Positions 1-64,000 of a stretch of DNA of 64,000 nt are shown here, in pieces. Source of the stretch: Phormidesmis sp. GTDB lineage: Bacteria > Cyanobacteriota > Cyanobacteriia > Leptolyngbyales > Leptolyngbyaceae. The notes below the pieces were generated by a model, which was not told the origin of the DNA, did not search any database, and saw only the letters and a list, made by a program, of their open reading frames with translations. Every line of letters begins with the position of its first letter. Within the stretch, counting starts at the first letter, position 1. Position numbers and translations under genes: made by a program. Where the stretch lies: positions 544,001 to 608,000 of the forward strand of contig CBDFJR010000002.1 of the NCBI GenBank assembly GCA_965248535.1. Direction: 5' to 3'.

Positions 1-299
1 GCTACCCCAAGCCGAAGAGCGGCGATCGCTGTGGCAATCTCATCTTAGGCGAGAGTCATCAACTTACGCAATCGCAGTTAAATCAGCTTGCAGCCGCCGT
101 TGACCTCAGTGGTGGCAACATTCGCAACGCGGTGCTGGCAGCCGCCGTGGTCGCTCAGAGTCAATCTCGCGCCATCACCTTTGCCGATGTGGTGCAAGGA
201 GTCGCTAGCGAATATCGCAAACTCGGACGACAACTCCCCGCAGAATTCATCGGCGATCTCTCCGAGTTACCCGCAAGGGGTCACGTCAGCATTCTCTAA
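1..299 (+). CDS. 3' end of AAA+ ATPase (eCIS Afp15/Pvc15-like), partial, with apparent 1-nt frameshift near 44
   Basis: Manual translation: frame 2 LPQAEERRSLWQSH, then frame 3 LGESHQLTQSQLNQLAAAVDLSGGNIRNAVLAAA...DVVQGVASEYRKLGR...TAA at 297-299. This is a typical AAA lid/C-terminus, and it sits directly upstream of a DUF4157 gene. Confidence 0.7.
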   Translation, partial: YPKPKSGDRCGNLILGESHQLTQSQLNQLAAAVDLSGGNIRNAVLAAAVVAQSQSRAITFADVVQGVASEYRKLGRQLPAEFIGDLSELPARGHVSIL

Positions 300-313
300 A
301 CCCAGGAACCGCG

Positions 314-2476
314 ATGGAACCCACCCCAACTCAATCGCCCGAATCTGTTCAACAAAGTCAGCAACTAATTCCGGCTGACAATCAATTGGATGGGTTAGAC
401 AACGAGCGCGGAGCAACCGCCGGAATGCCGTTGTATTTGCAGCGATCGGGCAATGCTCCCGTGCAGCGAGAAGATAGTTTGCCCCCAGTTCCCAATTTTC
501 AGCTTACACCGCCCTCTCTGCTTACACCGCTCGATCCAACATCACGCTATAGCCTGGGTTTGAACTATCACCTCGATCCAGATCTGCCATTGACCCTTAA
601 ACAAGATACTCAACAATTATTAGATCTCGCTATTCTCAGACCTCAATTAGAACAGATTGATCTCGGAACGACGCTACCAACCTTTCTCCCCAAGCGTCCC
701 GTCACGCCAGAAAAGTCTGCTGCGGTGCCTTCAGAGCAGCCACCAACGACTCCCCGATCGGCAGATGCGGGCGACCTCCTCAAAGCGGTTGTGGTCAAAC
801 TTGACCCTACTCTAACGACGTTAAAAACCCGTGTCGGCGATCGGGCCGAGTCAGACTGGCGACACCTCAATCGCGGCGAAAAAGTGGGAGTAGTCAGCGC
901 CTTTACCGTCATTGGTGGCGGAGCGCTGGCGGGCATTATCTCCGACCCCGAAGCGCGACGACTTTCCCTCGGTCTACTCGATGGCAAAGTCCTGCCAGTG
1001 CCCAAACTAGACTGGCTCAATCTGGAGATCAACACCAAAGGCAACAATTTGATGCTGGGGCTGCACCTCGATGTCGGGCAACTGTTGCCATCGGTTTTAG
1101 GGTTCCGCGCCTCGTCACCCAAAGCGATCGGGGTGCCGCAGTCAGCACCCGTTCCCAGTCAGCGCACGATTCAGCGCAGTGCCCAGTCTACAACCGAGAG
1201 CACTGATGGCTCGATCGGGCAGCGCATTCAATCCGCATCGGGGAGCGGAGATTCTTTAGACTCAGGCATTCAGCAGCATTTAGAACAAAACTTAGGAGCC
1301 GATCTGTCAAAGGTGCAGATTCACAACAACCGAGAAGCCGATCAGTTGTCACGATCGGTGAATGCGATCGCGTTTACCACCGGGCAAGATATTTTCTTTA
1401 GTGCGGGCAGTTATGACCCCCGATCGTCCCAGGGTCAGCAGTTGATTGCCCATGAAGTCGTGCATACCGTGCAGCAAGCCAGCGGAGCCGTCGCAGGTGT
1501 TCCGACCGCAGAGGGTGTTGCGATTAGTGACCCGGCTGACGCATTTGAGCAAGAAGCCGATCGCGTGGCTCAACAGGTGATGACATCACCGCAACCCTCA
1601 AATCCGGTGAGGCAGTCCAGTTCATCTCATCTGTTTAGAAAACCACTGGCGCTCTTTCAGCCTGACGGCACCGAAAAAGATTGGTTTGCCGACGATATGA
1701 ATCGTTGGGGAACAGACATCGGAAGACTGGCGACGACGACCAACACCTTTGTGAAAGCTGCCATTTTCAACACCAAGAATAACAACCCTGAAGAGTATGT
1801 GACGATCGCCCAACGCAGTGCCTACTATGATGTCATCGATGCGTTAGCCGCCGAGGGAATTTTGCCCAAGAAGGTGAGATTTTTTGGAGCGGCGGCCAAA
1901 GTCACCAATCGCAATAGTGTCGGCAGCATTGAGGGGGCGATCGGCTGGAGTCTTCATTCTAAAGAGGCGCTGCAAGTGCTTAAAGATGTCAACAAACTCC
2001 TGTTTGATTCCAACATCAAAATAATCAATCGTCTGATCAGTCAAGGTAAGCCGACCGATCCCAAAGATCCTACTTCAACCGCCGCGCTGTCACCCATGCA
2101 GTTTGACCTCAACATGGTGGATGTCGAACAGGGCATTGTCGAAACCTACCTCAAGGGCAAAACAGCGTCGCTGTCTGACGAAGCAATTAAAGATATTAAT
2201 GATGATCTCAACTTCAAAGGGTTGATTAGAACGTTGGGACAATACACCGTTGCCAGCACTCAGGCCCTAGACTGGGCAAAAGCCGCTCTCGGCAAAGACA
2301 CGCTGGATTTTATGCAAAAGGGCGATCGGGTCGCGATCGGCAAAGCTCTCGTCTTCTTTTTGCACGCCAACACCCTCGACGAATATAAGTCATTCGTCAA
2401 AAGCGGGACTACGCCAGTTGATCATTTAAAGGAAGATTATCGCAATGCCTTCTCAATGGGAATTGACCCCAAATAA
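314..2476 (+). CDS. DUF4157 (eCIS core domain) protein with uncharacterised N- and C-terminal domains
   Basis: Central motif LEQNLGADLSKVQIH...AIAFTTGQDIFF...LIAHEVVHTVQQ...EQEAD matches DUF4157 (HExxH). Confidence 0.88.
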   Translation: MEPTPTQSPESVQQSQQLIPADNQLDGLDNERGATAGMPLYLQRSGNAPVQREDSLPPVPNFQLTPPSLLTPLDPTSRYSLGLNYHLDPDLPLTLKQDTQQLLDLAILRPQLEQIDLGTTLPTFLPKRPVTPEKSAAVPSEQPPTTPRSADAGDLLKAVVVKLDPTLTTLKTRVGDRAESDWRHLNRGEKVGVVSAFTVIGGGALAGIISDPEARRLSLGLLDGKVLPVPKLDWLNLEINTKGNNLMLGLHLDVGQLLPSVLGFRASSPKAIGVPQSAPVPSQRTIQRSAQSTTESTDGSIGQRIQSASGSGDSLDSGIQQHLEQNLGADLSKVQIHNNREADQLSRSVNAIAFTTGQDIFFSAGSYDPRSSQGQQLIAHEVVHTVQQASGAVAGVPTAEGVAISDPADAFEQEADRVAQQVMTSPQPSNPVRQSSSSHLFRKPLALFQPDGTEKDWFADDMNRWGTDIGRLATTTNTFVKAAIFNTKNNNPEEYVTIAQRSAYYDVIDALAAEGILPKKVRFFGAAAKVTNRNSVGSIEGAIGWSLHSKEALQVLKDVNKLLFDSNIKIINRLISQGKPTDPKDPTSTAALSPMQFDLNMVDVEQGIVETYLKGKTASLSDEAIKDINDDLNFKGLIRTLGQYTVASTQALDWAKAALGKDTLDFMQKGDRVAIGKALVFFLHANTLDEYKSFVKSGTTPVDHLKEDYRNAFSMGIDPK

Positions 2477-2491
2477 CCGATTAGAACTACT

Positions 2492-2632
2492 CAGTACGGG
2501 CATGGCATCGCCGCGCCCCTTGACCCTGCATAGTACGGGCATGGCATTGCCGCGCCCATTGACCCAGTACGGGCATGGCATCGCCGCGCCCATTGACCCA
2601 GTACGGGCATGGCATTGCCGTGCCCATTGACC
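2492..2632 (+). repeat. Four tandem REP-like palindromic units GTAC-GGGCATGGC-AT(C/T)-GCCG(C/T)GCCC
   Basis: GTAC starts at 2494, 2533, 2567 and 2601 (spacing 39/34/34); each unit forms a GC-rich hairpin. Confidence 0.85.
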
Positions 2633-2678
2633 TTGCAACTAACCAACATTATTAATAGACAATTCCTAGGAGCGCCCC

Positions 2679-3953
2679 ATGGTAGCCACATTTGAACCTA
2701 AAAAAGACGAGCAACTCACCGCCAAACCCGCGACACTGCCATCTACGATCGCGCCCACCCCATCAAGCGGCACTACGGGAATGCCTCTATTTCTGCAAGC
2801 CGCAAAACCTGTGCAACGCCAGAGTGCACCCGATCTCAAAGATGGGCCTGCCGACGAAGCCGCCAGAGTTCGTAAATTAAATGAAGATTACGCGATCGCT
2901 CTAGCCGCCAAAAACTGGTCACTCACCGCAGAACTGTTGAATGCGTTTAACGAGAGCGATATTCAGATCAAGCTCAGTTCATTGCTAAAAGGAACGATCG
3001 GGGCGATTTATCAAGGCGCGGTCAACAATCCCAAAGTTGGCAGCGAGTCGCAGGTTGCCAATCTGACTCGCGCCGTCTATCTCGATCTCAACTATGAAAA
3101 TGCCATCAAAACCGGAGCTTGGGGCGATGCAGCCACCCACCTAAACGGCTTTAACGATGTCGATATTACCCTGCGCGTTCAAAAACTGACGGCGATGCCC
3201 TTAGCCAATCTCTACGCGGCTGCCAAAACCAACGACAGAATCACACGACCCATCATCGCCAAAGGCTTTAGCCTAGTCGGAGATGACTTTAGAACGTTTC
3301 TTAAACAAGCGACGGCCTTGGGCATCTTTGCCGATATTTCTGGCAAGCTAACCGATCTTCAAACCAAGAGCATCACTAAAGAAGTGGTCATTCCCACCAC
3401 GTTGCTCAAACCTGCCACCAACACGATCGCCGATGATTTCAAACGCGCTAACGAACTCTATAACCCCGTTGGCATTGAGATTGAGCAGGGCAACCCCGTC
3501 GAAATCAGCGAAGAAACGACCAAACTGCTGCTAGGGGCTGATAAATCGCTGGATGAGTTCACAACCAACGATGCCACGGCCGAAGAGATTAAACTCGTCG
3601 AGCAAAATCGTCAAAAAGGGCGCATGACAGGCTATTGGGTGCCAGCGCTTACCACGTCGCGAGGCGAAACCCTTGGCAAGGGCTTATTAGGCAACTCAAA
3701 CTTTATGAAAAACCTGAAGGACGATCGCATCTCCGTCGTCATTAACACCTCTAGTCGTGTTCAAGACAGCTTTGCCCACGAAGTCGGCCACGCGCTAGGG
3801 TTAGACCATGCGGCAGATGTCAACAATCTGATGGCGAAGGGCGAAAATCGCAACATTACGGGCGCTGGCATTGACCAATTGACCAATGCTCAACTAGCGA
3901 TTATTCGCGCTAATGCTCTGATTGAGCTAGGCAAAGCCGGGCTAGGAAAGTGA
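2679..3953 (+). CDS. Metzincin (matrixin-like) zinc metallopeptidase domain protein, putative eCIS cargo
   Basis: C-terminal AHEVGHALGLDH (HExxHxxGxxH) followed by Met-turn NNLM. Confidence 0.8.
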   Translation: MVATFEPKKDEQLTAKPATLPSTIAPTPSSGTTGMPLFLQAAKPVQRQSAPDLKDGPADEAARVRKLNEDYAIALAAKNWSLTAELLNAFNESDIQIKLSSLLKGTIGAIYQGAVNNPKVGSESQVANLTRAVYLDLNYENAIKTGAWGDAATHLNGFNDVDITLRVQKLTAMPLANLYAAAKTNDRITRPIIAKGFSLVGDDFRTFLKQATALGIFADISGKLTDLQTKSITKEVVIPTTLLKPATNTIADDFKRANELYNPVGIEIEQGNPVEISEETTKLLLGADKSLDEFTTNDATAEEIKLVEQNRQKGRMTGYWVPALTTSRGETLGKGLLGNSNFMKNLKDDRISVVINTSSRVQDSFAHEVGHALGLDHAADVNNLMAKGENRNITGAGIDQLTNAQLAIIRANALIELGKAGLGK

Positions 3954-3973
3954 GCTTGAGTTCATCTAAACTA

Positions 3974-4234
3974 CTATTCCAAAAAGGTCTGATCGATGTA
4001 GCACCATTTCCAGTCTTCACCTGGCTCGATCGACTGCACGATCGGGTGATGAGTGGCATGAAAGTGTTGGGTAGCGTGTTTGTTTTTAGACGAATCACAG
4101 CAACCGACGTGCCCGCAAGTCAAACACTCGCGCAGATGAACCCAGGTATCCCCCATTGCCAGACAGTCTTCGCATCCCGTTGCGCTGGCTGTCACGGCTT
4201 TAATCTGGTCGAGATGGCTGCAAGGAGTGCTCAT
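3974..4234 (-). CDS. UBP-type zinc finger protein
   Basis: GCEDCL...WVHLRECLTCGHVGCCDSSKNKHATQHF...WKWCY pattern. Confidence 0.9.
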   Translation of the reverse strand: MSTPCSHLDQIKAVTASATGCEDCLAMGDTWVHLRECLTCGHVGCCDSSKNKHATQHFHATHHPIVQSIEPGEDWKWCYIDQTFLE

Positions 4235-4354
4235 AAATTTTGAAGGTTAGTGAATAGGCGGCACGAGCCACTGAAACAAAAAAGAGCGGATTGAAATCAC
4301 GCTCTCAGCTTGTCGCTTGAATACTGATCGCCTGAATAGCTATCTCAACGATCG

Positions 4355-4771
4355 TCAAAGACTGATCGAGCCAGGCAATAAAACGGTGTCGATAACATGA
4401 ATGATGCCATTCTCAGCCTCGATATCGGGCATTGTGACCGTTGCATCATTAATTTTGACGGTGCCATTAGAGGCGCTGATTTTGACATCTTCTCCTTCAG
4501 TCGTCGTCGCCTGACTGAGCTTGACGACATCCGCTGCCATCACTTTTCCAGAAACGACGTGATATTCCAATATCTTCCTCAGCGTTGATAGATCTTCTAG
4601 CAACGACTCAACCGTTCCTGATGGCAGTTTAGAAAACGCATCATCAGAGGGGGCAAAAACCGTAAACGGGCCAGGACTCTTTAGGGCAGTGTCAAGTCCG
4701 GCCGCTGTGATGGCCGCTACTAGCGTGGTAAAGGTTCCCGCACTCATGGCAGTGTCAACAATATCTGGCAT
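4355..4771 (-). CDS. Fasciclin (FAS1) domain protein
   Basis: [13 protein letters not shown]...ILEYHVV...[11 protein letters not shown]. Confidence 0.93.
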
Positions 4772-4970
4772 AGGTTCCTAGCAATCCTAGTAATAAGAAT
4801 GGGTTTGAGTTTACGAGTGTCGTGAACTTTGCCCAGTCTATGCCTAAAGATAAATTCTATAATCTGTCGATCGAGCGAAACTAGCCACCCGATCGCTCTA
4901 TCCTTTGGGAGAGAACTCTGCTTAGGATTCGCTATTTTGAACTGCCCCCCTGCTTGGGCAGAGACGACGT

Positions 4971-5002
4971 AAGTTCCCACAGATTCAAGTTCCTACAGAT
5001 TA
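4971..5002. repeat. Tandem 16-bp direct repeat AAGTTCC(C/T)ACAGATT(C/A)
   Basis: Copies at 4971-4986 and 4987-5002 in the divergent intergenic region. Confidence 0.7.
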
Positions 5003-5063
5003 ACGTTGAATCGCCTGTGATGGTGCTAGCTGATTGAATGAACTCATGAACATCCTTGACTCT

Positions 5064-5106
5064 CTGGTTAACTCATACCTGGTTAACTCATGACTGGTTG
5101 GGTCAT
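5064..5106. promoter_or_regulatory. Three direct repeats CTGGTTAACTCAT at 15-bp period, possible operator
   Basis: Exact copies at 5064 and 5079, degenerate CTGGTTGGGTCAT at 5094; upstream of the 5222 gene. Confidence 0.5.
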
Positions 5107-5221
5107 TTTCATCAGGTTATTTGAGACAGAGAGTACTCTGTTCAAGAATTTAATCTTTCAAGTTTGATTGTTCACCCTACAATCGGAATAGAGTAAGTAT
5201 GTAGCGAGGCAAAGAGAAGCA

Positions 5222-6223
5222 ATGTCATATTCCATATTGAGTGATGAAATCAGACAACAGTTAGAACAAGAGCGATCGCGGTTGAGCAGCGATCGCGAGA
5301 CCATTATTCAAACCGCAGTTCAGCAAGCAACCGCTGCCATTGACCTCGCCCTGCAAAATTTGAACTCGCTGTTAGGAGACGAGTCAATGAGCAATGGTCA
5401 CGGCACCCATCTTCCCCAGATAGAAGCCGTGGTGCGCTCAAAAGCATCCACCCCACAATCCGTCACCCAATCTAAAGGCAAACGAGGACAATCGAAAGCA
5501 AAGCTTTTTGATGGAAAAGTGCTCAAGTCTGAGTTTGAAGGACTTGCCCCGATCGATGCAATGGTGCAGGTTATTCAACAATCTCCTGAACAATCCTTTG
5601 ACGCAGAAGCCGTGATTCGTGCCGTCTACGACGAGTTTGACGAAGCAGAGTTACTCAAAGCAAAAAGAAGCGTAAAGATCACCTTGGTGCTAGGGGTCAA
5701 AAAAGGGTTGTTAGAGAAGGTTCAAGATCATCCTCCTATGTTCAAAGCCTTAACTGGAGAGGATCACGAGAGCCAGCAAGCTGATCACACAGAGAGCGTC
5801 TCTGACGATGAACCCGATGCAGACACCCTCCCTGCCACCAAGAAACCCAGAAAATCATCTAAGGTCAAACCGAAACCCAGAGCTAGATCGAAGGGAACAG
5901 CGAAACAGTCAGAGCCTCAATCGTTTGATGCCAAAAACCCCAAGCGAGCCTTCAGGGGCATGGAGCCGCTTCAGGCAATGGTCAACGTGACTGCAACTGA
6001 CCCTGAGCGATCGTTCTCAACCAACGACATCATTCGTGAGGTCTATGGCGACTTTGAGGGAGCAGAAATGGCAAGAGCCATTAAGAGTGTCGCAGGCACT
6101 CTGACGCGGGGAATGCGGCAAGGATTTTTAGAGAAGACCCACAACAATCCAGCCCAGTTTAAGTTCAAAGCATCGGGCGAAGAGTCGCGCTCCACGCAAG
6201 AGCAAGAGTCTATCCCTGCCTAG
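5222..6223 (+). CDS. Hypothetical protein: N-terminal coiled coil, Lys-rich linkers, two repeated wHTH-like domains
   Basis: Internal repeat FDGKVLKSEFEGL..IDAM...SFDAEAVIRAVY...GVKKGLLEK vs FDAKNPKRAFRGM..LQAM...SFSTNDIIREVY...GMRQGFLEK. Confidence 0.7.
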   Translation: MSYSILSDEIRQQLEQERSRLSSDRETIIQTAVQQATAAIDLALQNLNSLLGDESMSNGHGTHLPQIEAVVRSKASTPQSVTQSKGKRGQSKAKLFDGKVLKSEFEGLAPIDAMVQVIQQSPEQSFDAEAVIRAVYDEFDEAELLKAKRSVKITLVLGVKKGLLEKVQDHPPMFKALTGEDHESQQADHTESVSDDEPDADTLPATKKPRKSSKVKPKPRARSKGTAKQSEPQSFDAKNPKRAFRGMEPLQAMVNVTATDPERSFSTNDIIREVYGDFEGAEMARAIKSVAGTLTRGMRQGFLEKTHNNPAQFKFKASGEESRSTQEQESIPA

Positions 6224-6283
6224 GTTCCCCCAGATGTGGGCGTGGTCTATGCCATGCCCACCAATCGTTTTTGTCATTATTTC

Positions 6284-7189
6284 ATGATTGACCATGACCG
6301 CCTCTTTAAGGAACTCCTGACCACATTTTTTGTTGAGTTCCTAGACCTCTTTCTGCCCAACATTGCCAGTACGCTTGATCGAAACTCGATTCGATTTTTG
6401 CCGCAGGAGTATTTTGGGGATCTAACGGCTGGTGAAGATAAGATTATCGACTTGCTGGTTGAAGTCAAACAGTCTGGTGAAGAGGTTGGGTTCCTCGTTC
6501 ATGTTGAGGCGCAGTCTTACACGCAGTCTGACTTTTCCCGGCGAATGTTCTTCTATTTCGCCCGTCTCTACCAAAAATATGTGCAGAAGATCTATCCAAT
6601 CGTGGTCTTCTCGTTTGATCAACCTCTAAGAGCCGAACCGCAAACTCACTCTGTTGAGTTTTCAGGTCTGAAGGTTCTAGAGTTCAATTTTGCAGCAGTC
6701 CAACTCAACCAGCTACACTGGCGTGATTTCCTCGATCAACATAACCCCATTGCAGCAGCACTCATGGCAAAGATGCAAATTGCAGCAGTCGATCGCCCAA
6801 CTGTGAAAGCGCAGTGTCTGCGAATGCTGGCAACCTTGCGCTTAGATGCTGCTAGATCGCGGTTGATTTCAGGCTTTGTAGATACCTATCTTCGACTCAA
6901 TGAGTCCGAGGAGCAATTGTTTACTGAAGAGATTGGTAAATTAGAAGCAGTAGAGCAGGCACGTGTGATGGAAATTACAACAAGTTGGCTAGAACAGGGA
7001 ATTGAGCAAGGAATTGAGCAGGGAGAACGATCGCTGGTGTTAAAACTGTTGACTCGACGGGTTGGCGCGGTGCCAGAGTCTTTGAGAACTCAAATTGAAG
7101 CCTTACCGATCGCGGAAATCGAATCCCTCGGCGAGGCTTTGCTCGATTTCTCTGGCGTAGCCGATCTAGAACGATGGCTGACCCTATAA
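6284..7189 (+). CDS. Rpn family recombination-promoting nuclease / DUF4351 protein
   Basis: MIDHDRLFKELLTTFF...DLLVEV...LVHVEAQS...RRMFFY, EQG repeats and DUF4351 tail LGEALLDF; ATG 6284 preferred as start. Confidence 0.88.
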   Translation: MIDHDRLFKELLTTFFVEFLDLFLPNIASTLDRNSIRFLPQEYFGDLTAGEDKIIDLLVEVKQSGEEVGFLVHVEAQSYTQSDFSRRMFFYFARLYQKYVQKIYPIVVFSFDQPLRAEPQTHSVEFSGLKVLEFNFAAVQLNQLHWRDFLDQHNPIAAALMAKMQIAAVDRPTVKAQCLRMLATLRLDAARSRLISGFVDTYLRLNESEEQLFTEEIGKLEAVEQARVMEITTSWLEQGIEQGIEQGERSLVLKLLTRRVGAVPESLRTQIEALPIAEIESLGEALLDFSGVADLERWLTL

Positions 7190-7280
7190 GCGTCCGATTT
7201 TTCCGCATTATCTAAGAAGAAGCATTAATGCTCTATCCCAGAAATTGATGCTTCTATCAACGGTCAAGCAATCTCCCGGC

Positions 7281-8429
7281 TTAATTACGAACTTGGACTG
7301 GCATCACCAAATAGGTCATCTTAATGCTGCCTAAAGGAGACAGAATTGCCGGACTGGTAGACGTGTTTAGCTGCATTTGCACTTCGGAGGTGGCGATCGC
7401 TTTCAGTCCATCCACCAAATATTTGACATTAAAGGCCACATCCAAACTGTCCCCTGAAATCTGGGCGGGCATCGTCTCGCGACCGCTGCCCACATCTTGA
7501 GCATCCACTGAGAGCGTTAGTTCTTGATTGGAGTCATTTAGACTCAGTTTGACAATATTGTTCTTTTGATCAGCCAACACTGAGATCCGCTCTAAAGCCC
7601 CCAAGAAAAGGCGACGATCGATCGTCATCTGGTGCGAAAACTGTTTGGGAATCAGTTGGCGATAGTTGGGATATTGCCCCTCTAGCAAGCGGCTGGTCAG
7701 GCGTTGATCTGTCCATTCAAAGATGGCTTGCCCTTGGTCAAACTGCACCGCGACCGAGCTTCCGCCTTGCCCCAGCATTTTGATCAACTCCTGCAAAGCC
7801 TTAGCCGGAATGGTAACATTCAGGGCCGTCTCGCTTTTAGAGCGATCGGGAGAAGCCTCTTCTTCGATCGTCTGCACCACCGACAAACGGTGCCCGTCAG
7901 TGGCCGCAAACTCCAGTCCATCCGGTTGCAAGCTTAAGTGAACGCCCGTTAGCACCTGCTTAGTCTCATCGGCACTCGCGGCAAATAGCGACCCCCGCAA
8001 GCCGTCGATCAACGCCTCGGCAGATAAGGTCGCCAGTTCACCCGCTTCGATCACAGGCAACTCTGGAAACTCCTCAGCCCCCATCCCGCGCATTTGATAG
8101 CGCCCTGAAGCGCAGGTTAGCGTCGTCAGCAACCCTGCCTCTGCTTCGGTGCCGCTGTCGAGGGTGATGTCTCCATCGGGCAGACGCGAGACAATATCGC
8201 CCAGCAGTTTAGCCGGAAGAGTCAGAGATCCGCTCTCTTGCACCTGAGCCGGGAAACTTGTCTGAATGCCAAGGCTCAGGTCGAAGGCACTGAGGCTGAG
8301 GCGCTGAGTCTGAGCATCGGCATTGAGCAGCACGTTAGCCAAAACTGGATGGGTGGGGCGTGACGAAACCGCACGACTGACCAGCGAAAGATGAGAATTG
8401 AGGTGATTTTGGGCGCAAACCAGTTTCAT
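7281..8429 (-). CDS. dnaN: DNA polymerase III beta sliding clamp
   Basis: ATDGHRL, SRLLEGQYPNY, FNVKYL, YLVMPVQVR; downstream of dnaA. Confidence 0.98.
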   Translation of the reverse strand: MKLVCAQNHLNSHLSLVSRAVSSRPTHPVLANVLLNADAQTQRLSLSAFDLSLGIQTSFPAQVQESGSLTLPAKLLGDIVSRLPDGDITLDSGTEAEAGLLTTLTCASGRYQMRGMGAEEFPELPVIEAGELATLSAEALIDGLRGSLFAASADETKQVLTGVHLSLQPDGLEFAATDGHRLSVVQTIEEEASPDRSKSETALNVTIPAKALQELIKMLGQGGSSVAVQFDQGQAIFEWTDQRLTSRLLEGQYPNYRQLIPKQFSHQMTIDRRLFLGALERISVLADQKNNIVKLSLNDSNQELTLSVDAQDVGSGRETMPAQISGDSLDVAFNVKYLVDGLKAIATSEVQMQLNTSTSPAILSPLGSIKMTYLVMPVQVRN

Positions 8430-8489
8430 GGCAATTGAGGGCTAAGAGAGGTGAAGGAAATCTTTAACAGGTCGTAAACGATCGTGGGC

Positions 8490-8840
8490 TGAATTTGTGG
8501 AATTGCTGTGCAGGAATCTTGTTTGAGCATCCTAGCACCCCTGTTTACAACGTGCCACCAACCCTTAAAACCAGCCCTTGTAGGGGATTTGATGGCTAAA
8601 CTAACTCGATTAATCTGCCCACAGAGAAACTGTGGAAACTGTGGAAAAAGCACCAAAACCATTTTCAGGAGAGAGGTTGAAGTGGCGATCGGCTGTGGAA
8701 AACTTGTGGAAAAGATCGGCTTAACCTGCGATCGCCGCCCAATCTCCTGAGCGGGTGCTGACGTTTTCCACTATGGAAAGAAGTTTTTGACAGGTTTCCC
8801 ACAAAGTTTTCCACAGAAAAGAGAGATTTTTCCACAAGTG
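8490..8840. other. oriC: Chromosomal replication origin oriC (DnaA-box cluster)
   Basis: TGTGGAAAA at 8640, 8694, 8705; TTTTCCACA at 8807, 8828; near matches at 8496, 8631, 8764, 8795; located between dnaA and dnaN. TTTTCCACA is the cyanobacterial DnaA box. Confidence 0.9.
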
Positions 8841-8929
8841 AATCGAGATTCATTCTCTTAGATGAGGAAAATGAATCGAAGTGGGCGCGATCGATGGGAT
8901 TTGTTAAAGACCCCCTGTACTATCGGCCG

Positions 8930-10309
8930 CTATTTTCGGGTTTGACTCGCTAAGTTGATGCGATCGCCCAGTTGTTTTAACGTCTGCGCCATGCTGGGAT
9001 CGCTGGTCTTGAGTTGAGCAATTTTGTCGCAGCTATACATCACGGTGGTGTGATCTTTGCCCCCGAACTCTTCGCCGATTTTGGGCAAACTCAGTTCGGT
9101 GTGGTGGCGCATCAGATACATCCCGATTTGTCTGGCAACGCTGATTTCTCGGCGGCGAGAATTGCCTTTTAGGTCTTCGATCGGCACGTTAAAGGCATCG
9201 GCCACGGCCGTAATCACAGCTTCTGGCGAGGCTTCGACTTTCTCCACGGGGGGATTCAACACAGGTGCAATATTTTCGACGGTCATCGACAGACCCGAAA
9301 TCGAAATATAGGCCACCGCCCGAATCAGCGCGCCTTCTAGCTCTCGAATGTTTGAAGTGTAGCTAGAGGCAATGTATTCAATCACCGCTCGCGGCAGGCG
9401 CATATTTTCATATTCAGCTTTCTTTTGCAAAATCGCCATCCGCGTCTCTAGGTCGGGCGGCTGAATGTCGGCAATCAAGCCCATTGAGAAGCGCGAACAG
9501 AGCCGCTCTTGCAGTCGCGGAATTTGATTGGGCGGACGATCGGAGGCGATCACCACCTGTTTTCCAGCTTCGTGCAGGGTGTTGAAGGTGTGAAAAAACT
9601 CTTCTTGGGTATATTCTTTGCCTTCGATAAATTGAATGTCATCGACCAGCAGCACGTCAACGGCTCGATAAAGCTCTCGAAAGCTCTGCATACTGTCTTT
9701 GCGAATGGCTGAAATCAAATCGTTGGTAAACTGCTCCGTCGAGACGTAAAAGACTTTAGAACTAGCGCAGATTTCTAAACGGTAGTGCCCGATCGCTTGC
9801 ATCAAGTGAGTCTTGCCCAACCCAACGCCGCCGCAGAGAAAGAGCGGATTAAACTCCCGTCCGGGTGACTCTGCCACGGCCAGCGAGGCGGCGTGGGCCA
9901 TGCGATTATTGGGGCCAACCACCAGCCGAGAAAACACATATTTTTGGTTGAGATCAGAGTTTTGGGCCCGTTGCCCCGTCGGGATTTCGGGAATATTGAC
10001 CTCGATCGGGAGGGGATAATACATGTCGGCATCCCCCAGCAGGGCCCCATCGTCGCCCTGAGCGATCGTGATGTGAATCTCGATCGGGTGCCCCGCCACC
10101 TGCTCAACGACTTCGGTGATCGTCTTGATGTAGTATTTCTGAATCCAATTCTTCGCAAAGGGGTTGGGCGTGCGAATCACCAAACAGCCGTCTTCTAGCT
10201 GTTCGGGCACCGCAGTTTTAATCCAAGTCTCAAACGTGGGGCGACTAAGCTGAATTTGTAATCGCTCTAGGACTTGGGCCCAGAGACTTTCGACCATCGC
10301 AATTTCCAC
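8930..10309 (-). CDS. dnaA: Chromosomal replication initiator DnaA
   Basis: [45 protein letters not shown]. Confidence 0.99.
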
Positions 10310-10540
10310 GGTAAACCTCTAGCACTAACCATCGAATCAGTCTCTATCTCGAAAATCGCCCACCCCGGTCAGGGTAGAAGCGGATCAAAAGCATAGAACA
10401 ATTTACTCTATTTTTTTGTGGATTTTATGATCGCCACCAACAGCAATACAAATAGAGTCATCTCTGCGACTTCATCCCCTCAAATAGCGGATGAAGTTTA
10501 AGATCTAAAGTGATAACAGTCAAAAAACTTGGAACTCTTG

Positions 10541-13222
10541 GTGAACAATTCCCCTCCCTCTTCTCGGCTTGACCTGAAAACGCTGTTTCCGTTTGAGCTA
10601 GATGACTTTCAGCTACAGGCGATCGCGGCTTTAGAAGCAGACAAGTCGGTGGTGGTCTGTGCACCTACAGGCTCTGGGAAAACTCTGATCGGCGAATATG
10701 CCATTCATCGCGCTTTGGCAGATGGGCGCAGGGTGCTCTACACCACGCCCCTCAAAGCCCTGTCTAACCAAAAGCTGCGGGATTTTCGCAACCAGTTTGG
10801 AGCCGATCGGGTCGGTCTGCTGACGGGCGATGTCTCGGTCAACCGCGAGGCTCCGATTTTGGTGATGACGACCGAAATCTTTCGCAATATGCTCTATGGC
10901 ACCCCGATCGGAGAAGTCGGCACCTCGCTCACGGGCGTAGAAGCCGTGGTGCTTGACGAATGTCATTATATGAACGATCGCCAGCGCGGCACCGTTTGGG
11001 AAGAGTCGATTATTTACTGCCCGGCTGAAATTCAACTCGTGGCGCTCTCTGCAACGGTGGCTAACAGCGACCAGCTAACGGATTGGATTGATCAAGTCCA
11101 CGGCCCTACCGAGCTAATTTACTCTACCTATCGTCCGGTTCCGCTTCACTTCTCGTTTTGCAACCCCAAAGGCTTGTTTCCCCTGCTGGACGACAATCAC
11201 ACCCAGATTAATCCGCGGCTCAAAATCAAGCGCAGTCAGCACCGCCCCAAAGGAGCTAACCAGCGTGGGGCCCCTCGACCCGAAGCGCCCCCGATCGCGT
11301 TCACCCTCAGCAAACTGCGCGAAAAGGATATGCTGCCTGCGATCTACTTCATCTTTAGTCGCAAGGGCTGCGATCAGGCGGTTACGAACTTGGGGGCGCT
11401 GTCGCTGGTGAATCCAGCCGAAGCCGCTCAACTCAAGGGGCTGATTGATGAGTTTCTCGATCGCAACCCCGATGCCGGACGGGTCGGCCAGGTCGAACCG
11501 CTCTATCGAGGCATTGCCGCTCACCACGCCGGAATTTTGCCCGCCTGGAAAGGTCTGGTGGAAGAATTATTTCAGCAGGGCTTGATCAAAGTGGTGTTTG
11601 CCACCGAAACTCTGGCTGCGGGGATCAATATGCCTGCGAGAACCACGGTGATCTCCAGCCTGTCTAAGCGCACTGATTTGGGGCATCGACTGCTCAACCC
11701 CTCCGAGTTTCTTCAGATGGCGGGTCGGGCAGGTCGGCGCGGCATGGACAAAGAGGGCTATGTGGTCACGGTTCAGACTCCCTTTGAGGGCGCAAAAGAA
11801 GCGGCCTATCTTGCCACCTCGGAGCCTGATCCCCTCGTGAGCCAGTTCACGCCTAGCTATGGCATGGTGTTGAATCTGCTGCAAACCCACACGATCGCAG
11901 AAGCCAAAGAGCTAGTCGAGCGCAGTTTTGGGCAATATCTATCCACTTTGTATCTGCGCCCTCAACAGCAGGAAATCGATCGCTGCAAAGCCGAACTGAG
12001 TCAGCTAGAAGCCCAAGTCGCCTCCGTAGACTGGAAACTGATGGCGCAATATGAGAAACTCCAAGAACGCTTGAAAGAAGAGCGGCGGTTATTAAAAACC
12101 CTGCAAAGTCAGGCAGACGAGATGCAATCAGGCGAACTGGCGATCGCGCTCTCCTTTGCGGTTGCCGGAACCCTCCTAATTCTCAAAGGCGATCATGTCC
12201 GCTTACCCAGCCCGCTCCCTGCCGTCTTGGTGATGAAGATTCAGGGCGCTGGGCAGTTTCCCTACCTCGTCTGTTTGGGTCAAAACAATCGCTGGTATAT
12301 CAGCACCGTGTCCGATGTGGTCAATCTCCGGGGTGACATTCCTCGCATTCGAGAAGTCGATGACTTGGTGCCGCCTTCTGAAATGCCGCCAAAACCGGGT
12401 CAGTCTCGCGGTGGCAACGAGCAGACAGCAGCGATCGCCCACCGTATTCCCAACGCGCCTGGTTTGGAAGATGACCACCCCGAAGTCTATGCCCAGTTTC
12501 AGCGCACGGCAGCTATCGAAGCCCAAATTGCGGCTCATCCCGTCAGTCAGTGGGGCGATCGCAGCTATCTGCTCAAACGTCAAAAGCGGATCGAAACTCT
12601 CAGAGCAGAGGTGCGCGATCGCCAAGGCAAACTAGAGCAACAAACCCAGCGCCACTGGGAAGAATTCATGAATCTGATTGAGATCCTGCAACACTTTGGC
12701 TGTCTTGAAGGGTTGATCCCGACTCCGCTGGGTCAAGCCACAGCCGCCATTCGAGGCGATAACGAACTCTGGCTAGGACTAGCCATCATGTCAGGCGAAT
12801 TTGACTCGCTCGACCCCCACCATCTAGCCGCCGCCTGCGCCGCCCTCGTCACCGAAGTCTCGCGCCCCGATAGCTGGACTCGTTATGACATCTCAAACGA
12901 AGTCGAAGAGGCTCTGGGCGGGCTGCGAAACATTCGTCGTCAACTCTTTCAGGTGCAGCGACGGCACCAGGTGACACTGCCCGTGTGGTTAGAGGGAGAA
13001 CTGATCGGCTTGATCGAACAATGGGCACTCGGTATTGAATGGGTAGAGCTTTGTGAAAACACTAGCCTCGACGAAGGTGACGTAGTGCGAATCCTGCGAC
13101 GAACCCTGGATTTTCTCTCTCAGATTCCTCACATTCCTCACGCCTCAAAACTGCTTAAGACCAACGCCAATCGAGCCATCCAACTGATCGATCGCTTCCC
13201 TGTTAATGAAGGAGTTGAATAG
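10541..13222 (+). CDS. Ski2/HelY-like DEAD/DEAH-box RNA helicase
   Basis: APTGSGKT, TPLKALSNQK, DECH, ATETLAAGINMPA, QMAGRAGRRG, C-terminal DSHCT-like EGDVVR; start 10529 (TTG) or 10541 (GTG). Confidence 0.93.
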   Translation: MNNSPPSSRLDLKTLFPFELDDFQLQAIAALEADKSVVVCAPTGSGKTLIGEYAIHRALADGRRVLYTTPLKALSNQKLRDFRNQFGADRVGLLTGDVSVNREAPILVMTTEIFRNMLYGTPIGEVGTSLTGVEAVVLDECHYMNDRQRGTVWEESIIYCPAEIQLVALSATVANSDQLTDWIDQVHGPTELIYSTYRPVPLHFSFCNPKGLFPLLDDNHTQINPRLKIKRSQHRPKGANQRGAPRPEAPPIAFTLSKLREKDMLPAIYFIFSRKGCDQAVTNLGALSLVNPAEAAQLKGLIDEFLDRNPDAGRVGQVEPLYRGIAAHHAGILPAWKGLVEELFQQGLIKVVFATETLAAGINMPARTTVISSLSKRTDLGHRLLNPSEFLQMAGRAGRRGMDKEGYVVTVQTPFEGAKEAAYLATSEPDPLVSQFTPSYGMVLNLLQTHTIAEAKELVERSFGQYLSTLYLRPQQQEIDRCKAELSQLEAQVASVDWKLMAQYEKLQERLKEERRLLKTLQSQADEMQSGELAIALSFAVAGTLLILKGDHVRLPSPLPAVLVMKIQGAGQFPYLVCLGQNNRWYISTVSDVVNLRGDIPRIREVDDLVPPSEMPPKPGQSRGGNEQTAAIAHRIPNAPGLEDDHPEVYAQFQRTAAIEAQIAAHPVSQWGDRSYLLKRQKRIETLRAEVRDRQGKLEQQTQRHWEEFMNLIEILQHFGCLEGLIPTPLGQATAAIRGDNELWLGLAIMSGEFDSLDPHHLAAACAALVTEVSRPDSWTRYDISNEVEEALGGLRNIRRQLFQVQRRHQVTLPVWLEGELIGLIEQWALGIEWVELCENTSLDEGDVVRILRRTLDFLSQIPHIPHASKLLKTNANRAIQLIDRFPVNEGVE

Positions 13223-13620
13223 CAGACTGCCCGATCGCAGGTGTGCCGCTTCACAAAGGCGCGCTTGCCTCTACGGTGACTTAATAAACGAGACCCTCAT
13301 TTGAAGGCGATCTCCGTAATCTCAACGAGACGATCGTGCCTTCACAGTCTAGTGCCGACCTTGCAGAAATCAACCTCCATCGCTCAACCGTCCCCTGACA
13401 AAACATTTCAGAAATTTTGGACGTTGGCATCCATCTTTGTAGGTAATTTCCAATCTCAGTAAAACGCCTGATTGCTTCATGAAGACATTTCTCCATACTG
13501 GATACCAGAGCGCATAAAGCCGTTTAGCGCGGTTTAGCACTGGATAAATTTCTAAGATTTCTGCGAATATCTTGGCTCTATTCATACTTTTATTGTTCAC
13601 TTTCGTAGGGTTTTTCCGCC

Positions 13621-14644
13621 GTGAATGACCTTGATCTAGATCGACCTAGAGTTCTTGTCGTCGATGACCACCCCTCTAGCCGAATGACTGCCGTTGCTCT
13701 CTTGTCGGTCGAGGGCTATGACGTGATCGAGGCAGAAGGCGGTGCGGCTGCGCTAGCACAAGTTCTTGAAACCAACCCTGATCTGATTTTGCTCGATGTA
13801 ATGATGCCCGGCATGGATGGCTATGAAGTGTGTCGCCGCCTCAAAGCCGATGATCAGACTCGGTTAACGCCCGTTGTGTTTATCACAGCACTCGACGATC
13901 GCCGCGCCCGTCTGCGAGGCATTGAGGCTGGGGGAGACGATTTTTTAACCAAGCCGTTTGATCAGCTAGAGCTTTCGGCCAGAGTCAAATCTCTGATTCG
14001 TCAAAAGCGATTAAACGAAGACTTAGACCACGCTGAGAAAGTGTTGTTCTCGATCGCCCGCACCGTTGAGAGCCGCGACCCCAACACCGGAGATCACTGC
14101 GAACGGTTGGTCTCGCAGGGTAAAGCCTTCGGTGAACACTTAGGGCTGTCTCGCCCCGAAATTCGCGATCTGATGTGGGGCGGCTATTTGCATGATATTG
14201 GCAAGGTCGGCATCCCCGATGCGGTGTTGCTCAAACGGGGGAAACTAACCGCTGACGAGTGGCAGATTATGCAGCAACATGTCTTGATCGGTGAGCAGAT
14301 CTGTCTCCCTTTGAGAACGATGCGCGGGGTCGTGCCCCTTATTCGGCATCACCACGAACGCTGGGACGGGTCGGGTTATCCCGATGGGTTGATCAAGAAA
14401 TGCGATTCCTTATTTAGCTCAAGTCTTTCAAGCGATCGATATTTATGATGCCCTCACGAGTGAACGCCCTTATAAAAGAGCGTTTTCATCTCATGAAGCA
14501 TTAAATTTAATGGCTGAGGAAACCGCTAAAGGATGGCGCAACCCTGAACTGATTGCACAGTTTAGCTCGTTTATTCAAACGACTGAAATTAAGGAAGGGG
14601 CTTTGAGTCGTTGGTTCACTAAATATGTGAATAGTGCCCATTGA
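13621..14644 (+). CDS. Response regulator with HD-GYP phosphodiesterase domain (RpfG-like); apparent +1 frameshift near 14395-14400
   Basis: REC (VVDD, LLDVMMP, FLTKPF) plus LHDIGK, HHERWDGSGYPDGL. The next frame continues AIPYLAQVFQAIDIYDALTSERPYK...GWRNPELI to TGA 14642-14644. Confidence 0.85.
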
Positions 14645-14710
14645 GTGATTGGGAATAATATTAGTCTTTCGTGATCAGATGCTCTAGAGGCTTTTGTCGC
14701 GATCGTAGAT

Positions 14711-14900
14711 TCATTCAGTCCCAAAAAAGGTGCGAAGTTCTGCGTCACTGATTTGCAGAGCATCGGGAAGGTCGATCGTGATTTGCATGGTGATTCTCCT
14801 GCTATTTCACATCTTCGCTGACATCTTTGAGGAATGCGATGGCTCCCTTGCCCAATATATTGTTCTCGGCGAAATGCTTCCCAACGGTTAATGCTGCCTT
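14711..14900 (-). pseudogene. Remnant duplicate: 3' end of a NACHT-type gene plus truncated antitoxin start
   Basis: Minus strand reads KAALTVGKHFAENNILGKGAIAFLKDVSEDVK* (stop 14802-14804), then MQITIDLPDALQISDAELRTFFGTE* (14788-14711); paralogous to about 15495-15670. Confidence 0.8.
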
Positions 14901-14908
14901 GTGACACA

Positions 14909-15259
14909 TTAGGTCTGGTTGAAGTGATCAATGATTGCTCGAATTTCACTAGCGGTTAGAGCGCTTTCATCTGACTTTGAGTAAATAGTGACTAGCAAAA
15001 CGCTTGCATTGTCTCTCATCTGATAAATGACGCGATAACCTGCACTTTTGCCTTTCTTAATGTCGCTATTTTTCAACCGAACCTTAAAGGCTGCGTAATT
15101 AGTCCCAGAAATCTGCTCTCCAAGGAAATTGCCATTTTGAAGCTCGTCCAAGAGAGGCTGGAGATCTAAACGTAGAGTGCGATATCGTTTTGCAAGTTTA
15201 CGAAGTTGAGACTTAAAATCAGGTGAAGCCAGTATTTGAATCAACTCGTGATCAGACAT
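14909..15259 (-). CDS. Type II TA toxin, RelE/ParE family
   Basis: FKSQLRKLAKRYR...FKVRLKNSDIKKGKSAGYRVIY...IYSKSD; start overlaps the upstream antitoxin stop. Confidence 0.85.
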   Translation of the reverse strand: MSDHELIQILASPDFKSQLRKLAKRYRTLRLDLQPLLDELQNGNFLGEQISGTNYAAFKVRLKNSDIKKGKSAGYRVIYQMRDNASVLLVTIYSKSDESALTASEIRAIIDHFNQT

Positions 15260-15554
15260 CAATGCCATCCCAAAGCTCAGAGATAGGAAAGACCCTTCCC
15301 TCTTTGATGTCCTGGAGGGAGATGCGAAGATGCGCCAGAATCAGTTCATCGGGGTCGTTGTCTGGATTGCTGGGTCGAGTGAGAATCTGGCGATCGACTA
15401 GGCACTCGTAAAAGTCGTCAACGTCCATTTGAGCGAGTTGGGCGGCTTGCTCAATCAGAATATTCTTCTGTTGAAATAGAGCGATCGCGAGTTCGGTGCG
15501 GAGGTCTGCTTCACTGATTTGCAGAGCGTCGGGAAGGTCGATCGTGATTTGCAT
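15252..15554 (-). CDS. Putative antitoxin (UPF0175-like N-terminus)
   Basis: MQITIDLPD...ELAIALFQQ...QAAQLA, acidic C-terminus EGRVFPISELWDGID; coupled to the RelE gene. Confidence 0.75.
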   Translation of the reverse strand: MQITIDLPDALQISEADLRTELAIALFQQKNILIEQAAQLAQMDVDDFYECLVDRQILTRPSNPDNDPDELILAHLRISLQDIKEGRVFPISELWDGIDV

Positions 15555-15571
15555 GGTGATTCTTCCAGTTT

Positions 15572-18079
15572 TTATTTCACATCTTCGCTTACACCTTCGA
15601 GGAATGCCACCAAGCCTTTACCCCAGGGATTTTCTTGAGCATAGTGTTCGCCTACTTTTACGGCTGCTTTTTTGCCACCGTTCCAGAGCCGTTTAACATT
15701 CATCAGATCTTGCCATTGGGGAAGTTGTTTAGCTTGGATATCTTTAAACTCAGCATCAATGATCTGGAGCGCCTGCTGCTCGTCTTGGACAAAGCTGTAT
15801 TTCTGTTCCAATGCTCGGATGATTTGCACCACACTGTTAAGGGCAGCTTCGGAAGAAGACTGCTGAGTATTTTGGACGTTTTGAATCACTTTGGGGTTGC
15901 TGCCTCCTGCGGCATAGTTGACCCCGATTGTGGGATTGTGCTGATGAAAAATGGGTGCTTGTTCAGACATGAGCGTAAGCTTCTCCACAATGTATGTATT
16001 GACATTAGCATCCGGACTTAAAGTTGATCGCTCAGTCGTGTGTGGCGCTAGTTTCTGCTGAGCGATCTCATAGTTGTAGAACTGGCATCTGACTTGAATT
16101 TTAGAAATGGTAGAACAATACTCCCAACTAGTCTTTATTTCCAACTGTAGCTCCCGAAGAATAGTAAAGTACTCACCGCTTCCTCGGCTGCTTAGGTGAT
16201 AAGCAGCGGTCTCACGAACAACCTTTTTCTCATGTCTCAGAAATTGGATTAGCTCAGGGACAGATTTCTTTCCCCATTGTTCTTCTACTGTTTCAAACTT
16301 GTCAATTAAGGTAGCCCATAAAGTTTCTACATAGATTGGTTTACTCTTCAAATTCTTTAATAAGTCAGAAATCTCATGTTCCTTTGCTTGAACACCTAGT
16401 TTATTCACAGCCTTTAACGTCCCCAAAGCCCATAAATAGAAATCCTCCTCGAAGTATTCTGTCTTTGTACAGGCAATTATTTTTGAGATGGCTGGCAGCA
16501 TTTTCGATGCAGCTAATTGTCTATCTATTTTGATAAGTGAAAGGATAATATCTCTATAAATGCTAATATCTTCGCCTTCTAGCAACTTAAGCAACTCAGG
16601 AGCAGCATTCTTCGATAGCGTTTCCCCCAAGAGCTGCATCTTCAACCACTCAGGTACATCTAGCGTACCTAATATACCGACAGTCTGTTGTTGAAATCGC
16701 GGCTTCACCGCTCCCGCCAACCGTGCTCCTAATATCCAATCCACATCTAGGGATAACTTCACTACCCGCAATGCCTGGGTTTCATCTTCCAGTAAGGATA
16801 GCATTATCGAGATCGCCTCTGTCCACTTCAAATAATTCAAATAAAAATACTGCAAGCGTTTGCCATCCATCACATCTGGATGTTTGTTTGTAAGCATTAC
16901 CAGCAAAACTTCTGCTGCGTAATACTCTTGAAATAGCTGATGATGAAACTCAATCTTTTTTGGGTCTGCTGCTGTTTGTAGCAAATGATGATTGAGTAAA
17001 TCTTTCAGCCAAAGTTTTGCCTTTGTTGGGGCATCGATTAATCCTCTCTCAGTGAGCCATTTTTCTAAAATGCGTTCTGCCTGATCTTTTGGCAACGTAA
17101 GCCATGCTTCAGTTGGCTTCTGAGCATCCGCTTGAATCATGGTAAATGCTAAGTGTTGCAAAACCTCTGACTTAAATTCCCAGAAGTTTTCTGAAACAGG
17201 AACTGCCTGAATATCTTTTTTGATGTGTTGATAATCACGATCGAATCTCTGAAACAATTCACCCTTACTTTGGGGAATCTGCTGCGTGTCGGGATCGAAG
17301 ACATCACAGAGCATTTTCAACAGCAGTGGGGTTTCTGCTAATTCTCGCAAGCGATCGTTTAGCTGCCTCAGCAATGTCTCCCCATACTCTGGCAAATACT
17401 TCTGCACAAACTCTCGCATTTGAGGGTTGGTCAAGGGTCGCATTTCCAGCCGTTTCTCAATTCCCAAGTCGCCCCCGATCGCCAAATCTCGTGTCGTGAA
17501 GATCATCGGTGTCGTGAGATTGTCGTCTCGAAACTCCTGTAATTTCTCTCTCAACAGTTCCGAAGGAATTTCGTTAATGCCATCAAGCAGCAGCACTAGC
17601 TTATCTTCCAGCAGCCAATCGTCAATCTGCTCAACAGTGACTCTCATCTTGGCACGGCGGAATTCAGCAACAATAAGTTCGAGGAGAGGGCGATCGCTCT
17701 TCAACTGCACCAAAACCGGAATCGGCTGAGTATCATCAATCAACGCGGCAGCCGCCAGTTCTAGAAATATTTGCTTTAGCGTCGTCGATTTCCCCGAACC
17801 CGGTCGCCCTGCTAACAGTGTGTGTTCCCGTTTCTCACCTAGCGCATATTTGCGGAGTCCCACGATTACGGGGAACTGCTCGATTTGTTGATGCGGTATC
17901 TCTGATGTTTTGGGCTGTTTTGCTGTTTGCGCTTCCAGACACAATAAAGCATCCGTCGCGGTGTAGAGCGATCGCGGGTCACAATAACGGCGATCGCTGC
18001 AAACAAATCTCAGATAATCAGAAAAGTTAAGCACATCAAGGAAAAGGCAACTAAATGTCCTGTTCTCTATGTTACTCAA
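15572..18079 (-). CDS. NACHT-family NTPase with HEAT-like repeats (NLR-like)
   Basis: Walker A GRPGSGKST, Walker B LLLDGINE, TPLLL, FHHQLFQEYYAA, HEAT-like VVRETAAYHL; start codon uncertain. Confidence 0.85.
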   Translation of the reverse strand: MSNIENRTFSCLFLDVLNFSDYLRFVCSDRRYCDPRSLYTATDALLCLEAQTAKQPKTSEIPHQQIEQFPVIVGLRKYALGEKREHTLLAGRPGSGKSTTLKQIFLELAAAALIDDTQPIPVLVQLKSDRPLLELIVAEFRRAKMRVTVEQIDDWLLEDKLVLLLDGINEIPSELLREKLQEFRDDNLTTPMIFTTRDLAIGGDLGIEKRLEMRPLTNPQMREFVQKYLPEYGETLLRQLNDRLRELAETPLLLKMLCDVFDPDTQQIPQSKGELFQRFDRDYQHIKKDIQAVPVSENFWEFKSEVLQHLAFTMIQADAQKPTEAWLTLPKDQAERILEKWLTERGLIDAPTKAKLWLKDLLNHHLLQTAADPKKIEFHHQLFQEYYAAEVLLVMLTNKHPDVMDGKRLQYFYLNYLKWTEAISIMLSLLEDETQALRVVKLSLDVDWILGARLAGAVKPRFQQQTVGILGTLDVPEWLKMQLLGETLSKNAAPELLKLLEGEDISIYRDIILSLIKIDRQLAASKMLPAISKIIACTKTEYFEEDFYLWALGTLKAVNKLGVQAKEHEISDLLKNLKSKPIYVETLWATLIDKFETVEEQWGKKSVPELIQFLRHEKKVVRETAAYHLSSRGSGEYFTILRELQLEIKTSWEYCSTISKIQVRCQFYNYEIAQQKLAPHTTERSTLSPDANVNTYIVEKLTLMSEQAPIFHQHNPTIGVNYAAGGSNPKVIQNVQNTQQSSSEAALNSVVQIIRALEQKYSFVQDEQQALQIIDAEFKDIQAKQLPQWQDLMNVKRLWNGGKKAAVKVGEHYAQENPWGKGLVAFLEGVSEDVK

Positions 18080-18117
18080 AACTTTTCTAATTACCTAAAC
18101 TCAGATACTCACACCTC

Positions 18118-18541
18118 TTATAATCGTTCTGCTGCCAACAGTGCGGGCATTAACACCGCATCAATGACGTGAATCACACCGTTATCAGTGAGAATATCGG
18201 TTTGAGTAACCAGCGCATCATTGACATGAACCCCATTTTTTTGATCGACTGCAAGAATTGACCCTTCAACAGTGGGTGCCTCATCAATTTCAGCGAGGTC
18301 ATCCGATCGCACATCCCCAGACAAGAATGTGATAAGCCACCACTCGCTTGAGCTTGGCCGGATTGTCTAACAAATTGTGCCGCAGGTCTTCGGGCATTTT
18401 TGCAAACGCCTCATCAGTCGGTGCCAGCAGCGTGTAGGGCCCTGGTTGTTCCAAGGTTGGCTTTAATCCTGATTTCTCAACGGCTTCTAACAATTTTGTA
18501 AACGAGCCTGCATTCTTAGCGGTTTCTAAAAGACTTGCCAT
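18118..18541 (-). CDS. Fasciclin domain protein split by a 1-nt frameshift near 18325
   Basis: GPYTLLAPTDEAF...VAYHIL in one frame, SGDVRSDDL...NGVIHVIDAVLMP in the next. Confidence 0.85.
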
Positions 18542-18619
18542 TGTGAAATCCTTGCAAATTGCTTCCTATCTAGAGATAGAAGCCGTGACGAAGAATTTCA
18601 TCCTTCAAAGGACTGAAGA

Positions 18620-19933
18620 TTAACGGCCTAGCGTTAGTTCATCTTTGTTGCCCAAAATTCCCTGGGGTCGCCAGAGCATCAGCAAGATCAGCAGCAATCC
18701 GATCAGCATTATTCGCAGGGCACCAATTTGATCGGCCCCCAACGGCACAAACTGATCAAGCGATCGGGTCAGCGTGGTGTAACCCCAAAAAATCGCTGCG
18801 CCTAATAGAGTTCCGCCATTGCTTCCGGCTCCGCCCAGCACGACGATCGTCCAAGCGTTAAACGTCAGATCGGTTTCAAAGCTTCTGGGATAGATGGTGC
18901 TGAGTTGCCAGGCGAGAAATGCTCCTGCGATTCCGGCGATAAACCCGCCTAGCATAAAGGATTGCAGCTTGTAGGCGAAGACGTTTTTCCCCAAGGCTTT
19001 GGCGACTTGTTCATCTTCTCGAATTGCTTTAAGCACCCGTCCCCACGGCGATCGTACCAACCGTTCTAAAGCCCAAAACGTCACGGCTAGGGTGATCACC
19101 GCCAAAAACATCAGTCCATTGCGAGCCGGATTTTCACTGTAGTTATAGAGGGCAAGGGCGCTGACGACATAGAGACAGCCTCCGAAAAGAGAGAGGGCGA
19201 TCGTGGATAACAAAACCGCTCCCGCTTCCCAGGCAGGCAGTTTAGGTAGAGTACGCCGAGCAACCCACTGATAGAGCCAGATGACTGCGGCTAGAGACGC
19301 GATCAGCAAAACGCCCTGTAGCCCTGCTGGTAGAACCTTGGAGACTTTTAGCCCCTGAAAAATGATGCCAATGCCCACTAGAATCAGGGCTAAGGAGCTT
19401 GAGTAAGCGCCTAAAACCAGACTATTTTTAGCGAGAAGCGCGGGGTCTACCCGTTTTGTCTGCCGTCGGGCCCACTGCCAGAGACTGCGAAGGGCTAGCC
19501 CTGCGATCGCCGTGATTACCGCAATCATGCCCCAGCGAGTCAAAATCGTGGGTCGGGTCAGACTTGCTAGAGGCAGCGAATAGCCCTGTACGCCGAAAGA
19601 GCCGCGAGTCAGCCATTCTTCATTTAGCGCCACTAATCGGACGACCTCAGACACGCCAATGGTGACGATCGCTAAATAATCTTCTCGCAGGCGCAGAGTC
19701 GAAAAGCCGATCAGCAACCCCAGCAGGGCTGCCACGGCTCCGCCCGCTAACACGGCCCAGATCATCGGCACCCCGTTTAAACTCAGCAGCACCGTGGTGT
19801 AGGCTCCAAGGGCCAAAAATGCCGCGTGCCCAAAGTTGATCAACCCCGTAAACCCCCAGTGCAGATTTAAACCGAGGCTAAACAGGGCGTAGACTGCCGT
19901 GAAAACAATGAGCGAGACGAGATAGCCGACCAT
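18620..19933 (-). CDS. Branched-chain/neutral amino acid ABC transporter permease (LivM/NatC-like)
   Basis: GLNLHWGFTGLINFGH, LRLREDYLAIVTIG, SPWGRVLKAIREDE, RPQGILG. Confidence 0.92.
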   Translation of the reverse strand: MVGYLVSLIVFTAVYALFSLGLNLHWGFTGLINFGHAAFLALGAYTTVLLSLNGVPMIWAVLAGGAVAALLGLLIGFSTLRLREDYLAIVTIGVSEVVRLVALNEEWLTRGSFGVQGYSLPLASLTRPTILTRWGMIAVITAIAGLALRSLWQWARRQTKRVDPALLAKNSLVLGAYSSSLALILVGIGIIFQGLKVSKVLPAGLQGVLLIASLAAVIWLYQWVARRTLPKLPAWEAGAVLLSTIALSLFGGCLYVVSALALYNYSENPARNGLMFLAVITLAVTFWALERLVRSPWGRVLKAIREDEQVAKALGKNVFAYKLQSFMLGGFIAGIAGAFLAWQLSTIYPRSFETDLTFNAWTIVVLGGAGSNGGTLLGAAIFWGYTTLTRSLDQFVPLGADQIGALRIMLIGLLLILLMLWRPQGILGNKDELTLGR

Positions 19934-20096
19934 AGAAAAGGGAATGCAGAAGTAACTGAAATCCTACCGCACCGAGGCACACAATCCGTAGCGGTTGCGA
20001 CGGTTGTCCTCTTTTGTGACCGCGATTTCTGAGCCAAAACTGGGCACTCTCAAACTATTAGAACTGCCTCTTGTGGTTTCAGTGGGGTTGTATCTC

Positions 20097-20315
20097 ATGA
20101 ATCTGTTTCGCAGTCGGGCCCATCATCTGATTGACACCCTCTCTGACTCAGAGCTAGAAAGCTTGTGGACAGAGTTAGAAACGCTCTATCACGATCTCTA
20201 TATGCTGAAAGCCATAGAAGTTTCAAAGCATACCCATCGACCTGGTGACACCTTGACCCGTGACGATGCGCTGCGGCTGTTGCCCCTGATCCAATCGTCT
20301 TCGCGAGCTTTATGA
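20097..20315 (+). CDS. Small hypothetical protein, putative antitoxin partner
   Basis: MNLFRSRAHHLIDTLSDSEL...GDTLTRDDAL; ATGA overlap with the downstream RelE-like gene. Confidence 0.6.
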   Translation: MNLFRSRAHHLIDTLSDSELESLWTELETLYHDLYMLKAIEVSKHTHRPGDTLTRDDALRLLPLIQSSSRAL

Positions 20316-20614
20316 AGACCAACAAATCTGGTTCGATGGGTGGTTTATTGCTTCCGGCGCGGCTTGAAGTTCGCTACGATCGTATCTTCCTACTCGATCT
20401 CAAGAGCTTAGAATCGGCTGCGTTTCAAAAGATTCAGCAGTTTGTCTTTGGCGAGTTTTTCCAAATTAATCAGCTTCAAGATTTGCATGAGTTTCAAACC
20501 CTTGGCGCGAGTGAGATTCTCTATCGCTTTACGCTAGACACTTATTTGGTCAGCATAGAGATCACTGGGCAGATTATTAAATTCTTGCGAATTTTGCCAA
20601 AACCGAATATTTGA
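20312..20614 (+). CDS. RelE-like cytotoxic translational repressor homologue (degenerate)
   Basis: EVRYDRIFLLDLKSL...LYRFTLDTYLVSIEITGQIIKFLRIL resembles the RelE fold layout. Confidence 0.6.
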   Translation: MKTNKSGSMGGLLLPARLEVRYDRIFLLDLKSLESAAFQKIQQFVFGEFFQINQLQDLHEFQTLGASEILYRFTLDTYLVSIEITGQIIKFLRILPKPNI

Positions 20615-20791
20615 TCCGCGATCGCTCAAGGCTTTATCCGTTCTCTCAAACGCTGAGGAGCAGAGAGTCACCGCCGGATTGTTGGCAGCTTTTCGGACTG
20701 CATTCTTAAATTTCTCCCTCAAGTTCTTCGCTCAGAGTCGCTAGCACCTATAGACTATTGGGTGGCGACTTCACAAAGGGCAAAGAATTCT

Positions 20792-22378
20792 ATGGACTCG
20801 GCTGCACTCTGGCAACGCTATCAAGGCTGGCTTTACTACCATGCAGGGTTAGAATTCTATCTTGATGTTAGTCGGATGCGGTTTGAGGACGAATTTGTCC
20901 AACAGTTAAAACCCAAATTTGACCAGGCATTTCAAGACATGGCGGCGCTAGAATCGGGCGCGATCGCTAACCCTGACGAAAACCGCATGGTCGGTCACTA
21001 TTGGCTCCGTGACCCCGACTTGGCTCCCAACGAAGATTTTAAGCAAGACATTGTGCAAACGATCGCAGAGATTGAGTCGTTTGTGCACAAGATCCACTCT
21101 GGTGAAATCCATCCGCCCTACGCTGAGAAATTTACGGATGTTTTGTCAGTCGGCATTGGTGGCTCGGCCCTAGGTCCAGAGTTTGTGGCTGAGGCGCTGT
21201 CGCCTGATTTTCCGCCCTTGGGCATTCATTTCATCGATAACACCGATCCCGCAGGCATCGATCGGGTCTTGGCTAAACTTGACGATCGCTTGACGACCAC
21301 GCTGGTGCTCGTGATCTCAAAATCGGGCGGCACCCCCGAACCGCGCAATGGCATGATCGAGGTGCAGCACGCCTTTAGCCGCCGCAACCTAGACTTTAGT
21401 CAGCAAGCTGTCGCGATCACGGGCAGAGGCAGCAACTTAGACAACATCGCTAAGTCTCAGGGCTGGCTGTCCACCTTTCCCATGCACGATTGGGTCGGCG
21501 GCCGGACTTCTGAATTTTCTGCCGTGGGGTTGGTTCCGGCAGCGCTGCAAGGCATCGATATTCGCGCCATGCTGGCAGGTGCAAAAGAAATGGATGCCGC
21601 CACTCGGCTGCCTGAGATCAAGGGCAATCCGGCGGCGCTGTTAGCCCTTGCCTGGTATTTTTCGGGCAACGGCAAAGGCGAAAAAGATATGGTGGTGTTG
21701 CCTTATAAAGACAGTTTGCTGCTGTTTAGCCGCTATCTTCAACAATTGGTGATGGAGTCGTTGGGCAAAGAAAAAGATCTCGACGGCAACACGGTTTATC
21801 AAGGCATCGCGGTCTACGGCAACAAAGGGTCAACCGATCAGCACGCCTATGTGCAGCAGTTGCGGGAAGGAGTGCCCAACTTCTTCTTAACGTTTATCGA
21901 GGTGCTGCACGATCGCACCGGCCCCTCGATCGAGGTCGAAGCGGGTGTGACCTCTGGTGACTATCTCTCTGGGCTGCTTCAGGGCACCCGTCAGGCTCTT
22001 TATGAAAATCATCGAGACTCCATCACTGTCACGATCCCCGAAGTGAATGCCCATAATGTGGGAGCGCTGATCGCCCTCTATGAGAGGGCTGTGGGCTTTT
22101 ATGGGTTTCTTGTCAACGTCAATGCCTATCACCAGCCTGGTGTTGAAGCAGGCAAAAAGGCCGCCGCCGTAATTCTAGACTTGCAGCGCAACGTTGTGCA
22201 GGTTTTGCAAGCCGAAAAAACGCCGCTGCCGATCGCCACCTTAGCCCTCAAAGCCGGAGCACCCGATCAGATTGAAGCGGTCTACAAAATTGTTCGTCAC
22301 TTGGAGGCAAACCAGCGTGGAGTCAAGCTCTATGGCAACTTAGGGCGACCCGAAAGCTTGACGGTGAGCAGTGTCTAG
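20792..22378 (+). CDS. pgi: Glucose-6-phosphate isomerase
   Basis: [45 protein letters not shown]. Confidence 0.97.
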
Positions 22379-22381
22379 GGT

Positions 22382-23221
22382 TCATTTCACAAACTTAGGT
22401 CGGGCGGTCTGAGTCTGTTGAAGGGTTTCTTCAAGAGATGTCCAGTCTGCGTGGTCGATTTCGTAGATCAGGTGGTCAATCTGTTCTCGATAAACTTGCA
22501 GCGATCGCAGCACCTCTGCGCGGTTGAATTGCGCCATCATCAGTCCCAATTCAGGATTGCCGCCCCCCACTCGACTCGTGTCTCGAAACCCTGAGCTAGC
22601 CAGCGCTTGAGCCAGTTTGACCACATCTGGATCAGCTTCACTGAGACAAGCCGCGATCAGGCTGGCGCTGACCATCACAGGCAGATGAGAAATCCAGGCG
22701 ACGGCACGATCGTGCGCTTTAGGCTGACACTGATAGAGCCGAACTTGCAGCGGACGCACCACCGATTCGACGAGGGCGATCGCGTCGGGGGGTGTTGTCT
22801 CAGTCGGAGTCAGCACGTAGGGGTTTCCTGCAAATAAGCCATGCAGGGCGGCTTCGATGCCGCTCTCTGCTGTGCCTGCCATCGGGTGACCGCCCACAAA
22901 ATTACGCCACATTGGGGCAATCTCTTGGACGATCGCAGCTTTGACTGACCCCACATCCGTTAATATTGTCGTCAACGAAATGTGGGGAATTAGCTGCGAA
23001 ACCGTTGATCGAATGTGCGCGATCGGTGTGCAGATAAAAATTAGATCAGTGTCGGCTAGCAGCGCTAGATCAGCGGCCGCTTCGTCGGCTGCGCCTCTAG
23101 CCACAGCTATCTTACACGTCCGTTCTTGACGGCTGACCCCTAAGACCTGATGCCCTAGCGATCGTAGATCTAACCCCAGTGATCCCCCAATCAACCCCAA
23201 CCCTACAATCCCAATTTTCAT
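22382..23221 (-). CDS. tyrA: Prephenate/arogenate dehydrogenase
   Basis: GLGLIGGS, TDVGSVK, GGHPMAG, HDRAVAWISHLP, GFRDTSRVGG. Confidence 0.95.
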   Translation of the reverse strand: MKIGIVGLGLIGGSLGLDLRSLGHQVLGVSRQERTCKIAVARGAADEAAADLALLADTDLIFICTPIAHIRSTVSQLIPHISLTTILTDVGSVKAAIVQEIAPMWRNFVGGHPMAGTAESGIEAALHGLFAGNPYVLTPTETTPPDAIALVESVVRPLQVRLYQCQPKAHDRAVAWISHLPVMVSASLIAACLSEADPDVVKLAQALASSGFRDTSRVGGGNPELGLMMAQFNRAEVLRSLQVYREQIDHLIYEIDHADWTSLEETLQQTQTARPKFVK

Positions 23222-23329
23222 GGCTATCCATCTGACTTGTGTGCAGTGCTTCAGGCTAATTCTGATCTAGATTGGGGTACGTTAGCACCAGTTCGCCCCA
23301 CAATTTTCGCCGATCCGTTAGAGGCTCCC

Positions 23330-24880
23330 ATGAAGGCTGAGGAAGTTTTAAACCGATACACCACAGGGTCACGAGCGTTTTCTGCCCTTGACTTAAGAGA
23401 AATAAATCTAAGCGGAGCAAATTTGAGCAATGCGAGTTTTAGCCAGACTGACCTCAGTGTTGCCAACCTCGCAGGCGCAAATCTCAGCCGCACCGATCTC
23501 AGTCAAGCTAACCTCAGCGTCGCTAAACTTAACGGTGCCAACCTCAGCAGAGCCAATCTCAGCCACGCCACGCTCAACGTCGCCACTCTGACGATGGCTG
23601 ACCTGCGAGAAGCCAATCTTGTGCAAGCAGAGTTGATCAGGGCAGAACTGATGCGATCGGATCTGAGCGGTGCTGATCTGCGAGGAGCCAACCTCAGCCA
23701 TGCCGACCTGCGCGATGCCAAGCTGCGCTATGCCGACCTCAGCCAAACCAATTTGAGTCGGGCAGATTTGCGCCACGCCCTGCTCACTGAGGCCAATCTA
23801 GAGCAAGCCAATTTAGCTAGCGCCGATCTGAGCAGTGCCGATCTCACGGGCGCTGATCTCAATCACGCCGAGCTTCGACAGGCTAACCTCAGCCGTGCCA
23901 ATCTGCAAGGAGCCAACTTATCGGGAGCTAATTTTCGCTGGGCCGATCTGGGAGGTGCTGATCTGCGCTGGGCGGACTTGACGGGCGCAAAACTCAGCGG
24001 TGCCAACCTGACAGGAGCCGATTTAAGTCATGCGACGCTGCTCAACGCGACGTTGGTGCATGTCGATCTCACCCGCGCCAACCTAGCCGGAGCCGATTGG
24101 TCAGGAGCCGATCTCAGTGGTTCCACCATGACGGGTCTCAAACTGCATGGGGTCTCTCCATTTGGGATCAAAACGACTGGGGCCACCTGTCGCTGGATCG
24201 ATCTCAGTCAAAATGGCGACCAAAGCCAGATTTACACCTTTGCCACAGACGATTGTCAAGAATATTTCAACGAAACGCCCCCGATCGTCGAGATTGTGAT
24301 CGACGATCGGCTAAACACAGATGCTAACTGCGCCCTAGCGGTCACTTATCAGCAGGTGGCTCGACAGTGCGGCTGTTTGGCTCCTCCCCCCGAAATTGAG
24401 GTTCGATTGCGCCGAACCACGTTGACGTTTCGGCTAGAGCGAGATGAGCAGCTACTGATTGCGGCTTATGTCGCGATTTTTCCGTTTGAAGATCATCAAA
24501 TGACTCAACAGACGTTGATGAAGTTGCTGCACCAGATTCCCACTCAAGCTCTCAGTCACGATGCTGGCAAGATTCAGCAGTTTCAGCAACTGGTCACGAT
24601 TCTGAGTCAGCAGGTGCAGCACGTCAACGGGGTTAAACTTTTGCAGTCGATTCCGATCGCGCTCAAAAAAATGCCGTTCTTTCAAGCGCCCACCCAGACG
24701 AGTTTGATCAACTCTCATAATCAACGGCTGACGCTCTATCACAACCCCAAGTTTGGCAAACGCCCAGCCACGGCTCAGTCTGACGCAGGTCTCAATGGGC
24801 TACAGCAGACTCAGACCTTTAAGCCGCCGTCGGTTGAGGCCGCGATCGAGTTTGTGAAAGGCTTTCACCGTGGCGTTTAG
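23330..24880 (+). CDS. Pentapeptide repeat protein with C-terminal domain
   Basis: Long A(D/N)Lxx repeat tract after MKAEEVLNRYTTGSRAF. Confidence 0.92.
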   Translation: MKAEEVLNRYTTGSRAFSALDLREINLSGANLSNASFSQTDLSVANLAGANLSRTDLSQANLSVAKLNGANLSRANLSHATLNVATLTMADLREANLVQAELIRAELMRSDLSGADLRGANLSHADLRDAKLRYADLSQTNLSRADLRHALLTEANLEQANLASADLSSADLTGADLNHAELRQANLSRANLQGANLSGANFRWADLGGADLRWADLTGAKLSGANLTGADLSHATLLNATLVHVDLTRANLAGADWSGADLSGSTMTGLKLHGVSPFGIKTTGATCRWIDLSQNGDQSQIYTFATDDCQEYFNETPPIVEIVIDDRLNTDANCALAVTYQQVARQCGCLAPPPEIEVRLRRTTLTFRLERDEQLLIAAYVAIFPFEDHQMTQQTLMKLLHQIPTQALSHDAGKIQQFQQLVTILSQQVQHVNGVKLLQSIPIALKKMPFFQAPTQTSLINSHNQRLTLYHNPKFGKRPATAQSDAGLNGLQQTQTFKPPSVEAAIEFVKGFHRGV

Positions 24881-24887
24881 AAACCGA

Positions 24888-26738
24888 CTAGAGATAATAT
24901 CGAACCGTTGTCACCACGCGGCTTTTCTTCGTCCGCAGGGCCGCCTTGAGAAATAGGGTCGTCTGGTTGTGTAAAACGCTCTCCCACCAGCGGCGCGGCA
25001 CAAAGGCAGGAATAATGATCGTGGACAGCACGCCAGGATGCTGATCTTCAAAATCACTGACAAACTCTAAAATGGGCGTGACGACCGATCGATAGGGAGA
25101 CTCTAAAATGTGCAGGTCAATGTCGGATTCTAATTCTTGCCAGCGAGTTTGCAGTTTCTCGCGATTGGTTGAGCCAGTGTCCACATGAACGGCTACCACC
25201 TCATCGCCAATGCTGCGGGCATAGTCTAAGGCCTCGACGGTGCCTCGGTGCAGTTGACCCACGACCACGATCGCGGGATGAGTTGCACTCGCGCCTTTGG
25301 GCCGAGCCATATAGCTGCGGGGTGCCAATTCCTGAATGCTGAGGCGGTTGGCTACATACTGATAGTGTTTGCGAATGCTGCCAAAGAGCCATACCAAGAG
25401 CGGGATCGCAAACACAACCACCCAGGCCCCGATCGTAAACTTTGTCCAAATCACGACCACTAGCACGATCGCGGTAGCCACGGCTCCTAGCCCATTCATC
25501 AAGGCGCTAGCCTGCCAGCCGCGACTTTGGCCCTTATACCAATGGATCACCATCCCCGCTTGCGAAAGGGTAAATGATGTAAACACCCCCACCGCATAGA
25601 GAGGAATAATCTTAGTGGTATCCCCAGCAAAGACCACCACTAATACGGCAGCACAAATACTGAGCAGCAAAATGCCATTAGAGTAGACGAGGCGATCGCC
25701 CAAGAGCGCCAACTGTCGCGGCAAAAAACCGTCTCGGGCCAAAAAATAGCAGAGCCGCGGAAAGTCGGCATAGCTCGTGTTAGCCGCCAGCAGCAAAATT
25801 GCCGGGGTCGCAAACAAAACCAGAAAATAATAGAGAGGCGACAGCCCAAAAATTTGCCGACTCAACAGCGACAAGACCGTTTCTGACTCGCTGGGCACAA
25901 GCTGATAGATGTGAGCAAGATAGGTAATGCCCAAAAACATCGCCCCTAGAATAATGCCCAGATAGAGCAACGTTTGGCGAGCATTGATCCACTCTGGTGG
26001 CTTAAAGGCCAGCACTCCATCTGAGATGGCTTCGACCCCTGTCAAGGCGGTGCATCCAGCAGCAAAGGCTCTCAAAATCAAAAACAAACTCAGTTGCTCA
26101 GTCACTTTGTGAATGGTTTCGCCCGCCGGGATCGGGGTCAACTGCCCGGTGACCTGATTAAACATCCCTACGCCAATCAGCACAAAAATGCTGACAATAA
26201 ATGCGTAGGTCGGCACCATAAAAATTCTGCCGGACTCCTTCACGCCTCGCAGGTTTGCCAGCATGATCAAAAAGATCGCTACCAGGCAAAGCTCTACGGT
26301 GAAGGGGCGCAAAAATGGGACAGCAGACACAAAGTTATCGATTCCGGCTGAGACGCTGACGGCCACCGTGAGAATGTAGTCAATCATCAGCGAGGCCCCT
26401 GCGATCAACCCAGGCAACAGCCCCAGATTGCCCCGCGCCACGATATAAGACCCACCACCTTTGGGGTAAGCGCGAATCGTCTGACGATAAGACAGCGTGA
26501 CAATGATCAGCAGAAGGACGATCGCCAGCGAGATCGGCAGCGAAAATCCAAGCACGCCTGCCCCTGATCCCGCCGCCACCAGAACGAGCAGCGTTTCTTG
26601 AGTGGCATAGGCTACCGACGACAGTGCATCTGAAGAAAGCACGGCCAGAGCAGCGGCTTTGGTTAACCGTTCTTCGTCATGGGCACTGGTGGGTAGAATT
26701 TTGCCCAATAAAAATTGCTTGACTTGAGAGAAACTCAT
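24888..26738 (-). CDS. APC family permease (KimA-like K+/amino acid transporter)
   Basis: SSDALSSVAYA, YPKGGGSY, TGVEAISDG, IPLYAVGVF, C-terminal SPYRSV...LHNQT. Confidence 0.9.
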   Translation of the reverse strand: MSFSQVKQFLLGKILPTSAHDEERLTKAAALAVLSSDALSSVAYATQETLLVLVAAGSGAGVLGFSLPISLAIVLLLIIVTLSYRQTIRAYPKGGGSYIVARGNLGLLPGLIAGASLMIDYILTVAVSVSAGIDNFVSAVPFLRPFTVELCLVAIFLIMLANLRGVKESGRIFMVPTYAFIVSIFVLIGVGMFNQVTGQLTPIPAGETIHKVTEQLSLFLILRAFAAGCTALTGVEAISDGVLAFKPPEWINARQTLLYLGIILGAMFLGITYLAHIYQLVPSESETVLSLLSRQIFGLSPLYYFLVLFATPAILLLAANTSYADFPRLCYFLARDGFLPRQLALLGDRLVYSNGILLLSICAAVLVVVFAGDTTKIIPLYAVGVFTSFTLSQAGMVIHWYKGQSRGWQASALMNGLGAVATAIVLVVVIWTKFTIGAWVVVFAIPLLVWLFGSIRKHYQYVANRLSIQELAPRSYMARPKGASATHPAIVVVGQLHRGTVEALDYARSIGDEVVAVHVDTGSTNREKLQTRWQELESDIDLHILESPYRSVVTPILEFVSDFEDQHPGVLSTIIIPAFVPRRWWESVLHNQTTLFLKAALRTKKSRVVTTVRYYL

Positions 26739-26960
26739 GGAGAGAAATCACCTTCAGTGTTGAAGAGCCAGATTGATCAGCATTAAACGCTAGAAAACTC
26801 ATTCTTTAAGCCGTTGCGATCATAGACCAGATGCAGGAGTTGAGCGTTGATTCTCTACGCGATCGCAACACTCGTCTAATCTTCCGATAGATTTAATGGG
26901 GTCTAGCGATGATTAGACTAGAGACATACCTCTTGAAATGGTGAAAGGGTCAGGCTAAAA

Positions 26961-27566
26961 ATGACTTCACTGCGCGATCGGTTTAATCAATTTACAGGCA
27001 AAACTCGGTTTGTTGTCTGTCGCCTATTCATCCATCTTGCGGGCAAAGAAGTTGCGCCATTGCTAGGAGTGCTCAACCAGGCAGCGCGACAAGCCGTCAA
27101 TGCCGATGGCGAGATGTCAGTGTTGGGTCAAGGGCTGGTCGAACTTTGCCAGAGCCTTTTGCAATATCAAAGCTATTGGCTGTCTGCCGCCAACGAAGGC
27201 GACGTGTTTTGGAGCGAGGGTGAAGCTGGAGACTATGTAAACGAGTTGTTTACAGACTCTGCCCAGCGCTATTTGAGTGCGCCTGAGTTAGCAGACGCAT
27301 CGGGTCAAGCGGTCGATCCCCTCTCGTTGCCCGTGACTCAAAATTTGATTGTGATGATCACGATCGCCGCCGAAGGTGAGGTGCCTGACCTGGAAACCGA
27401 CCTTGCCAGCGTCCGTGCTTTGCAGGCAGGATTAAAGACAATCATCAATTTGCACTATCAAGAACGGCTACAGGCAGTTCAGGTGCATTTTTCCCCGGCT
27501 CGCCTGGGTGAGCAACTTGACCCTGATCAGCTTTTAGAGTTCTTTCCAGAATTAATTCCTCTATAG
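26961..27566 (+). CDS. DUF1517-like conserved cyanobacterial protein
   Basis: YWLSAANEGDVFWSEGEAGDYVNELFTDSAQRY; C-terminal FPELIPL. Confidence 0.7.
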   Translation: MTSLRDRFNQFTGKTRFVVCRLFIHLAGKEVAPLLGVLNQAARQAVNADGEMSVLGQGLVELCQSLLQYQSYWLSAANEGDVFWSEGEAGDYVNELFTDSAQRYLSAPELADASGQAVDPLSLPVTQNLIVMITIAAEGEVPDLETDLASVRALQAGLKTIINLHYQERLQAVQVHFSPARLGEQLDPDQLLEFFPELIPL

Positions 27567-27580
27567 CCAATGCTCAATCT

Positions 27581-28474
27581 ATGACCTCTCCCTTTTTTAG
27601 ATCTATGCTTCGCCGACTCTTGCTGGTTTCGATGTCTGCTGCCTTGGGTCTGACCACCGTTAGCTGTGGTTTCCCCTCTTCAAGCGACTCCCAGGCTAAT
27701 GGGCAGAGCAACCGCCCTGCTAACGCCCGCGTCGAACAAACGCGGCTTGCCGATGGGCAATATTCGGTTCAGCAAGCGACTTATGATGATGGCGATGGCG
27801 AATATACGGTGCTGCTGTTAGACACAAAACCCGGCGTGCCCTCCTCATTTCGCACCCAAAATTTGCCGCTGGCTCAGTTAACTCCTGAGGAAGTCAAAGC
27901 AGGGCAAAAGAACTATCTCAAGGTTGAAAACGGTCAGCCATCGCTGCACATTCCCGAAGATTTTAAGATTGAATATGTGCACAATGTTGCCGAAAATGTG
28001 ACCAATCCTCAAACTGGGCAAGCCGAAACGCGCATTGTCCGCCAAGAGCCGAGTTTTTGGACTCCGTTTGCTGGGTCAGTCGCTGGAGCGATCGCAGGTC
28101 AAGCGATCGGCAGTCTGCTGTTTCGTCCTCAATATTATGTGCCTCCTGTCTATCAAACGGGTCGTCCGCTGGTCGGGTTTGGGGGCTATGGCAGCAGCTA
28201 TAACCAGGCTGTTGACAGCTACCAGCAGCGCTATCAGGCTCCTCCTGCCGCCGTGCAAAACCGCCAAGTCTTTCGCTCTACTGGGCGCATCAACACCCCG
28301 TCTTACAACAATCCAGGAGTCAGCCGCCCCTCGATCACTAACGATCGTCCTACAGGTTCTGGCTATGGCTCTAGCAATCTGCGCCGTTCTACAGGTTCCA
28401 CACCCAGTCGGGTCAACCGCCCTAGCTCATTTGGGAGCGGGCGATCGAGCGTTGGTGGCAGCCGAAGACGCTAG
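27581..28474 (+). CDS. Conserved hypothetical lipoprotein with Gly/Ser/Arg-rich tail
   Basis: Signal peptide with lipobox-like TVSC; low-complexity C-terminus. Confidence 0.75.
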   Translation: MTSPFFRSMLRRLLLVSMSAALGLTTVSCGFPSSSDSQANGQSNRPANARVEQTRLADGQYSVQQATYDDGDGEYTVLLLDTKPGVPSSFRTQNLPLAQLTPEEVKAGQKNYLKVENGQPSLHIPEDFKIEYVHNVAENVTNPQTGQAETRIVRQEPSFWTPFAGSVAGAIAGQAIGSLLFRPQYYVPPVYQTGRPLVGFGGYGSSYNQAVDSYQQRYQAPPAAVQNRQVFRSTGRINTPSYNNPGVSRPSITNDRPTGSGYGSSNLRRSTGSTPSRVNRPSSFGSGRSSVGGSRRR

Positions 28475-28549
28475 AGAACGAGACCCTGCCTAAGAGTGCT
28501 GCCAGTCACCGATGTGATTCACTCCATCCTCCCAAGAAAGTTATTATTT

Positions 28550-28583
28550 CCCTGCGGTTAAATCAATCTCCGCAGGGTTTTTT
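28550..28583 (+). terminator. Intrinsic terminator
   Basis: CCCTGCGG...CCGCAGGG stem followed by a T-run, downstream of the 27581 gene. Confidence 0.7.
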
Positions 28584-28629
28584 ATGGATATGTCAGAATG
28601 GTCATCTAGTACGACATGAGTTCAAGCTT

Positions 28630-30135
28630 GTGATTGAGGTAGAAGTTCATCAGCAACTCCGCGCTTTTCTGCGAGAGCAGGGCGAACCCTATTGGTCACA
28701 TCATCTGACGATGGCACGGCTAGTGGCCCGGGCCTTGCGGATTGGTCGCAGCGCTCTCATCCAAACGGGGGTGCCTTCTGGCTATCATGGGCGCTATCGC
28801 CTCAGCTATTTGGTGCCGATCTTGATGTGGGAAGGGTCGGTGATGGTCGTGGCTCCTGAATCGGTTCAGCAACGGCTGCTGATGGTTGAGATTCCGCGGC
28901 TGCGGCAGTGGATCGATACACCCAAGCCGATTCGCACGGGCGATCGCTGGGTCAGCCCTGATTTTGAAGGCATTTTGCTTACGACTCCCGAAGCTTGGTT
29001 AAGCGATCGTCTCAAGGGTGAAGGCAGATTTCCGGTAGGCATTCCTACGATCATCGATGGGGTAGATGATCTCGAACGATGGGTGCGCGATCAGTTAACC
29101 ACTAATCTGCAAGCCGCTGACTGGAACGATCTAATGCTGGCGTGTCCTGGACAGACTGAGCAAATTCGAGATGCCAGAGTGCAGTTGACGAAAGCAATTT
29201 TTCATCACCCCGCTAACCCCTATGAGTGTTGTCTAATCGAGCCGCCCGAACAAGAAATTCTCAACAGACTCTATCAAGAGTTGCCCTCGTCTCTGCCCGC
29301 AAATTGGGCGCATTTTTTTAGCCAAACTCAAACCGAAGAGCAGCTTGTTTGGGCAGTGATCGCTCGTCAACTGGGGCAGTTTTCGCTGCACTGCGCCCCA
29401 ACTGAAATCGCTTCAAGCCTGGGTGCTATCTGGTCGCAGCAGCCCACGGTTTTAATTGGCGGTGCCCTAGATCTCGACTCAGATGCCCTGACTTATCGCC
29501 AAAAATTAGGCTTGAGCGATGAGTTGACCTGTCTGAAGTTTTCCCTCGATCGTCAAGATGATCTGATTCAGCTATACCAGCCAGAAGGCTTTCCGATGCC
29601 CAACACCCCCCAGTTTCAAGGGGCTTTGCTTCAAGAACTGCGATCGCTGCTCAGTGCCAGCACAGCAGTGCAAGGGCTATCGGTGATCTTGGTCGGAGAT
29701 ATGCCGCTCAAAGCTCAAGTGGGCACCGTGTTAGCCTCAGAGTTTGGCTCTAGAGTGCAAATCGAACGCACCTGTCTCGACGATAACGGCATCTTGGTCA
29801 CAGGCTGGGAGTTTTGGCGAGCGCATCAGAGCGTGCTGCCTGCTCCCTATTTGTTAGCGATCGCGACATTGCCCATTCCCTCGCTAGAAAACCCCCTCGT
29901 GGCCGGGCGAGTTGCTTATCATAAAAAACTTCGTCAGGATTGGTTTCGGCTTTATTTATTTCCAGAAGCTTTGAGTGAGTTGCAGTGGGCGATCGCTCCA
30001 GTTCGTGAATGTCAAGGAGTGGTGGCACTTTTGGATAGCCGCGTGATTCACCGCAGCTACGGCAGTCAAGTTTTAGCCGCCCTCAGCCCCCTAGCCCGCA
30101 TCAATTATCTAGATGCTAGTTTGTTTACCAATTAA
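28630..30135 (+). CDS. DinG-family helicase-like protein (degenerate NTPase motifs)
   Basis: DinG-type C-terminus LPIPSLENP...GVVALLDSRVIHRSYG. Confidence 0.8.
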   Translation: MIEVEVHQQLRAFLREQGEPYWSHHLTMARLVARALRIGRSALIQTGVPSGYHGRYRLSYLVPILMWEGSVMVVAPESVQQRLLMVEIPRLRQWIDTPKPIRTGDRWVSPDFEGILLTTPEAWLSDRLKGEGRFPVGIPTIIDGVDDLERWVRDQLTTNLQAADWNDLMLACPGQTEQIRDARVQLTKAIFHHPANPYECCLIEPPEQEILNRLYQELPSSLPANWAHFFSQTQTEEQLVWAVIARQLGQFSLHCAPTEIASSLGAIWSQQPTVLIGGALDLDSDALTYRQKLGLSDELTCLKFSLDRQDDLIQLYQPEGFPMPNTPQFQGALLQELRSLLSASTAVQGLSVILVGDMPLKAQVGTVLASEFGSRVQIERTCLDDNGILVTGWEFWRAHQSVLPAPYLLAIATLPIPSLENPLVAGRVAYHKKLRQDWFRLYLFPEALSELQWAIAPVRECQGVVALLDSRVIHRSYGSQVLAALSPLARINYLDASLFTN

Positions 30136-30347
30136 TGGGGTCTCAAGCTCCATCCTTTTAAGACAGCTTTTTTGAGCAACGGTGAAACTCTTCTGCCATC
30201 GTGAAACGGCTCAGACACCCGCTCAGGCAGAAATTGAGAGGCAACATCAGCGACACCCACCTGCCTAGCAGTAGTTAGCAAGACTGAAATCAGCCAGCTA
30301 GAAACGCTATTATCAAGAACGAAACCTTCACTGAAAGACAAAAAGCA

Positions 30348-30560
30348 ATGGGAGAAGCAAAACGTCGTAAAGAATCTCTGGGAGAAGACTATGGCAAGGA
30401 GCCTAACATCTCCCCCTGGCTACCTGTGACTAAGACTCAAGCCCAGCAGTTTGTGCAGTGGTCTTCTACGGGAGCTTGGGTCGGCATTGTTGGTCTCGTC
30501 GCGGCCTGGGTCACCATCCGGTTTGTGGGGCCTCTGTTGGGCTGGTGGCAGGTCAATTGA
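30348..30560 (+). CDS. DUF2839 family small membrane protein
   Basis: MGEAKRRK...GAWVGI...RFVGPLLGWW. Confidence 0.85.
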   Translation: MGEAKRRKESLGEDYGKEPNISPWLPVTKTQAQQFVQWSSTGAWVGIVGLVAAWVTIRFVGPLLGWWQVN

Positions 30561-30676
30561 TGGGTCAGGAACTTTAGCGATGCTGAATCGTCTAGGGGCC
30601 CTCGGCGTTAATATATGTTGTGCCGCATCCAAAATTCTTTAAAAAACCTAAAAAATTGAGAGATTTGATCGAACTT

Positions 30677-30718
30677 GTGGCTCTCGATACTTTGCGGTCT
30701 GATCTGATTCGTTAATAT
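30677..30718 (+). promoter_or_regulatory. Putative NtcA-type class II promoter for the DUF1815 gene
   Basis: GTG-N8-TAC at 30677-30690, then exactly 22 nt, then TAATAT at 30713-30718. Confidence 0.5.
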
Positions 30719-30851
30719 GGAGTGGCATCTAGGGGTGTTGTTTTTAACATCCACTGGCGAGTCTTCCTAAAGGAGACCCGTCAGAACTGGGAGAGATCGT
30801 TTAGATCTTAATAAAGGGTTTAGAATTGGGTGTGGTGATTGGAGGACGATT

Positions 30852-31202
30852 GTGTTCTTAAGACTAGCAGAACAACACCGACAGTTTGTTAAAGACCTCG
30901 TGATGAATCTTCAGGCGATGGCGATCGTGTTGGAGAATCGGGGATATCTGGCTTCCTGCTATACCTGCGGCGGTCAGATGAACAGCGCTTCGTTTATGGT
31001 GAGTTTGGGAAACAACCACCTGATCCGCTTTTTGGTGTCGGATTATGGGATCACCTGGACAGAAATGCGCGACGATCGAGAGTTAATGAAGCTTGAAGGC
31101 GCAGAGGCGATCAGCCAACTTCAAGAACTCGCCAACCTAGTAAAGTTTCACATCAAGCCCTCTGACTATCGCCCGGCGGTTCCGGCAGAGAGCTTTCACT
31201 AG
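30852..31202 (+). CDS. DUF1815 family protein
   Basis: MFLRLAEQHRQFVKDLVMNLQA...ASCYTC...IRFLVSDYGITWTE. Confidence 0.85.
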   Translation: MFLRLAEQHRQFVKDLVMNLQAMAIVLENRGYLASCYTCGGQMNSASFMVSLGNNHLIRFLVSDYGITWTEMRDDRELMKLEGAEAISQLQELANLVKFHIKPSDYRPAVPAESFH

Positions 31203-31397
31203 TACAATAACGCCGCTTTAGGTTGTCACTGGGGCTGAGACAGATGCTGCCTTGCCTTTCTTGGCACTAGTTTCTATCGATTTAACCTGATAGAAACCTC
31301 TAGTGATAATCTAGATAGCGGGGTGATTAATTTAAGCGGCCGATGCTCCCTACAGGATCGCCCTACCGTGCCGCTCATCGTTGCTCTGATCTAGTTT

Positions 31398-32294
31398 ATG
31401 ACCGCTCTTGATTCTGAATGGCAGCATCACTTCATTGAAGCTAATCGCATTCGCCTCCACTATGTGACTCAAGGAGAAGGCGACTTAGTGCTGTTGCTGC
31501 ACGGGTTTCCTGAGTTTTGGTATTCATGGCGCTATCAGATTCCAGCACTGGCACGCTATTTTAAAGTAGTGGCTCCTGATCTGCGCGGCTATAACGAGTC
31601 TGAAAAACCCAGCGGTGGCTATGATCTCGACACCTTGAGCACCGATATTCATAGCTTGATCAAAAATTTGGGCTACAGCCGCGCGCACATTGTGGGTCAC
31701 GACTGGGGAGGCGCGATCGCTTGGAACTTAGCGCAAAAGTTTCCGCAGTGTCTCGATCGCTTGGTGCTTTTGAGTGCGCCTCATCCCCAGCGATTTGTGC
31801 GCGAAATGCTCAGTAACTTAGATCAACTGCGCCAAAGCTGGTATGTGCTGGCGTTTCAGATTCCTGGGTTGCCAGAGTGGGTAATTCAGCAAAACTTAAA
31901 AAACTTTGTTAACGGCATGTTTCAAGCGCAGGCGATTCGTAAAGGAGCGTTTACTGAAGAAAATGCTCTACTTTATCAAGCTGCGTTAAATAAGCCAGGG
32001 GCGCTCTCTGCCGCGATTAATCACTATCGACAACTGTTTGCCTCTTGGCAGTGGATGCGAGACTGGTGGCGATCGCCCGATCCCATTACAACCCCGACTT
32101 TGGTGCTTTGGGGTGAAGAAGACTCAATTTTGAGCTACAAACTTGCCGATGGCCTAGATTCTCTGATTCAAGCGCCTCACAAGATTAAGCTAGTTCCCCA
32201 CTGTGGTCACTGGATTCAGCAAGAAGCGCCTCAAACCGTGAACCGTGAACTGCTGGAGTTCCTGAGAAGTCCAGGGTTGACTCGACAGAGTTAG
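31398..32294 (+). CDS. Alpha/beta hydrolase (epoxide hydrolase-like)
   Basis: LLHGFPEFWYSW, GHDWGG, GHWIQQE. Confidence 0.93.
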   Translation: MTALDSEWQHHFIEANRIRLHYVTQGEGDLVLLLHGFPEFWYSWRYQIPALARYFKVVAPDLRGYNESEKPSGGYDLDTLSTDIHSLIKNLGYSRAHIVGHDWGGAIAWNLAQKFPQCLDRLVLLSAPHPQRFVREMLSNLDQLRQSWYVLAFQIPGLPEWVIQQNLKNFVNGMFQAQAIRKGAFTEENALLYQAALNKPGALSAAINHYRQLFASWQWMRDWWRSPDPITTPTLVLWGEEDSILSYKLADGLDSLIQAPHKIKLVPHCGHWIQQEAPQTVNRELLEFLRSPGLTRQS

Positions 32295-32395
32295 TTGAAC
32301 AGGTCACAGGTTTTTTCTATATCGGTTCAAAAATCGGTCTTCCTTGAATCAGGTTTGTCCGCACTTCTCTGGCATTGCCTAACAGCAAGTTGAGC

Positions 32396-32431
32396 TTGGA
32401 TTTTGGATGGATCAATCAACCCAAAATCCAA
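32396..32431. terminator. Inverted repeat TTGGATTTTGG/CCAAAATCCAA, possible terminator or stabiliser
   Basis: Perfect 11-bp stem about 100 nt after the hydrolase stop. Confidence 0.45.
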
Positions 32432-32899
32432 ATCTAAACCTAGTGTCTTGCAGAACGGCGATCGTCGGTGACAGGAATCGCGATCGGCTGAACTTCAGAT
32501 GAGTCCCAAGAGTGCAGTGGGCTGAATTGACGCAAAGCATCTAGAGAATAGCCTTGATTCCCTAAAACGACGATCGCGACCCAGCTAGCAATAAACAGCG
32601 CAGTTAGAACAATCATTAGATGACCTCTTAAAACTTTTATATCTAAGTATTAAGAAATATAACATATCTGAAGAACTGTAAGCACTATTTTTGCCAGACT
32701 CAGGATGTCTGTCGAAATACATACAATTCAAAGTAGTATTTTATACTAGTATCAATAAGATTCTGGCGCTAACCGTTTGTAATCAAGCAGGCAGGGCACA
32801 CTAAGCCTGATCTTCTAGTCTCACGCTCAGTGGCTCTCTGCTAAGGGATGGCAGATATCTCGGATCGATCGCTAGTCTTTGCATGACCAATGCACGCGC

Positions 32900-33712
32900 A
32901 TGAACAAGCCCTTTAAAAAGTTAGCCTCGATCGACGAGCCAATTAAGTCGCCCTACTCTCAAGACTCTCAGATCAAAAATGTGCTTGATAAGCTGCCTCC
33001 AGAAGCAAAACATTGGGCAGAAAGTTTGCCCTGGAACCAGCGGCGATATGTGCTATCTCTCTGCCATTTGCTGTGTGCAGCAACCCCCAATATTCAAGCA
33101 GAGTTTTTAGATGAATATACCGCCAATGGTCTGATTGCAAAGCTGGTTGAAAATCGAGATGTCAAGCAAAAAGTCAAAGAAAATCTCCAGCGATTTCACA
33201 TTCCAACCGAGCTTAGTGAAAGCCTGGTGAGAAGCTATATTCGGCAGTTTTATATTCACTCGGCTCAAGACGCTCGTCGAAAGCCTGATTTGCTTCTAGA
33301 GTCGGCTTTGCGAATTATTGCCAGCACTGAAGAGCGCAGCAGCATTCTCAGCTATATTCTAGGATTTGAACTGATTAAAATGCTGTTTAAGATGAGTTGG
33401 TTTCAGCATGAAAGACTCTATCGTCTGCAAAAAAATCAAGAAGAGTTTATCAATACCTATATCAAACCAATTCGCCACGCCCATCGAGTCAATCAAATCA
33501 TTGTGCCCAGAGATGAAAGACTGTTTTTTGCCCGCCGAGATTACTTCGTGCAAAAACCTAATCTTTCAGATAAGAAGCTAGTTGAGTTAGCGATCGCGAC
33601 CTTCACCACAGACGTGACTATAGAGTTTGGGTTTTCCATCGTTCGCCACACTCATTCTTTAATTTTTAACTATGACGATATCTTTGCAAACGAGCAAGAG
33701 CCGATTTTTTGA
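32900..33712 (+). CDS. Conserved cyanobacterial hypothetical protein
   Basis: Long ORF with WAESLPWNQRRYVLSLCH, FYIHSAQD, FFARRDYFVQKP; no function recognised. Confidence 0.75.
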   Translation: MNKPFKKLASIDEPIKSPYSQDSQIKNVLDKLPPEAKHWAESLPWNQRRYVLSLCHLLCAATPNIQAEFLDEYTANGLIAKLVENRDVKQKVKENLQRFHIPTELSESLVRSYIRQFYIHSAQDARRKPDLLLESALRIIASTEERSSILSYILGFELIKMLFKMSWFQHERLYRLQKNQEEFINTYIKPIRHAHRVNQIIVPRDERLFFARRDYFVQKPNLSDKKLVELAIATFTTDVTIEFGFSIVRHTHSLIFNYDDIFANEQEPIF

Positions 33713-33734
33713 GCGATCTAGAAATTAGCCCCGT

Positions 33735-34739
33735 CTAAGCTACTTTGCCGCCACCCATCAGATAAAGCAGCGCCATTCTGACAGCAACTCCGCTAGTGAC
33801 CTGCTGCGAGATCAAACTAAATTGGGGATCATCCATCAGATCAGAGCTAATCTCTACGCCTCGATTGACAGGGCCGGGGTGAAGCACTTTTACCTCTGGC
33901 TTGCAGAGTTTAAGGCGATCGCGGGTGATGCCAAACTGCTGATGATATTCTCGCAAACTGGGCAATAGATGACTGGTCATGCGCTCTTTTTGCAAGCGCA
34001 GGGTCATGACAAAATCGGCATTTTCAATAGCCGGGTCAAGAGTCCAGTGCAGAAAAAGCTGGCGCGAATTGAGATCAGGGCACGCATCTGAGTCAGCAAC
34101 AAAATCGGCAAACCAGTGAGGCAAGAGCGTTGGGGGAGCCGCTAAATGCACTTCAGCCCCGCTAGCCGTCAAACTCCAAAGGTTGGATCGGGCAACGCGA
34201 GAATGAAGAATGTCGCCTACGATCGCGATCTTTTTGCCCGCCAATAGCGATAGTCTCGGCCGCTCAGAATCGAACAATGTGCAGAGGGTGAAGAGGTCTA
34301 AAAGGGCCTGGGATGGGTGCTCGTGTTGCCCATCTCCCGCATTGAGCACCCCCACCCGCACCCCCAGTCGATCCATTTCAGCGGCGATCGCCTGCGGCAC
34401 TCCGGCCTCTTTATGGCGAATCACCATCATGTCGGTGCCCATTGCCAAATAGGTTTTTGCCGTGTCAAGAATCGTCTCTCCTTTAGACAGAGAAGAGGTT
34501 CCGGCAGCAAAGTTAATAGTGTCAGCCGAGAGGCGTTTGGCTGCTAGCTCAAAGCTGCTGCGAGTGCGAGTAGACGACTCAAAAAATAGATTGGCGACAA
34601 CCTGCCCTTGGAGGGTGGGCACTTTCTTGGTTCGGCGAGACAACACTTCTCGAAAGCTGCTAGCCGTTTGTAAAACAACATCATATTCAGCCGGAGAAAA
34701 GTCAGCGAGCGAAAGAACGTGGCGGCGAGTCCAGACCAT
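33735..34739 (-). CDS. pyrB: Aspartate carbamoyltransferase catalytic subunit
   Basis: [51 protein letters not shown]. Confidence 0.98.
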
Positions 34740-34855
34740 TAAGGGCGTGCGTTTAAGAAGGTCTCATCATTCATACCCCAAAACGATCGCCCTCACAACC
34801 CAGAGCTTAATTTCACTGTTCAGAGTATACTTGTACTGTTTCGCCGATGTTCTGC

Positions 34856-35761
34856 ATGACTCGCACTCCTTTTGACACGTTTTCTAAACAACTTTTAGAA
34901 GCGTTTCTGACTCCCTTTGGCACAGTTGAACTCAATCGAGAAATTGCTGGAGAATCTCGATATATCGATGTCTGGTTTTCACCTGTTGCCCCGCCCGATC
35001 GGGGTTTGGGTCTCTTAGCGCATATCGCCACAACGCCTTGCCTGATCGAGCCTTATCGCAATGCACCGGGCTTTTCAGAGATGCGATCGTGCTTACTCAA
35101 GCTGTTTTTGGTTCAAGCTGACCATCAGCGTCAGGCTAGGCGCGAAGATGCCTCTCTTTCAGAAGCCGAACTGCCTCACCTGTGGATTCTTTCACCAACC
35201 GCCTCAGAAATATCGCTTCAGAGTTTTGGTGCCACTCAGAGTTTGGAGTGGTTGCCCGGAATTTATGCCCTGCCTGCCGCTTTGAGAACTTCGATCGTGG
35301 TCATTCATCAGCTTCCCAAAACACCGGATACGCTTTGGTTGAGGCTGTTAGGGAGAGGCAAAACTCAGCAGCAGGCTGTAGAAGAAATCCTTTCCCTCGC
35401 CAGTGACGACCCTCGTCGTTCACAAACCTTAAACCTCTTAACAACGTGGAGAATTACTATGAGAGTTGAAGACCTCGACGAGGAAGATCAAATTTCACTG
35501 ATGGCACTTAATCAGGCTTATTTGCAGTGGGAACGAGAAACCATTGAACGCGGTAAACAAGAAGGCAGACAAGAAGGTGCACAACTGGGGCAGCGCCTAG
35601 TCATCGAAAATTTGCTGAAAGCTCGGTTTGGTGAGATAGACGATCGACTGACGGCCCTAATTCCTACAATCCTGACATTTTCGGCTGAGGAATATACGCC
35701 ACTCTTGCTGCAACTGTCTCAAGAGCAACTGTTAGATAGATTTTGGGGTCAAGGTGATTAG
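34856..35761 (+). CDS. Rpn-like (PD-(D/E)XK-type) cyanobacterial hypothetical protein
   Basis: MTRTPFDTFSKQLLE...IDVWF...IEPYRN...TLWLRLLGRG, QEG repeats, LLKARFGEID. Confidence 0.75.
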   Translation: MTRTPFDTFSKQLLEAFLTPFGTVELNREIAGESRYIDVWFSPVAPPDRGLGLLAHIATTPCLIEPYRNAPGFSEMRSCLLKLFLVQADHQRQARREDASLSEAELPHLWILSPTASEISLQSFGATQSLEWLPGIYALPAALRTSIVVIHQLPKTPDTLWLRLLGRGKTQQQAVEEILSLASDDPRRSQTLNLLTTWRITMRVEDLDEEDQISLMALNQAYLQWERETIERGKQEGRQEGAQLGQRLVIENLLKARFGEIDDRLTALIPTILTFSAEEYTPLLLQLSQEQLLDRFWGQGD

Positions 35762-35769
35762 AAGCCCAA

Positions 35770-37125
35770 TCAAGTAGGCAGATGGAGGATATTTAGGCTA
35801 AATGTAATCAGCGTTAGAAAGAGGATGAAGCCGATCGTGTCTAGCATGGTGGTCACAAGTGGGCCACTGATCAACGCAGGATCGAGTTTTAGCCGCTTTA
35901 AACCCATGGGCAGCAGCGTTCCTAAGGTGACAGCGATGACCGAGTTTGCCGCCATGACCAATCCGGCGACGTAGCCAACCCAGCGAGTTTCGGGCGAAGT
36001 CCAGATCAGGGATAGCAAAACCATTGTGGTTCCTAGGGCAAAAGCGGTTCCTAACCCTGCCAGCAATTCTTTGCGAAGAATTTTCATCGTGTCGGCTGGC
36101 GTGACTTCACCCACCCCTAGCGATCGGATCGTCACCGTAAGAGCCTGAATGCCCACAGTTCCGCCTGTGTTTGAGAACAAGGGCATGATCACAGCCAGCA
36201 CTGGCACTAGGGAGATGGTTTTTTGAAACGGTGCGATCGCGCTAGATGCCCCAATATAAAGTGCCATTACGCCCACGAGCCAAGGCAGACGATTCCGCAG
36301 CTTTTCTAAGGGATGAGAGAGAGACGATTCATCGCCCCCGCTGACCCCGGCTAACTTTTGAATATCTTCGGTGGCTTCTTGTTCTAAGATGTCTACCACG
36401 TCGTCAACCGTGATGATGCCCACGAGTCGGTCTTCACGATCTACGACAGGCACCGCAATCAAGTCGTAGCGTTTCATCAGTTGCGCCACTTCTTCTTGAG
36501 GCATCTCGGTTGTGGCTTTGATCACCCGATCGCTGGCGATGTCTTCAATGCGCACATCGGGAATCGAGAACAGCAGTTGCCGCAGCGAGACCACCTGTTT
36601 GAGCTTGCGGTTATTGTCAGTCACATAGGCATAGTAAACCGTTTCTTTATCTCGGTCAGCCAGTCTAATCTTGGTCAGGGCTTCGCCTACGGTCAAGCCT
36701 TGCCGCAGCCGCACATATTCGGTGGTCATCACCCGACCTGCGGTGCTCTCTGCGTAGCCTAAAATGGTGGCTGTTGCCTGCCGCTCTTCGGGGCTGAGTT
36801 GTTGAACGAGTCGTTTTGCGATTCCAGCCGGGAGTTCGTCAAACAGTTCGGCACGATCGTCGGGTCGCATTGACTCAACAATCTGACACACCTGGGCATT
36901 GTGCAGCGACCCAATCAGATCTTCTTGAATTTCTTGGGGCAGATATTCAAAGACATCGGTAGCCTGAGTTTTGTTGAGCAGTCGAAAGGCGATCGCGCGT
37001 CTCTCAGGAGGAAGCTCTGCTATATAATCGCCCACATCGATCGCGGGCATCTCGTTCAACTCGTGCTTAAGCTGATTGAGATCAGCAATATCAGACAGGG
37101 AAGTGCGACTTTCCTGGGTTAGCAT
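35770..37125 (-). CDS. mgtE: Magnesium transporter MgtE
   Basis: N-domain, CBS pair (GRVMTTEY, LVGIITVDD), TM domain NTGGTVGIQ, DPALISGPLVTTMLD. Confidence 0.96.
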   Translation of the reverse strand: MLTQESRTSLSDIADLNQLKHELNEMPAIDVGDYIAELPPERRAIAFRLLNKTQATDVFEYLPQEIQEDLIGSLHNAQVCQIVESMRPDDRAELFDELPAGIAKRLVQQLSPEERQATATILGYAESTAGRVMTTEYVRLRQGLTVGEALTKIRLADRDKETVYYAYVTDNNRKLKQVVSLRQLLFSIPDVRIEDIASDRVIKATTEMPQEEVAQLMKRYDLIAVPVVDREDRLVGIITVDDVVDILEQEATEDIQKLAGVSGGDESSLSHPLEKLRNRLPWLVGVMALYIGASSAIAPFQKTISLVPVLAVIMPLFSNTGGTVGIQALTVTIRSLGVGEVTPADTMKILRKELLAGLGTAFALGTTMVLLSLIWTSPETRWVGYVAGLVMAANSVIAVTLGTLLPMGLKRLKLDPALISGPLVTTMLDTIGFILFLTLITFSLNILHLPT

Positions 37126-37350
37126 AAAAACCTCCTAAGTCTCCCTCGCGCTGGAAGACTGAGGCTTCTAGCGCTAAAGGAGTTTAATACTGTGGGGTAA
37201 TGGACACTGGTCCATGAACTTTACAAAACGCAACATCGACATCCAATCCGGGTGTCGCTGAGTCTATGCTAACCCTGAAGCCACAAATCCACAATCCTTC
37301 GAGATGACCTTCTCACAAAGATCCTACTTTTGTTAACGGTGATTAACCCT

Positions 37351-37968
37351 ATGATCAGCACTCCGAGGTATGTCTCTCATCTCCTAAGTCAGAAGCCAAA
37401 AACCGGAAAAAGCCACAAACTCTTTTTTTACGGGGGGCCGTTGATAATGTCACTAATCTTGAGTAGCTGCAAAACGGCTCCTTTGGATCAGCCCCCGATC
37501 GCCTCGTCTCCCCCCCTAACTCCGAGGGCTGCCCCTAGTCCCGGTCTGTCGCCGATCGCCAAAAGCCCGTCTTCACCGCCCACGGGTCAGTCACCCCAGA
37601 CGGCTTCACTCGCGCCTCAAAAGACCGTTCCTGTTAGCGTCTATAAAGTGGATAACCAGTGCAGAGACTTCGTAGCAGAAAAAACGGCCGTTCCTGCCAA
37701 TCAGCCGATCGCCGCAGCCGTGGGCAAAGTCTTAGCCAATGCTGACAGTGCCGACTTTAGCTTGTCTGGCTATCGAGTGAACGTCGTTTCTGGCGTGGCC
37801 ACCGTCGATCTGCGTGTTGCCCCTGACTCAAAGCGCAAGTTAGTGTCTCTCTCAAGCTGCGAGCAGATGGCGATTTTTGGCAGTCTTCGCAAAACCTTAA
37901 TCAGCAATGCTGAATGGAAAATTAAATCAGTGCGGTTTACCGATCGTGGCAAAGAAATCGTTCTTTAA
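37351..37968 (+). CDS. GerMN-like (sporulation/spore germination) domain lipoprotein
   Basis: Lipobox LSSC, Pro-rich linker, ATVDLR...SLSSCEQMAIFGSLRKTL...IKSVRFT; start uncertain. Confidence 0.75.
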   Translation: MISTPRYVSHLLSQKPKTGKSHKLFFYGGPLIMSLILSSCKTAPLDQPPIASSPPLTPRAAPSPGLSPIAKSPSSPPTGQSPQTASLAPQKTVPVSVYKVDNQCRDFVAEKTAVPANQPIAAAVGKVLANADSADFSLSGYRVNVVSGVATVDLRVAPDSKRKLVSLSSCEQMAIFGSLRKTLISNAEWKIKSVRFTDRGKEIVL

Positions 37969-37972
37969 AACG

Positions 37973-38579
37973 TCAGCCTTTTTTCGACACGGCGGCACAA
38001 TGTTTAACATACCACCGCCAAGGCAGATCGGCTCCTTGAGTTAGCCCGATGCGAGTGGTCTGAACAAAGGCGATCAAGTCTTGGTCAACCTGTGCTTGAA
38101 ACTGGGGACTGCGCGGCTCTAACCACATTGACTGTCCAGGTTGAAAAGACTGTGCACTGAGCGTGAGATCGATTTTGAAAGCCCGACAGAGTTTGCCAGG
38201 GCCCGGCAGCGACGCGAGCCAACTTTTCGTCTATGCACCAAGGCGGCAGGCTGTCAAGCTGCAAAGCACGAATTAAGACAGCGCTGGGCACTCCGTCGCG
38301 ATCGGTGACCACATTCAAGCAGTGATAGATGCCATAGATCAGATAGACATAGCTCATTCCGGCGGGGCCAAACATGATGCGGTTGCGATCAGTCTGTCGC
38401 CGATAGGCATGACACGCTGGATCGCCCACCGTGTAGGCTTCGGTTTCGACAATCATGCCCCGCAGGGTTAACCCATCAGAAAATTGACGCACCAAAGTGC
38501 AGCCCAAGAGATCAGGGGCGACTTCGAGCGACGATCGCGATAACCACTCTGATCGAATAAAAGAGGAATCTCTAATCAT
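37973..38579 (-). CDS. mpg: DNA-3-methyladenine glycosylase (MPG/AAG family), 1-nt frameshift near 38200
   Basis: [35 protein letters not shown]; the shifted frame continues GPGKLCRAF...[17 protein letters not shown]...* at 37973. Confidence 0.88.
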
Positions 38580-38698
38580 TTCAGCCTTTAGAAGAATCTG
38601 TCAAAAATCTTTGGTTTGCTAGGATTTGAAGGAGTTTGCGGTAGAATTCTAATCACATTAGCTAGCTCTAGAAAACCATCATAAAAGCGATTACTATC

Positions 38699-38821
38699 AT
38701 GGATGTCAAACTCGTTTTACTGGTTCTCACCGGGTTCTTCACCATAGCTTGTCTGTTTTTTGGCACCCGCAACGGTTTTTATGACTCCGATAATTATCAC
38801 GGCAATGGGTCGGCGCACTAG
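38699..38821 (+). CDS. ndhP: NDH-1L complex subunit NdhP (40 aa, below the ORF-track cutoff)
   Basis: Manual translation MDVKLVLLVLTGFFTIACLFFGTRNGFYDSDNYHGNGSAH*. Confidence 0.93.
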   Translation: MDVKLVLLVLTGFFTIACLFFGTRNGFYDSDNYHGNGSAH

Positions 38822-38959
38822 ATTTCGTCAGATCATGACCGCTTCTAGATCCAACGTTAAACATCGTGGGCGTTGCTAAATCGCCTACTTCTCTCCTCCC
38901 TTTGCACTGTGTTGATCTTAAGTTTGATAATCTCAGAGATCAAAAACTAGCCATCCAAC

Positions 38960-40636
38960 GTGACTCAACTGGAATGCTTGCCCTACGGCGTTGGTCATGC
39001 TGATGAAGGAGTGTCTCTCCTAGTTCGCATGGGACCCTATCGAATATTGCTGGACTGTGGCTTGAGAGATATTTCGCCTCTGAGTCAGCAAAAAACTGAT
39101 TTGGCGCTTCCTGCTGATTTGGTGTTATGCACTCATGCTCATTCTGACCACGCCCGCGGGCTGCTGGCGCTTCATCAAGCGTTTCCTAAACTGCCGATCT
39201 ATGCGAGTGAGGTGACGACTCAACTTCTGCCGCTCAATTGGGTGGATGAGTCAGTTCCTCAATTTTGTCATGCTCTGCCGTGGCGATCGCCCGTAGAGTT
39301 TTTTGACGGGTTAACCGCCGAACTGTTTCCAGCGGGTCATTTGCCCGGAGCGGCGGTGATTTTGTTGACCTATGTGCCGCCTGCGTCACCTCAAGAGCAG
39401 CGCCCCTACAAACTGCTCTACACAGGCGATTTTTTCTTATCAAATTCTCGGTTGGTTGACGGGCTGCGGCTAGAAGAACTGCGGGGGTTAGCGCCAGATG
39501 TGCTGATTGTTGAAGGCAGTTATGGCACGGCTCGATATCCCCATCGGCGGCAGCAAGAAAATCAACTGATTGAGCGCATCAGTCTCGCGATCGCTGAGGG
39601 GCGCTCGGTGCTTTTGCCTTTGCCGACTTTGGGGTTGGGGCAAGAGTTGCTGATGCTGCTGCGGAGTCATCATCTCTTTACCGGGCGAGAGGTAGATATT
39701 TGGGTCGATGGCACGGTAGCCGCAGGCTGTGATGCTTATCTAGACCTGCTGCCCCATCTGCCCAGCGCGGTGCAAAATTTTGCTCGTCACCAGCCGCTCT
39801 TTTGGGATGAGCGGGTGCGGCCGCGGGTGCGGCATTTGCGGCCTGAGCAGCGATCGGCTATTGACGCTCCCTGCATTGTCTTAACTGATTTAACGGTTGA
39901 CCTGCATGAGTTTTGTCAATCTGATGCGGCGTGGCTGGTGCTCTTTCCTCAACAGAGCAGTCAGCTAGAGATTGAACCCGGTGGGATTTCTGCGGTTCTT
40001 GCCTCTGACTCAGAGCGGGCGACGGTGGAATTTTATTTGCTGGCGCAGCACTGTGACGGGCCTAGCACCACGCAACTGATTCACAATTTGCGCCCTCAGC
40101 ATGTGCTGTTTGTGCACGGGTCGCCGACTTATCTGGCTGACTTGACGGGTTTAGAAGAACTGCATAATCGCTATCATCTGCATTCACCCTTGATCGGGGG
40201 GGTAGTTGAACTCCCGATCGGGGAGACGTTTTTGCAACCTGCTGCCCCCGACCACAGCTATGAAGGCGAACTGGCTGAACTGGGAACGGGGGTGACGATC
40301 ACGCTGCCGGATGCGATCACGGCTGACCCGCGCTGGCGCACACTGGCGGACACGGGGCTGATCGAAGCCCGTTGGCAGGGAGAAGATCTCGTCTTGCGGG
40401 GGCTGCATCAGCGTGAGTTGTTGAGTTCGGGGGGCGATCGCTTGCCGATTTGGGCAGACGGGACGCTAAAAGACTGCTGCTCAAACTGTCGTCACTGTCG
40501 GGGTCAACGCTGCTGGAATCCGAGTTCGCCGTTGTTTAACTTTAAAGTGACGCTGGATGGCTACTGTCCGGTATTTGAGCCGTTGATGCTCTCGACAGAG
40601 GTGGAGATGCGAGACGAAGACGAGTCCGATCGCTAG
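38960..40636 (+). CDS. MBL-fold metallo-hydrolase (beta-CASP RNA-processing type) with C-terminal Cys cluster
   Basis: LLDCG, THAHSDH, AGHLPGA, YTGDF, VEGSYG, FVHG; tail CCSNCRHC...C...C. Confidence 0.88.
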   Translation: MTQLECLPYGVGHADEGVSLLVRMGPYRILLDCGLRDISPLSQQKTDLALPADLVLCTHAHSDHARGLLALHQAFPKLPIYASEVTTQLLPLNWVDESVPQFCHALPWRSPVEFFDGLTAELFPAGHLPGAAVILLTYVPPASPQEQRPYKLLYTGDFFLSNSRLVDGLRLEELRGLAPDVLIVEGSYGTARYPHRRQQENQLIERISLAIAEGRSVLLPLPTLGLGQELLMLLRSHHLFTGREVDIWVDGTVAAGCDAYLDLLPHLPSAVQNFARHQPLFWDERVRPRVRHLRPEQRSAIDAPCIVLTDLTVDLHEFCQSDAAWLVLFPQQSSQLEIEPGGISAVLASDSERATVEFYLLAQHCDGPSTTQLIHNLRPQHVLFVHGSPTYLADLTGLEELHNRYHLHSPLIGGVVELPIGETFLQPAAPDHSYEGELAELGTGVTITLPDAITADPRWRTLADTGLIEARWQGEDLVLRGLHQRELLSSGGDRLPIWADGTLKDCCSNCRHCRGQRCWNPSSPLFNFKVTLDGYCPVFEPLMLSTEVEMRDEDESDR

Positions 40637-40646
40637 GGTTTACGTC

Positions 40647-41183
40647 TTAGCTTTCTCGAATCGAGGGAGCTGTAGACAGGGCTTTTGCCCCCGATCGCAT
40701 CTGCTCAATATCGAAGTCTGACCAGGGGTGAATCGAGCGATGATGGGCAACGAGCAGCCCCCACAGTCCTTTGGCGGTTAAAATGGGGACGACTAAATTA
40801 GCGCGCACTTGAAGATCACGCAGAAACTCACGGTGGCAGGGTGCGATCGCTTCAGTTTCAATATCTGAGATAGCGCGAACTCTGCCTTCTAGATACATCA
40901 TGGCATAGTCGCCGTTGAAGCATTCATCTGGGCCAGTTGAGCCGTAGATTGAAAGCTCGTCAGCACTCAAAGACTCAAAGGTAACTTGCCCTTTCCATTG
41001 GCGATAGAAATAATATAAGACCACGCGATCGACGGCAAGATTATCGCGTAGTTGGTTGGTGGTTTGTTGAACTAGCTGATCTCGCTCAATAGTGCCAGAA
41101 ATGCGATCGAGCACTTTCTGAAGACTAGGAGCATGAGTGAGTTGAGGAAGACGATCGGGGTTTGAATCAGAATAAACTTGCAC
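40647..41183 (-). CDS. Stand-alone GAF protein, DXCF-type cyanobacteriochrome-like
   Basis: DRVVLYYF, DECF, PCHREFL, VRANLVVPI, LWGLLVAHH. Confidence 0.82.
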   Translation of the reverse strand: MQVYSDSNPDRLPQLTHAPSLQKVLDRISGTIERDQLVQQTTNQLRDNLAVDRVVLYYFYRQWKGQVTFESLSADELSIYGSTGPDECFNGDYAMMYLEGRVRAISDIETEAIAPCHREFLRDLQVRANLVVPILTAKGLWGLLVAHHRSIHPWSDFDIEQMRSGAKALSTAPSIRES

Positions 41184-41338
41184 GGCTCTAGGCTTGGAAT
41201 TGGAACAACAGATAGCAATGTTGTATAAAGCTAGTTAAACGGTAATTAAATCAACCCTAGTAATACCAGCGAAACTAACTAAATTCGGTTTTTGAAAGCA
41301 AGATTTAAGCTTTATAGCCATCAGCATAATTAGAACGC

Positions 41339-42124
41339 TTACACAAGCTGCCTAGGTTTAAGTCTCACAAAGAGAATCAGCAGCCCTAATGCGATCGCGA
41401 GTCCAATCGCTGTCATTGAGATCATGGATTGACTTGCTTGCCGAACCGCGATCGCAACCAATGCCCAAATGATCACCGACGTAAAGGCAACATCGCGATA
41501 TCGCCAGGTCAGGGTTGCGGCGATCGCTGCACTGATTGCTGACACGATCACTGTCCAGATCGCTGGAGAAACTCCGCCGCCCATCCATCCAGAACCGTAT
41601 AAAGCTGATGCAACATTCACTACAGTTGCGACAGTAATCCACCCAAAATAAACGCTGACGGGAATTTGAATCAGCCATTTTTCTCGTCGAGAAATGCGAT
41701 CGTCTACGGTTCTCAATTGCAAAAATGCTGAGACTAGAGAGAGCAAAATGCCCATCATCACGATCACCGAGAGCCAAAAGAGCCGCCCTTCAAAGGCCAA
41801 CACCCAGAGAATTTGTAGGAGAGAGGCAGCGATGATCGGCGATCGCACGGCGTGCAGCCGGATGTTATCTCGTTGAGCAGGCGAGATTTGATAGATCCCA
41901 AAGGCGATCAGCCCCAAATAAATCACGCCCCAAATCGCAAACGCATAATTAGCAGGAGTCACCAACACTCCGCCAAAAATCGTGTTTGAAATTGCGCCAA
42001 TATTCAGCCCATTGAGCGGGAAAAAGTTAGAAAGCCCATTCACCACGATCGCGCCTAAAATCGCTGCGATCGTCGCAATTTGCTGACCAGACATTGATGA
42101 AGGAGAGCGATCGGAGCGCTGCAT
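41339..42124 (-). CDS. TspO/MBR-related tryptophan-rich membrane protein
   Basis: TPANYAFAIWGVIY, VYFGWITVATVVN; multiple TM helices. Confidence 0.8.
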   Translation of the reverse strand: MQRSDRSPSSMSGQQIATIAAILGAIVVNGLSNFFPLNGLNIGAISNTIFGGVLVTPANYAFAIWGVIYLGLIAFGIYQISPAQRDNIRLHAVRSPIIAASLLQILWVLAFEGRLFWLSVIVMMGILLSLVSAFLQLRTVDDRISRREKWLIQIPVSVYFGWITVATVVNVASALYGSGWMGGGVSPAIWTVIVSAISAAIAATLTWRYRDVAFTSVIIWALVAIAVRQASQSMISMTAIGLAIALGLLILFVRLKPRQLV

Positions 42125-42188
42125 AGAAGCCTATTTCTTAGGAACCCCTTTAGGATAACGAGGATATCAACGCCCTATCTCTCTCTAA

Positions 42189-42224
42189 TTCCAGGTTTCT
42201 GAATTTTTCCAGGTTTCTGAATTT
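42189..42224. repeat. Perfect tandem 18-bp duplication TTCCAGGTTTCTGAATTT
   Basis: Copies at 42189-42206 and 42207-42224, abutting the stop codon of the primase-helicase gene. Confidence 0.85.
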
Positions 42225-45200
42225 CTAAGCTGACATCTGCATCCAGTCATCCATATCGGCAAATGAGCCGCATCCGGTCACATCCATCAAGGTTTGCAGC
42301 GTGGCTAAATCGCGCTTTTCCCACTCGACGAAGATCGTGTCTCGATCGTCGTCGGGCGGATGATAGCGATAAACTCGAACGCCGCCGCGTCGCCCATCAG
42401 CCGCCTGATCGCGTCCGGTGCAGGTGAGCTTGATGCCAATTTTGCCCAGCAGTGCTTGCACGATCGCCATCGGCACCATTCTCTCAGTGATGGTGACATT
42501 AAATAAGGTTTTGATGTCGTCTTTATACTGCATTGCAAAGGAGACGATATGCTGCACCTCTGCGTCAGTGGCTCGAATCTTTTCGTCTAGTTTGAATAGG
42601 TCGAGGAGCTTGAGCGCTCGCAGGGCTTCAACCTGGGCTGTTAACAGCCGCAAATCTTGAGCCACAACCTTACCGTTGCCCCGATCTAAATGTCCTTGAA
42701 GCTCTTGCATATCATGCAGTTGCACAAATTCGGGATCGTGCGTTAAGTAATAGTGAAGTCGTAGTTGAGCATACCAGCCTTCATCATCTTTGAGCTTTAC
42801 TTCTGGCGTAATTTCAACAGCATAGCGACGTTGTAGCTCGTGTTTGCGTTTGCTGTGGCGCTTGCGTATCGTTTGTGATGAATAATCTCTCAGTTCGTCA
42901 TATTCTTCGGAACTCAACTCCGCAGAGGTTGAGATAGCGATCGCTTCTGCTTTTTGATTTTGAGTTCTAATTTTTGCGACCGCTTGCACGACTTGCTCAG
43001 TGCTTTGGGCGTTGTGTCGCCAGTCTAAAAACTCAAACCCAGAAACTTTGAGCGACCCATTTTTTAATAAATACAGCATTTCTTGAGTGACCGGAGTTTG
43101 GGTAAAAATCTTGGTGGCATCATCGGTGACGATCGTGACTTGATGACCTTCCATAAATAAGCCGTTGTGGAGTTCTTTGCGGTAGCTCCAAAGCGAGGCG
43201 TTGACCCGTGCCGCCATTTTTGCCCAAGTGCGAAGCGCGATCGGGTCGCTCTGCTCGTCTAAATCAAAATCGACTTCCTTTAAAAGAGAAATGTTGTATT
43301 TGACGGCTTTAGTGATTGATTGCGCTACGTCTCGATAGTTGCAGCTTCCGTTACCAATCTTGATCGGGCTGAAGTGAGTGCCCCACACAAAGCGCGGCAC
43401 CGATTCACGCACTCGTGCCAGGGCTTGACGCGATTCTGAGTCGGGCGTGACTCCTTGAAAGATGCCAAACACCGCTTGAAAGTGTCCGCGCACGTCGATC
43501 GAGACTCCACTCCCGATCGTCGGGGTTGACAGCACAATATCGTAGTCAGAAATAATTTGATTCAGTCGATCAACCACCCTAAACGCCGGATGTTCTGGAT
43601 CGGCAACACTTTCACTGTCGATTCTCAAAATGCGCTTGTCTGGGAATCGCAACTTAAGATAACTCTCTAAGTTTTTAGAACTCCACTTGCCCTTAACTTT
43701 TTGAGAATCGACACAGACAAAAACGGCTCCCGTTTCGATGACTTCTTCCATGCGGGCAACCAGCGGCGCAGGATTTTTGGTGTCGTAGAGAGAGACATCC
43801 CAGCCTAAGTCAGGCTTCCATTGGTTGATGACAAGCCAGGGCGCGATCGTAAACTCTGCCAGTCCTTTTAAATAGTCCAAACTGACATCCGACAGGTCAG
43901 CATCTTGGGCGATCAACAATCCCTGAGTTGAGAGAACAATCTGCACCAATTCTCTCAGCGTCTCTAAAATTCTGACGCGCTGGTGACAGCAGGTTGAACT
44001 GTTGAGCGCGTGCCAGAGAACCTGCTCGACCTCATCAAGAATGACGATCGCGCCCTCCCAATCTTCGGGGTTAAATCGCGCTTTTGAGCCAGAATGCAGA
44101 GAGTCAATGCACAGCCCATAGCCATAGATGCCTTGAGTTTCAGACTCTGGCACGTCTTCGATCCAATCTAAATCTAAGCTGTTGCAAATTGCTTTGCCGA
44201 GTTGAATGCGGTGCGTAATCACTAAAACCCTTCGCCCTTGCGATCGGGCGGCTTTGATCAGGGCTTGCAGCGCTGTTGTTTTGCCCGTCCCTTTAGGACT
44301 TTTGACCCCGACTAAACCAGAGGTTGGGTAAGGCAAATCTCCTAGATAGGGTTGATTGAGGGCGATCGTCGGCGCATAAGTTAACGACCACAAACGAGAG
44401 GCTTGCCAAAACTCTAGCGTGACAGCAGCGTCATAAATGTCTGCAAACGCCTCCTGTCCCCAAGCGACGACGAAATCATCTACGCCTTTTTGCGGCCCTG
44501 GCAGGGCGATGACTTTGACTTCACAGCCTGCACGATTTAACAATTGACCCAGCCGAGACGTTGCCAGCACAATGTTTTGAATGGTCTTCGGCTTGGTCTC
44601 ATAGTCAAAGCAGATATACACCGATCGCCCCTCGCTCGCAAAGTGGGCCAACTCTGCAATCAACTGCCGGGTGTCTCGACGATAGCCGCTAAAAATGCCG
44701 GGTAGCGCGATCGCCACATAGCCCAAACTCAGCAAGCACCCAGCTTTCTTTTCGCCCTCGGTCAAAATCAACGGCAGATTATTTTGCCAAACCCATTGCC
44801 AAAACATTTTTTTGTCTTCAAGGTCTGTCGGCAGGGCAATCTGATAGCGATCGGCAACGCGCTGCCAAATCGACTCTGGCACCTCTAGCAGCACCAATCG
44901 GCTAGACCCTTTGCCTAGACTGGGACTGAGATACTTTGCAGGCTTTCGCTTGGCCCGATCGAACACGGGTGTCTCAGCATCTGGCTTAAACCGTCCCCAC
45001 TCCATGCGCTGCCAGTCGCCAAACGGGTCAATGCCGCTGACCCACCAACCCCGCACATTTTGACGCGCTTCTTGGCCAAACCGCGTCACGCTCCAGTGCA
45101 AATGTTCGGCGATCGGGTAAGAAACCTCGTGAGTAAAGGGGTCGATCGCCGTGTCGCCCAGGGTTCGCACATTGAGCCGAATGATGCCCCGATCGACTCC

Positions 45201-45326
45201 GCTATCTAGCCATTCTTGCTCGTGCTCAAGGGCAAGCTCAGAGTCTGTTAGAGCTAAATTAAGGGGTTGCAAAGCGAGGGGCGACTCTAGCATTGAGCCG
45301 CCACAACTGGTACAATTTATCAGCAT
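42225..45326 (-). CDS. Plasmid-type replication protein, CyRepA1-like (DUF3854 TOPRIM primase plus helicase)
   Basis: TOPRIM-like LTEGEKKAG, CFDYE, KGVDD; Walker A SPKGTGKTT; Walker B ILDEVEQ; TIGSGVSID; QALARVR. Start 45326 or 45293. Confidence 0.88.
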   Translation of the reverse strand: MLINCTSCGGSMLESPLALQPLNLALTDSELALEHEQEWLDSGVDRGIIRLNVRTLGDTAIDPFTHEVSYPIAEHLHWSVTRFGQEARQNVRGWWVSGIDPFGDWQRMEWGRFKPDAETPVFDRAKRKPAKYLSPSLGKGSSRLVLLEVPESIWQRVADRYQIALPTDLEDKKMFWQWVWQNNLPLILTEGEKKAGCLLSLGYVAIALPGIFSGYRRDTRQLIAELAHFASEGRSVYICFDYETKPKTIQNIVLATSRLGQLLNRAGCEVKVIALPGPQKGVDDFVVAWGQEAFADIYDAAVTLEFWQASRLWSLTYAPTIALNQPYLGDLPYPTSGLVGVKSPKGTGKTTALQALIKAARSQGRRVLVITHRIQLGKAICNSLDLDWIEDVPESETQGIYGYGLCIDSLHSGSKARFNPEDWEGAIVILDEVEQVLWHALNSSTCCHQRVRILETLRELVQIVLSTQGLLIAQDADLSDVSLDYLKGLAEFTIAPWLVINQWKPDLGWDVSLYDTKNPAPLVARMEEVIETGAVFVCVDSQKVKGKWSSKNLESYLKLRFPDKRILRIDSESVADPEHPAFRVVDRLNQIISDYDIVLSTPTIGSGVSIDVRGHFQAVFGIFQGVTPDSESRQALARVRESVPRFVWGTHFSPIKIGNGSCNYRDVAQSITKAVKYNISLLKEVDFDLDEQSDPIALRTWAKMAARVNASLWSYRKELHNGLFMEGHQVTIVTDDATKIFTQTPVTQEMLYLLKNGSLKVSGFEFLDWRHNAQSTEQVVQAVAKIRTQNQKAEAIAISTSAELSSEEYDELRDYSSQTIRKRHSKRKHELQRRYAVEITPEVKLKDDEGWYAQLRLHYYLTHDPEFVQLHDMQELQGHLDRGNGKVVAQDLRLLTAQVEALRALKLLDLFKLDEKIRATDAEVQHIVSFAMQYKDDIKTLFNVTITERMVPMAIVQALLGKIGIKLTCTGRDQAADGRRGGVRVYRYHPPDDDRDTIFVEWEKRDLATLQTLMDVTGCGSFADMDDWMQMSA

Positions 45327-45374
45327 AAGAAATCGATTCCCAGCAAAATGTTGGAATCATAAGGTTGCATTCAG

Positions 45375-45489
45375 ACCCCTTTAGCAGACTGTGGTAGGGA
45401 CGCTAGAGGGGTTTTGCTTGTCTAGACTTCTGCGAGTGGTAGGTCACAGTCAGTCTGAGTGGTAGGTCAGACTGCATCTAGCAAAGCAA
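45375..45489. promoter_or_regulatory. Three hairpins each carrying GTGGTAGG in the loop
   Basis: GTGGTAGG at 45391, 45436, 45459. Stems: 45375-45385/45402-45412; 45430-45435/45444-45449; perfect CAGTCTGA/TCAGACTG at 45451-45458/45467-45474. Outer stem 45414-45426/45477-45489. Confidence 0.6.
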
Positions 45490-45591
45490 GATTGGTCATC
45501 ACGCTACGGATAGTAGTTCTAGGAACTGCCGTGGTGTGAATGAGACATTAGCATCCAACATTTCACAACTCAAGGGGCAGTTCGTTGGCAT

Positions 45592-45894
45592 ACGCGCAAG
45601 TTATAGGTGAATTTTACGCGGGCGTTGCAGGCTAAAACCAGACGCGGGAGTGACGGGATCGCTCGGTGTTCCTCCGCCAAAGTTATGGCAAAAACTCGAC
45701 GCTAAAGTTACAGGACGCAGGATGAAACGCTTGATGGCAACGAGTCTGATTTGCCTAGATGAGCCATAAGGAAAGCGTTAAGTGAGACGCTGGAGTCACA
45801 GCCACGATCGGCGTTTCTACTCCAAAGTTACAGGCGCAAAACAGACGCTAAAGTTACAGGTCAATCGAAAAAAAACATACGCGGGCGTTATGGC
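45592..45894 (+). repeat. Iteron-like array of nine degenerate 16-bp direct repeats (consensus about ACGCtaaAGTTAcAGG)
   Basis: Copies start at 45592, 45616, 45642, 45674, 45699, 45787, 45819, 45845, 45879; ACGCTAAAGTTACAGG is exact at 45699 and 45845. Confidence 0.8.
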
Positions 45895-46090
45895 ATCAGA
45901 TCGAAGGTACTATCTACATACAGAGTTAAAGCAAAGCTTCTCTGAGTCACACCGCTAGATATAGCGTCCAACTTCTGGACAAAATCGAAACCTTAATGCA
46001 GGATATGTACGGTCAGCCATTTGAGGTGAGTCGGTCGGCCCTAGCCGTCAACCCGTCCTCCCTGTGCTCCCGTTCCTTTATCTGCGATCG

Positions 46091-47173
46091 ATGAAAAAAC
46101 TAGAGGCAACGTTCCCTGTAGACGGGCAACTCTTGATGGTGTTGCCCAGGGCTGCCGCATCTCTCAAAAACCCAGATTTGCAACTTCCGATCTTGCGGTC
46201 TGACGCAGACGGCTATTATCTCGAAGTCCGCGTTGAGGCAGACCCCAGAGAGAGCAGCGAACTCACGCTGATTCGGCGAGTGCCGCTCGAAAATCTCTCG
46301 GCCGAGGAATGGGAAGATCTCAAGGCCGAATATGCCAAGCTCGACTGGAGTGTTTGCGCCCATCAAGGCATCAGCAAAGGGCTAGAGAAAATTCAAGACC
46401 GCAAAACTCAGCGTTTGTTTGCCGCTCTGCTGACGTTTCTCAACCCTCGACAAGTGTCGATCGTGCTTTATCTCTACAAGCTGGCGGCTCAACAGGGCAA
46501 TGGCGCGATCGTGACCTTTCGATCAAACGATTTGTTAGAGATTTTGGGCTACACCCGCACCAAAGATGGCGGATTTGCATCCAAGCTACGATCGCAGCTT
46601 AACCGTGATTTAGTCTCGCTTCACCGCACTGAATTAGTGCTAGCTCAATCCTTTAGAAAAGGCGCTCAAACTATGGGAGCCAAAGTCATGATCAAGAGTG
46701 TTTTGAGGATTAAAGATTACGAAATCGACAACGTGCCTCGTGATTTTGATCTCAGCAAAGCCGCCGATTATACCTATGAGTTAGCAGACGCTTATACGAT
46801 TTCTTTAGAGTTTTTTGATGGCCCGTCTCGCACCGGAGATTCTGTTCTATTTGCTAGCACGATCGACATCACTCAAAAGTTAGGCAATAACGCTAAAAGT
46901 GATTATAAAACAAAGCTATTGATCTACTTGGCTAGCCGCATGAAATGGGACACGCTGCAAGAGGGTCAATATGTCGTAATTTCCAAGCAATACTTGTTTA
47001 AAAACCTAGATTTGTTGGGCAGCAATTCATCTCGAAACAATCAAATTTTTTGGCGCACTGTTGAAGAATTAAAGCAAGCCGGCTACATTTTAGGCGCTCA
47101 AGAGCTACCGGGTAAAAACAAGATTGTGAGTGTGCAGTTTCAAATTAATTCGGCAAAGTTGAAATGTCATTGA
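46091..47173 (+). CDS. Hypothetical protein with two predicted winged-helix domains, Rep initiator-like
   Basis: LNPRQVSIVLYLY...VTFRSNDLLEILGY...LRSQLNRDLVSL and KLLIYLA...ISKQYLFKNLDL...FWRTVEELKQAGYI; divergent from the primase-helicase across the repeat array. Confidence 0.65.
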   Translation: MKKLEATFPVDGQLLMVLPRAAASLKNPDLQLPILRSDADGYYLEVRVEADPRESSELTLIRRVPLENLSAEEWEDLKAEYAKLDWSVCAHQGISKGLEKIQDRKTQRLFAALLTFLNPRQVSIVLYLYKLAAQQGNGAIVTFRSNDLLEILGYTRTKDGGFASKLRSQLNRDLVSLHRTELVLAQSFRKGAQTMGAKVMIKSVLRIKDYEIDNVPRDFDLSKAADYTYELADAYTISLEFFDGPSRTGDSVLFASTIDITQKLGNNAKSDYKTKLLIYLASRMKWDTLQEGQYVVISKQYLFKNLDLLGSNSSRNNQIFWRTVEELKQAGYILGAQELPGKNKIVSVQFQINSAKLKCH

Positions 47174-47288
47174 GCGGACACCTCCAGCGAAGCTATTTGC
47201 TCTGTCTCTGCTCCCTATTCCGCACGGCATATCGTGCCTAGACTTTATGTGTTAGCATCGGGGCTAATGATGTCTCAATAATTCATCA

Positions 47289-47786
47289 ATGGGCAAGGTT
47301 CTGGTGCTCAATGCCTCCTACGAACCGCTCAACATAACCAGTTGGCGACGAGCGGTCGTTTTGTTAATCAAGGGCAAAGCAGAGCAGGTCGAACATAACG
47401 GTAAATATGTTTACTCAGGGTTTCCGTTGCCAACGGTGATCCGTCTGCGCCACTATGTCCGCGTTCCCTACAAAGAAATTCCTCTGACTCGAAAGAACCT
47501 GCTGCATCGAGACAGCCATTCCTGTCAATATTGTGGCTATGGGGGTGATGATTTGACGCTTGATCATGTGATCCCGCGATCGCGGGGCGGTGGTGACTCG
47601 TGGGAAAATATCGTCACGGCTTGCGTGCGCTGCAACGTCAAAAAGGGCAGCCGCACCCCTAAAGAAGCCAATATGCCCCTGCAATATCCGCCTCGCAAGC
47701 CCTATAGCAGTCTCTATTTTGAAGTCACAAAACACGTCAAAAACGGCGTGAATCAAGAATGGCGTAAATACGTCATTGGTATTTGA
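47289..47786 (+). CDS. HNH endonuclease (conserved cyanobacterial McrA-like family)
   Basis: VLVLNASYEPL, RDSHSCQYCG, TLDHVIPRSRGG, WENIVTACVRCNVKKG. Confidence 0.93.
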   Translation: MGKVLVLNASYEPLNITSWRRAVVLLIKGKAEQVEHNGKYVYSGFPLPTVIRLRHYVRVPYKEIPLTRKNLLHRDSHSCQYCGYGGDDLTLDHVIPRSRGGGDSWENIVTACVRCNVKKGSRTPKEANMPLQYPPRKPYSSLYFEVTKHVKNGVNQEWRKYVIGI

Positions 47787-47957
47787 TCCTCCTTGCCTTG
47801 ACTGGCTTGGAGGGTTTTTCTTGTGGTGTGACTCTCTCTCAGGTCAGTCAGTCTTGAGGGATAACCTCGATAAACTTCACCGTTTTTTGCGTTTTTTTGC
47901 GAAGATCAAGGCAGCGATCGCGTCAAACGGTCAACAAATCTCTACAAACTGGCAGCA

Positions 47958-49316
47958 ATGCCCTACCAGGGTAGCATCCTGGCTCCCTCCTCTATGCCAC
48001 CCACTATGCAATCTGATTCGAGTCCATCGCTTAATACATCGCTTAATACTTTGTTAATCACAATGGAACCAGATCCCGCATCTGGGTTGAGTTCGACGGT
48101 TGACTATTCCACCCTTGAGCCTGCTACAAAAGTGACTAATGGCGGGGGATATGCTAGTGAATATCGAGGCCGCTTTCCTTACGATGCGGCTCGATCGCCC
48201 GAACAAGAGCAAAAAATAGACGCATTTCGGCAGACTCTAGACCGTCACCGTGGCGATCGTCAGATTGTGATTCTGCAAGACTTTCCTGACCCTGATGCCC
48301 TGTCTTCAGCGTGGACTTATAAACTGATTGCCCAAAAATATGAAATTCACTGCGATATTGTCTATGCAGGAACCCTCAGCCATCAAGAAAACATTGCCTT
48401 AGTTAAGTTGACGGGGCTGCCCCTTCAGCGCTGGACGGTGCAATCACTCAAGACAAAAGATCTGTCGATCTACAAAGGCTGTGTGTTTATTGACAACCAG
48501 GGAACCACGAGCCAGCTATTTACGTCGATGCAGCAGGCTGGCGTGCCGATCGCTGTTGTTATCGATCATCACAGTATGCAAGACGACATGAGGGCAGAGT
48601 TTGTCGATATTCGTCCCCACACTCGTGCAACTGCCACGATTTTGACCCAATATCTGCAATCTGGGCTGCTAAAACTCGACAATAATTTGACTGAGCACGT
48701 CAAGTGTGCGACTTCGCTGATGCATGGGCTGAGATCCGATACCAATCGCCTCATGCAGGCTCAAGAAGAGGATTTTTTAGCGGCAGCTTATTTGAGCCGC
48801 TTTTATGATGCTCAGTTGCTAAATGCAGTGCTGCAATCATCTCGATCAAAGCAGGTCATGGATGTGATCGAGAGATCGCTGAAAAATCGCACGGTGCACA
48901 ACAACTTCTCGATCGCGGGGGTTGGCTATCTGCGCTATGACGATCGCGATGCGATCCCGCAGGCTGCTGATTTCCTAGTCACGGAGGAAAACGTCCATAC
49001 GGCGGTCGTTTACGGCATCGTTCATGACGAAGACGAGGAGCTAGAAGTGGTGGTCGGCTCGTTAAGAACCAATAAACTCACCCTTGATCCCGACGAGTTT
49101 ATTAAAGAAGCCTTTGGGCAAGATGCTCAGGGTCGCTTTTTTGGCGGCGGGCGATCGCAGGCGGGCGGGTTTGAGATTCCGATGGGCTTTTTGTCTGGCT
49201 TCACCGAAAACAGCGATTATGCCAAGATGAAGTGGAGCGTTCATGATGCCCAGGTCAAGCAAAAACTGCTGCGGCTGGTCAACCCAGAGCAAAACTATCC
49301 CAAAGGCGTGAACTAA
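47958..49316 (+). CDS. DHH family phosphoesterase (NrnA-like)
   Basis: QDFPDPDALSS, IDHH, GLRSDT, FGGGR; start uncertain. Confidence 0.9.
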   Translation: MPYQGSILAPSSMPPTMQSDSSPSLNTSLNTLLITMEPDPASGLSSTVDYSTLEPATKVTNGGGYASEYRGRFPYDAARSPEQEQKIDAFRQTLDRHRGDRQIVILQDFPDPDALSSAWTYKLIAQKYEIHCDIVYAGTLSHQENIALVKLTGLPLQRWTVQSLKTKDLSIYKGCVFIDNQGTTSQLFTSMQQAGVPIAVVIDHHSMQDDMRAEFVDIRPHTRATATILTQYLQSGLLKLDNNLTEHVKCATSLMHGLRSDTNRLMQAQEEDFLAAAYLSRFYDAQLLNAVLQSSRSKQVMDVIERSLKNRTVHNNFSIAGVGYLRYDDRDAIPQAADFLVTEENVHTAVVYGIVHDEDEELEVVVGSLRTNKLTLDPDEFIKEAFGQDAQGRFFGGGRSQAGGFEIPMGFLSGFTENSDYAKMKWSVHDAQVKQKLLRLVNPEQNYPKGVN

Positions 49317-49363
49317 ATCTTTTGCAAAACAAGGTAGAACGTAGAGAGCGTTCTACTTTGTTT

Positions 49364-49864
49364 ATGTCAACCTTTGATCTCTATCTTATTCGTCACGGAC
49401 TAGCCGGACAGCACGGCGACTATGAAGATGATCGCCAACGACCATTAACTGAAGAAGGCGATCGCAAAACTCATCAGGTTGCCAAGCGAATGGGTGAGTT
49501 GGGTTTGACGTTTGATCTGATCTTGACGAGTCCACTAGTTCGGGCTAGGCAAACGGCCGAGATTCTGCAAAAAGCTGGGTTGAGCAAGCATCTTCAAGAA
49601 GCTGCCTATCTTGCGCCGGGTGGTAATATCCAGACCTGGAGCAATTGGCTAGACGATTGGAAGCAAGCCGAAAAATCTCTAGCATTAGTCGGCCATGAGC
49701 CAGACTTGAGCACGTGGGCTGAGACCTTGATCTGGGGGAGCGCTCAAGGCAGGTTTACCCTCAAAAAAGCGGGCGCGATCGGGCTGACGCTGCCGTTGTC
49801 AGGTTCTCCGATCGCCCACAGCCAACTATTCTGGCTAACCCCCCCTCGGTTGCTGATTGCTTAA
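49364..49864 (+). CDS. sixA: Phosphohistidine phosphatase SixA
   Basis: LYLIRHG, RPLTEEG, TSPLVRARQTA, LVGHEPDL. Confidence 0.92.
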   Translation: MSTFDLYLIRHGLAGQHGDYEDDRQRPLTEEGDRKTHQVAKRMGELGLTFDLILTSPLVRARQTAEILQKAGLSKHLQEAAYLAPGGNIQTWSNWLDDWKQAEKSLALVGHEPDLSTWAETLIWGSAQGRFTLKKAGAIGLTLPLSGSPIAHSQLFWLTPPRLLIA

Positions 49865-49951
49865 AAACTCTTCACTGAGTTTATGCGGTTTGATACCCGG
49901 TCATGTGTAAAGTTATCTATTATTAAGTGTTCTAAGTAATCTTTGAGTTAG

Positions 49952-50902
49952 ATGGTCTCTCCGCCCCCTCAACATCAGCCTCTCTCTGAGGTGCAAAGCA
50001 GCTTGGCTCCCCACGGAATTGGATATCGGATCAAGCTGCTCTCCCAACTATCAGGGCGCAAATTTCAAGAACGCTTAGAACCCTTTGGCTTAACGCCGTT
50101 TCATTGGGTGGTGCTCTGCTGTCTGTGGCAAGAAGACGGGCTGACAACCTCGACCTTGGGCGATCGCTTGCAGCAAGTCGGCGGCACATTAACCGGAGTG
50201 CTCGATCGCATGGCCGAGCGCACCCTAATTCGCCGTGAGCGAGATCCCCACGATCGTCGAGTTTGGCGGATTTGGCTCACCGATGAGGGTCGAAAATTAC
50301 AGCAGATCTTGCCTCCGATCGCCGTCGAACTGCGTGAAGCGGCGTTACAAAATATCTCCCATGCCGACCGAGAACATCTGTCTCAACTGCTCGATCGGAT
50401 GCTCGTCAATGTGCAGCGATTTGTGGTTTCAAACTCTGAAAAGCTGCCCCTTTCAGATTCCCCCAGACAGGGCTGGCAAGAGATTTTAGCGCCTCATAGT
50501 TTGGGATATCGCCTTAAGCTGTTAGCTCAATTGGTGACCCGCAGTTTTCAAGACCGTCTAGAGCCGATCGGGTTAACGCCGTTTCACTGGGTGGTGCTCT
50601 GCTGCCTGTGGCAAGAAGACGGGCTGGCCACCTCAAATATTAGCGATCAGCTTCAGCAGGTCGGCGGCACGTTAACCGGAGTGCTCGATCGCATGGCCGA
50701 GCGCAACCTGATTCGTCGTGAGCGCGATCCCCACGATCGCCGAGTTTGGCGCATCAGACTCACCCCGGCAGGGCAAGAACTCAGCCAAGTGTTGCCCCCG
50801 ATCGCGATCGCGGTAGTTCAAGAAACCATGCAGGGCATTTCTGCCTCTGAGCAAGCGCAGTTTTCGCAGTGGGTCGATGTGTCGATCGTCAATCTAACGT
50901 AA
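49952..50902 (+). CDS. Tandem double-MarR transcriptional regulator
   Basis: Two near-identical domains GLTPFHWVVLCCLWQEDG...GGTLTGVLDRMAER...DRRVWRI.LT. Confidence 0.92.
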   Translation: MVSPPPQHQPLSEVQSSLAPHGIGYRIKLLSQLSGRKFQERLEPFGLTPFHWVVLCCLWQEDGLTTSTLGDRLQQVGGTLTGVLDRMAERTLIRRERDPHDRRVWRIWLTDEGRKLQQILPPIAVELREAALQNISHADREHLSQLLDRMLVNVQRFVVSNSEKLPLSDSPRQGWQEILAPHSLGYRLKLLAQLVTRSFQDRLEPIGLTPFHWVVLCCLWQEDGLATSNISDQLQQVGGTLTGVLDRMAERNLIRRERDPHDRRVWRIRLTPAGQELSQVLPPIAIAVVQETMQGISASEQAQFSQWVDVSIVNLT

Positions 50903-52441
50903 TCAATGACTAGACTCGTGACGCTCTAAGTCTGCTGCAATCTTAACTTTGAGCTTCTCAAATTCTCCTTTGAGAACGTCTTTGCTGAGAATGGGTTGCC
51001 CGATCGATCGCCAAGTTCGACTCTCGATCGCCCAAGTTTGCAGTTGAGACAGTTGAGAATCATTCAGCGTGACTTGCATCACATAGGCGCAGTGCTGAGG
51101 ATCTTCAATGGCAAAAAACAGCACATAATATTGTTTACGCTCGACCAGCAGCCGAATGATTTGCTGACCCTCGGCCGCCTTCAAATCTAAATAGCAGCGC
51201 AGCCAGCGCGGGCCCATTTTTTTGTGATGCAGTTGATTATAGAGAGCGGTCATCCACAGCAGCATCGGGTGGGGCGACATGCAGCACAAAAAGTTTTTAT
51301 AAAGCTTGTTATAAAGCTTGCCTAACTGAATGTTCTCAATCTCCTGCTGTTGCAGCATCACCCAAACTGTGGCAATCTCTTCTCGCTTTGTTTTCAACAC
51401 ATGGGGAAAGACGATCTGAGCAACGGGCTTGTTTTGGGGCCAGGTCGTCAGTTGACACGCTTCATCAGGCGAAAGCGTTTCAGGATCGCGAACAGGAGCC
51501 GCCACCGGACGTTTTAGCAGCGCTTCACCAATGCGTTGACTGATCTGACGAGTCGCGTTATAGCGTTGCTCTAGTGGCTCTAGCGCTTTTAAAACTTCGC
51601 CCACAGTTTGAGGACGATCGTTGGCTGACTTGGCCAGACAACTCATCACTAGGCTCTCTAAAACTTTAGGCACCTTCAGATTGGGATTGACCACTTCAAA
51701 GCTGCGCGGTAGCTGAAAGTGATGAGTTTTATACCAACTGCCAAAGGAATGGGTTTCTGCCTGAAGGGGCATTTTGCCCGTGAGCATCTCAAACAGCATC
51801 ACCCCCAGCCCATAAATGTCCGATCGAGAATCCAGTTCCTTGCCTTCCATCTGCTCAGGCGACGAGTAGGCCAGCGTGCCCATAAATGAACTGGTTTGAT
51901 TGGCATCAGCTTGGAGAATCTTAGCAATTCCAAAGTCTAAAATCTTGACTAACTCGCCCCAACTGGGGTCTTGACTGACCAAAATATTGCTGGGTTTGAC
52001 ATCTCGGTGAATGATCGGGTAGATCGAGCCATCAATGGCAATGCCCTGATGGGCGCACTGAAGCCCCTGGCAAATTTGACGAGCGATGCTGAGAAATCTC
52101 GGCAGCGGCAGGTTTTGAGTGGTGATCACCTCACTGAGACTGTGGCCCTGTAAATATTCCATCACATAGAAAGGCACTCCTTCGTCGTTCACGCCATAGT
52201 CCATGACTCGGACGATGTGCATACTCTTTGTGCTCAAGAGCGCCGAGGTGCGCGCCTCACTGCGAAAGCGATCGCGCATTCGTGGGGTCAAAAGGGTCTG
52301 GGCCAAAAACTTGACGGCGACAATCACGCCGCCGAGCAGCACATCTTCGGCTCTATAAACCTGCCCCATTGCGCCGCGCCCTATCAACTCCATTAGCCGA
52401 TAGCGATTAGTCAATAAGGATTCGCCGTTGGGGTCTGTCAT
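50903..52441 (-). CDS. Ser/Thr protein kinase
   Basis: IGRGAMGQVY, VAVKFL, HRDVKPSN, DFG, YSSPEQ, SDIYGLG. Confidence 0.95.
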   Translation of the reverse strand: MTDPNGESLLTNRYRLMELIGRGAMGQVYRAEDVLLGGVIVAVKFLAQTLLTPRMRDRFRSEARTSALLSTKSMHIVRVMDYGVNDEGVPFYVMEYLQGHSLSEVITTQNLPLPRFLSIARQICQGLQCAHQGIAIDGSIYPIIHRDVKPSNILVSQDPSWGELVKILDFGIAKILQADANQTSSFMGTLAYSSPEQMEGKELDSRSDIYGLGVMLFEMLTGKMPLQAETHSFGSWYKTHHFQLPRSFEVVNPNLKVPKVLESLVMSCLAKSANDRPQTVGEVLKALEPLEQRYNATRQISQRIGEALLKRPVAAPVRDPETLSPDEACQLTTWPQNKPVAQIVFPHVLKTKREEIATVWVMLQQQEIENIQLGKLYNKLYKNFLCCMSPHPMLLWMTALYNQLHHKKMGPRWLRCYLDLKAAEGQQIIRLLVERKQYYVLFFAIEDPQHCAYVMQVTLNDSQLSQLQTWAIESRTWRSIGQPILSKDVLKGEFEKLKVKIAADLERHESSH

Positions 52442-52622
52442 TAAAGGTGAACGATTCTGCACAGGGTGTAGGGAGAGGGTGCCAGTTTTGACCGTCAAAC
52501 TCAGGCTGATAGTCTATTGTAGAGTTTGAGTTTCTCGATTGCCTAGGCTGATTTGGTCAAAACAGTGAGACCCTTCGTAGCTTCAATTATGGACACTCTC
52601 TAGCATAAAGTAACGATAGAAA

Positions 52623-53069
52623 CTACTCTGGCTGACGTTCGAGGGTGGCTTCCATGGCGCTGGTTAAGTAGTGCCCTGACAAAATGCCGCTTGACAGGTA
52701 ATATTTATTGTCATCTAGACGCACCATTGTTTCAAAGCCACTGCGCCGCTGCCGATCGCCCAACACCCAGTAGCGCTGTACGAGAGAGTCAGGGGCAACC
52801 CAGCCTTCTCCTTCGACGCGACCGAGCAGGCTGTGTTGCAGCACAAAGGTGTAGCGCCGCTCTCCAGAGTCTAAGCGCCCTTTATATTGAGAGCTAATTT
52901 CGTCACGATCGGCGTTAGGAAAGACCAACTTGGTAACCATCGTAAACCAGTCATCGCGGCTCCAAACAACAATGGTTTTACCTTTGACCGTGATCGGCAT
53001 CCCGTGGCGTTCTAACCAGCTTCCTTGCAGAGTCCAGCGTCCTGGTTGTATTAAAAAGGTGTGGGTCAC
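52623..53069 (-). CDS. Conserved hypothetical beta-rich protein
   Basis: Intact 148-aa ORF (GRVEGEGW...QRYWVLGD...RSGFET) co-oriented between anmK and the kinase. Confidence 0.75.
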   Translation of the reverse strand: MTHTFLIQPGRWTLQGSWLERHGMPITVKGKTIVVWSRDDWFTMVTKLVFPNADRDEISSQYKGRLDSGERRYTFVLQHSLLGRVEGEGWVAPDSLVQRYWVLGDRQRRSGFETMVRLDDNKYYLSSGILSGHYLTSAMEATLERQPE

Positions 53070-53170
53070 AATGCCATTCCTTGCCTCAATTTAGACCAAC
53101 TAGATGGCTGGCAGATTTGGGGGTCTTATGAGTTTACGCCCGAAGGTGAGCCAGTGAGTCTAATGGCACT

Positions 53171-54322
53171 TTATGCTATCACGCGAGAGTTTTCGCGAGC
53201 GTAGTTAATTTCGCCTAAAAGCACGGCTTTTGCAGCCCCCGTCGCCTCTGGAGAATTACCGGGAATTTTCTGATGTCTCCAGTAGGCTAGGACAGCGAAG
53301 GCGATCGCTTCTTTGAAATCTGCGTTTAAGCCAGCTTCATCCGTCGTGATCACGGTCAGGTCACTCAGTATAAACCGCAGTCTTTGTTTTAAGTACAAAT
53401 TGCGACTGCCGCCTCCGCAGAGCAAAATCTGATCGGGCATTTGTGGCAAAAATGTGCGGTAGCTGTGGGCGATCGAGGCGGCGGTGAACTCGGTGAGGGT
53501 GGCGAGAATATCAGCAGGACTGAGGTGATAGGCCTCGGATTCTCTCAGGCAAGTGTGCAGATAGTCTGGCCCAAAGTGTTCTCGCCCGGTCGATTTGGGC
53601 GGCGGCTGTTGAAAAAAGTCTTGGTGCAGCCAGCGATCGACGAGGGCTTGACAGGGGGTTCCGGTGGCGGCCCAGGCTCCATCTTGGTCGTAGGTTTTGG
53701 CACCCTGCGAGAGGTGCTCAACGGCGAGGTCAATCAGCACGTTGCCGGGGCCAGTGTCCCAGCCGCGGACGGGGCAGAGTGCCGCAGATGTAGCTGGCAA
53801 ATAGGCGACATTGCCAATGCCCCCGATATTTTGAATGCAGCGGCTATAGGTGGGGTGGGTGAGCAGTGCGGCATCGACAGGCGGAACCAGGGGCGCACCG
53901 TGGCCCCCGATCGCGATATCTGCTTCGCGAAAGTTGCTGATGGTGGTGATGCCTGTCTGATCGGCGATCGCTGCGCCGCGCCCTAACTGAAGGCTATAGC
54001 CTAAATTTTGTTGGAGCGGGGGCTGGTGATAGACCGTTTGCCCGTGGGAGCCAATCAGATCAGCGATCGCGTCTGCCTGAATCGATCGGGCAGCTTGGGC
54101 AAACTGAGTGGCGATCGCGTCATCTAACTGAGCAAAGTCTGCCATTGACAGGGCTGCACCGCCACAAACCGCCAAGATTTTTTCTCTCAGGTCAGGAGGA
54201 TAGGGATAGGTTTCTCCGGCTAAAAGCTGGACGGTGAGGTCGTGGGTGGTGCCTGAGATGTCAACCAGCGCTGCATCAATGCCATCGACAGATGTGCCGC
54301 TGATTAATCCGACTACGCGCAT
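53171..54322 (-). CDS. anmK: Anhydro-N-acetylmuramic acid kinase
   Basis: [53 protein letters not shown]. Confidence 0.96.
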
Positions 54323-54915
54323 TGGTTTCTTGCTCCCTAACAGATTGCCGCTTCGTTGCAATCGTGACACTCCTCGGACTGAATGTGCGAGGATTCTTGG
54401 CTCTACGAATGACCTTAAAATTCACTATCCTTACGGCAATGCTTAAACCTTTCAACCGGGCTTTTGCCCGCATTGACGAGCTTAACTTAATGAACCCCAG
54501 AGAGTCTATCTCCCCAAGCGTACTAGGATACAAGCCTAGTGTTCGGGCGTGCCCCGCCCTACATTTCCTAACTCCACAATATTATTTAGTTCTCTGGGGG
54601 TGAGATGTGGTTGTTTTAATCCCTAGCTGTTTTAAGAGTCTTCGCTGCTCTTTGCTCAATAGGTTTACGCCTAAAAGTGTGTCTTGCAACCGTTTCACGA
54701 TGGCGAAGGAGTTTAACCCTAGCAGGTCAATCGTACCGCAAGACCGTGCCAGAAGCACAGGATTTTAGACCCATTTTTCTGATAAGCACGTCGATGCGTT
54801 TGATCAAGCACGCGGCTGATGGGGGAGTCTGGAGCTACGTGAGATTGTGGATTTAGTTCACGTTCATAAGGTCTAGCACGATCGCGTCATAGTCCTTTTC
54901 GGTATTACAAACCTG

Positions 54916-56574
54916 TCAATGCCAGACAAAAACCTTGGCTTCGTGTGGGCCTAAATCAGTCATCAGGTGACGATCGCCCACTTGCACATCATAGTTACCC
55001 GTCCATTCGTGCCAGGTGCCGTCTTCAGGAAAATCAGGAACGCTGTAGCCTGCCAAAAACTGGTCTGAGAAGTTGACCACCACCACCACGCGAGACCCCT
55101 CGTTGTTCCAGCGCGTGTAGGCCAACACTTTTGCGTCAGGGTTTTCGTGGAAGAAGGTAATCTGCTCGGTGTAGAGCGCGTGATTTTGTTCACGCAGGGC
55201 AATTAATCCTTTGTAGTAGCCGTGCAGGTTTTGATTTAAGTCGCCGATCAGCAGCGTCCAGTCAATCTTGGCTTGATCTTGGGTTTTGTAGTGATATTCG
55301 CCAAATTCTTCACCCATCCACAGCATCGGGATGCCCACGGCCGTCATTAGCAGCGAGACACCGAGCTTGACGCGACGAAAGGCTTCTTCACCGAGAATGC
55401 CCCGATCGCCCAATTCTGCCATGACGTGATTGTGATCGTGATTGGTCAAATAATTGACGACATTGGTTGCCCCCATAAAGCCCTGACGCTTGCAGTCAAG
55501 CGCGTCTTTGAGCCGCTCTAGATCGAAGGTGTCGCCTGTGATGTGTTCTAAAACGCAGTGATAAAAACTGTCATGCCAACAGCCATCCATCGGGCCGTCA
55601 ATATTCGTGATGCTTGGGGTTTCAGGAATGTGTTCGGCTACGTTGTAAAACGGTTTTGCTCCAGCAGTTGCTTTGGCTTCTTGCACAATCCAGCGCATAA
55701 AGTCATAGTTGGCAATCTGCCGCGCCGCATCATAGCGAATGCCGTCGATGTGAAATTCGCTCACCCAATAGCGAACGACTTCGCCGATAAAGCGACGAGC
55801 CGGATAGGTTTGCAGGTTTTCGTCATATTTTTCATAGTCGAATTCTGGCCCCCAATTGTTGTCGGGGTCACGGGGCTGATGGTGATACCAATAGTCGTGA
55901 TCGATCTGCGTCAACGGGGCAGACGCTTCGGAGTGGTTATAGATTCCGTCCATGATCACGCGCATTCCGCGACCGTGACATTCGTCGATCAGTTGCTTGA
56001 GTTGTGCGGTTTCGCCATAGCTTGACTCGGTGGCAAAGAAGTGACGCGGGTTGTAGCCCCAGCTATAGTCACCAGGATATTCTTTGATGGGCATTAGCTC
56101 GATCGCATTCACGCCCAAATCGCTGAGATAGTCGAGTTTAGCGATCGCGTCTTGATAGGTGCCGCGCCCCTCGTGATTGGCTTCGCCCCCCGAAAAATCA
56201 GCAATGTGTAGTTCATAAATTACAAGCTCGTGATCGGCAGGAAGCGGCTGATCATCATGTCGCCAAACGTAGGTGTCAACGATGCGTTCTCCACCTTTGA
56301 TGTGCGCGATCGCATTCTCAGACGCGCTCATTCCATCGATATCTGTTGCATAAGGGTCAGTGACATCAACCCATTGATCTGGCTCAAAAAACCAGCTTTT
56401 TGACTGAACTCGAAACTTGTATTGATACGTCCCATCTTTGAGGTCAACCTTGACTCGAAAATAGCCATCTTTCCCCTTCTTCATAGGGATTTCTTCCCAG
56501 TTAGAAAAAGAGCCTATTAATGAAACTGCCTGATTATAGGGGGCAAATAAATTGAACTCAATAGGATTTTTCAT
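54916..56574 (-). CDS. GH13 alpha-amylase family glycosyl hydrolase with N-terminal CBM48 (branching-enzyme-like)
   Basis: IYELH, GVNAIELMP, WGYNP, DGIRYDA, VAE, NHD, MLWMGEEF. Confidence 0.92.
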   Translation of the reverse strand: MKNPIEFNLFAPYNQAVSLIGSFSNWEEIPMKKGKDGYFRVKVDLKDGTYQYKFRVQSKSWFFEPDQWVDVTDPYATDIDGMSASENAIAHIKGGERIVDTYVWRHDDQPLPADHELVIYELHIADFSGGEANHEGRGTYQDAIAKLDYLSDLGVNAIELMPIKEYPGDYSWGYNPRHFFATESSYGETAQLKQLIDECHGRGMRVIMDGIYNHSEASAPLTQIDHDYWYHHQPRDPDNNWGPEFDYEKYDENLQTYPARRFIGEVVRYWVSEFHIDGIRYDAARQIANYDFMRWIVQEAKATAGAKPFYNVAEHIPETPSITNIDGPMDGCWHDSFYHCVLEHITGDTFDLERLKDALDCKRQGFMGATNVVNYLTNHDHNHVMAELGDRGILGEEAFRRVKLGVSLLMTAVGIPMLWMGEEFGEYHYKTQDQAKIDWTLLIGDLNQNLHGYYKGLIALREQNHALYTEQITFFHENPDAKVLAYTRWNNEGSRVVVVVNFSDQFLAGYSVPDFPEDGTWHEWTGNYDVQVGDRHLMTDLGPHEAKVFVWH

Positions 56575-56719
56575 ATCACTCCCAAGAATAAAGATTTTTC
56601 TGCACTCAAAACGAAGTGGGTGTATTGTCTAATGATTGTTTAGATCAGCGCATCTTGCTCTCGTGGGATAGTTTTCTGCTCATTGCAGTTTCTCTACCTC
56701 TTGGGGAATAAATCTTTTG

Positions 56720-57442
56720 TTAGAGTTGCCAGCAGGTGAGGGTGCAGGTTTGACGAGAGGTGACGATCGCGCCCACAAAATTTTCTGCGGGCCTGATTTC
56801 TCGAAGGTGCCAGTCTGCAATCTTTCCTTGAGGAACTCTTGTCAAATAGGCTTGATGGGCATCTAGAGAAATCTCTAAGTCTTGCAGCTTTGCGAGACCG
56901 TCGCCTGTTGCTTTGAGATAGGCTTCTTTGCAAGTCCAGTGACGAAAAAAAGCTTGAGACTGTTGACTGGCAGGCAGATTGCAGATCGCCATATGTTCTT
57001 TAGGGGTAAAAAAACGCTGGGTTAAGGCGTTTAAATCGGCGATCGCTCTCATCTCTTCTAAGTCAACGCCGACTGGATAATCGAGGGTAACTGCATAGAG
57101 TGCCAATCCTTGAGAATGTGCGACATTGAACTGCAATCGTTGATTTTCTAAAGCAGGTTTTCCTGTTTTGCTGTAGATCAACTGCACGCGATCGGGGGCG
57201 ATTTGCAGATAGCGACCGAGGAGCGATCGTAGAATCCCCCGTCCGACAATAAATCGCTGTCGATGGTGATCAAACCGCAAGCGATCGGCACGAATTTGTT
57301 CATCCGATGACAGAAATTTGGCAAAAAATTCGATCGCTTCTAACGGCAAATCAAGGGACGATCGCCAGAGGTGAACCTCGTTAGGTTGCAGCCTCAACTC
57401 AGAGGGGGGACGCAGCCAATCGCCTTGATTGTTCGCGCTCAA
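56720..57442 (-). CDS. Sfp/HetI-type 4'-phosphopantetheinyl transferase
   Basis: GKP, FNVAHS, VGVDLE, WTCKEAYLKATGDGL. Confidence 0.93.
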   Translation of the reverse strand: MSANNQGDWLRPPSELRLQPNEVHLWRSSLDLPLEAIEFFAKFLSSDEQIRADRLRFDHHRQRFIVGRGILRSLLGRYLQIAPDRVQLIYSKTGKPALENQRLQFNVAHSQGLALYAVTLDYPVGVDLEEMRAIADLNALTQRFFTPKEHMAICNLPASQQSQAFFRHWTCKEAYLKATGDGLAKLQDLEISLDAHQAYLTRVPQGKIADWHLREIRPAENFVGAIVTSRQTCTLTCWQL

Positions 57443-58116
57443 ACCGATGCAGGCTGTTGATGAATCACCTCTGATTTAGACTGCTCAATCACCGGGGGAC
57501 GCAAGGCAAGATAGGCGATCGCTCCCAACAACGGCACAACTGAAACTGCCCAAAAAATTCGTGGGTCGGTCAATCCTCTCCGGGCCATATCGTCACCCAA
57601 CAGTGTTGGAAACAAAAGACATAACAAACAAAAATCTAAACTCATGACATGAATAAATCGGTTGGTTTGCCACTGGTGCACAAAGTCATTCCAATCGCCT
57701 TGAGTCATGCCATAAACGACCAGCGCGATTGCTGCGATCGCAATCAATGCCCCCGTCCCACGAGAGTCTAATAGCTTGAGAAACCAGCTTTTTTGTCCTG
57801 GAAACGTGGGATTAGATTTGCGAAAAATCAAGTAGGGCAAAATCGCGAAAGCGCCCACCGCAAACGATGCCGTTGAGAACAACCACGCCGGAAGTTTCTG
57901 TCCTTTGCCGTCGAGATACATCACGCAACTGTAGATCATGGGAAACACGCCCATAATATTGAACAACGCCACGATTAAAGGATTAACGCCTTGAATCTGC
58001 CCAGTAGACAGGTTTTTAATTAAGTCGATCGTGTCGGGGCTGTCGGGCGGCGCAAGCAGAAAGGCATAGCTGACAAATCCGACCCAGATCAGGGTGAGGG
58101 CAACTTTTTTGAACAT
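57439..58116 (-). CDS. Conserved membrane protein (DUF2834-like)
   Basis: Several TM helices, FIHVMSLDFCLL, DDMARRG; ATG 58116 preferred. Confidence 0.72.
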   Translation of the reverse strand: MFKKVALTLIWVGFVSYAFLLAPPDSPDTIDLIKNLSTGQIQGVNPLIVALFNIMGVFPMIYSCVMYLDGKGQKLPAWLFSTASFAVGAFAILPYLIFRKSNPTFPGQKSWFLKLLDSRGTGALIAIAAIALVVYGMTQGDWNDFVHQWQTNRFIHVMSLDFCLLCLLFPTLLGDDMARRGLTDPRIFWAVSVVPLLGAIAYLALRPPVIEQSKSEVIHQQPASV

Positions 58117-58158
58117 CAGAATCGAAAATAAGAGAGAGTGATTATATTCTAAAGGCGT

Positions 58159-58488
58159 ATGACCCAAGAGACAGAAGGCTATGGAGTCGTGTTGGTGACG
58201 GCGGGTTCGCGGCAAGAGGCAGAGACGATCGCAGAATCTCTGATTCAGGCAAAACTCGCGGCTTGTGTCACTCTGCTGCCCGTGTTTTCAATTTATACCT
58301 GGCAAGGAACCATGCATCACGACGAAGAGTGGCAACTGCTGATCAAATCTGAACGATCGCGGTTTGACGAACTAGAAGCCAAAATTCGAGACCTCCATTC
58401 TTATCAAGTGCCAGAGATCATCGCGTTGCCGATCGTCGCCGGATCGCTGCCCTACTTGCAGTGGATCTCTAGCCAACTCCAGGAATAA
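58159..58488 (+). CDS. cutA: Divalent-cation tolerance protein CutA
   Basis: LAACV...SIYTWQG...E...LIKS...HSYQVPEII. Confidence 0.95.
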   Translation: MTQETEGYGVVLVTAGSRQEAETIAESLIQAKLAACVTLLPVFSIYTWQGTMHHDEEWQLLIKSERSRFDELEAKIRDLHSYQVPEIIALPIVAGSLPYLQWISSQLQE

Positions 58489-58556
58489 CCGATTTTGCAC
58501 TTTTAGGGCTGTGGTTTTAAATTAAGCTTATTCGCAATTGAGAATCCAAAATCATC

Positions 58557-59042
58557 ATGATCCGCGATGCCGTTGAAGCTGATTTACCCGCGATCGTCAC
58601 CATTTATAACGCTGCGATTCCTTGTCAAATCGTCACCGCAGACCTGATGCCTGTGACGATCGAGAGCCGTCTTGCCTGGTTTGAGGCTCACAACTCTCAC
58701 CGCTATCCACTGTGGGTCACCGACCTTGATGGCGCTGTTGCCGGATGGTTGGGATTTCAGCCGTTTTATGGCAGACCTGCTTACCAAAGCACGGCTGAGT
58801 TAAGCCTCTATATTCATCCTAATTATCAGCGAATGGGGATTGGGCGGAAACTTTTGAAACAAGCGATCGAGACGGCTCCGTCTCTAAAATTAGCCACGTT
58901 GCTAGGGTTTATCTTTGCCGATAATCACCCTAGCCTGAAGCTATTCCAGCAGCTTGAGTTTGAGCAGTGGGGCTATTTGCCCAGAGTGGCCCAGTTTGAC
59001 AAAGGAGAACAGGATTTAGCAGTTCTTGGCAGACGGATCTAG
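58557..59042 (+). CDS. GNAT N-acetyltransferase (phosphinothricin acetyltransferase-like)
   Basis: IYNAAI, GRPAYQSTAELSLY, QRMGIGRKLL, NHPSLKLF. Confidence 0.9.
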   Translation: MIRDAVEADLPAIVTIYNAAIPCQIVTADLMPVTIESRLAWFEAHNSHRYPLWVTDLDGAVAGWLGFQPFYGRPAYQSTAELSLYIHPNYQRMGIGRKLLKQAIETAPSLKLATLLGFIFADNHPSLKLFQQLEFEQWGYLPRVAQFDKGEQDLAVLGRRI

Positions 59043-59176
59043 CGAATCAGGCTACTAAACCTTAGCGTGGGCGATCGGCTGAGAGAAGTTAGTTGATTGT
59101 TGGAATGGTGAATGCAGTTTCAGATCTCCTTCACCTGATTGTTCGAGTCCTTTGAGGACAAACTGTTTAAATTCTC

Positions 59177-59221
59177 GAATCAGTCTATTTGGCACCCTAA
59201 CAGTCCGAAATAGACTGATTC
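59177..59221. terminator. Inverted repeat between convergent genes, probable terminator
   Basis: GAATCAGTCTATTT / AAATAGACTGATTC 14-bp stem followed by TTTTT. Confidence 0.7.
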
Positions 59222-59249
59222 TTTTTATCCTAAAAGGACTGGTCGCCCC

Positions 59250-62200
59250 TTAGACAGTTGCCGCTTGCGGAGCAAAAGACACACCTCGTAAGACTTCGCC
59301 GTATTTAGCTTGGTCGATGACGCTGAACTTTTCACCTGCGGCTTGCGCTGCTGTGGTATTGGAGAGCACATCGACGATCGCCACCAGTTTGTTGGGATCT
59401 GCTCCCTGATCGGTACTGGCGCTAATGGTTGAAGTCACCGCAAACAGAGATACCGTGCCATCGCCATTGACCTTGCCCGTCAGGTTTCGCAGACCATCTG
59501 TTGCAGGATTAAAGGCAGCATCTAAACCGGGCACGCTGTAGGAGATCCCAAGATCCAAGCCATTTTGCAGAACATAGTCTTCGACCCAAGTGCCGTTTAC
59601 TAGACTCCACTTCTGGAGACCCGCAGAGGTGCTGGTGGCAGCATCTGCCTTCACCCCGTCGCCCTCATCGGCAACATAAAGCGTGGTGGCGTTGGCAAAC
59701 CAAATGCCAAAGGGATGGGTGATGGTGTTGGCAGCGCCCTTAGCGAGAACCGTGGAAAAACCGGGCAGGATCGTAATCGGTGCAGTGGCGGCGTTGGTGA
59801 GGTCTGGGAGAGTGCCAGCATTGCCGACCTGATAGACCGTGTTGATGCCGTTGCCGCCGCTGCCCTTCGACACAAAGAGAGTGTTGTTGAAAATTGTCTC
59901 ACCCCGGAAGTTGTTGTCTTTGGCAGTCTTGTCTGCCGCGTAACCATATTGAGTGATGTTGAAGTTGCCCACTTTTGTTGTTCCCGGAGTGAGCGCGGTC
60001 GCATCTTCTCCCGGAATCACAATCTGCACTCCTGCTGCATCGGCAACCGCCGCTGATCCGTCTCCGTTCCCTGCGTTGCCTGCGGTATAGTACAAGCCAT
60101 TTGGAGCGAGGATTACCGCCCGACCATTGTTGCCGGGGTAGATATTGCTCGTGGTGATATCGAGGGAGCCATCGGCGTTGAGTTGCGCGATCGCTCGGTA
60201 CGTGGGAGCCGCCGTCACTGGGTTGCCGGGTTCAATAATTCCCGGCGTGTTGGAGTTTGACACGTCAAGTTGATTGACTCCCGTTGCATAGGCAATGAAA
60301 GTCAGCCCTGTGCCGTCAGGTGTGAGATTCAGCGCCAGTTCTGACTTTGACGGGAAACTAGTGGTGATCAGGGTCGGATCGATCGCCACTGTTCCGATCT
60401 TGAGTCCTGTTGTCGTGATTTGATCCAAGAAAATGGGCGACGTGATGCCAAAGCTGGCATCTGCTTTAGCGTTGTTGAACACAGTTGGATAGGAACCATC
60501 CGCGATCGCGGCACCGCCGCCCGGTAGAGGTTGCCCTACAGTGATGGTGGATGCTGTGCCCTGATAGACGCTGCGTGAGACAATCAGGTCGCCCGGAGCA
60601 AACAACAGTGCTGTAGATAGCTGGGTCGCCGCAATGCCTTCTACGATCGCCAGTAGCTTGCCTGAATTGAGCCGAACCAGAGTATCGTCAGCGTTTGCGC
60701 CTGTTCCCTGAACAAACGTGAGTTGCCCAAAGGTGAGACCGTCAGCCAAATTGATGCGATCGCCCTTGGCAAAGTCTAAGCCTCGAATGATGTCCAGTCC
60801 ATCCGTTGCTTTCAACTCAAAGGTATCCTTGCCGCTACCGCTCACCATCGTGGTGACACCAGAGCCTCCATTCAGGATGTCATTGCCTGCGCCAGCATAG
60901 AACGTATTCTTGCCAATGCCCCCGCGCAGAATATCATTGCCATTGCCCGCGTAAACAATGTGATCACCCACCGACGCGTTGATGACATCATCAGACCCGT
61001 CAAAGCCATACACCACTTGGCTAATGGCATCTAGATAAGTGACTGTGCTGCGATTAAATAGAGTGTTGCGAGGCGCATCATTGTTGAAGACATCAAAGCT
61101 GTCTGTGCCCTGGGTTTGTCCATCAAAAATGATGTTCCGTAAGTCAGCCGTTGCCCCAGTAGACTTGCTGAGGTTGTCTAGATCTTCCAGCTTGAAGTTC
61201 TTGAGCACCACTTTGGTATCGGCGATGCCAGCGAAGGTAATCACCAGATCTTGCCCGATCGGGGTCAAAATCATGTTGCGAGCAGTCAAGCCATCGCCCA
61301 CAAACTTAATCGTGTCAGCGTTTGCCAGCCCAGATTGAGAAGGCGCAGCCCCCTGACCCACGCCGCCAAAGTTGGCGATCGTCACGGTCTTGCCGCGAGA
61401 CACCGCAAAGGTTTTGTTGCCGCCGCTCCCGTCTTCTTGTTGGGCCACCAAACCAGGCAGTGCTTGGGTCTTTTCTTGAACGGCACCCTGCAACTTGCTG
61501 GCATCTAGCCCCAGCGTCTCTAATGCCGTGACCGCAATCTGTTTGGTGCTCACCCTAGACGATTGAACACTGCCGCGTAACTCAGCCGCGATCGCGCCAC
61601 CGCCGACAATTAGCGCCACATGGGTGTCGTCTTCCGAGAAGCCCCCGTGTTCAGCCTGCTTTTTGGGCTTGGTTGGATCGCCTACCAGCACAAAGCCAGG
61701 CTTCAGTTTCACAATTAAATCGGGAGTCGTAGCATCCTGAGCGGGGTTGCCAAATCCTGCCTGCTGCAAGCTGCTGCCAAACAAAACCGTATCGATCCCA
61801 GAGTTGGGATTGGCGGCTTTGAGATCAGTCAGAGCTTTGGCGGCGGCGGCGGTCTGCGACTGGTCAGATAACCAGAGCAAGGTGATGTCATCTTGGGTCG
61901 CCTGAGCGACTTTGATGCCAGCCTTGTCTAGGACGTTGGTGTAGAGGTCATCCTTCAGCAGGGTTGCGGCACCTAGACGGGGATTTTGACCATGCTTTGC
62001 CGTCAAAACAATTTCAGTAGAATCGTATAATCCGGCTGTCTTCAAAGCTGAGACGATCTGACCAATGCTGGCATCGGTATGGCTCAAAGCATCTTTAAAG
62101 GCAGCCGATGGGGTGCCATCTAGAGCGATTCCGCCGATGGGCAGCTTTTCGCCGACGCTTACCGCTTGAAAGTTCAGACCAAAGATCGAGGGGGTGCCCT

Positions 62201-63032
62201 TCACCTCAGTCCCTAGAGAATTTAGCCCGTAGATCTCATTGACGATCGCTCTAACTTTCAGGTCGTCATAGGCTTCTGTCAGCGTGACGCTATTAGTAGT
62301 GGTCGTAAAGGTCAGCTTGCTCGGATCTTGAGCCGTGGACTTGTCAACCAGTTTGCCGTTCTCGATCGCCACCGCAGCATTAATTTCTGGAGTGTAAAGG
62401 TCATCGACCCCATTGCCGCTGGGCCCGTTCGCGATCTCATAAGAAGGATGCTTGTCAGAAAAGGCAGTCGATAACCCGGCATCGTGGGCGACGTTAAAAA
62501 TGGTGTTGACTTGCAGGAAACTGTGGGGATAGACAGGATTACCCGCCGCATCTAGAGGCAATTGGTTGGGGTCAATGCCGCCGCCACCGTTCAGCAAGGT
62601 GGGATCTTTGTCGATGTTTTCAGCGTAGGCAACTTCAGTGCCAAAGGGTGTGGCGCTGGTTGCGCCCGGCGCTTTTAGAGTGCGGGAGTAAGAGTCATCA
62701 TAATAAACGCCTGTGGTAGCCGGGCCAGCACCTGTGAGGTAGTTAAGCTCACCGGGGAAAGAGTCTGAAGGCACACTGGTGTAAGCATTAGAATAGGCGA
62801 CACCGCCAGCAGCCAGGCTGAGAATATTGGTCAGGTTTCCCTGGAGTTTAGCATCGGTTAAATCAGCTTCCCGCAGCCCGTCGATGGAGATCAACAGAAC
62901 GTGCTTACCGTTCCCAGAACTGGAAACTTTTGCGAGTTGCTGGTCGATCGGGGCTTGAAGGGTGGAGCTACTGGATAGGGTCGGTAGGCTGATATCAAGA
63001 CTAGAGGTGGCGTTTAAAGGATTAGTCGTCAT
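59250..63032 (-). CDS. Alkaline phosphatase/nucleotide pyrophosphatase family protein with RTX Ca-binding repeats and a large C-terminal domain
   Basis: LLISIDGL, PSDSFPG, TAKHG, EHGG; RTX-like GNGNDILRGG and GAGNDILNGG; about 450-aa beta-rich C-terminal region. Confidence 0.82.
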   Translation of the reverse strand: MTTNPLNATSSLDISLPTLSSSSTLQAPIDQQLAKVSSSGNGKHVLLISIDGLREADLTDAKLQGNLTNILSLAAGGVAYSNAYTSVPSDSFPGELNYLTGAGPATTGVYYDDSYSRTLKAPGATSATPFGTEVAYAENIDKDPTLLNGGGGIDPNQLPLDAAGNPVYPHSFLQVNTIFNVAHDAGLSTAFSDKHPSYEIANGPSGNGVDDLYTPEINAAVAIENGKLVDKSTAQDPSKLTFTTTTNSVTLTEAYDDLKVRAIVNEIYGLNSLGTEVKGTPSIFGLNFQAVSVGEKLPIGGIALDGTPSAAFKDALSHTDASIGQIVSALKTAGLYDSTEIVLTAKHGQNPRLGAATLLKDDLYTNVLDKAGIKVAQATQDDITLLWLSDQSQTAAAAKALTDLKAANPNSGIDTVLFGSSLQQAGFGNPAQDATTPDLIVKLKPGFVLVGDPTKPKKQAEHGGFSEDDTHVALIVGGGAIAAELRGSVQSSRVSTKQIAVTALETLGLDASKLQGAVQEKTQALPGLVAQQEDGSGGNKTFAVSRGKTVTIANFGGVGQGAAPSQSGLANADTIKFVGDGLTARNMILTPIGQDLVITFAGIADTKVVLKNFKLEDLDNLSKSTGATADLRNIIFDGQTQGTDSFDVFNNDAPRNTLFNRSTVTYLDAISQVVYGFDGSDDVINASVGDHIVYAGNGNDILRGGIGKNTFYAGAGNDILNGGSGVTTMVSGSGKDTFELKATDGLDIIRGLDFAKGDRINLADGLTFGQLTFVQGTGANADDTLVRLNSGKLLAIVEGIAATQLSTALLFAPGDLIVSRSVYQGTASTITVGQPLPGGGAAIADGSYPTVFNNAKADASFGITSPIFLDQITTTGLKIGTVAIDPTLITTSFPSKSELALNLTPDGTGLTFIAYATGVNQLDVSNSNTPGIIEPGNPVTAAPTYRAIAQLNADGSLDITTSNIYPGNNGRAVILAPNGLYYTAGNAGNGDGSAAVADAAGVQIVIPGEDATALTPGTTKVGNFNITQYGYAADKTAKDNNFRGETIFNNTLFVSKGSGGNGINTVYQVGNAGTLPDLTNAATAPITILPGFSTVLAKGAANTITHPFGIWFANATTLYVADEGDGVKADAATSTSAGLQKWSLVNGTWVEDYVLQNGLDLGISYSVPGLDAAFNPATDGLRNLTGKVNGDGTVSLFAVTSTISASTDQGADPNKLVAIVDVLSNTTAAQAAGEKFSVIDQAKYGEVLRGVSFAPQAATV

Positions 63033-63487
63033 AAAACTCAGGTTGGAGGATGGAAACCAGACGTGGAAACTAGGACTCATCGCTGCTGATCTGGACTTGT
63101 CAACAAGCGACAGGCGCGTAAAGCCCTCTAGATATGCTTTACAGCTATTTGAAGGCGGTTTAGCATAAATTCTTAGAGCAAGTTTTTCAAACAGATGACG
63201 CTCTTCTAGAGACCCGTGAGTCAGGTGAGTGAGTCAAGTGTCTGAATTAGAAGCTTTTCACTAAGCTAAATTCCGTATTAATACAGAATTTAATTCACCC
63301 CTTAGAACTTTAGTTGAAGTAGATTAAGGGCAAGCTATGCGGAGCTTAAAGAAGAAACAGAGTGAGGTTAATTAGTTAAAATGTACCATGTGCTAAAAGT
63401 TTAGCTACTTGCCGCAGCGTTGCCTCTGTGTCATTAGTTTGACCGAGAGCCGAAAAGGGGAGCAATCCAGGATATTAATATATGGTT

Positions 63488-64000
63488 TTACTTCTTATTT
63501 TCAATACGTTCTAGTATTTCTGTGACAAGGTTTTTCCATTCTATTTGATGATCTTTTGTTGATCTCTCAAAGAACTATCAGAAGGGTGATATTCGATCAA
63601 GGGACGGTTGTCGGCTTCCGCTTTACGTATGATATCTGAACTCTTAATACGGCTCTTAAATATTATTGATTCTTTTCCTTTGCGAATATTTTTTGACAAC
63701 CATTCGTTAAACTCTGTCCCCATTTTTGGAATTCAAGATCCCATTTGTTGTTTTCAATCGTTGCTCTTGTATCAACCTTCGAGTAAAGAACCCCAAGTAA
63801 TTCAACTTCACAAGAAGCTTTGCACCTCTTCAAGCGCTTTACGCATTCGACAATTTTATCCAATCCCCAATGAGAATATGCATCCAGAAGAGTTGGCACA
63901 ATAAAGTAAGTGCTGAGGGAGAGAGCGTTTAGAGTGATCAGCCCAAGGCTTGGAGGACAATCAAAAATAATATGCGTATAAGCCTTACCTTCGGGATTTT
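63488..64000 (-). CDS. ParA/Soj family ATPase, 3' part, with two apparent 1-nt frameshifts (about 63720 and 63556)
   Basis: IIFDCPPSLGLITLNAL...FIVPT...LLGVLYSKVD, then IFKSRIKSS...AEADNRPL, then EWKNLVTEILERIENKK* ending at 63488. Confidence 0.75.

Follow-up and report, generated by a model that had tools for sequence, protein, structure and literature searches.

The repeated hairpin loops upstream of the primase-helicase gene probably form part of the regulatory region of a chromosomal replication (rep) gene of the CyRepA1 family, from which two overlapping RNAs, a sense leader and a cis-antisense RNA, would be transcribed. The sense leader of approximately 210 nt would start near position 45538 at a conserved promoter and would comprise, in this order, hairpins 3 and 2 within a three-way junction, hairpin 1, hairpin B, a leader open reading frame (ORF; ATG at 45326) and hairpin C. 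The cis-antisense RNA of about 95 nt would start around position 45323 from TGGTACAAT and end at hairpin 1 and a U-tract (approximately 45415-45420). The 5' tail of the antisense RNA would pair with the start codon and the upstream region of the leader ORF and would thereby prevent the leader ORF and, in consequence, Rep from being translated. At the other end of the molecule, the large terminator loop would display GUGGUAGG, which is complementary to the CUACCAC loops (7-8 nt) of hairpins 2 and 3. With chances slightly below even, the latter two hairpins may be additional sites for loop-loop kissing with the antisense RNA, either landing pads on the leader during its synthesis or decoys. The hairpins with their conservation and covariation, the opposite strand preferences of hairpin 1 and of hairpins 2 and 3, conserved elements resembling promoters and terminators on either strand and the arrangement of the leader ORF are shown in silico; the synthesis of both RNAs and the antisense repression of rep translation are inferred.

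The window, i.e., the whole stretch of 64,000 nucleotides that was analysed, harbours the octamer GTGGTAGG three times, always on the plus strand, as direct repeats spaced 45 and 23 bp start to start, and contains no fourth copy. In the shuffled window the octamer occurred 0.56 times on average, and 3 of 100 shuffles held three copies anywhere; a cluster of three within 76 nt of the same strand greatly exceeds what chance would produce. Throughout the 5.03 Mb genome the octamer is found 34 times in forward and 34 times in reverse orientation, compared to 72 and 70 occurrences of the reversed control word. Since it is not enriched, the idea of a dispersed repeat was rejected. The only other cluster of the octamer (C2:167.5-168.3 kb) is a coding-looking 120-nt tandem repeat, which is unrelated to the element. 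The heptamer GTGGTAG is found in 7 of the 52 tRNAs of the same genome.

The ATG (45326) of the 1033-amino acid DUF3854 gene follows the three hairpins at a distance of 49-163 nt (Table 1). An earlier, sequence-only reading had assigned the octamer copies to hairpin loops on different stems and had enclosed hairpins 2 and 3 by an outer stem to yield a three-way junction. Both assignments are borne out by the positions, a stem search and the folds of the minus-strand RNA. Folding of the minus strand between 45365 and 45500 yields exactly three hairpins, each with CCUACCAC in its loop, as well as the outer stem, at -43.6 kcal/mol compared to -28.8 +/- 3.35 kcal/mol for shuffled sequences (z -4.42; none of 200 shuffles as good). 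The plus-strand fold differs in that hairpin 1 is retained and hairpins 2 and 3 are lost (z -2.49; 3/200 shuffles). As had been claimed, the stem of hairpin 2 is fully paired on the minus strand only, where it contains one G-U pair that reads C-A on the plus strand. The outer stem of 13 nt (85% complementary, 11/13 paired) appears in both the MFE and the centroid fold and is kept in five same-genus relatives, the variation among these five being too small for covariation testing. A search of Rfam with cmscan (45150-46150, both strands, E up to 10) returned a chance snoRNA match only (13.2 bits; gathering score 40).

Table 1. Features of the rep regulatory region and adjacent genes in the window (promoters, RNA and RNA ends are predictions)
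Feature	Position	Strand	Description
CyRepA1-family primase-helicase, 1033 aa	42225..45326	-	Pfam DUF3854, E 3.8e-44; NCBIfam NF042913 CyRepA1
Hairpin C	45280..45302	-	GGCGGCUC-AAUGCUA-GAGUCGCC; within leader ORF; sense RNA only
Predicted antisense promoter	45308..45316	+	Extended -10 TGGTACAAT; TGnTAnnAT in 30/31 aligned sequences
Predicted cis-antisense RNA, ~95 nt	45323..45420	+	Ends deduced from promoter and U-tract
Conserved ATG, leader ORF start	45324..45326	-	In frame into rep in the window genome
Hairpin B	45335..45358	both RNAs	GAUUCC...GGAAUC; folds in 30/30 distinct versions, with different stems
Hairpin 1	45375..45412 (45375-45385/45402-45412)	+	11-nt stem, 91% complementary; 16-nt loop with GUGGUAGG at 45391-45398
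U-tract after hairpin 1	45413..45420	+	UUUGCUUG; sense strand reads nearly invariant A-tract
Three-way junction, sense leader	45414..45489	-	Outer stem 45414-45426/45477-45489 around hairpins 3 and 2
Hairpin 2	45430..45449 (45430-45435/45444-45449)	-	6-bp stem CUGUGA/UCGCAG; loop CCUACCAC at 45436-45443
Hairpin 3	45451..45474 (45451-45458/45467-45474)	-	8-bp stem CAGUCUGA/UCAGACUG, 100% complementary; 8-nt loop CCUACCAC at 45459-45466
Predicted sense promoter of rep leader	45545..45573	-	-35 TTGAGT (45568-45573), 17-nt spacer, extended -10 TGCTAATGT (45545-45553)
Iteron-like repeats, about ten	45591..45897		(T/G)ACGCnnnAGTTACAGG on plus strand; repeat families D1-D3
Divergent conserved gene, ~360 aa	46064..47173	+	No Pfam or NCBIfam family

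The gene downstream of the leader scores 430.3 bits against the CyRepA1 model NF042913 (cut-off 200), and most of the plasmid matches listed for the primase-helicase are annotated "CyRepA1 family". The gene itself resides on a 2.5 Mb contig, beside about ten iterons and a divergently oriented gene for a 360-amino acid protein. The same iteron (CCTGTAACTCCGGCGTA) recurs in 5-12 copies in related loci, and chromosomal iteron replicons of this kind are also present in several further Leptolyngbya-like genera. The GC skew of the two large contigs has no clear turning point at the locus. The 360-amino acid protein is 83% identical to its homologue in the locus of Leptolyngbya sp. JSC-1, and 56 of 90 genomes of the order contain its gene. 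A structural model of the protein (pLDDT 61) produced no match at E <=0.001 in a Foldseek search of the PDB; the weak matches (best E 0.01) are mostly tandem winged-helix initiators and include RepE54, pi and Rep-DUE complexes. Judging from the model, the protein is possibly a tandem winged-helix initiator that binds the iterons. It was rejected as a partner of the hairpin loops, because it is also present in loci without the motif.

Rep orthologues, which were picked without selecting on the motif, retain all three octamers in four of five cases at 90-91% identity, the fifth having one exact and two degenerate copies. At 61-76% identity the loop of hairpin 1 is kept in 5/5 orthologues. An unbiased sample comprised 40 loci anchored solely on the divergent 360-amino acid gene and not on the motif. 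Here, the hairpin 1 loop is present in all 22 loci with a CyRepA at least 52% identical, and in 21 of these 22 there are one or two additional hairpins with a CUACCAC loop, the stems of which are unrelated. Such extra hairpins were found in none of the five loci with a CyRepA about 34% identical and in none of the eight loci with another rep gene. The pattern-selected sample, in which the invariance of the hairpin 1 loop is partly due to the way the loci were found, includes 11 loci with another rep gene, one of which carries extra hairpins. No motif cluster was detected in 17 loci comprising paralogous CyRepA loci, the plasmid pOSC7112.01 and pSYSA, and blastn of positions 45300-46100 against the PLSDB plasmids gave no match.

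Across Rep identities of 52-100% the 7-nt loop CUACCAC persists, while the stems turn over completely. In the relatives the motif occupies loops of 7-8 nt on unrelated stems, with G-U pairs retained on the sense strand. Stems of at least 4 bp surround 97% of the motifs, whereas the share at 1564 control positions is 23%. The motif lies wholly within a hairpin loop in 47 of 51 distinct 35-nt windows on the sense strand and in 20 on the antisense strand, and the unbiased subset yields the same asymmetry (31/34 versus 18/34). Likewise, if G-U pairs are allowed, the stems of the extra hairpins (n=31) are longer on the sense strand in 20 cases and longer on the antisense strand in 2 cases, with no difference in the remaining 9.

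Hairpin 1 has the opposite preference. Its 36 distinct versions with 11 stem positions each amount to 396 pairs, which are divided into 310 Watson-Crick pairs, 41 pairs that form as G-U on the plus (antisense) strand only, 7 that do so on the sense strand only and 38 others. This pattern of substitutions indicates selection for folding of hairpin 1 on one strand and of hairpins 2 and 3 on the other. For hairpins 1 and C together, 82.4% of the alignment cells are paired compared to 74.0% in shuffles (reached by 0/500) and 28-50% in slid controls, and compensatory changes occur in 15 of 19 pairs. The sequence-only reading had made its case depend beforehand on loop and stems being conserved in orthologues; the loop is kept, and the stems covary.

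Hairpins serve as primase recognition structures at the complementary-strand origin of phage G4 and at ssiA and ssiB of RSF1010, and the element resembles these sites in that a cluster of hairpins is found near a primase gene and an origin-like region. Single-stranded DNA hairpins close to the iteron origin might therefore be recognition or start sites of the DUF3854 primase-helicase, as the sequence-only reading had suggested as one option. Such sites would account for the position between the iterons and the primase-helicase gene and for the fact that the extra hairpins accompany the CyRepA1 subfamily (only that subfamily in the unbiased sample), and selection on one strand with varying stems would fit a single-stranded DNA hairpin, too. 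However, hairpin 1 is selected on the plus and hairpins 2 and 3 on the minus strand, and thus the three hairpins do not constitute a single DNA signal. The stems often need G-U pairs (20/31), which are weaker as G-T in DNA, and the hairpin region is by eye not AT-rich, unlike an unwinding element. Unlike the G4 and RSF1010 sites, the hairpins are strand-opposed and located in a predicted transcribed leader between a conserved promoter and the start codon, and one of them is common to a replicon with a different replication protein. Specifically, in 11 of the 26 pattern-selected loci with the full hairpin, hairpin 1, hairpin B, the ATG and the -10 box (the latter two are missing in one of the 11, L042) precede an unrelated rep gene of 560-600 codons, which does not encode DUF3854. 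The presence of hairpin 1 in front of this gene argues against its recognition by the DUF3854 primase, and overall, primase start sites are a very improbable explanation.

The antisense-controlled leader, which we favour, would depend on transcription in both directions. On the sense strand, a strict regular expression locates the pattern TTGAGn-N14-TGnTAAnnT upstream of the hairpins in 40 of 71 locus entries, and relaxed forms were recognised by eye in others. The RNA start deduced from the predicted promoter is at about 45537-45541. The distance from the predicted -10 box to the start of the loop motif of the first hairpin is approximately 18-21 nt in several genera, placing the 5' arm of the hairpin near the predicted 5' end of the RNA; in the window itself the hairpins are about 50 nt away from the predicted start.

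The location of the hairpins in the leader bears on two further explanations. Hairpins 2 and 3 might be 5'-proximal structures, which stabilise the mRNA or govern its processing, e.g., by protecting from or directing RNase E, and their loops would then have no partner in trans. The start of the first CUACCAC hairpin within a few nt of the predicted transcript start in several genera is in line with such a role, and RNase E processing is central to the pSYSA system (PMC9978351). A stabiliser requires a stem, however, rather than an invariant 7-nt loop amid complete turnover of the stems, and the distance of about 50 nt in the window does not fit either, rendering this function very unlikely. 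Alternatively, GTGGTAGG might be a double-stranded DNA operator, where a transcription factor binds to control the rep promoter, and the inverted repeats would be incidental. The copies being direct repeats on one strand speaks for an operator, yet the flanking stems covary in a strand-asymmetric manner, the sites are downstream of the predicted promoter and not over it, and the number of CUACCAC copies as well as their spacing vary widely between genera, with offsets from -41 to -226 relative to hairpin 1. An operator is extremely unlikely on these grounds.

The leader ORF is separate from rep (23-71 codons) in 27 of 53 locus entries, and 14 of these 27 ORFs end with ...CTGATGG, where the stop codon overlaps the rep ATG. 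In the other 26 entries, the window among them, the leader ORF continues in frame into rep up to the limit of the available sequence. The overlap of the leader ORF stop with the rep start in many relatives suggests that the two reading frames are translationally coupled. Within the leader ORF, hairpin C features compensatory changes in 6 of 8 pairs and many G-U pairs on the sense strand (RNAalifold and pair counts). Upstream of the ORF, hairpin B folds more stably in the antisense RNA in 18 and in the sense RNA in 11 of 30 distinct versions.

The predicted antisense promoter is an extended -10 element located about 95 nt upstream of hairpin 1 on the plus strand and lacks a recognisable -35 box. 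Some of the invariant columns of the -10 element fall on third codon positions of the leader ORF that overlaps it, and second positions are variable, a pattern at odds with codon constraint. At the distal end, alignment positions A19-A22 of the A-tract are at least 90% conserved, and the tract precedes the hairpin on the sense strand in nearly all of the 36 versions. Accordingly, hairpin 1 is read as the putative terminator of an antisense RNA covering the leader ORF start codon, and its complement as the target hairpin in the leader. The predicted antisense RNA (-33.1 kcal/mol; z -2.95) would be composed of a 12-nt 5' tail directed against the leader ORF start, hairpin B', a spacer and the terminator hairpin 1.

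A generic sigma-70 scan of both strands between 45150 and 46150 returned no promoter-like site and called neither of the predicted promoters, which rest on conservation and not on consensus strength. A terminator scan of the same region missed hairpin 1, because its unusually large loop of 16 nt exceeds 8 nt, and reported one unrelated terminator-like site at 45791-45774. A contig of 670 nt from an RNA library of a relative, about 90% alike and unstranded, spans 45282-45739; such contigs do not show transcription, and the gap in cover over 44800-45258 carries no evidential weight. The sequence-only reading is partly supported: its alternative of an undescribed rep-leader or antisense RNA has good support from conservation, covariation, the strand choice of G-U pairs and conserved promoters on both strands, while its primase start sites are at odds with the opposite strand selection of the hairpins, with the occurrence of hairpin 1 before a rep gene devoid of DUF3854 and with the placement of the hairpins inside a promoter-bounded transcription unit.

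The antisense loop GUGGUAGG is complementary to the hairpin 1 loop and, beyond the overlap of the two RNAs, to those of hairpins 2 and 3 as well. An 8-bp loop-loop duplex is predicted at -15.2 kcal/mol. The complementarity of the extra loops stops at 7-8 nt, and when the full-length antisense RNA was paired with the upstream leader by duplexfold, 121 of 300 shuffles did as well. An intramolecular pseudoknot partner was not found, as the sense strand of the leaders lacks GTGGTAG; on that strand the heptamer occurs once in 40 loci, in a locus without a leader. No convincing repeated loops were detected in the other leader classes, i.e., in loci with a CyRepA about 34% identical or with another rep gene, and hence, multi-site kissing has no second example here. 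Loci with another rep gene mostly lack the extra hairpins, and therefore, an antisense RNA as such does not require them.

The extra hairpins are co-inherited with the CyRepA1 subfamily, a protein that might recognise them. The CUACCAC loops could accordingly be protein-binding sites on the leader RNA, recognised either by CyRepA1 for autoregulation or for loading onto RNA or an R-loop, or by a host RNA-binding protein; an antisense RNA may coexist, with hairpins 2 and 3 serving the protein. In favour of this explanation, the extra hairpins are limited to the subfamily at 52% identity or above, and an invariant 7-mer with freely varying stems, number and position has the look of modular binding sites. 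However, the leader adjoins the gene, and co-occurrence may therefore reflect plain linkage; furthermore, the motif of hairpin 1 is part of a 16-nt loop of different geometry, which is found before an unrelated gene, too, and the 360-amino acid protein is ruled out as the partner by its occurrence in motif-less loci. We consider protein-binding sites unlikely. A more specific proposal, which we rate as marginally more doubtful still, holds that the identical CUACCAC loops are recognised by the CyRepA1 primase-helicase, either in the leader transcript or, within an R-loop, in the sense DNA strand that is displaced. In that case, transcribing the leader would bring the enzyme to a chromosomal origin of the iteron type, which may be independent of DnaA, and the antisense RNA would compete for the loops and set the rate of firing. 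In a bolder variant, the resemblance of the antisense loop to a tRNA D-loop could mean that the leader loops sense tRNA.

Returning to the predicted pair of sense leader and antisense RNA, the control of CyRepA1 replicons has, to our knowledge, been studied in one case only, namely pSYSA, and its asRNA1 is the closest known system. In the plasmid pSYSA of Synechocystis sp. PCC 6803, the ssr7036 mRNA and the abundant antisense RNA asRNA1 precede cyRepA1 (slr7037), and a kissing-loop model has been proposed (Kaltenbrunner et al. 2023, PMC9978351). The asRNA1 is an RNA of about 150 nt with three stem-loops, which covers the coding sequence of a 64-amino acid gene. Antisense RNAs have been placed about 25 nt downstream of annotated CyRepX start codons (PMC10899382), and Ohdate et al. 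2024 (PMC10899382) report CyRepA homologues on the chromosomes of 80 of 145 cyanobacteria and regard the function of these homologues as still in need of validation.

Both loci share the downstream Rep family (NF042913) and an antisense RNA upstream of rep, which is predicted here and combined with a kissing-loop model in pSYSA. Moreover, reading the pSYSA sequence against the published coordinates places the 3' end of asRNA1 at the hairpin AAACCCCT...AGGGGTT, which precedes a T-rich stretch of the antisense strand and matches hairpin 1 in position and stem type. The two systems differ in that the antisense RNA predicted here is shorter (about 95 nt), has two stem-loops and covers the 5' UTR and the start codon of the leader ORF, instead of a 64-amino acid coding sequence as in pSYSA. 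Furthermore, pSYSA has no repeated loops by eye, and the module described here is chromosomal, with iterons and a second conserved gene. A homologue of Ssr7036 was not found by tblastn against this region of the window and 71 related leaders (best E 4.1), and blastn revealed no significant DNA similarity to the asRNA1 region (best E 0.77), the type of terminator stem alone being alike.

In R1/IncFII (CopA-CopT-tap-repA) and in IncB/IncI-alpha plasmids (RNAI-repY-repZ), a countertranscript blocks translation of a leader ORF and thereby Rep production. The element shares with these systems a small, here predicted, countertranscript that consists of a 5' tail, a stem-loop and a terminator and is aimed at the rep leader; in relatives it also shares a short leader ORF, the stop codon of which overlaps the rep start (...AGGAG...CTGATGG). 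There is no sequence relationship, though, and the leader ORF of the window is joined to rep in one reading frame. An activating pseudoknot of the IncB type is unlikely, because the sense strand of the leader contains no complement of the loop. R1/IncB-type systems are not known to possess additional target-like loops beyond the overlap. In ColE1, inhibition of RNA II by RNA I begins with the kissing of 7-nt loops of several hairpins (summarised in PMC9978351), and the extra hairpins of the element have loops of 7-8 nt as well. Yet the three loop pairs of ColE1 are all different and all within the antisense overlap, whereas up to three identical sense loops occur here, one of them in the overlap, and the replicon is Rep-dependent and equipped with iterons.

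A literature search outside the supplements of papers found no description of the element. Sense leader, predicted antisense RNA of about 95 nt and coupled leader ORF form a conserved RNA module that matches no Rfam family. If it is true that the repeated loops dock one antisense loop, a multi-site design would be added to antisense copy control. The module could also be used in vectors for filamentous cyanobacteria, as a regulated replication cassette.

The octamer GTGGTAGG occurs on the plus strand at positions 45391, 45436 and 45459, with no further copy in the window, each time in the loop of a separate stem-loop (hairpins 1, 2 and 3; see table). The sequence-only reading had drawn these three copies on three stems, with an 11/13 outer stem; all were recovered, the inverted repeats exactly as drawn, and the structure is precisely the fold of the minus-strand RNA (-43.6 kcal/mol, z -4.42; 0/200 shuffles as good), i.e., the sense strand of rep, on which the loops share the 7-mer CUACCAC. 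The plus-strand fold retains hairpin 1 alone of the three. The octamer is not an unusually common genomic word, a possibility rejected since it is no commoner than the reversed control (34 + 34 vs 72 + 70 copies in 5.03 Mb). Its only other cluster in this genome, outside the window (G000:C2:167400-168400), is a tandem array whose 120-nt units each carry it; the array looks like a repeat-protein gene and has no relation to the hairpins.

Features of the rep leader and its surroundings (window coordinates unless a locus is named)
Feature	Position	Strand	Remarks
dnaA	8960-10282		TIGR00362, 533.7 bits; ~35 kb from module, same contig
rep gene	42225-45326	-	DUF3854, E 3.8e-44
Hairpin C	45280-45302		inside leader ORF
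Candidate antisense extended -10	45308-45316	+	TGGTACAAT; ~95 nt upstream of hairpin 1
Predicted antisense RNA	45323-45420	+	12-nt 5' tail, hairpin B' (antisense form of B), terminator with GUGGUA at tip
Conserved ATG, leader ORF start	45324-45326	-	just where antisense RNA would begin
Hairpin B	45335-45358
Hairpin 1	45375-45412
Hairpin 2	45430-45449
Hairpin 3	45451-45474
Predicted sense promoter	-35 45568-45573; -10 45545-45553	-	conserved motif
Iteron-like repeats, ~10	45591-45897		upstream of hairpins
Divergent gene, ~360 aa	46064-47173	+	beyond iterons
HNH endonuclease ORF	47289-47786		downstream of 360-aa gene
DHH-family protein	47958-49316		downstream of 360-aa gene
Histidine-phosphatase-family ORF	49322-49864		downstream of 360-aa gene
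560-600 aa rep-like family	L158:3057-4742; L159:2239-4044; 9 other loci	-; +	CyRepA1 position, same leader

Among same-genus relatives found by Rep protein search (90-91% identity), four of five keep all three octamers, and the fifth has one exact copy and the variants CCTACTAC and CCTATCAC. At 61-76% Rep identity, 5/5 orthologues retain the hairpin 1 loop; those at 56% and 49% lack it. A pattern scan with one genome per species gave at least 117 matching stretches. The full hairpin was found in 26 of the 80 loci examined, all cyanobacterial by record title; the remaining 54 hold lone matches in unrelated taxa, which is what chance predicts when 15 bases are specified. In this pattern-selected set the hairpin 1 loop is invariant because of the way the loci were chosen, and weight is placed on the protein-anchored samples instead. 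In a sample of 40 loci anchored on the divergent 360-aa gene alone, 22 carry a CyRepA with 52% identity or more to that of the window; the hairpin 1 loop occurs in 22/22 and one or two further CUACCAC hairpins in 21/22. Since related loci are not independent of one another, locus counts throughout are higher than the number of independent events. The motif was found in none (0/5) of the anchored loci with a CyRepA of ~34% identity, and five loci were uninformative. No motif cluster was found at paralogous CyRepA loci, on plasmid pOSC7112.01 or on pSYSA. Leaders of the ~34% loci (L168, L186-L188) form a second class, with an antisense-terminator-like hairpin (an A8 tract, then GCTCTC...GAGAGC) and another, conserved hairpin that displays the loop CGCCGACCAAGCAAC; the stem of the latter shows covariation between L168 and L186.

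A different rep gene stands at 8/40 anchored loci, one of which has hairpin 1 only. Of the 26 pattern-selected loci, 11 share hairpins 1 and B, and except in L042 also the ATG and -10 box, but precede a gene of 560-600 aa; the same iterons were seen in some, and the same 360-aa gene in the two checked. The product of the 560-600 aa gene bears the motifs LFPHRFDYIYAPHP...LLDID...SSYSGGLHLYFP and has no Pfam family at threshold and no NCBIfam model (best match Prim-Pol, E 0.078); the conserved LLDID and SSYSGGLHLYFP are reminiscent of primase-polymerases. An extra CUACCAC hairpin accompanies this gene in 1/11 pattern-selected and 0/8 unbiased loci. The extra hairpins travel with the CyRepA1 protein subfamily, which is in keeping with the rival, less likely possibility that the loops are read by a protein, CyRepA1 itself being a candidate.

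The extra hairpins present one loop on stems of unrelated sequence from genus to genus. When 51 distinct 35-nt segments spanning extra copies were folded by minimum free energy, the 7-mer fell entirely within a hairpin loop in 47 of the sense-strand folds vs 20 of the antisense ones (31/34 vs 18/34 in the unbiased subset). If G-U pairing is allowed, the sense strand forms the longer stem in 20/31 hairpins and the antisense strand in 2/31, with equal lengths in 9/31, and at least four flanking pairs enclose 97% of motifs vs 23% of 1564 control positions. Across the 40 anchored loci, the partner word GTGGTAG has a single sense-strand copy, at a locus without the leader.

Hairpin 1 shows the opposite strand preference. 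Across 36 distinct versions and 11 stem positions, 310 pairs are Watson-Crick and 38 are others, and G-U pairs arise 41 times only on the plus (antisense) strand vs seven times only on the sense strand. These opposite asymmetries, together with the occurrence of hairpin 1 before a rep gene lacking DUF3854, weaken the proposal that the hairpins are primase sites on single-stranded DNA. Covariation in hairpins 1 and C was assessed with RNAalifold and by counting pairs, which gave 82.4% of cells paired vs 74.0% in shuffles, of which 0/500 reached the observed value, and 28-50% in slid controls; compensatory changes affect 15/19 pairs. Directly after hairpin 1 the plus strand reads UUUGCUUG, and the matching sense A-tract is at least 90% conserved. 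All but one of 31 aligned sequences retain the upstream motif TGnTAnnAT; third codon positions of the overlapping leader ORF are among its invariant columns and second positions vary, which fits an extended -10 rather than a peptide constraint. The predicted antisense RNA folds at -33.1 kcal/mol (z -2.95), and hairpin B forms in 30/30 distinct versions on differing stems, slightly more often stabler on the antisense strand (18 vs 11).

On the sense side, a promoter-like TTGAGn-N14-TGnTAAnnT lies upstream of every CUACCAC hairpin (40/71 locus entries by strict expression). In several genera the first CUACCAC begins 18-21 nt past the -10, and the hairpin would therefore start at about the predicted RNA 5' end. 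The 269-nt leader folds at -78 kcal/mol (z -3.64) with all elements present. Generic promoter and terminator scans called neither predicted promoter nor the hairpin 1 terminator; these putative assignments rest on conservation. Among 53 entries from two overlapping samples, not de-duplicated, 27 have a separate leader ORF of 23-71 codons, 14 of which end ...AGGAG...CTGATGG with the stop overlapping the rep ATG, and 26, the window included, run in frame into rep. In this genus the stop was lost (window 45324-45240), yielding an in-frame fusion; the annotated 1033-aa protein may thus contain ~25-30 leader-derived residues, or an internal start may be used.

Every feature would be explained by two overlapping RNAs, the sense leader and the predicted antisense RNA. 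This reading accounts for the predicted promoters on both strands, for plus-strand selection of the putative hairpin 1 terminator, for minus-strand selection of hairpins 2, 3 and C, and for an antisense 5' tail that would cover the start codon of the coupled leader ORF. The promoter motifs on both strands, the plus-selected putative terminator and the minus-selected hairpins support the earlier suggestion of a rep-leader/antisense RNA, for which no prior description was found in Rfam or in the literature searched. Such an arrangement would correspond to the countertranscript systems that control rep genes. The same Rep family offers a published precedent in pSYSA asRNA1 (PMC9978351), and antisense RNAs begin ~25 nt downstream of annotated CyRepX start codons (PMC10899382). 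Unusual here is that one antisense recognition loop (GUGGUAGG) faces up to three complementary leader loops, two of which fall outside the antisense/sense overlap. Pairing of two such loops over 8 bp has a predicted energy of -15.2 kcal/mol, and we infer that the extra leader loops may serve as additional kissing sites. The 7-mer of the antisense loop, GTGGTAG, also occurs in the D-loop of 7/52 tRNAs of this genome (Lys, Gln, Val x2, Asn, Gly, Thr), probably by coincidence.

The window's Rep passes the NCBIfam CyRepA1 model (430 bits, cut-off 200), and its best plasmid relative is 46% identical. The contig spans 2.475 Mb; the two large contigs show a flat GC skew, from which no origin could be placed. 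The 360-aa protein matches no known family (Pfam, NCBIfam) and shares 83% identity with a homologue from a record titled Leptolyngbya sp. JSC-1; there are 449 homologues, and "hypothetical" is the only annotation among the listed matches bearing a name. Its predicted structure (pLDDT 61) has weak matches (best E 0.01), mostly to tandem winged-helix initiators (RepE54, pi, Rep-DUE complexes). The gene is found in 56/90 genomes of the order, at 50-97% identity, in most cases once per genome and frequently on contigs of Mb size. At L183 (G105:C8:2896002-2897762), in a relative, a long ORF replaces the iterons beside it, and these are met again where the stretch ends; the ORF may represent a mobile element whose insertion displaced them. 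In the window (45591-47173) and at L158-L162 and L163-L202, the module comprises the 360-aa gene, 5-12 iterons (CCTGTAACTCCGGCGTA) and a rep gene of varying type. This conserved, chromosomal module, often on Mb-size contigs, may constitute a second, plasmid-like origin.
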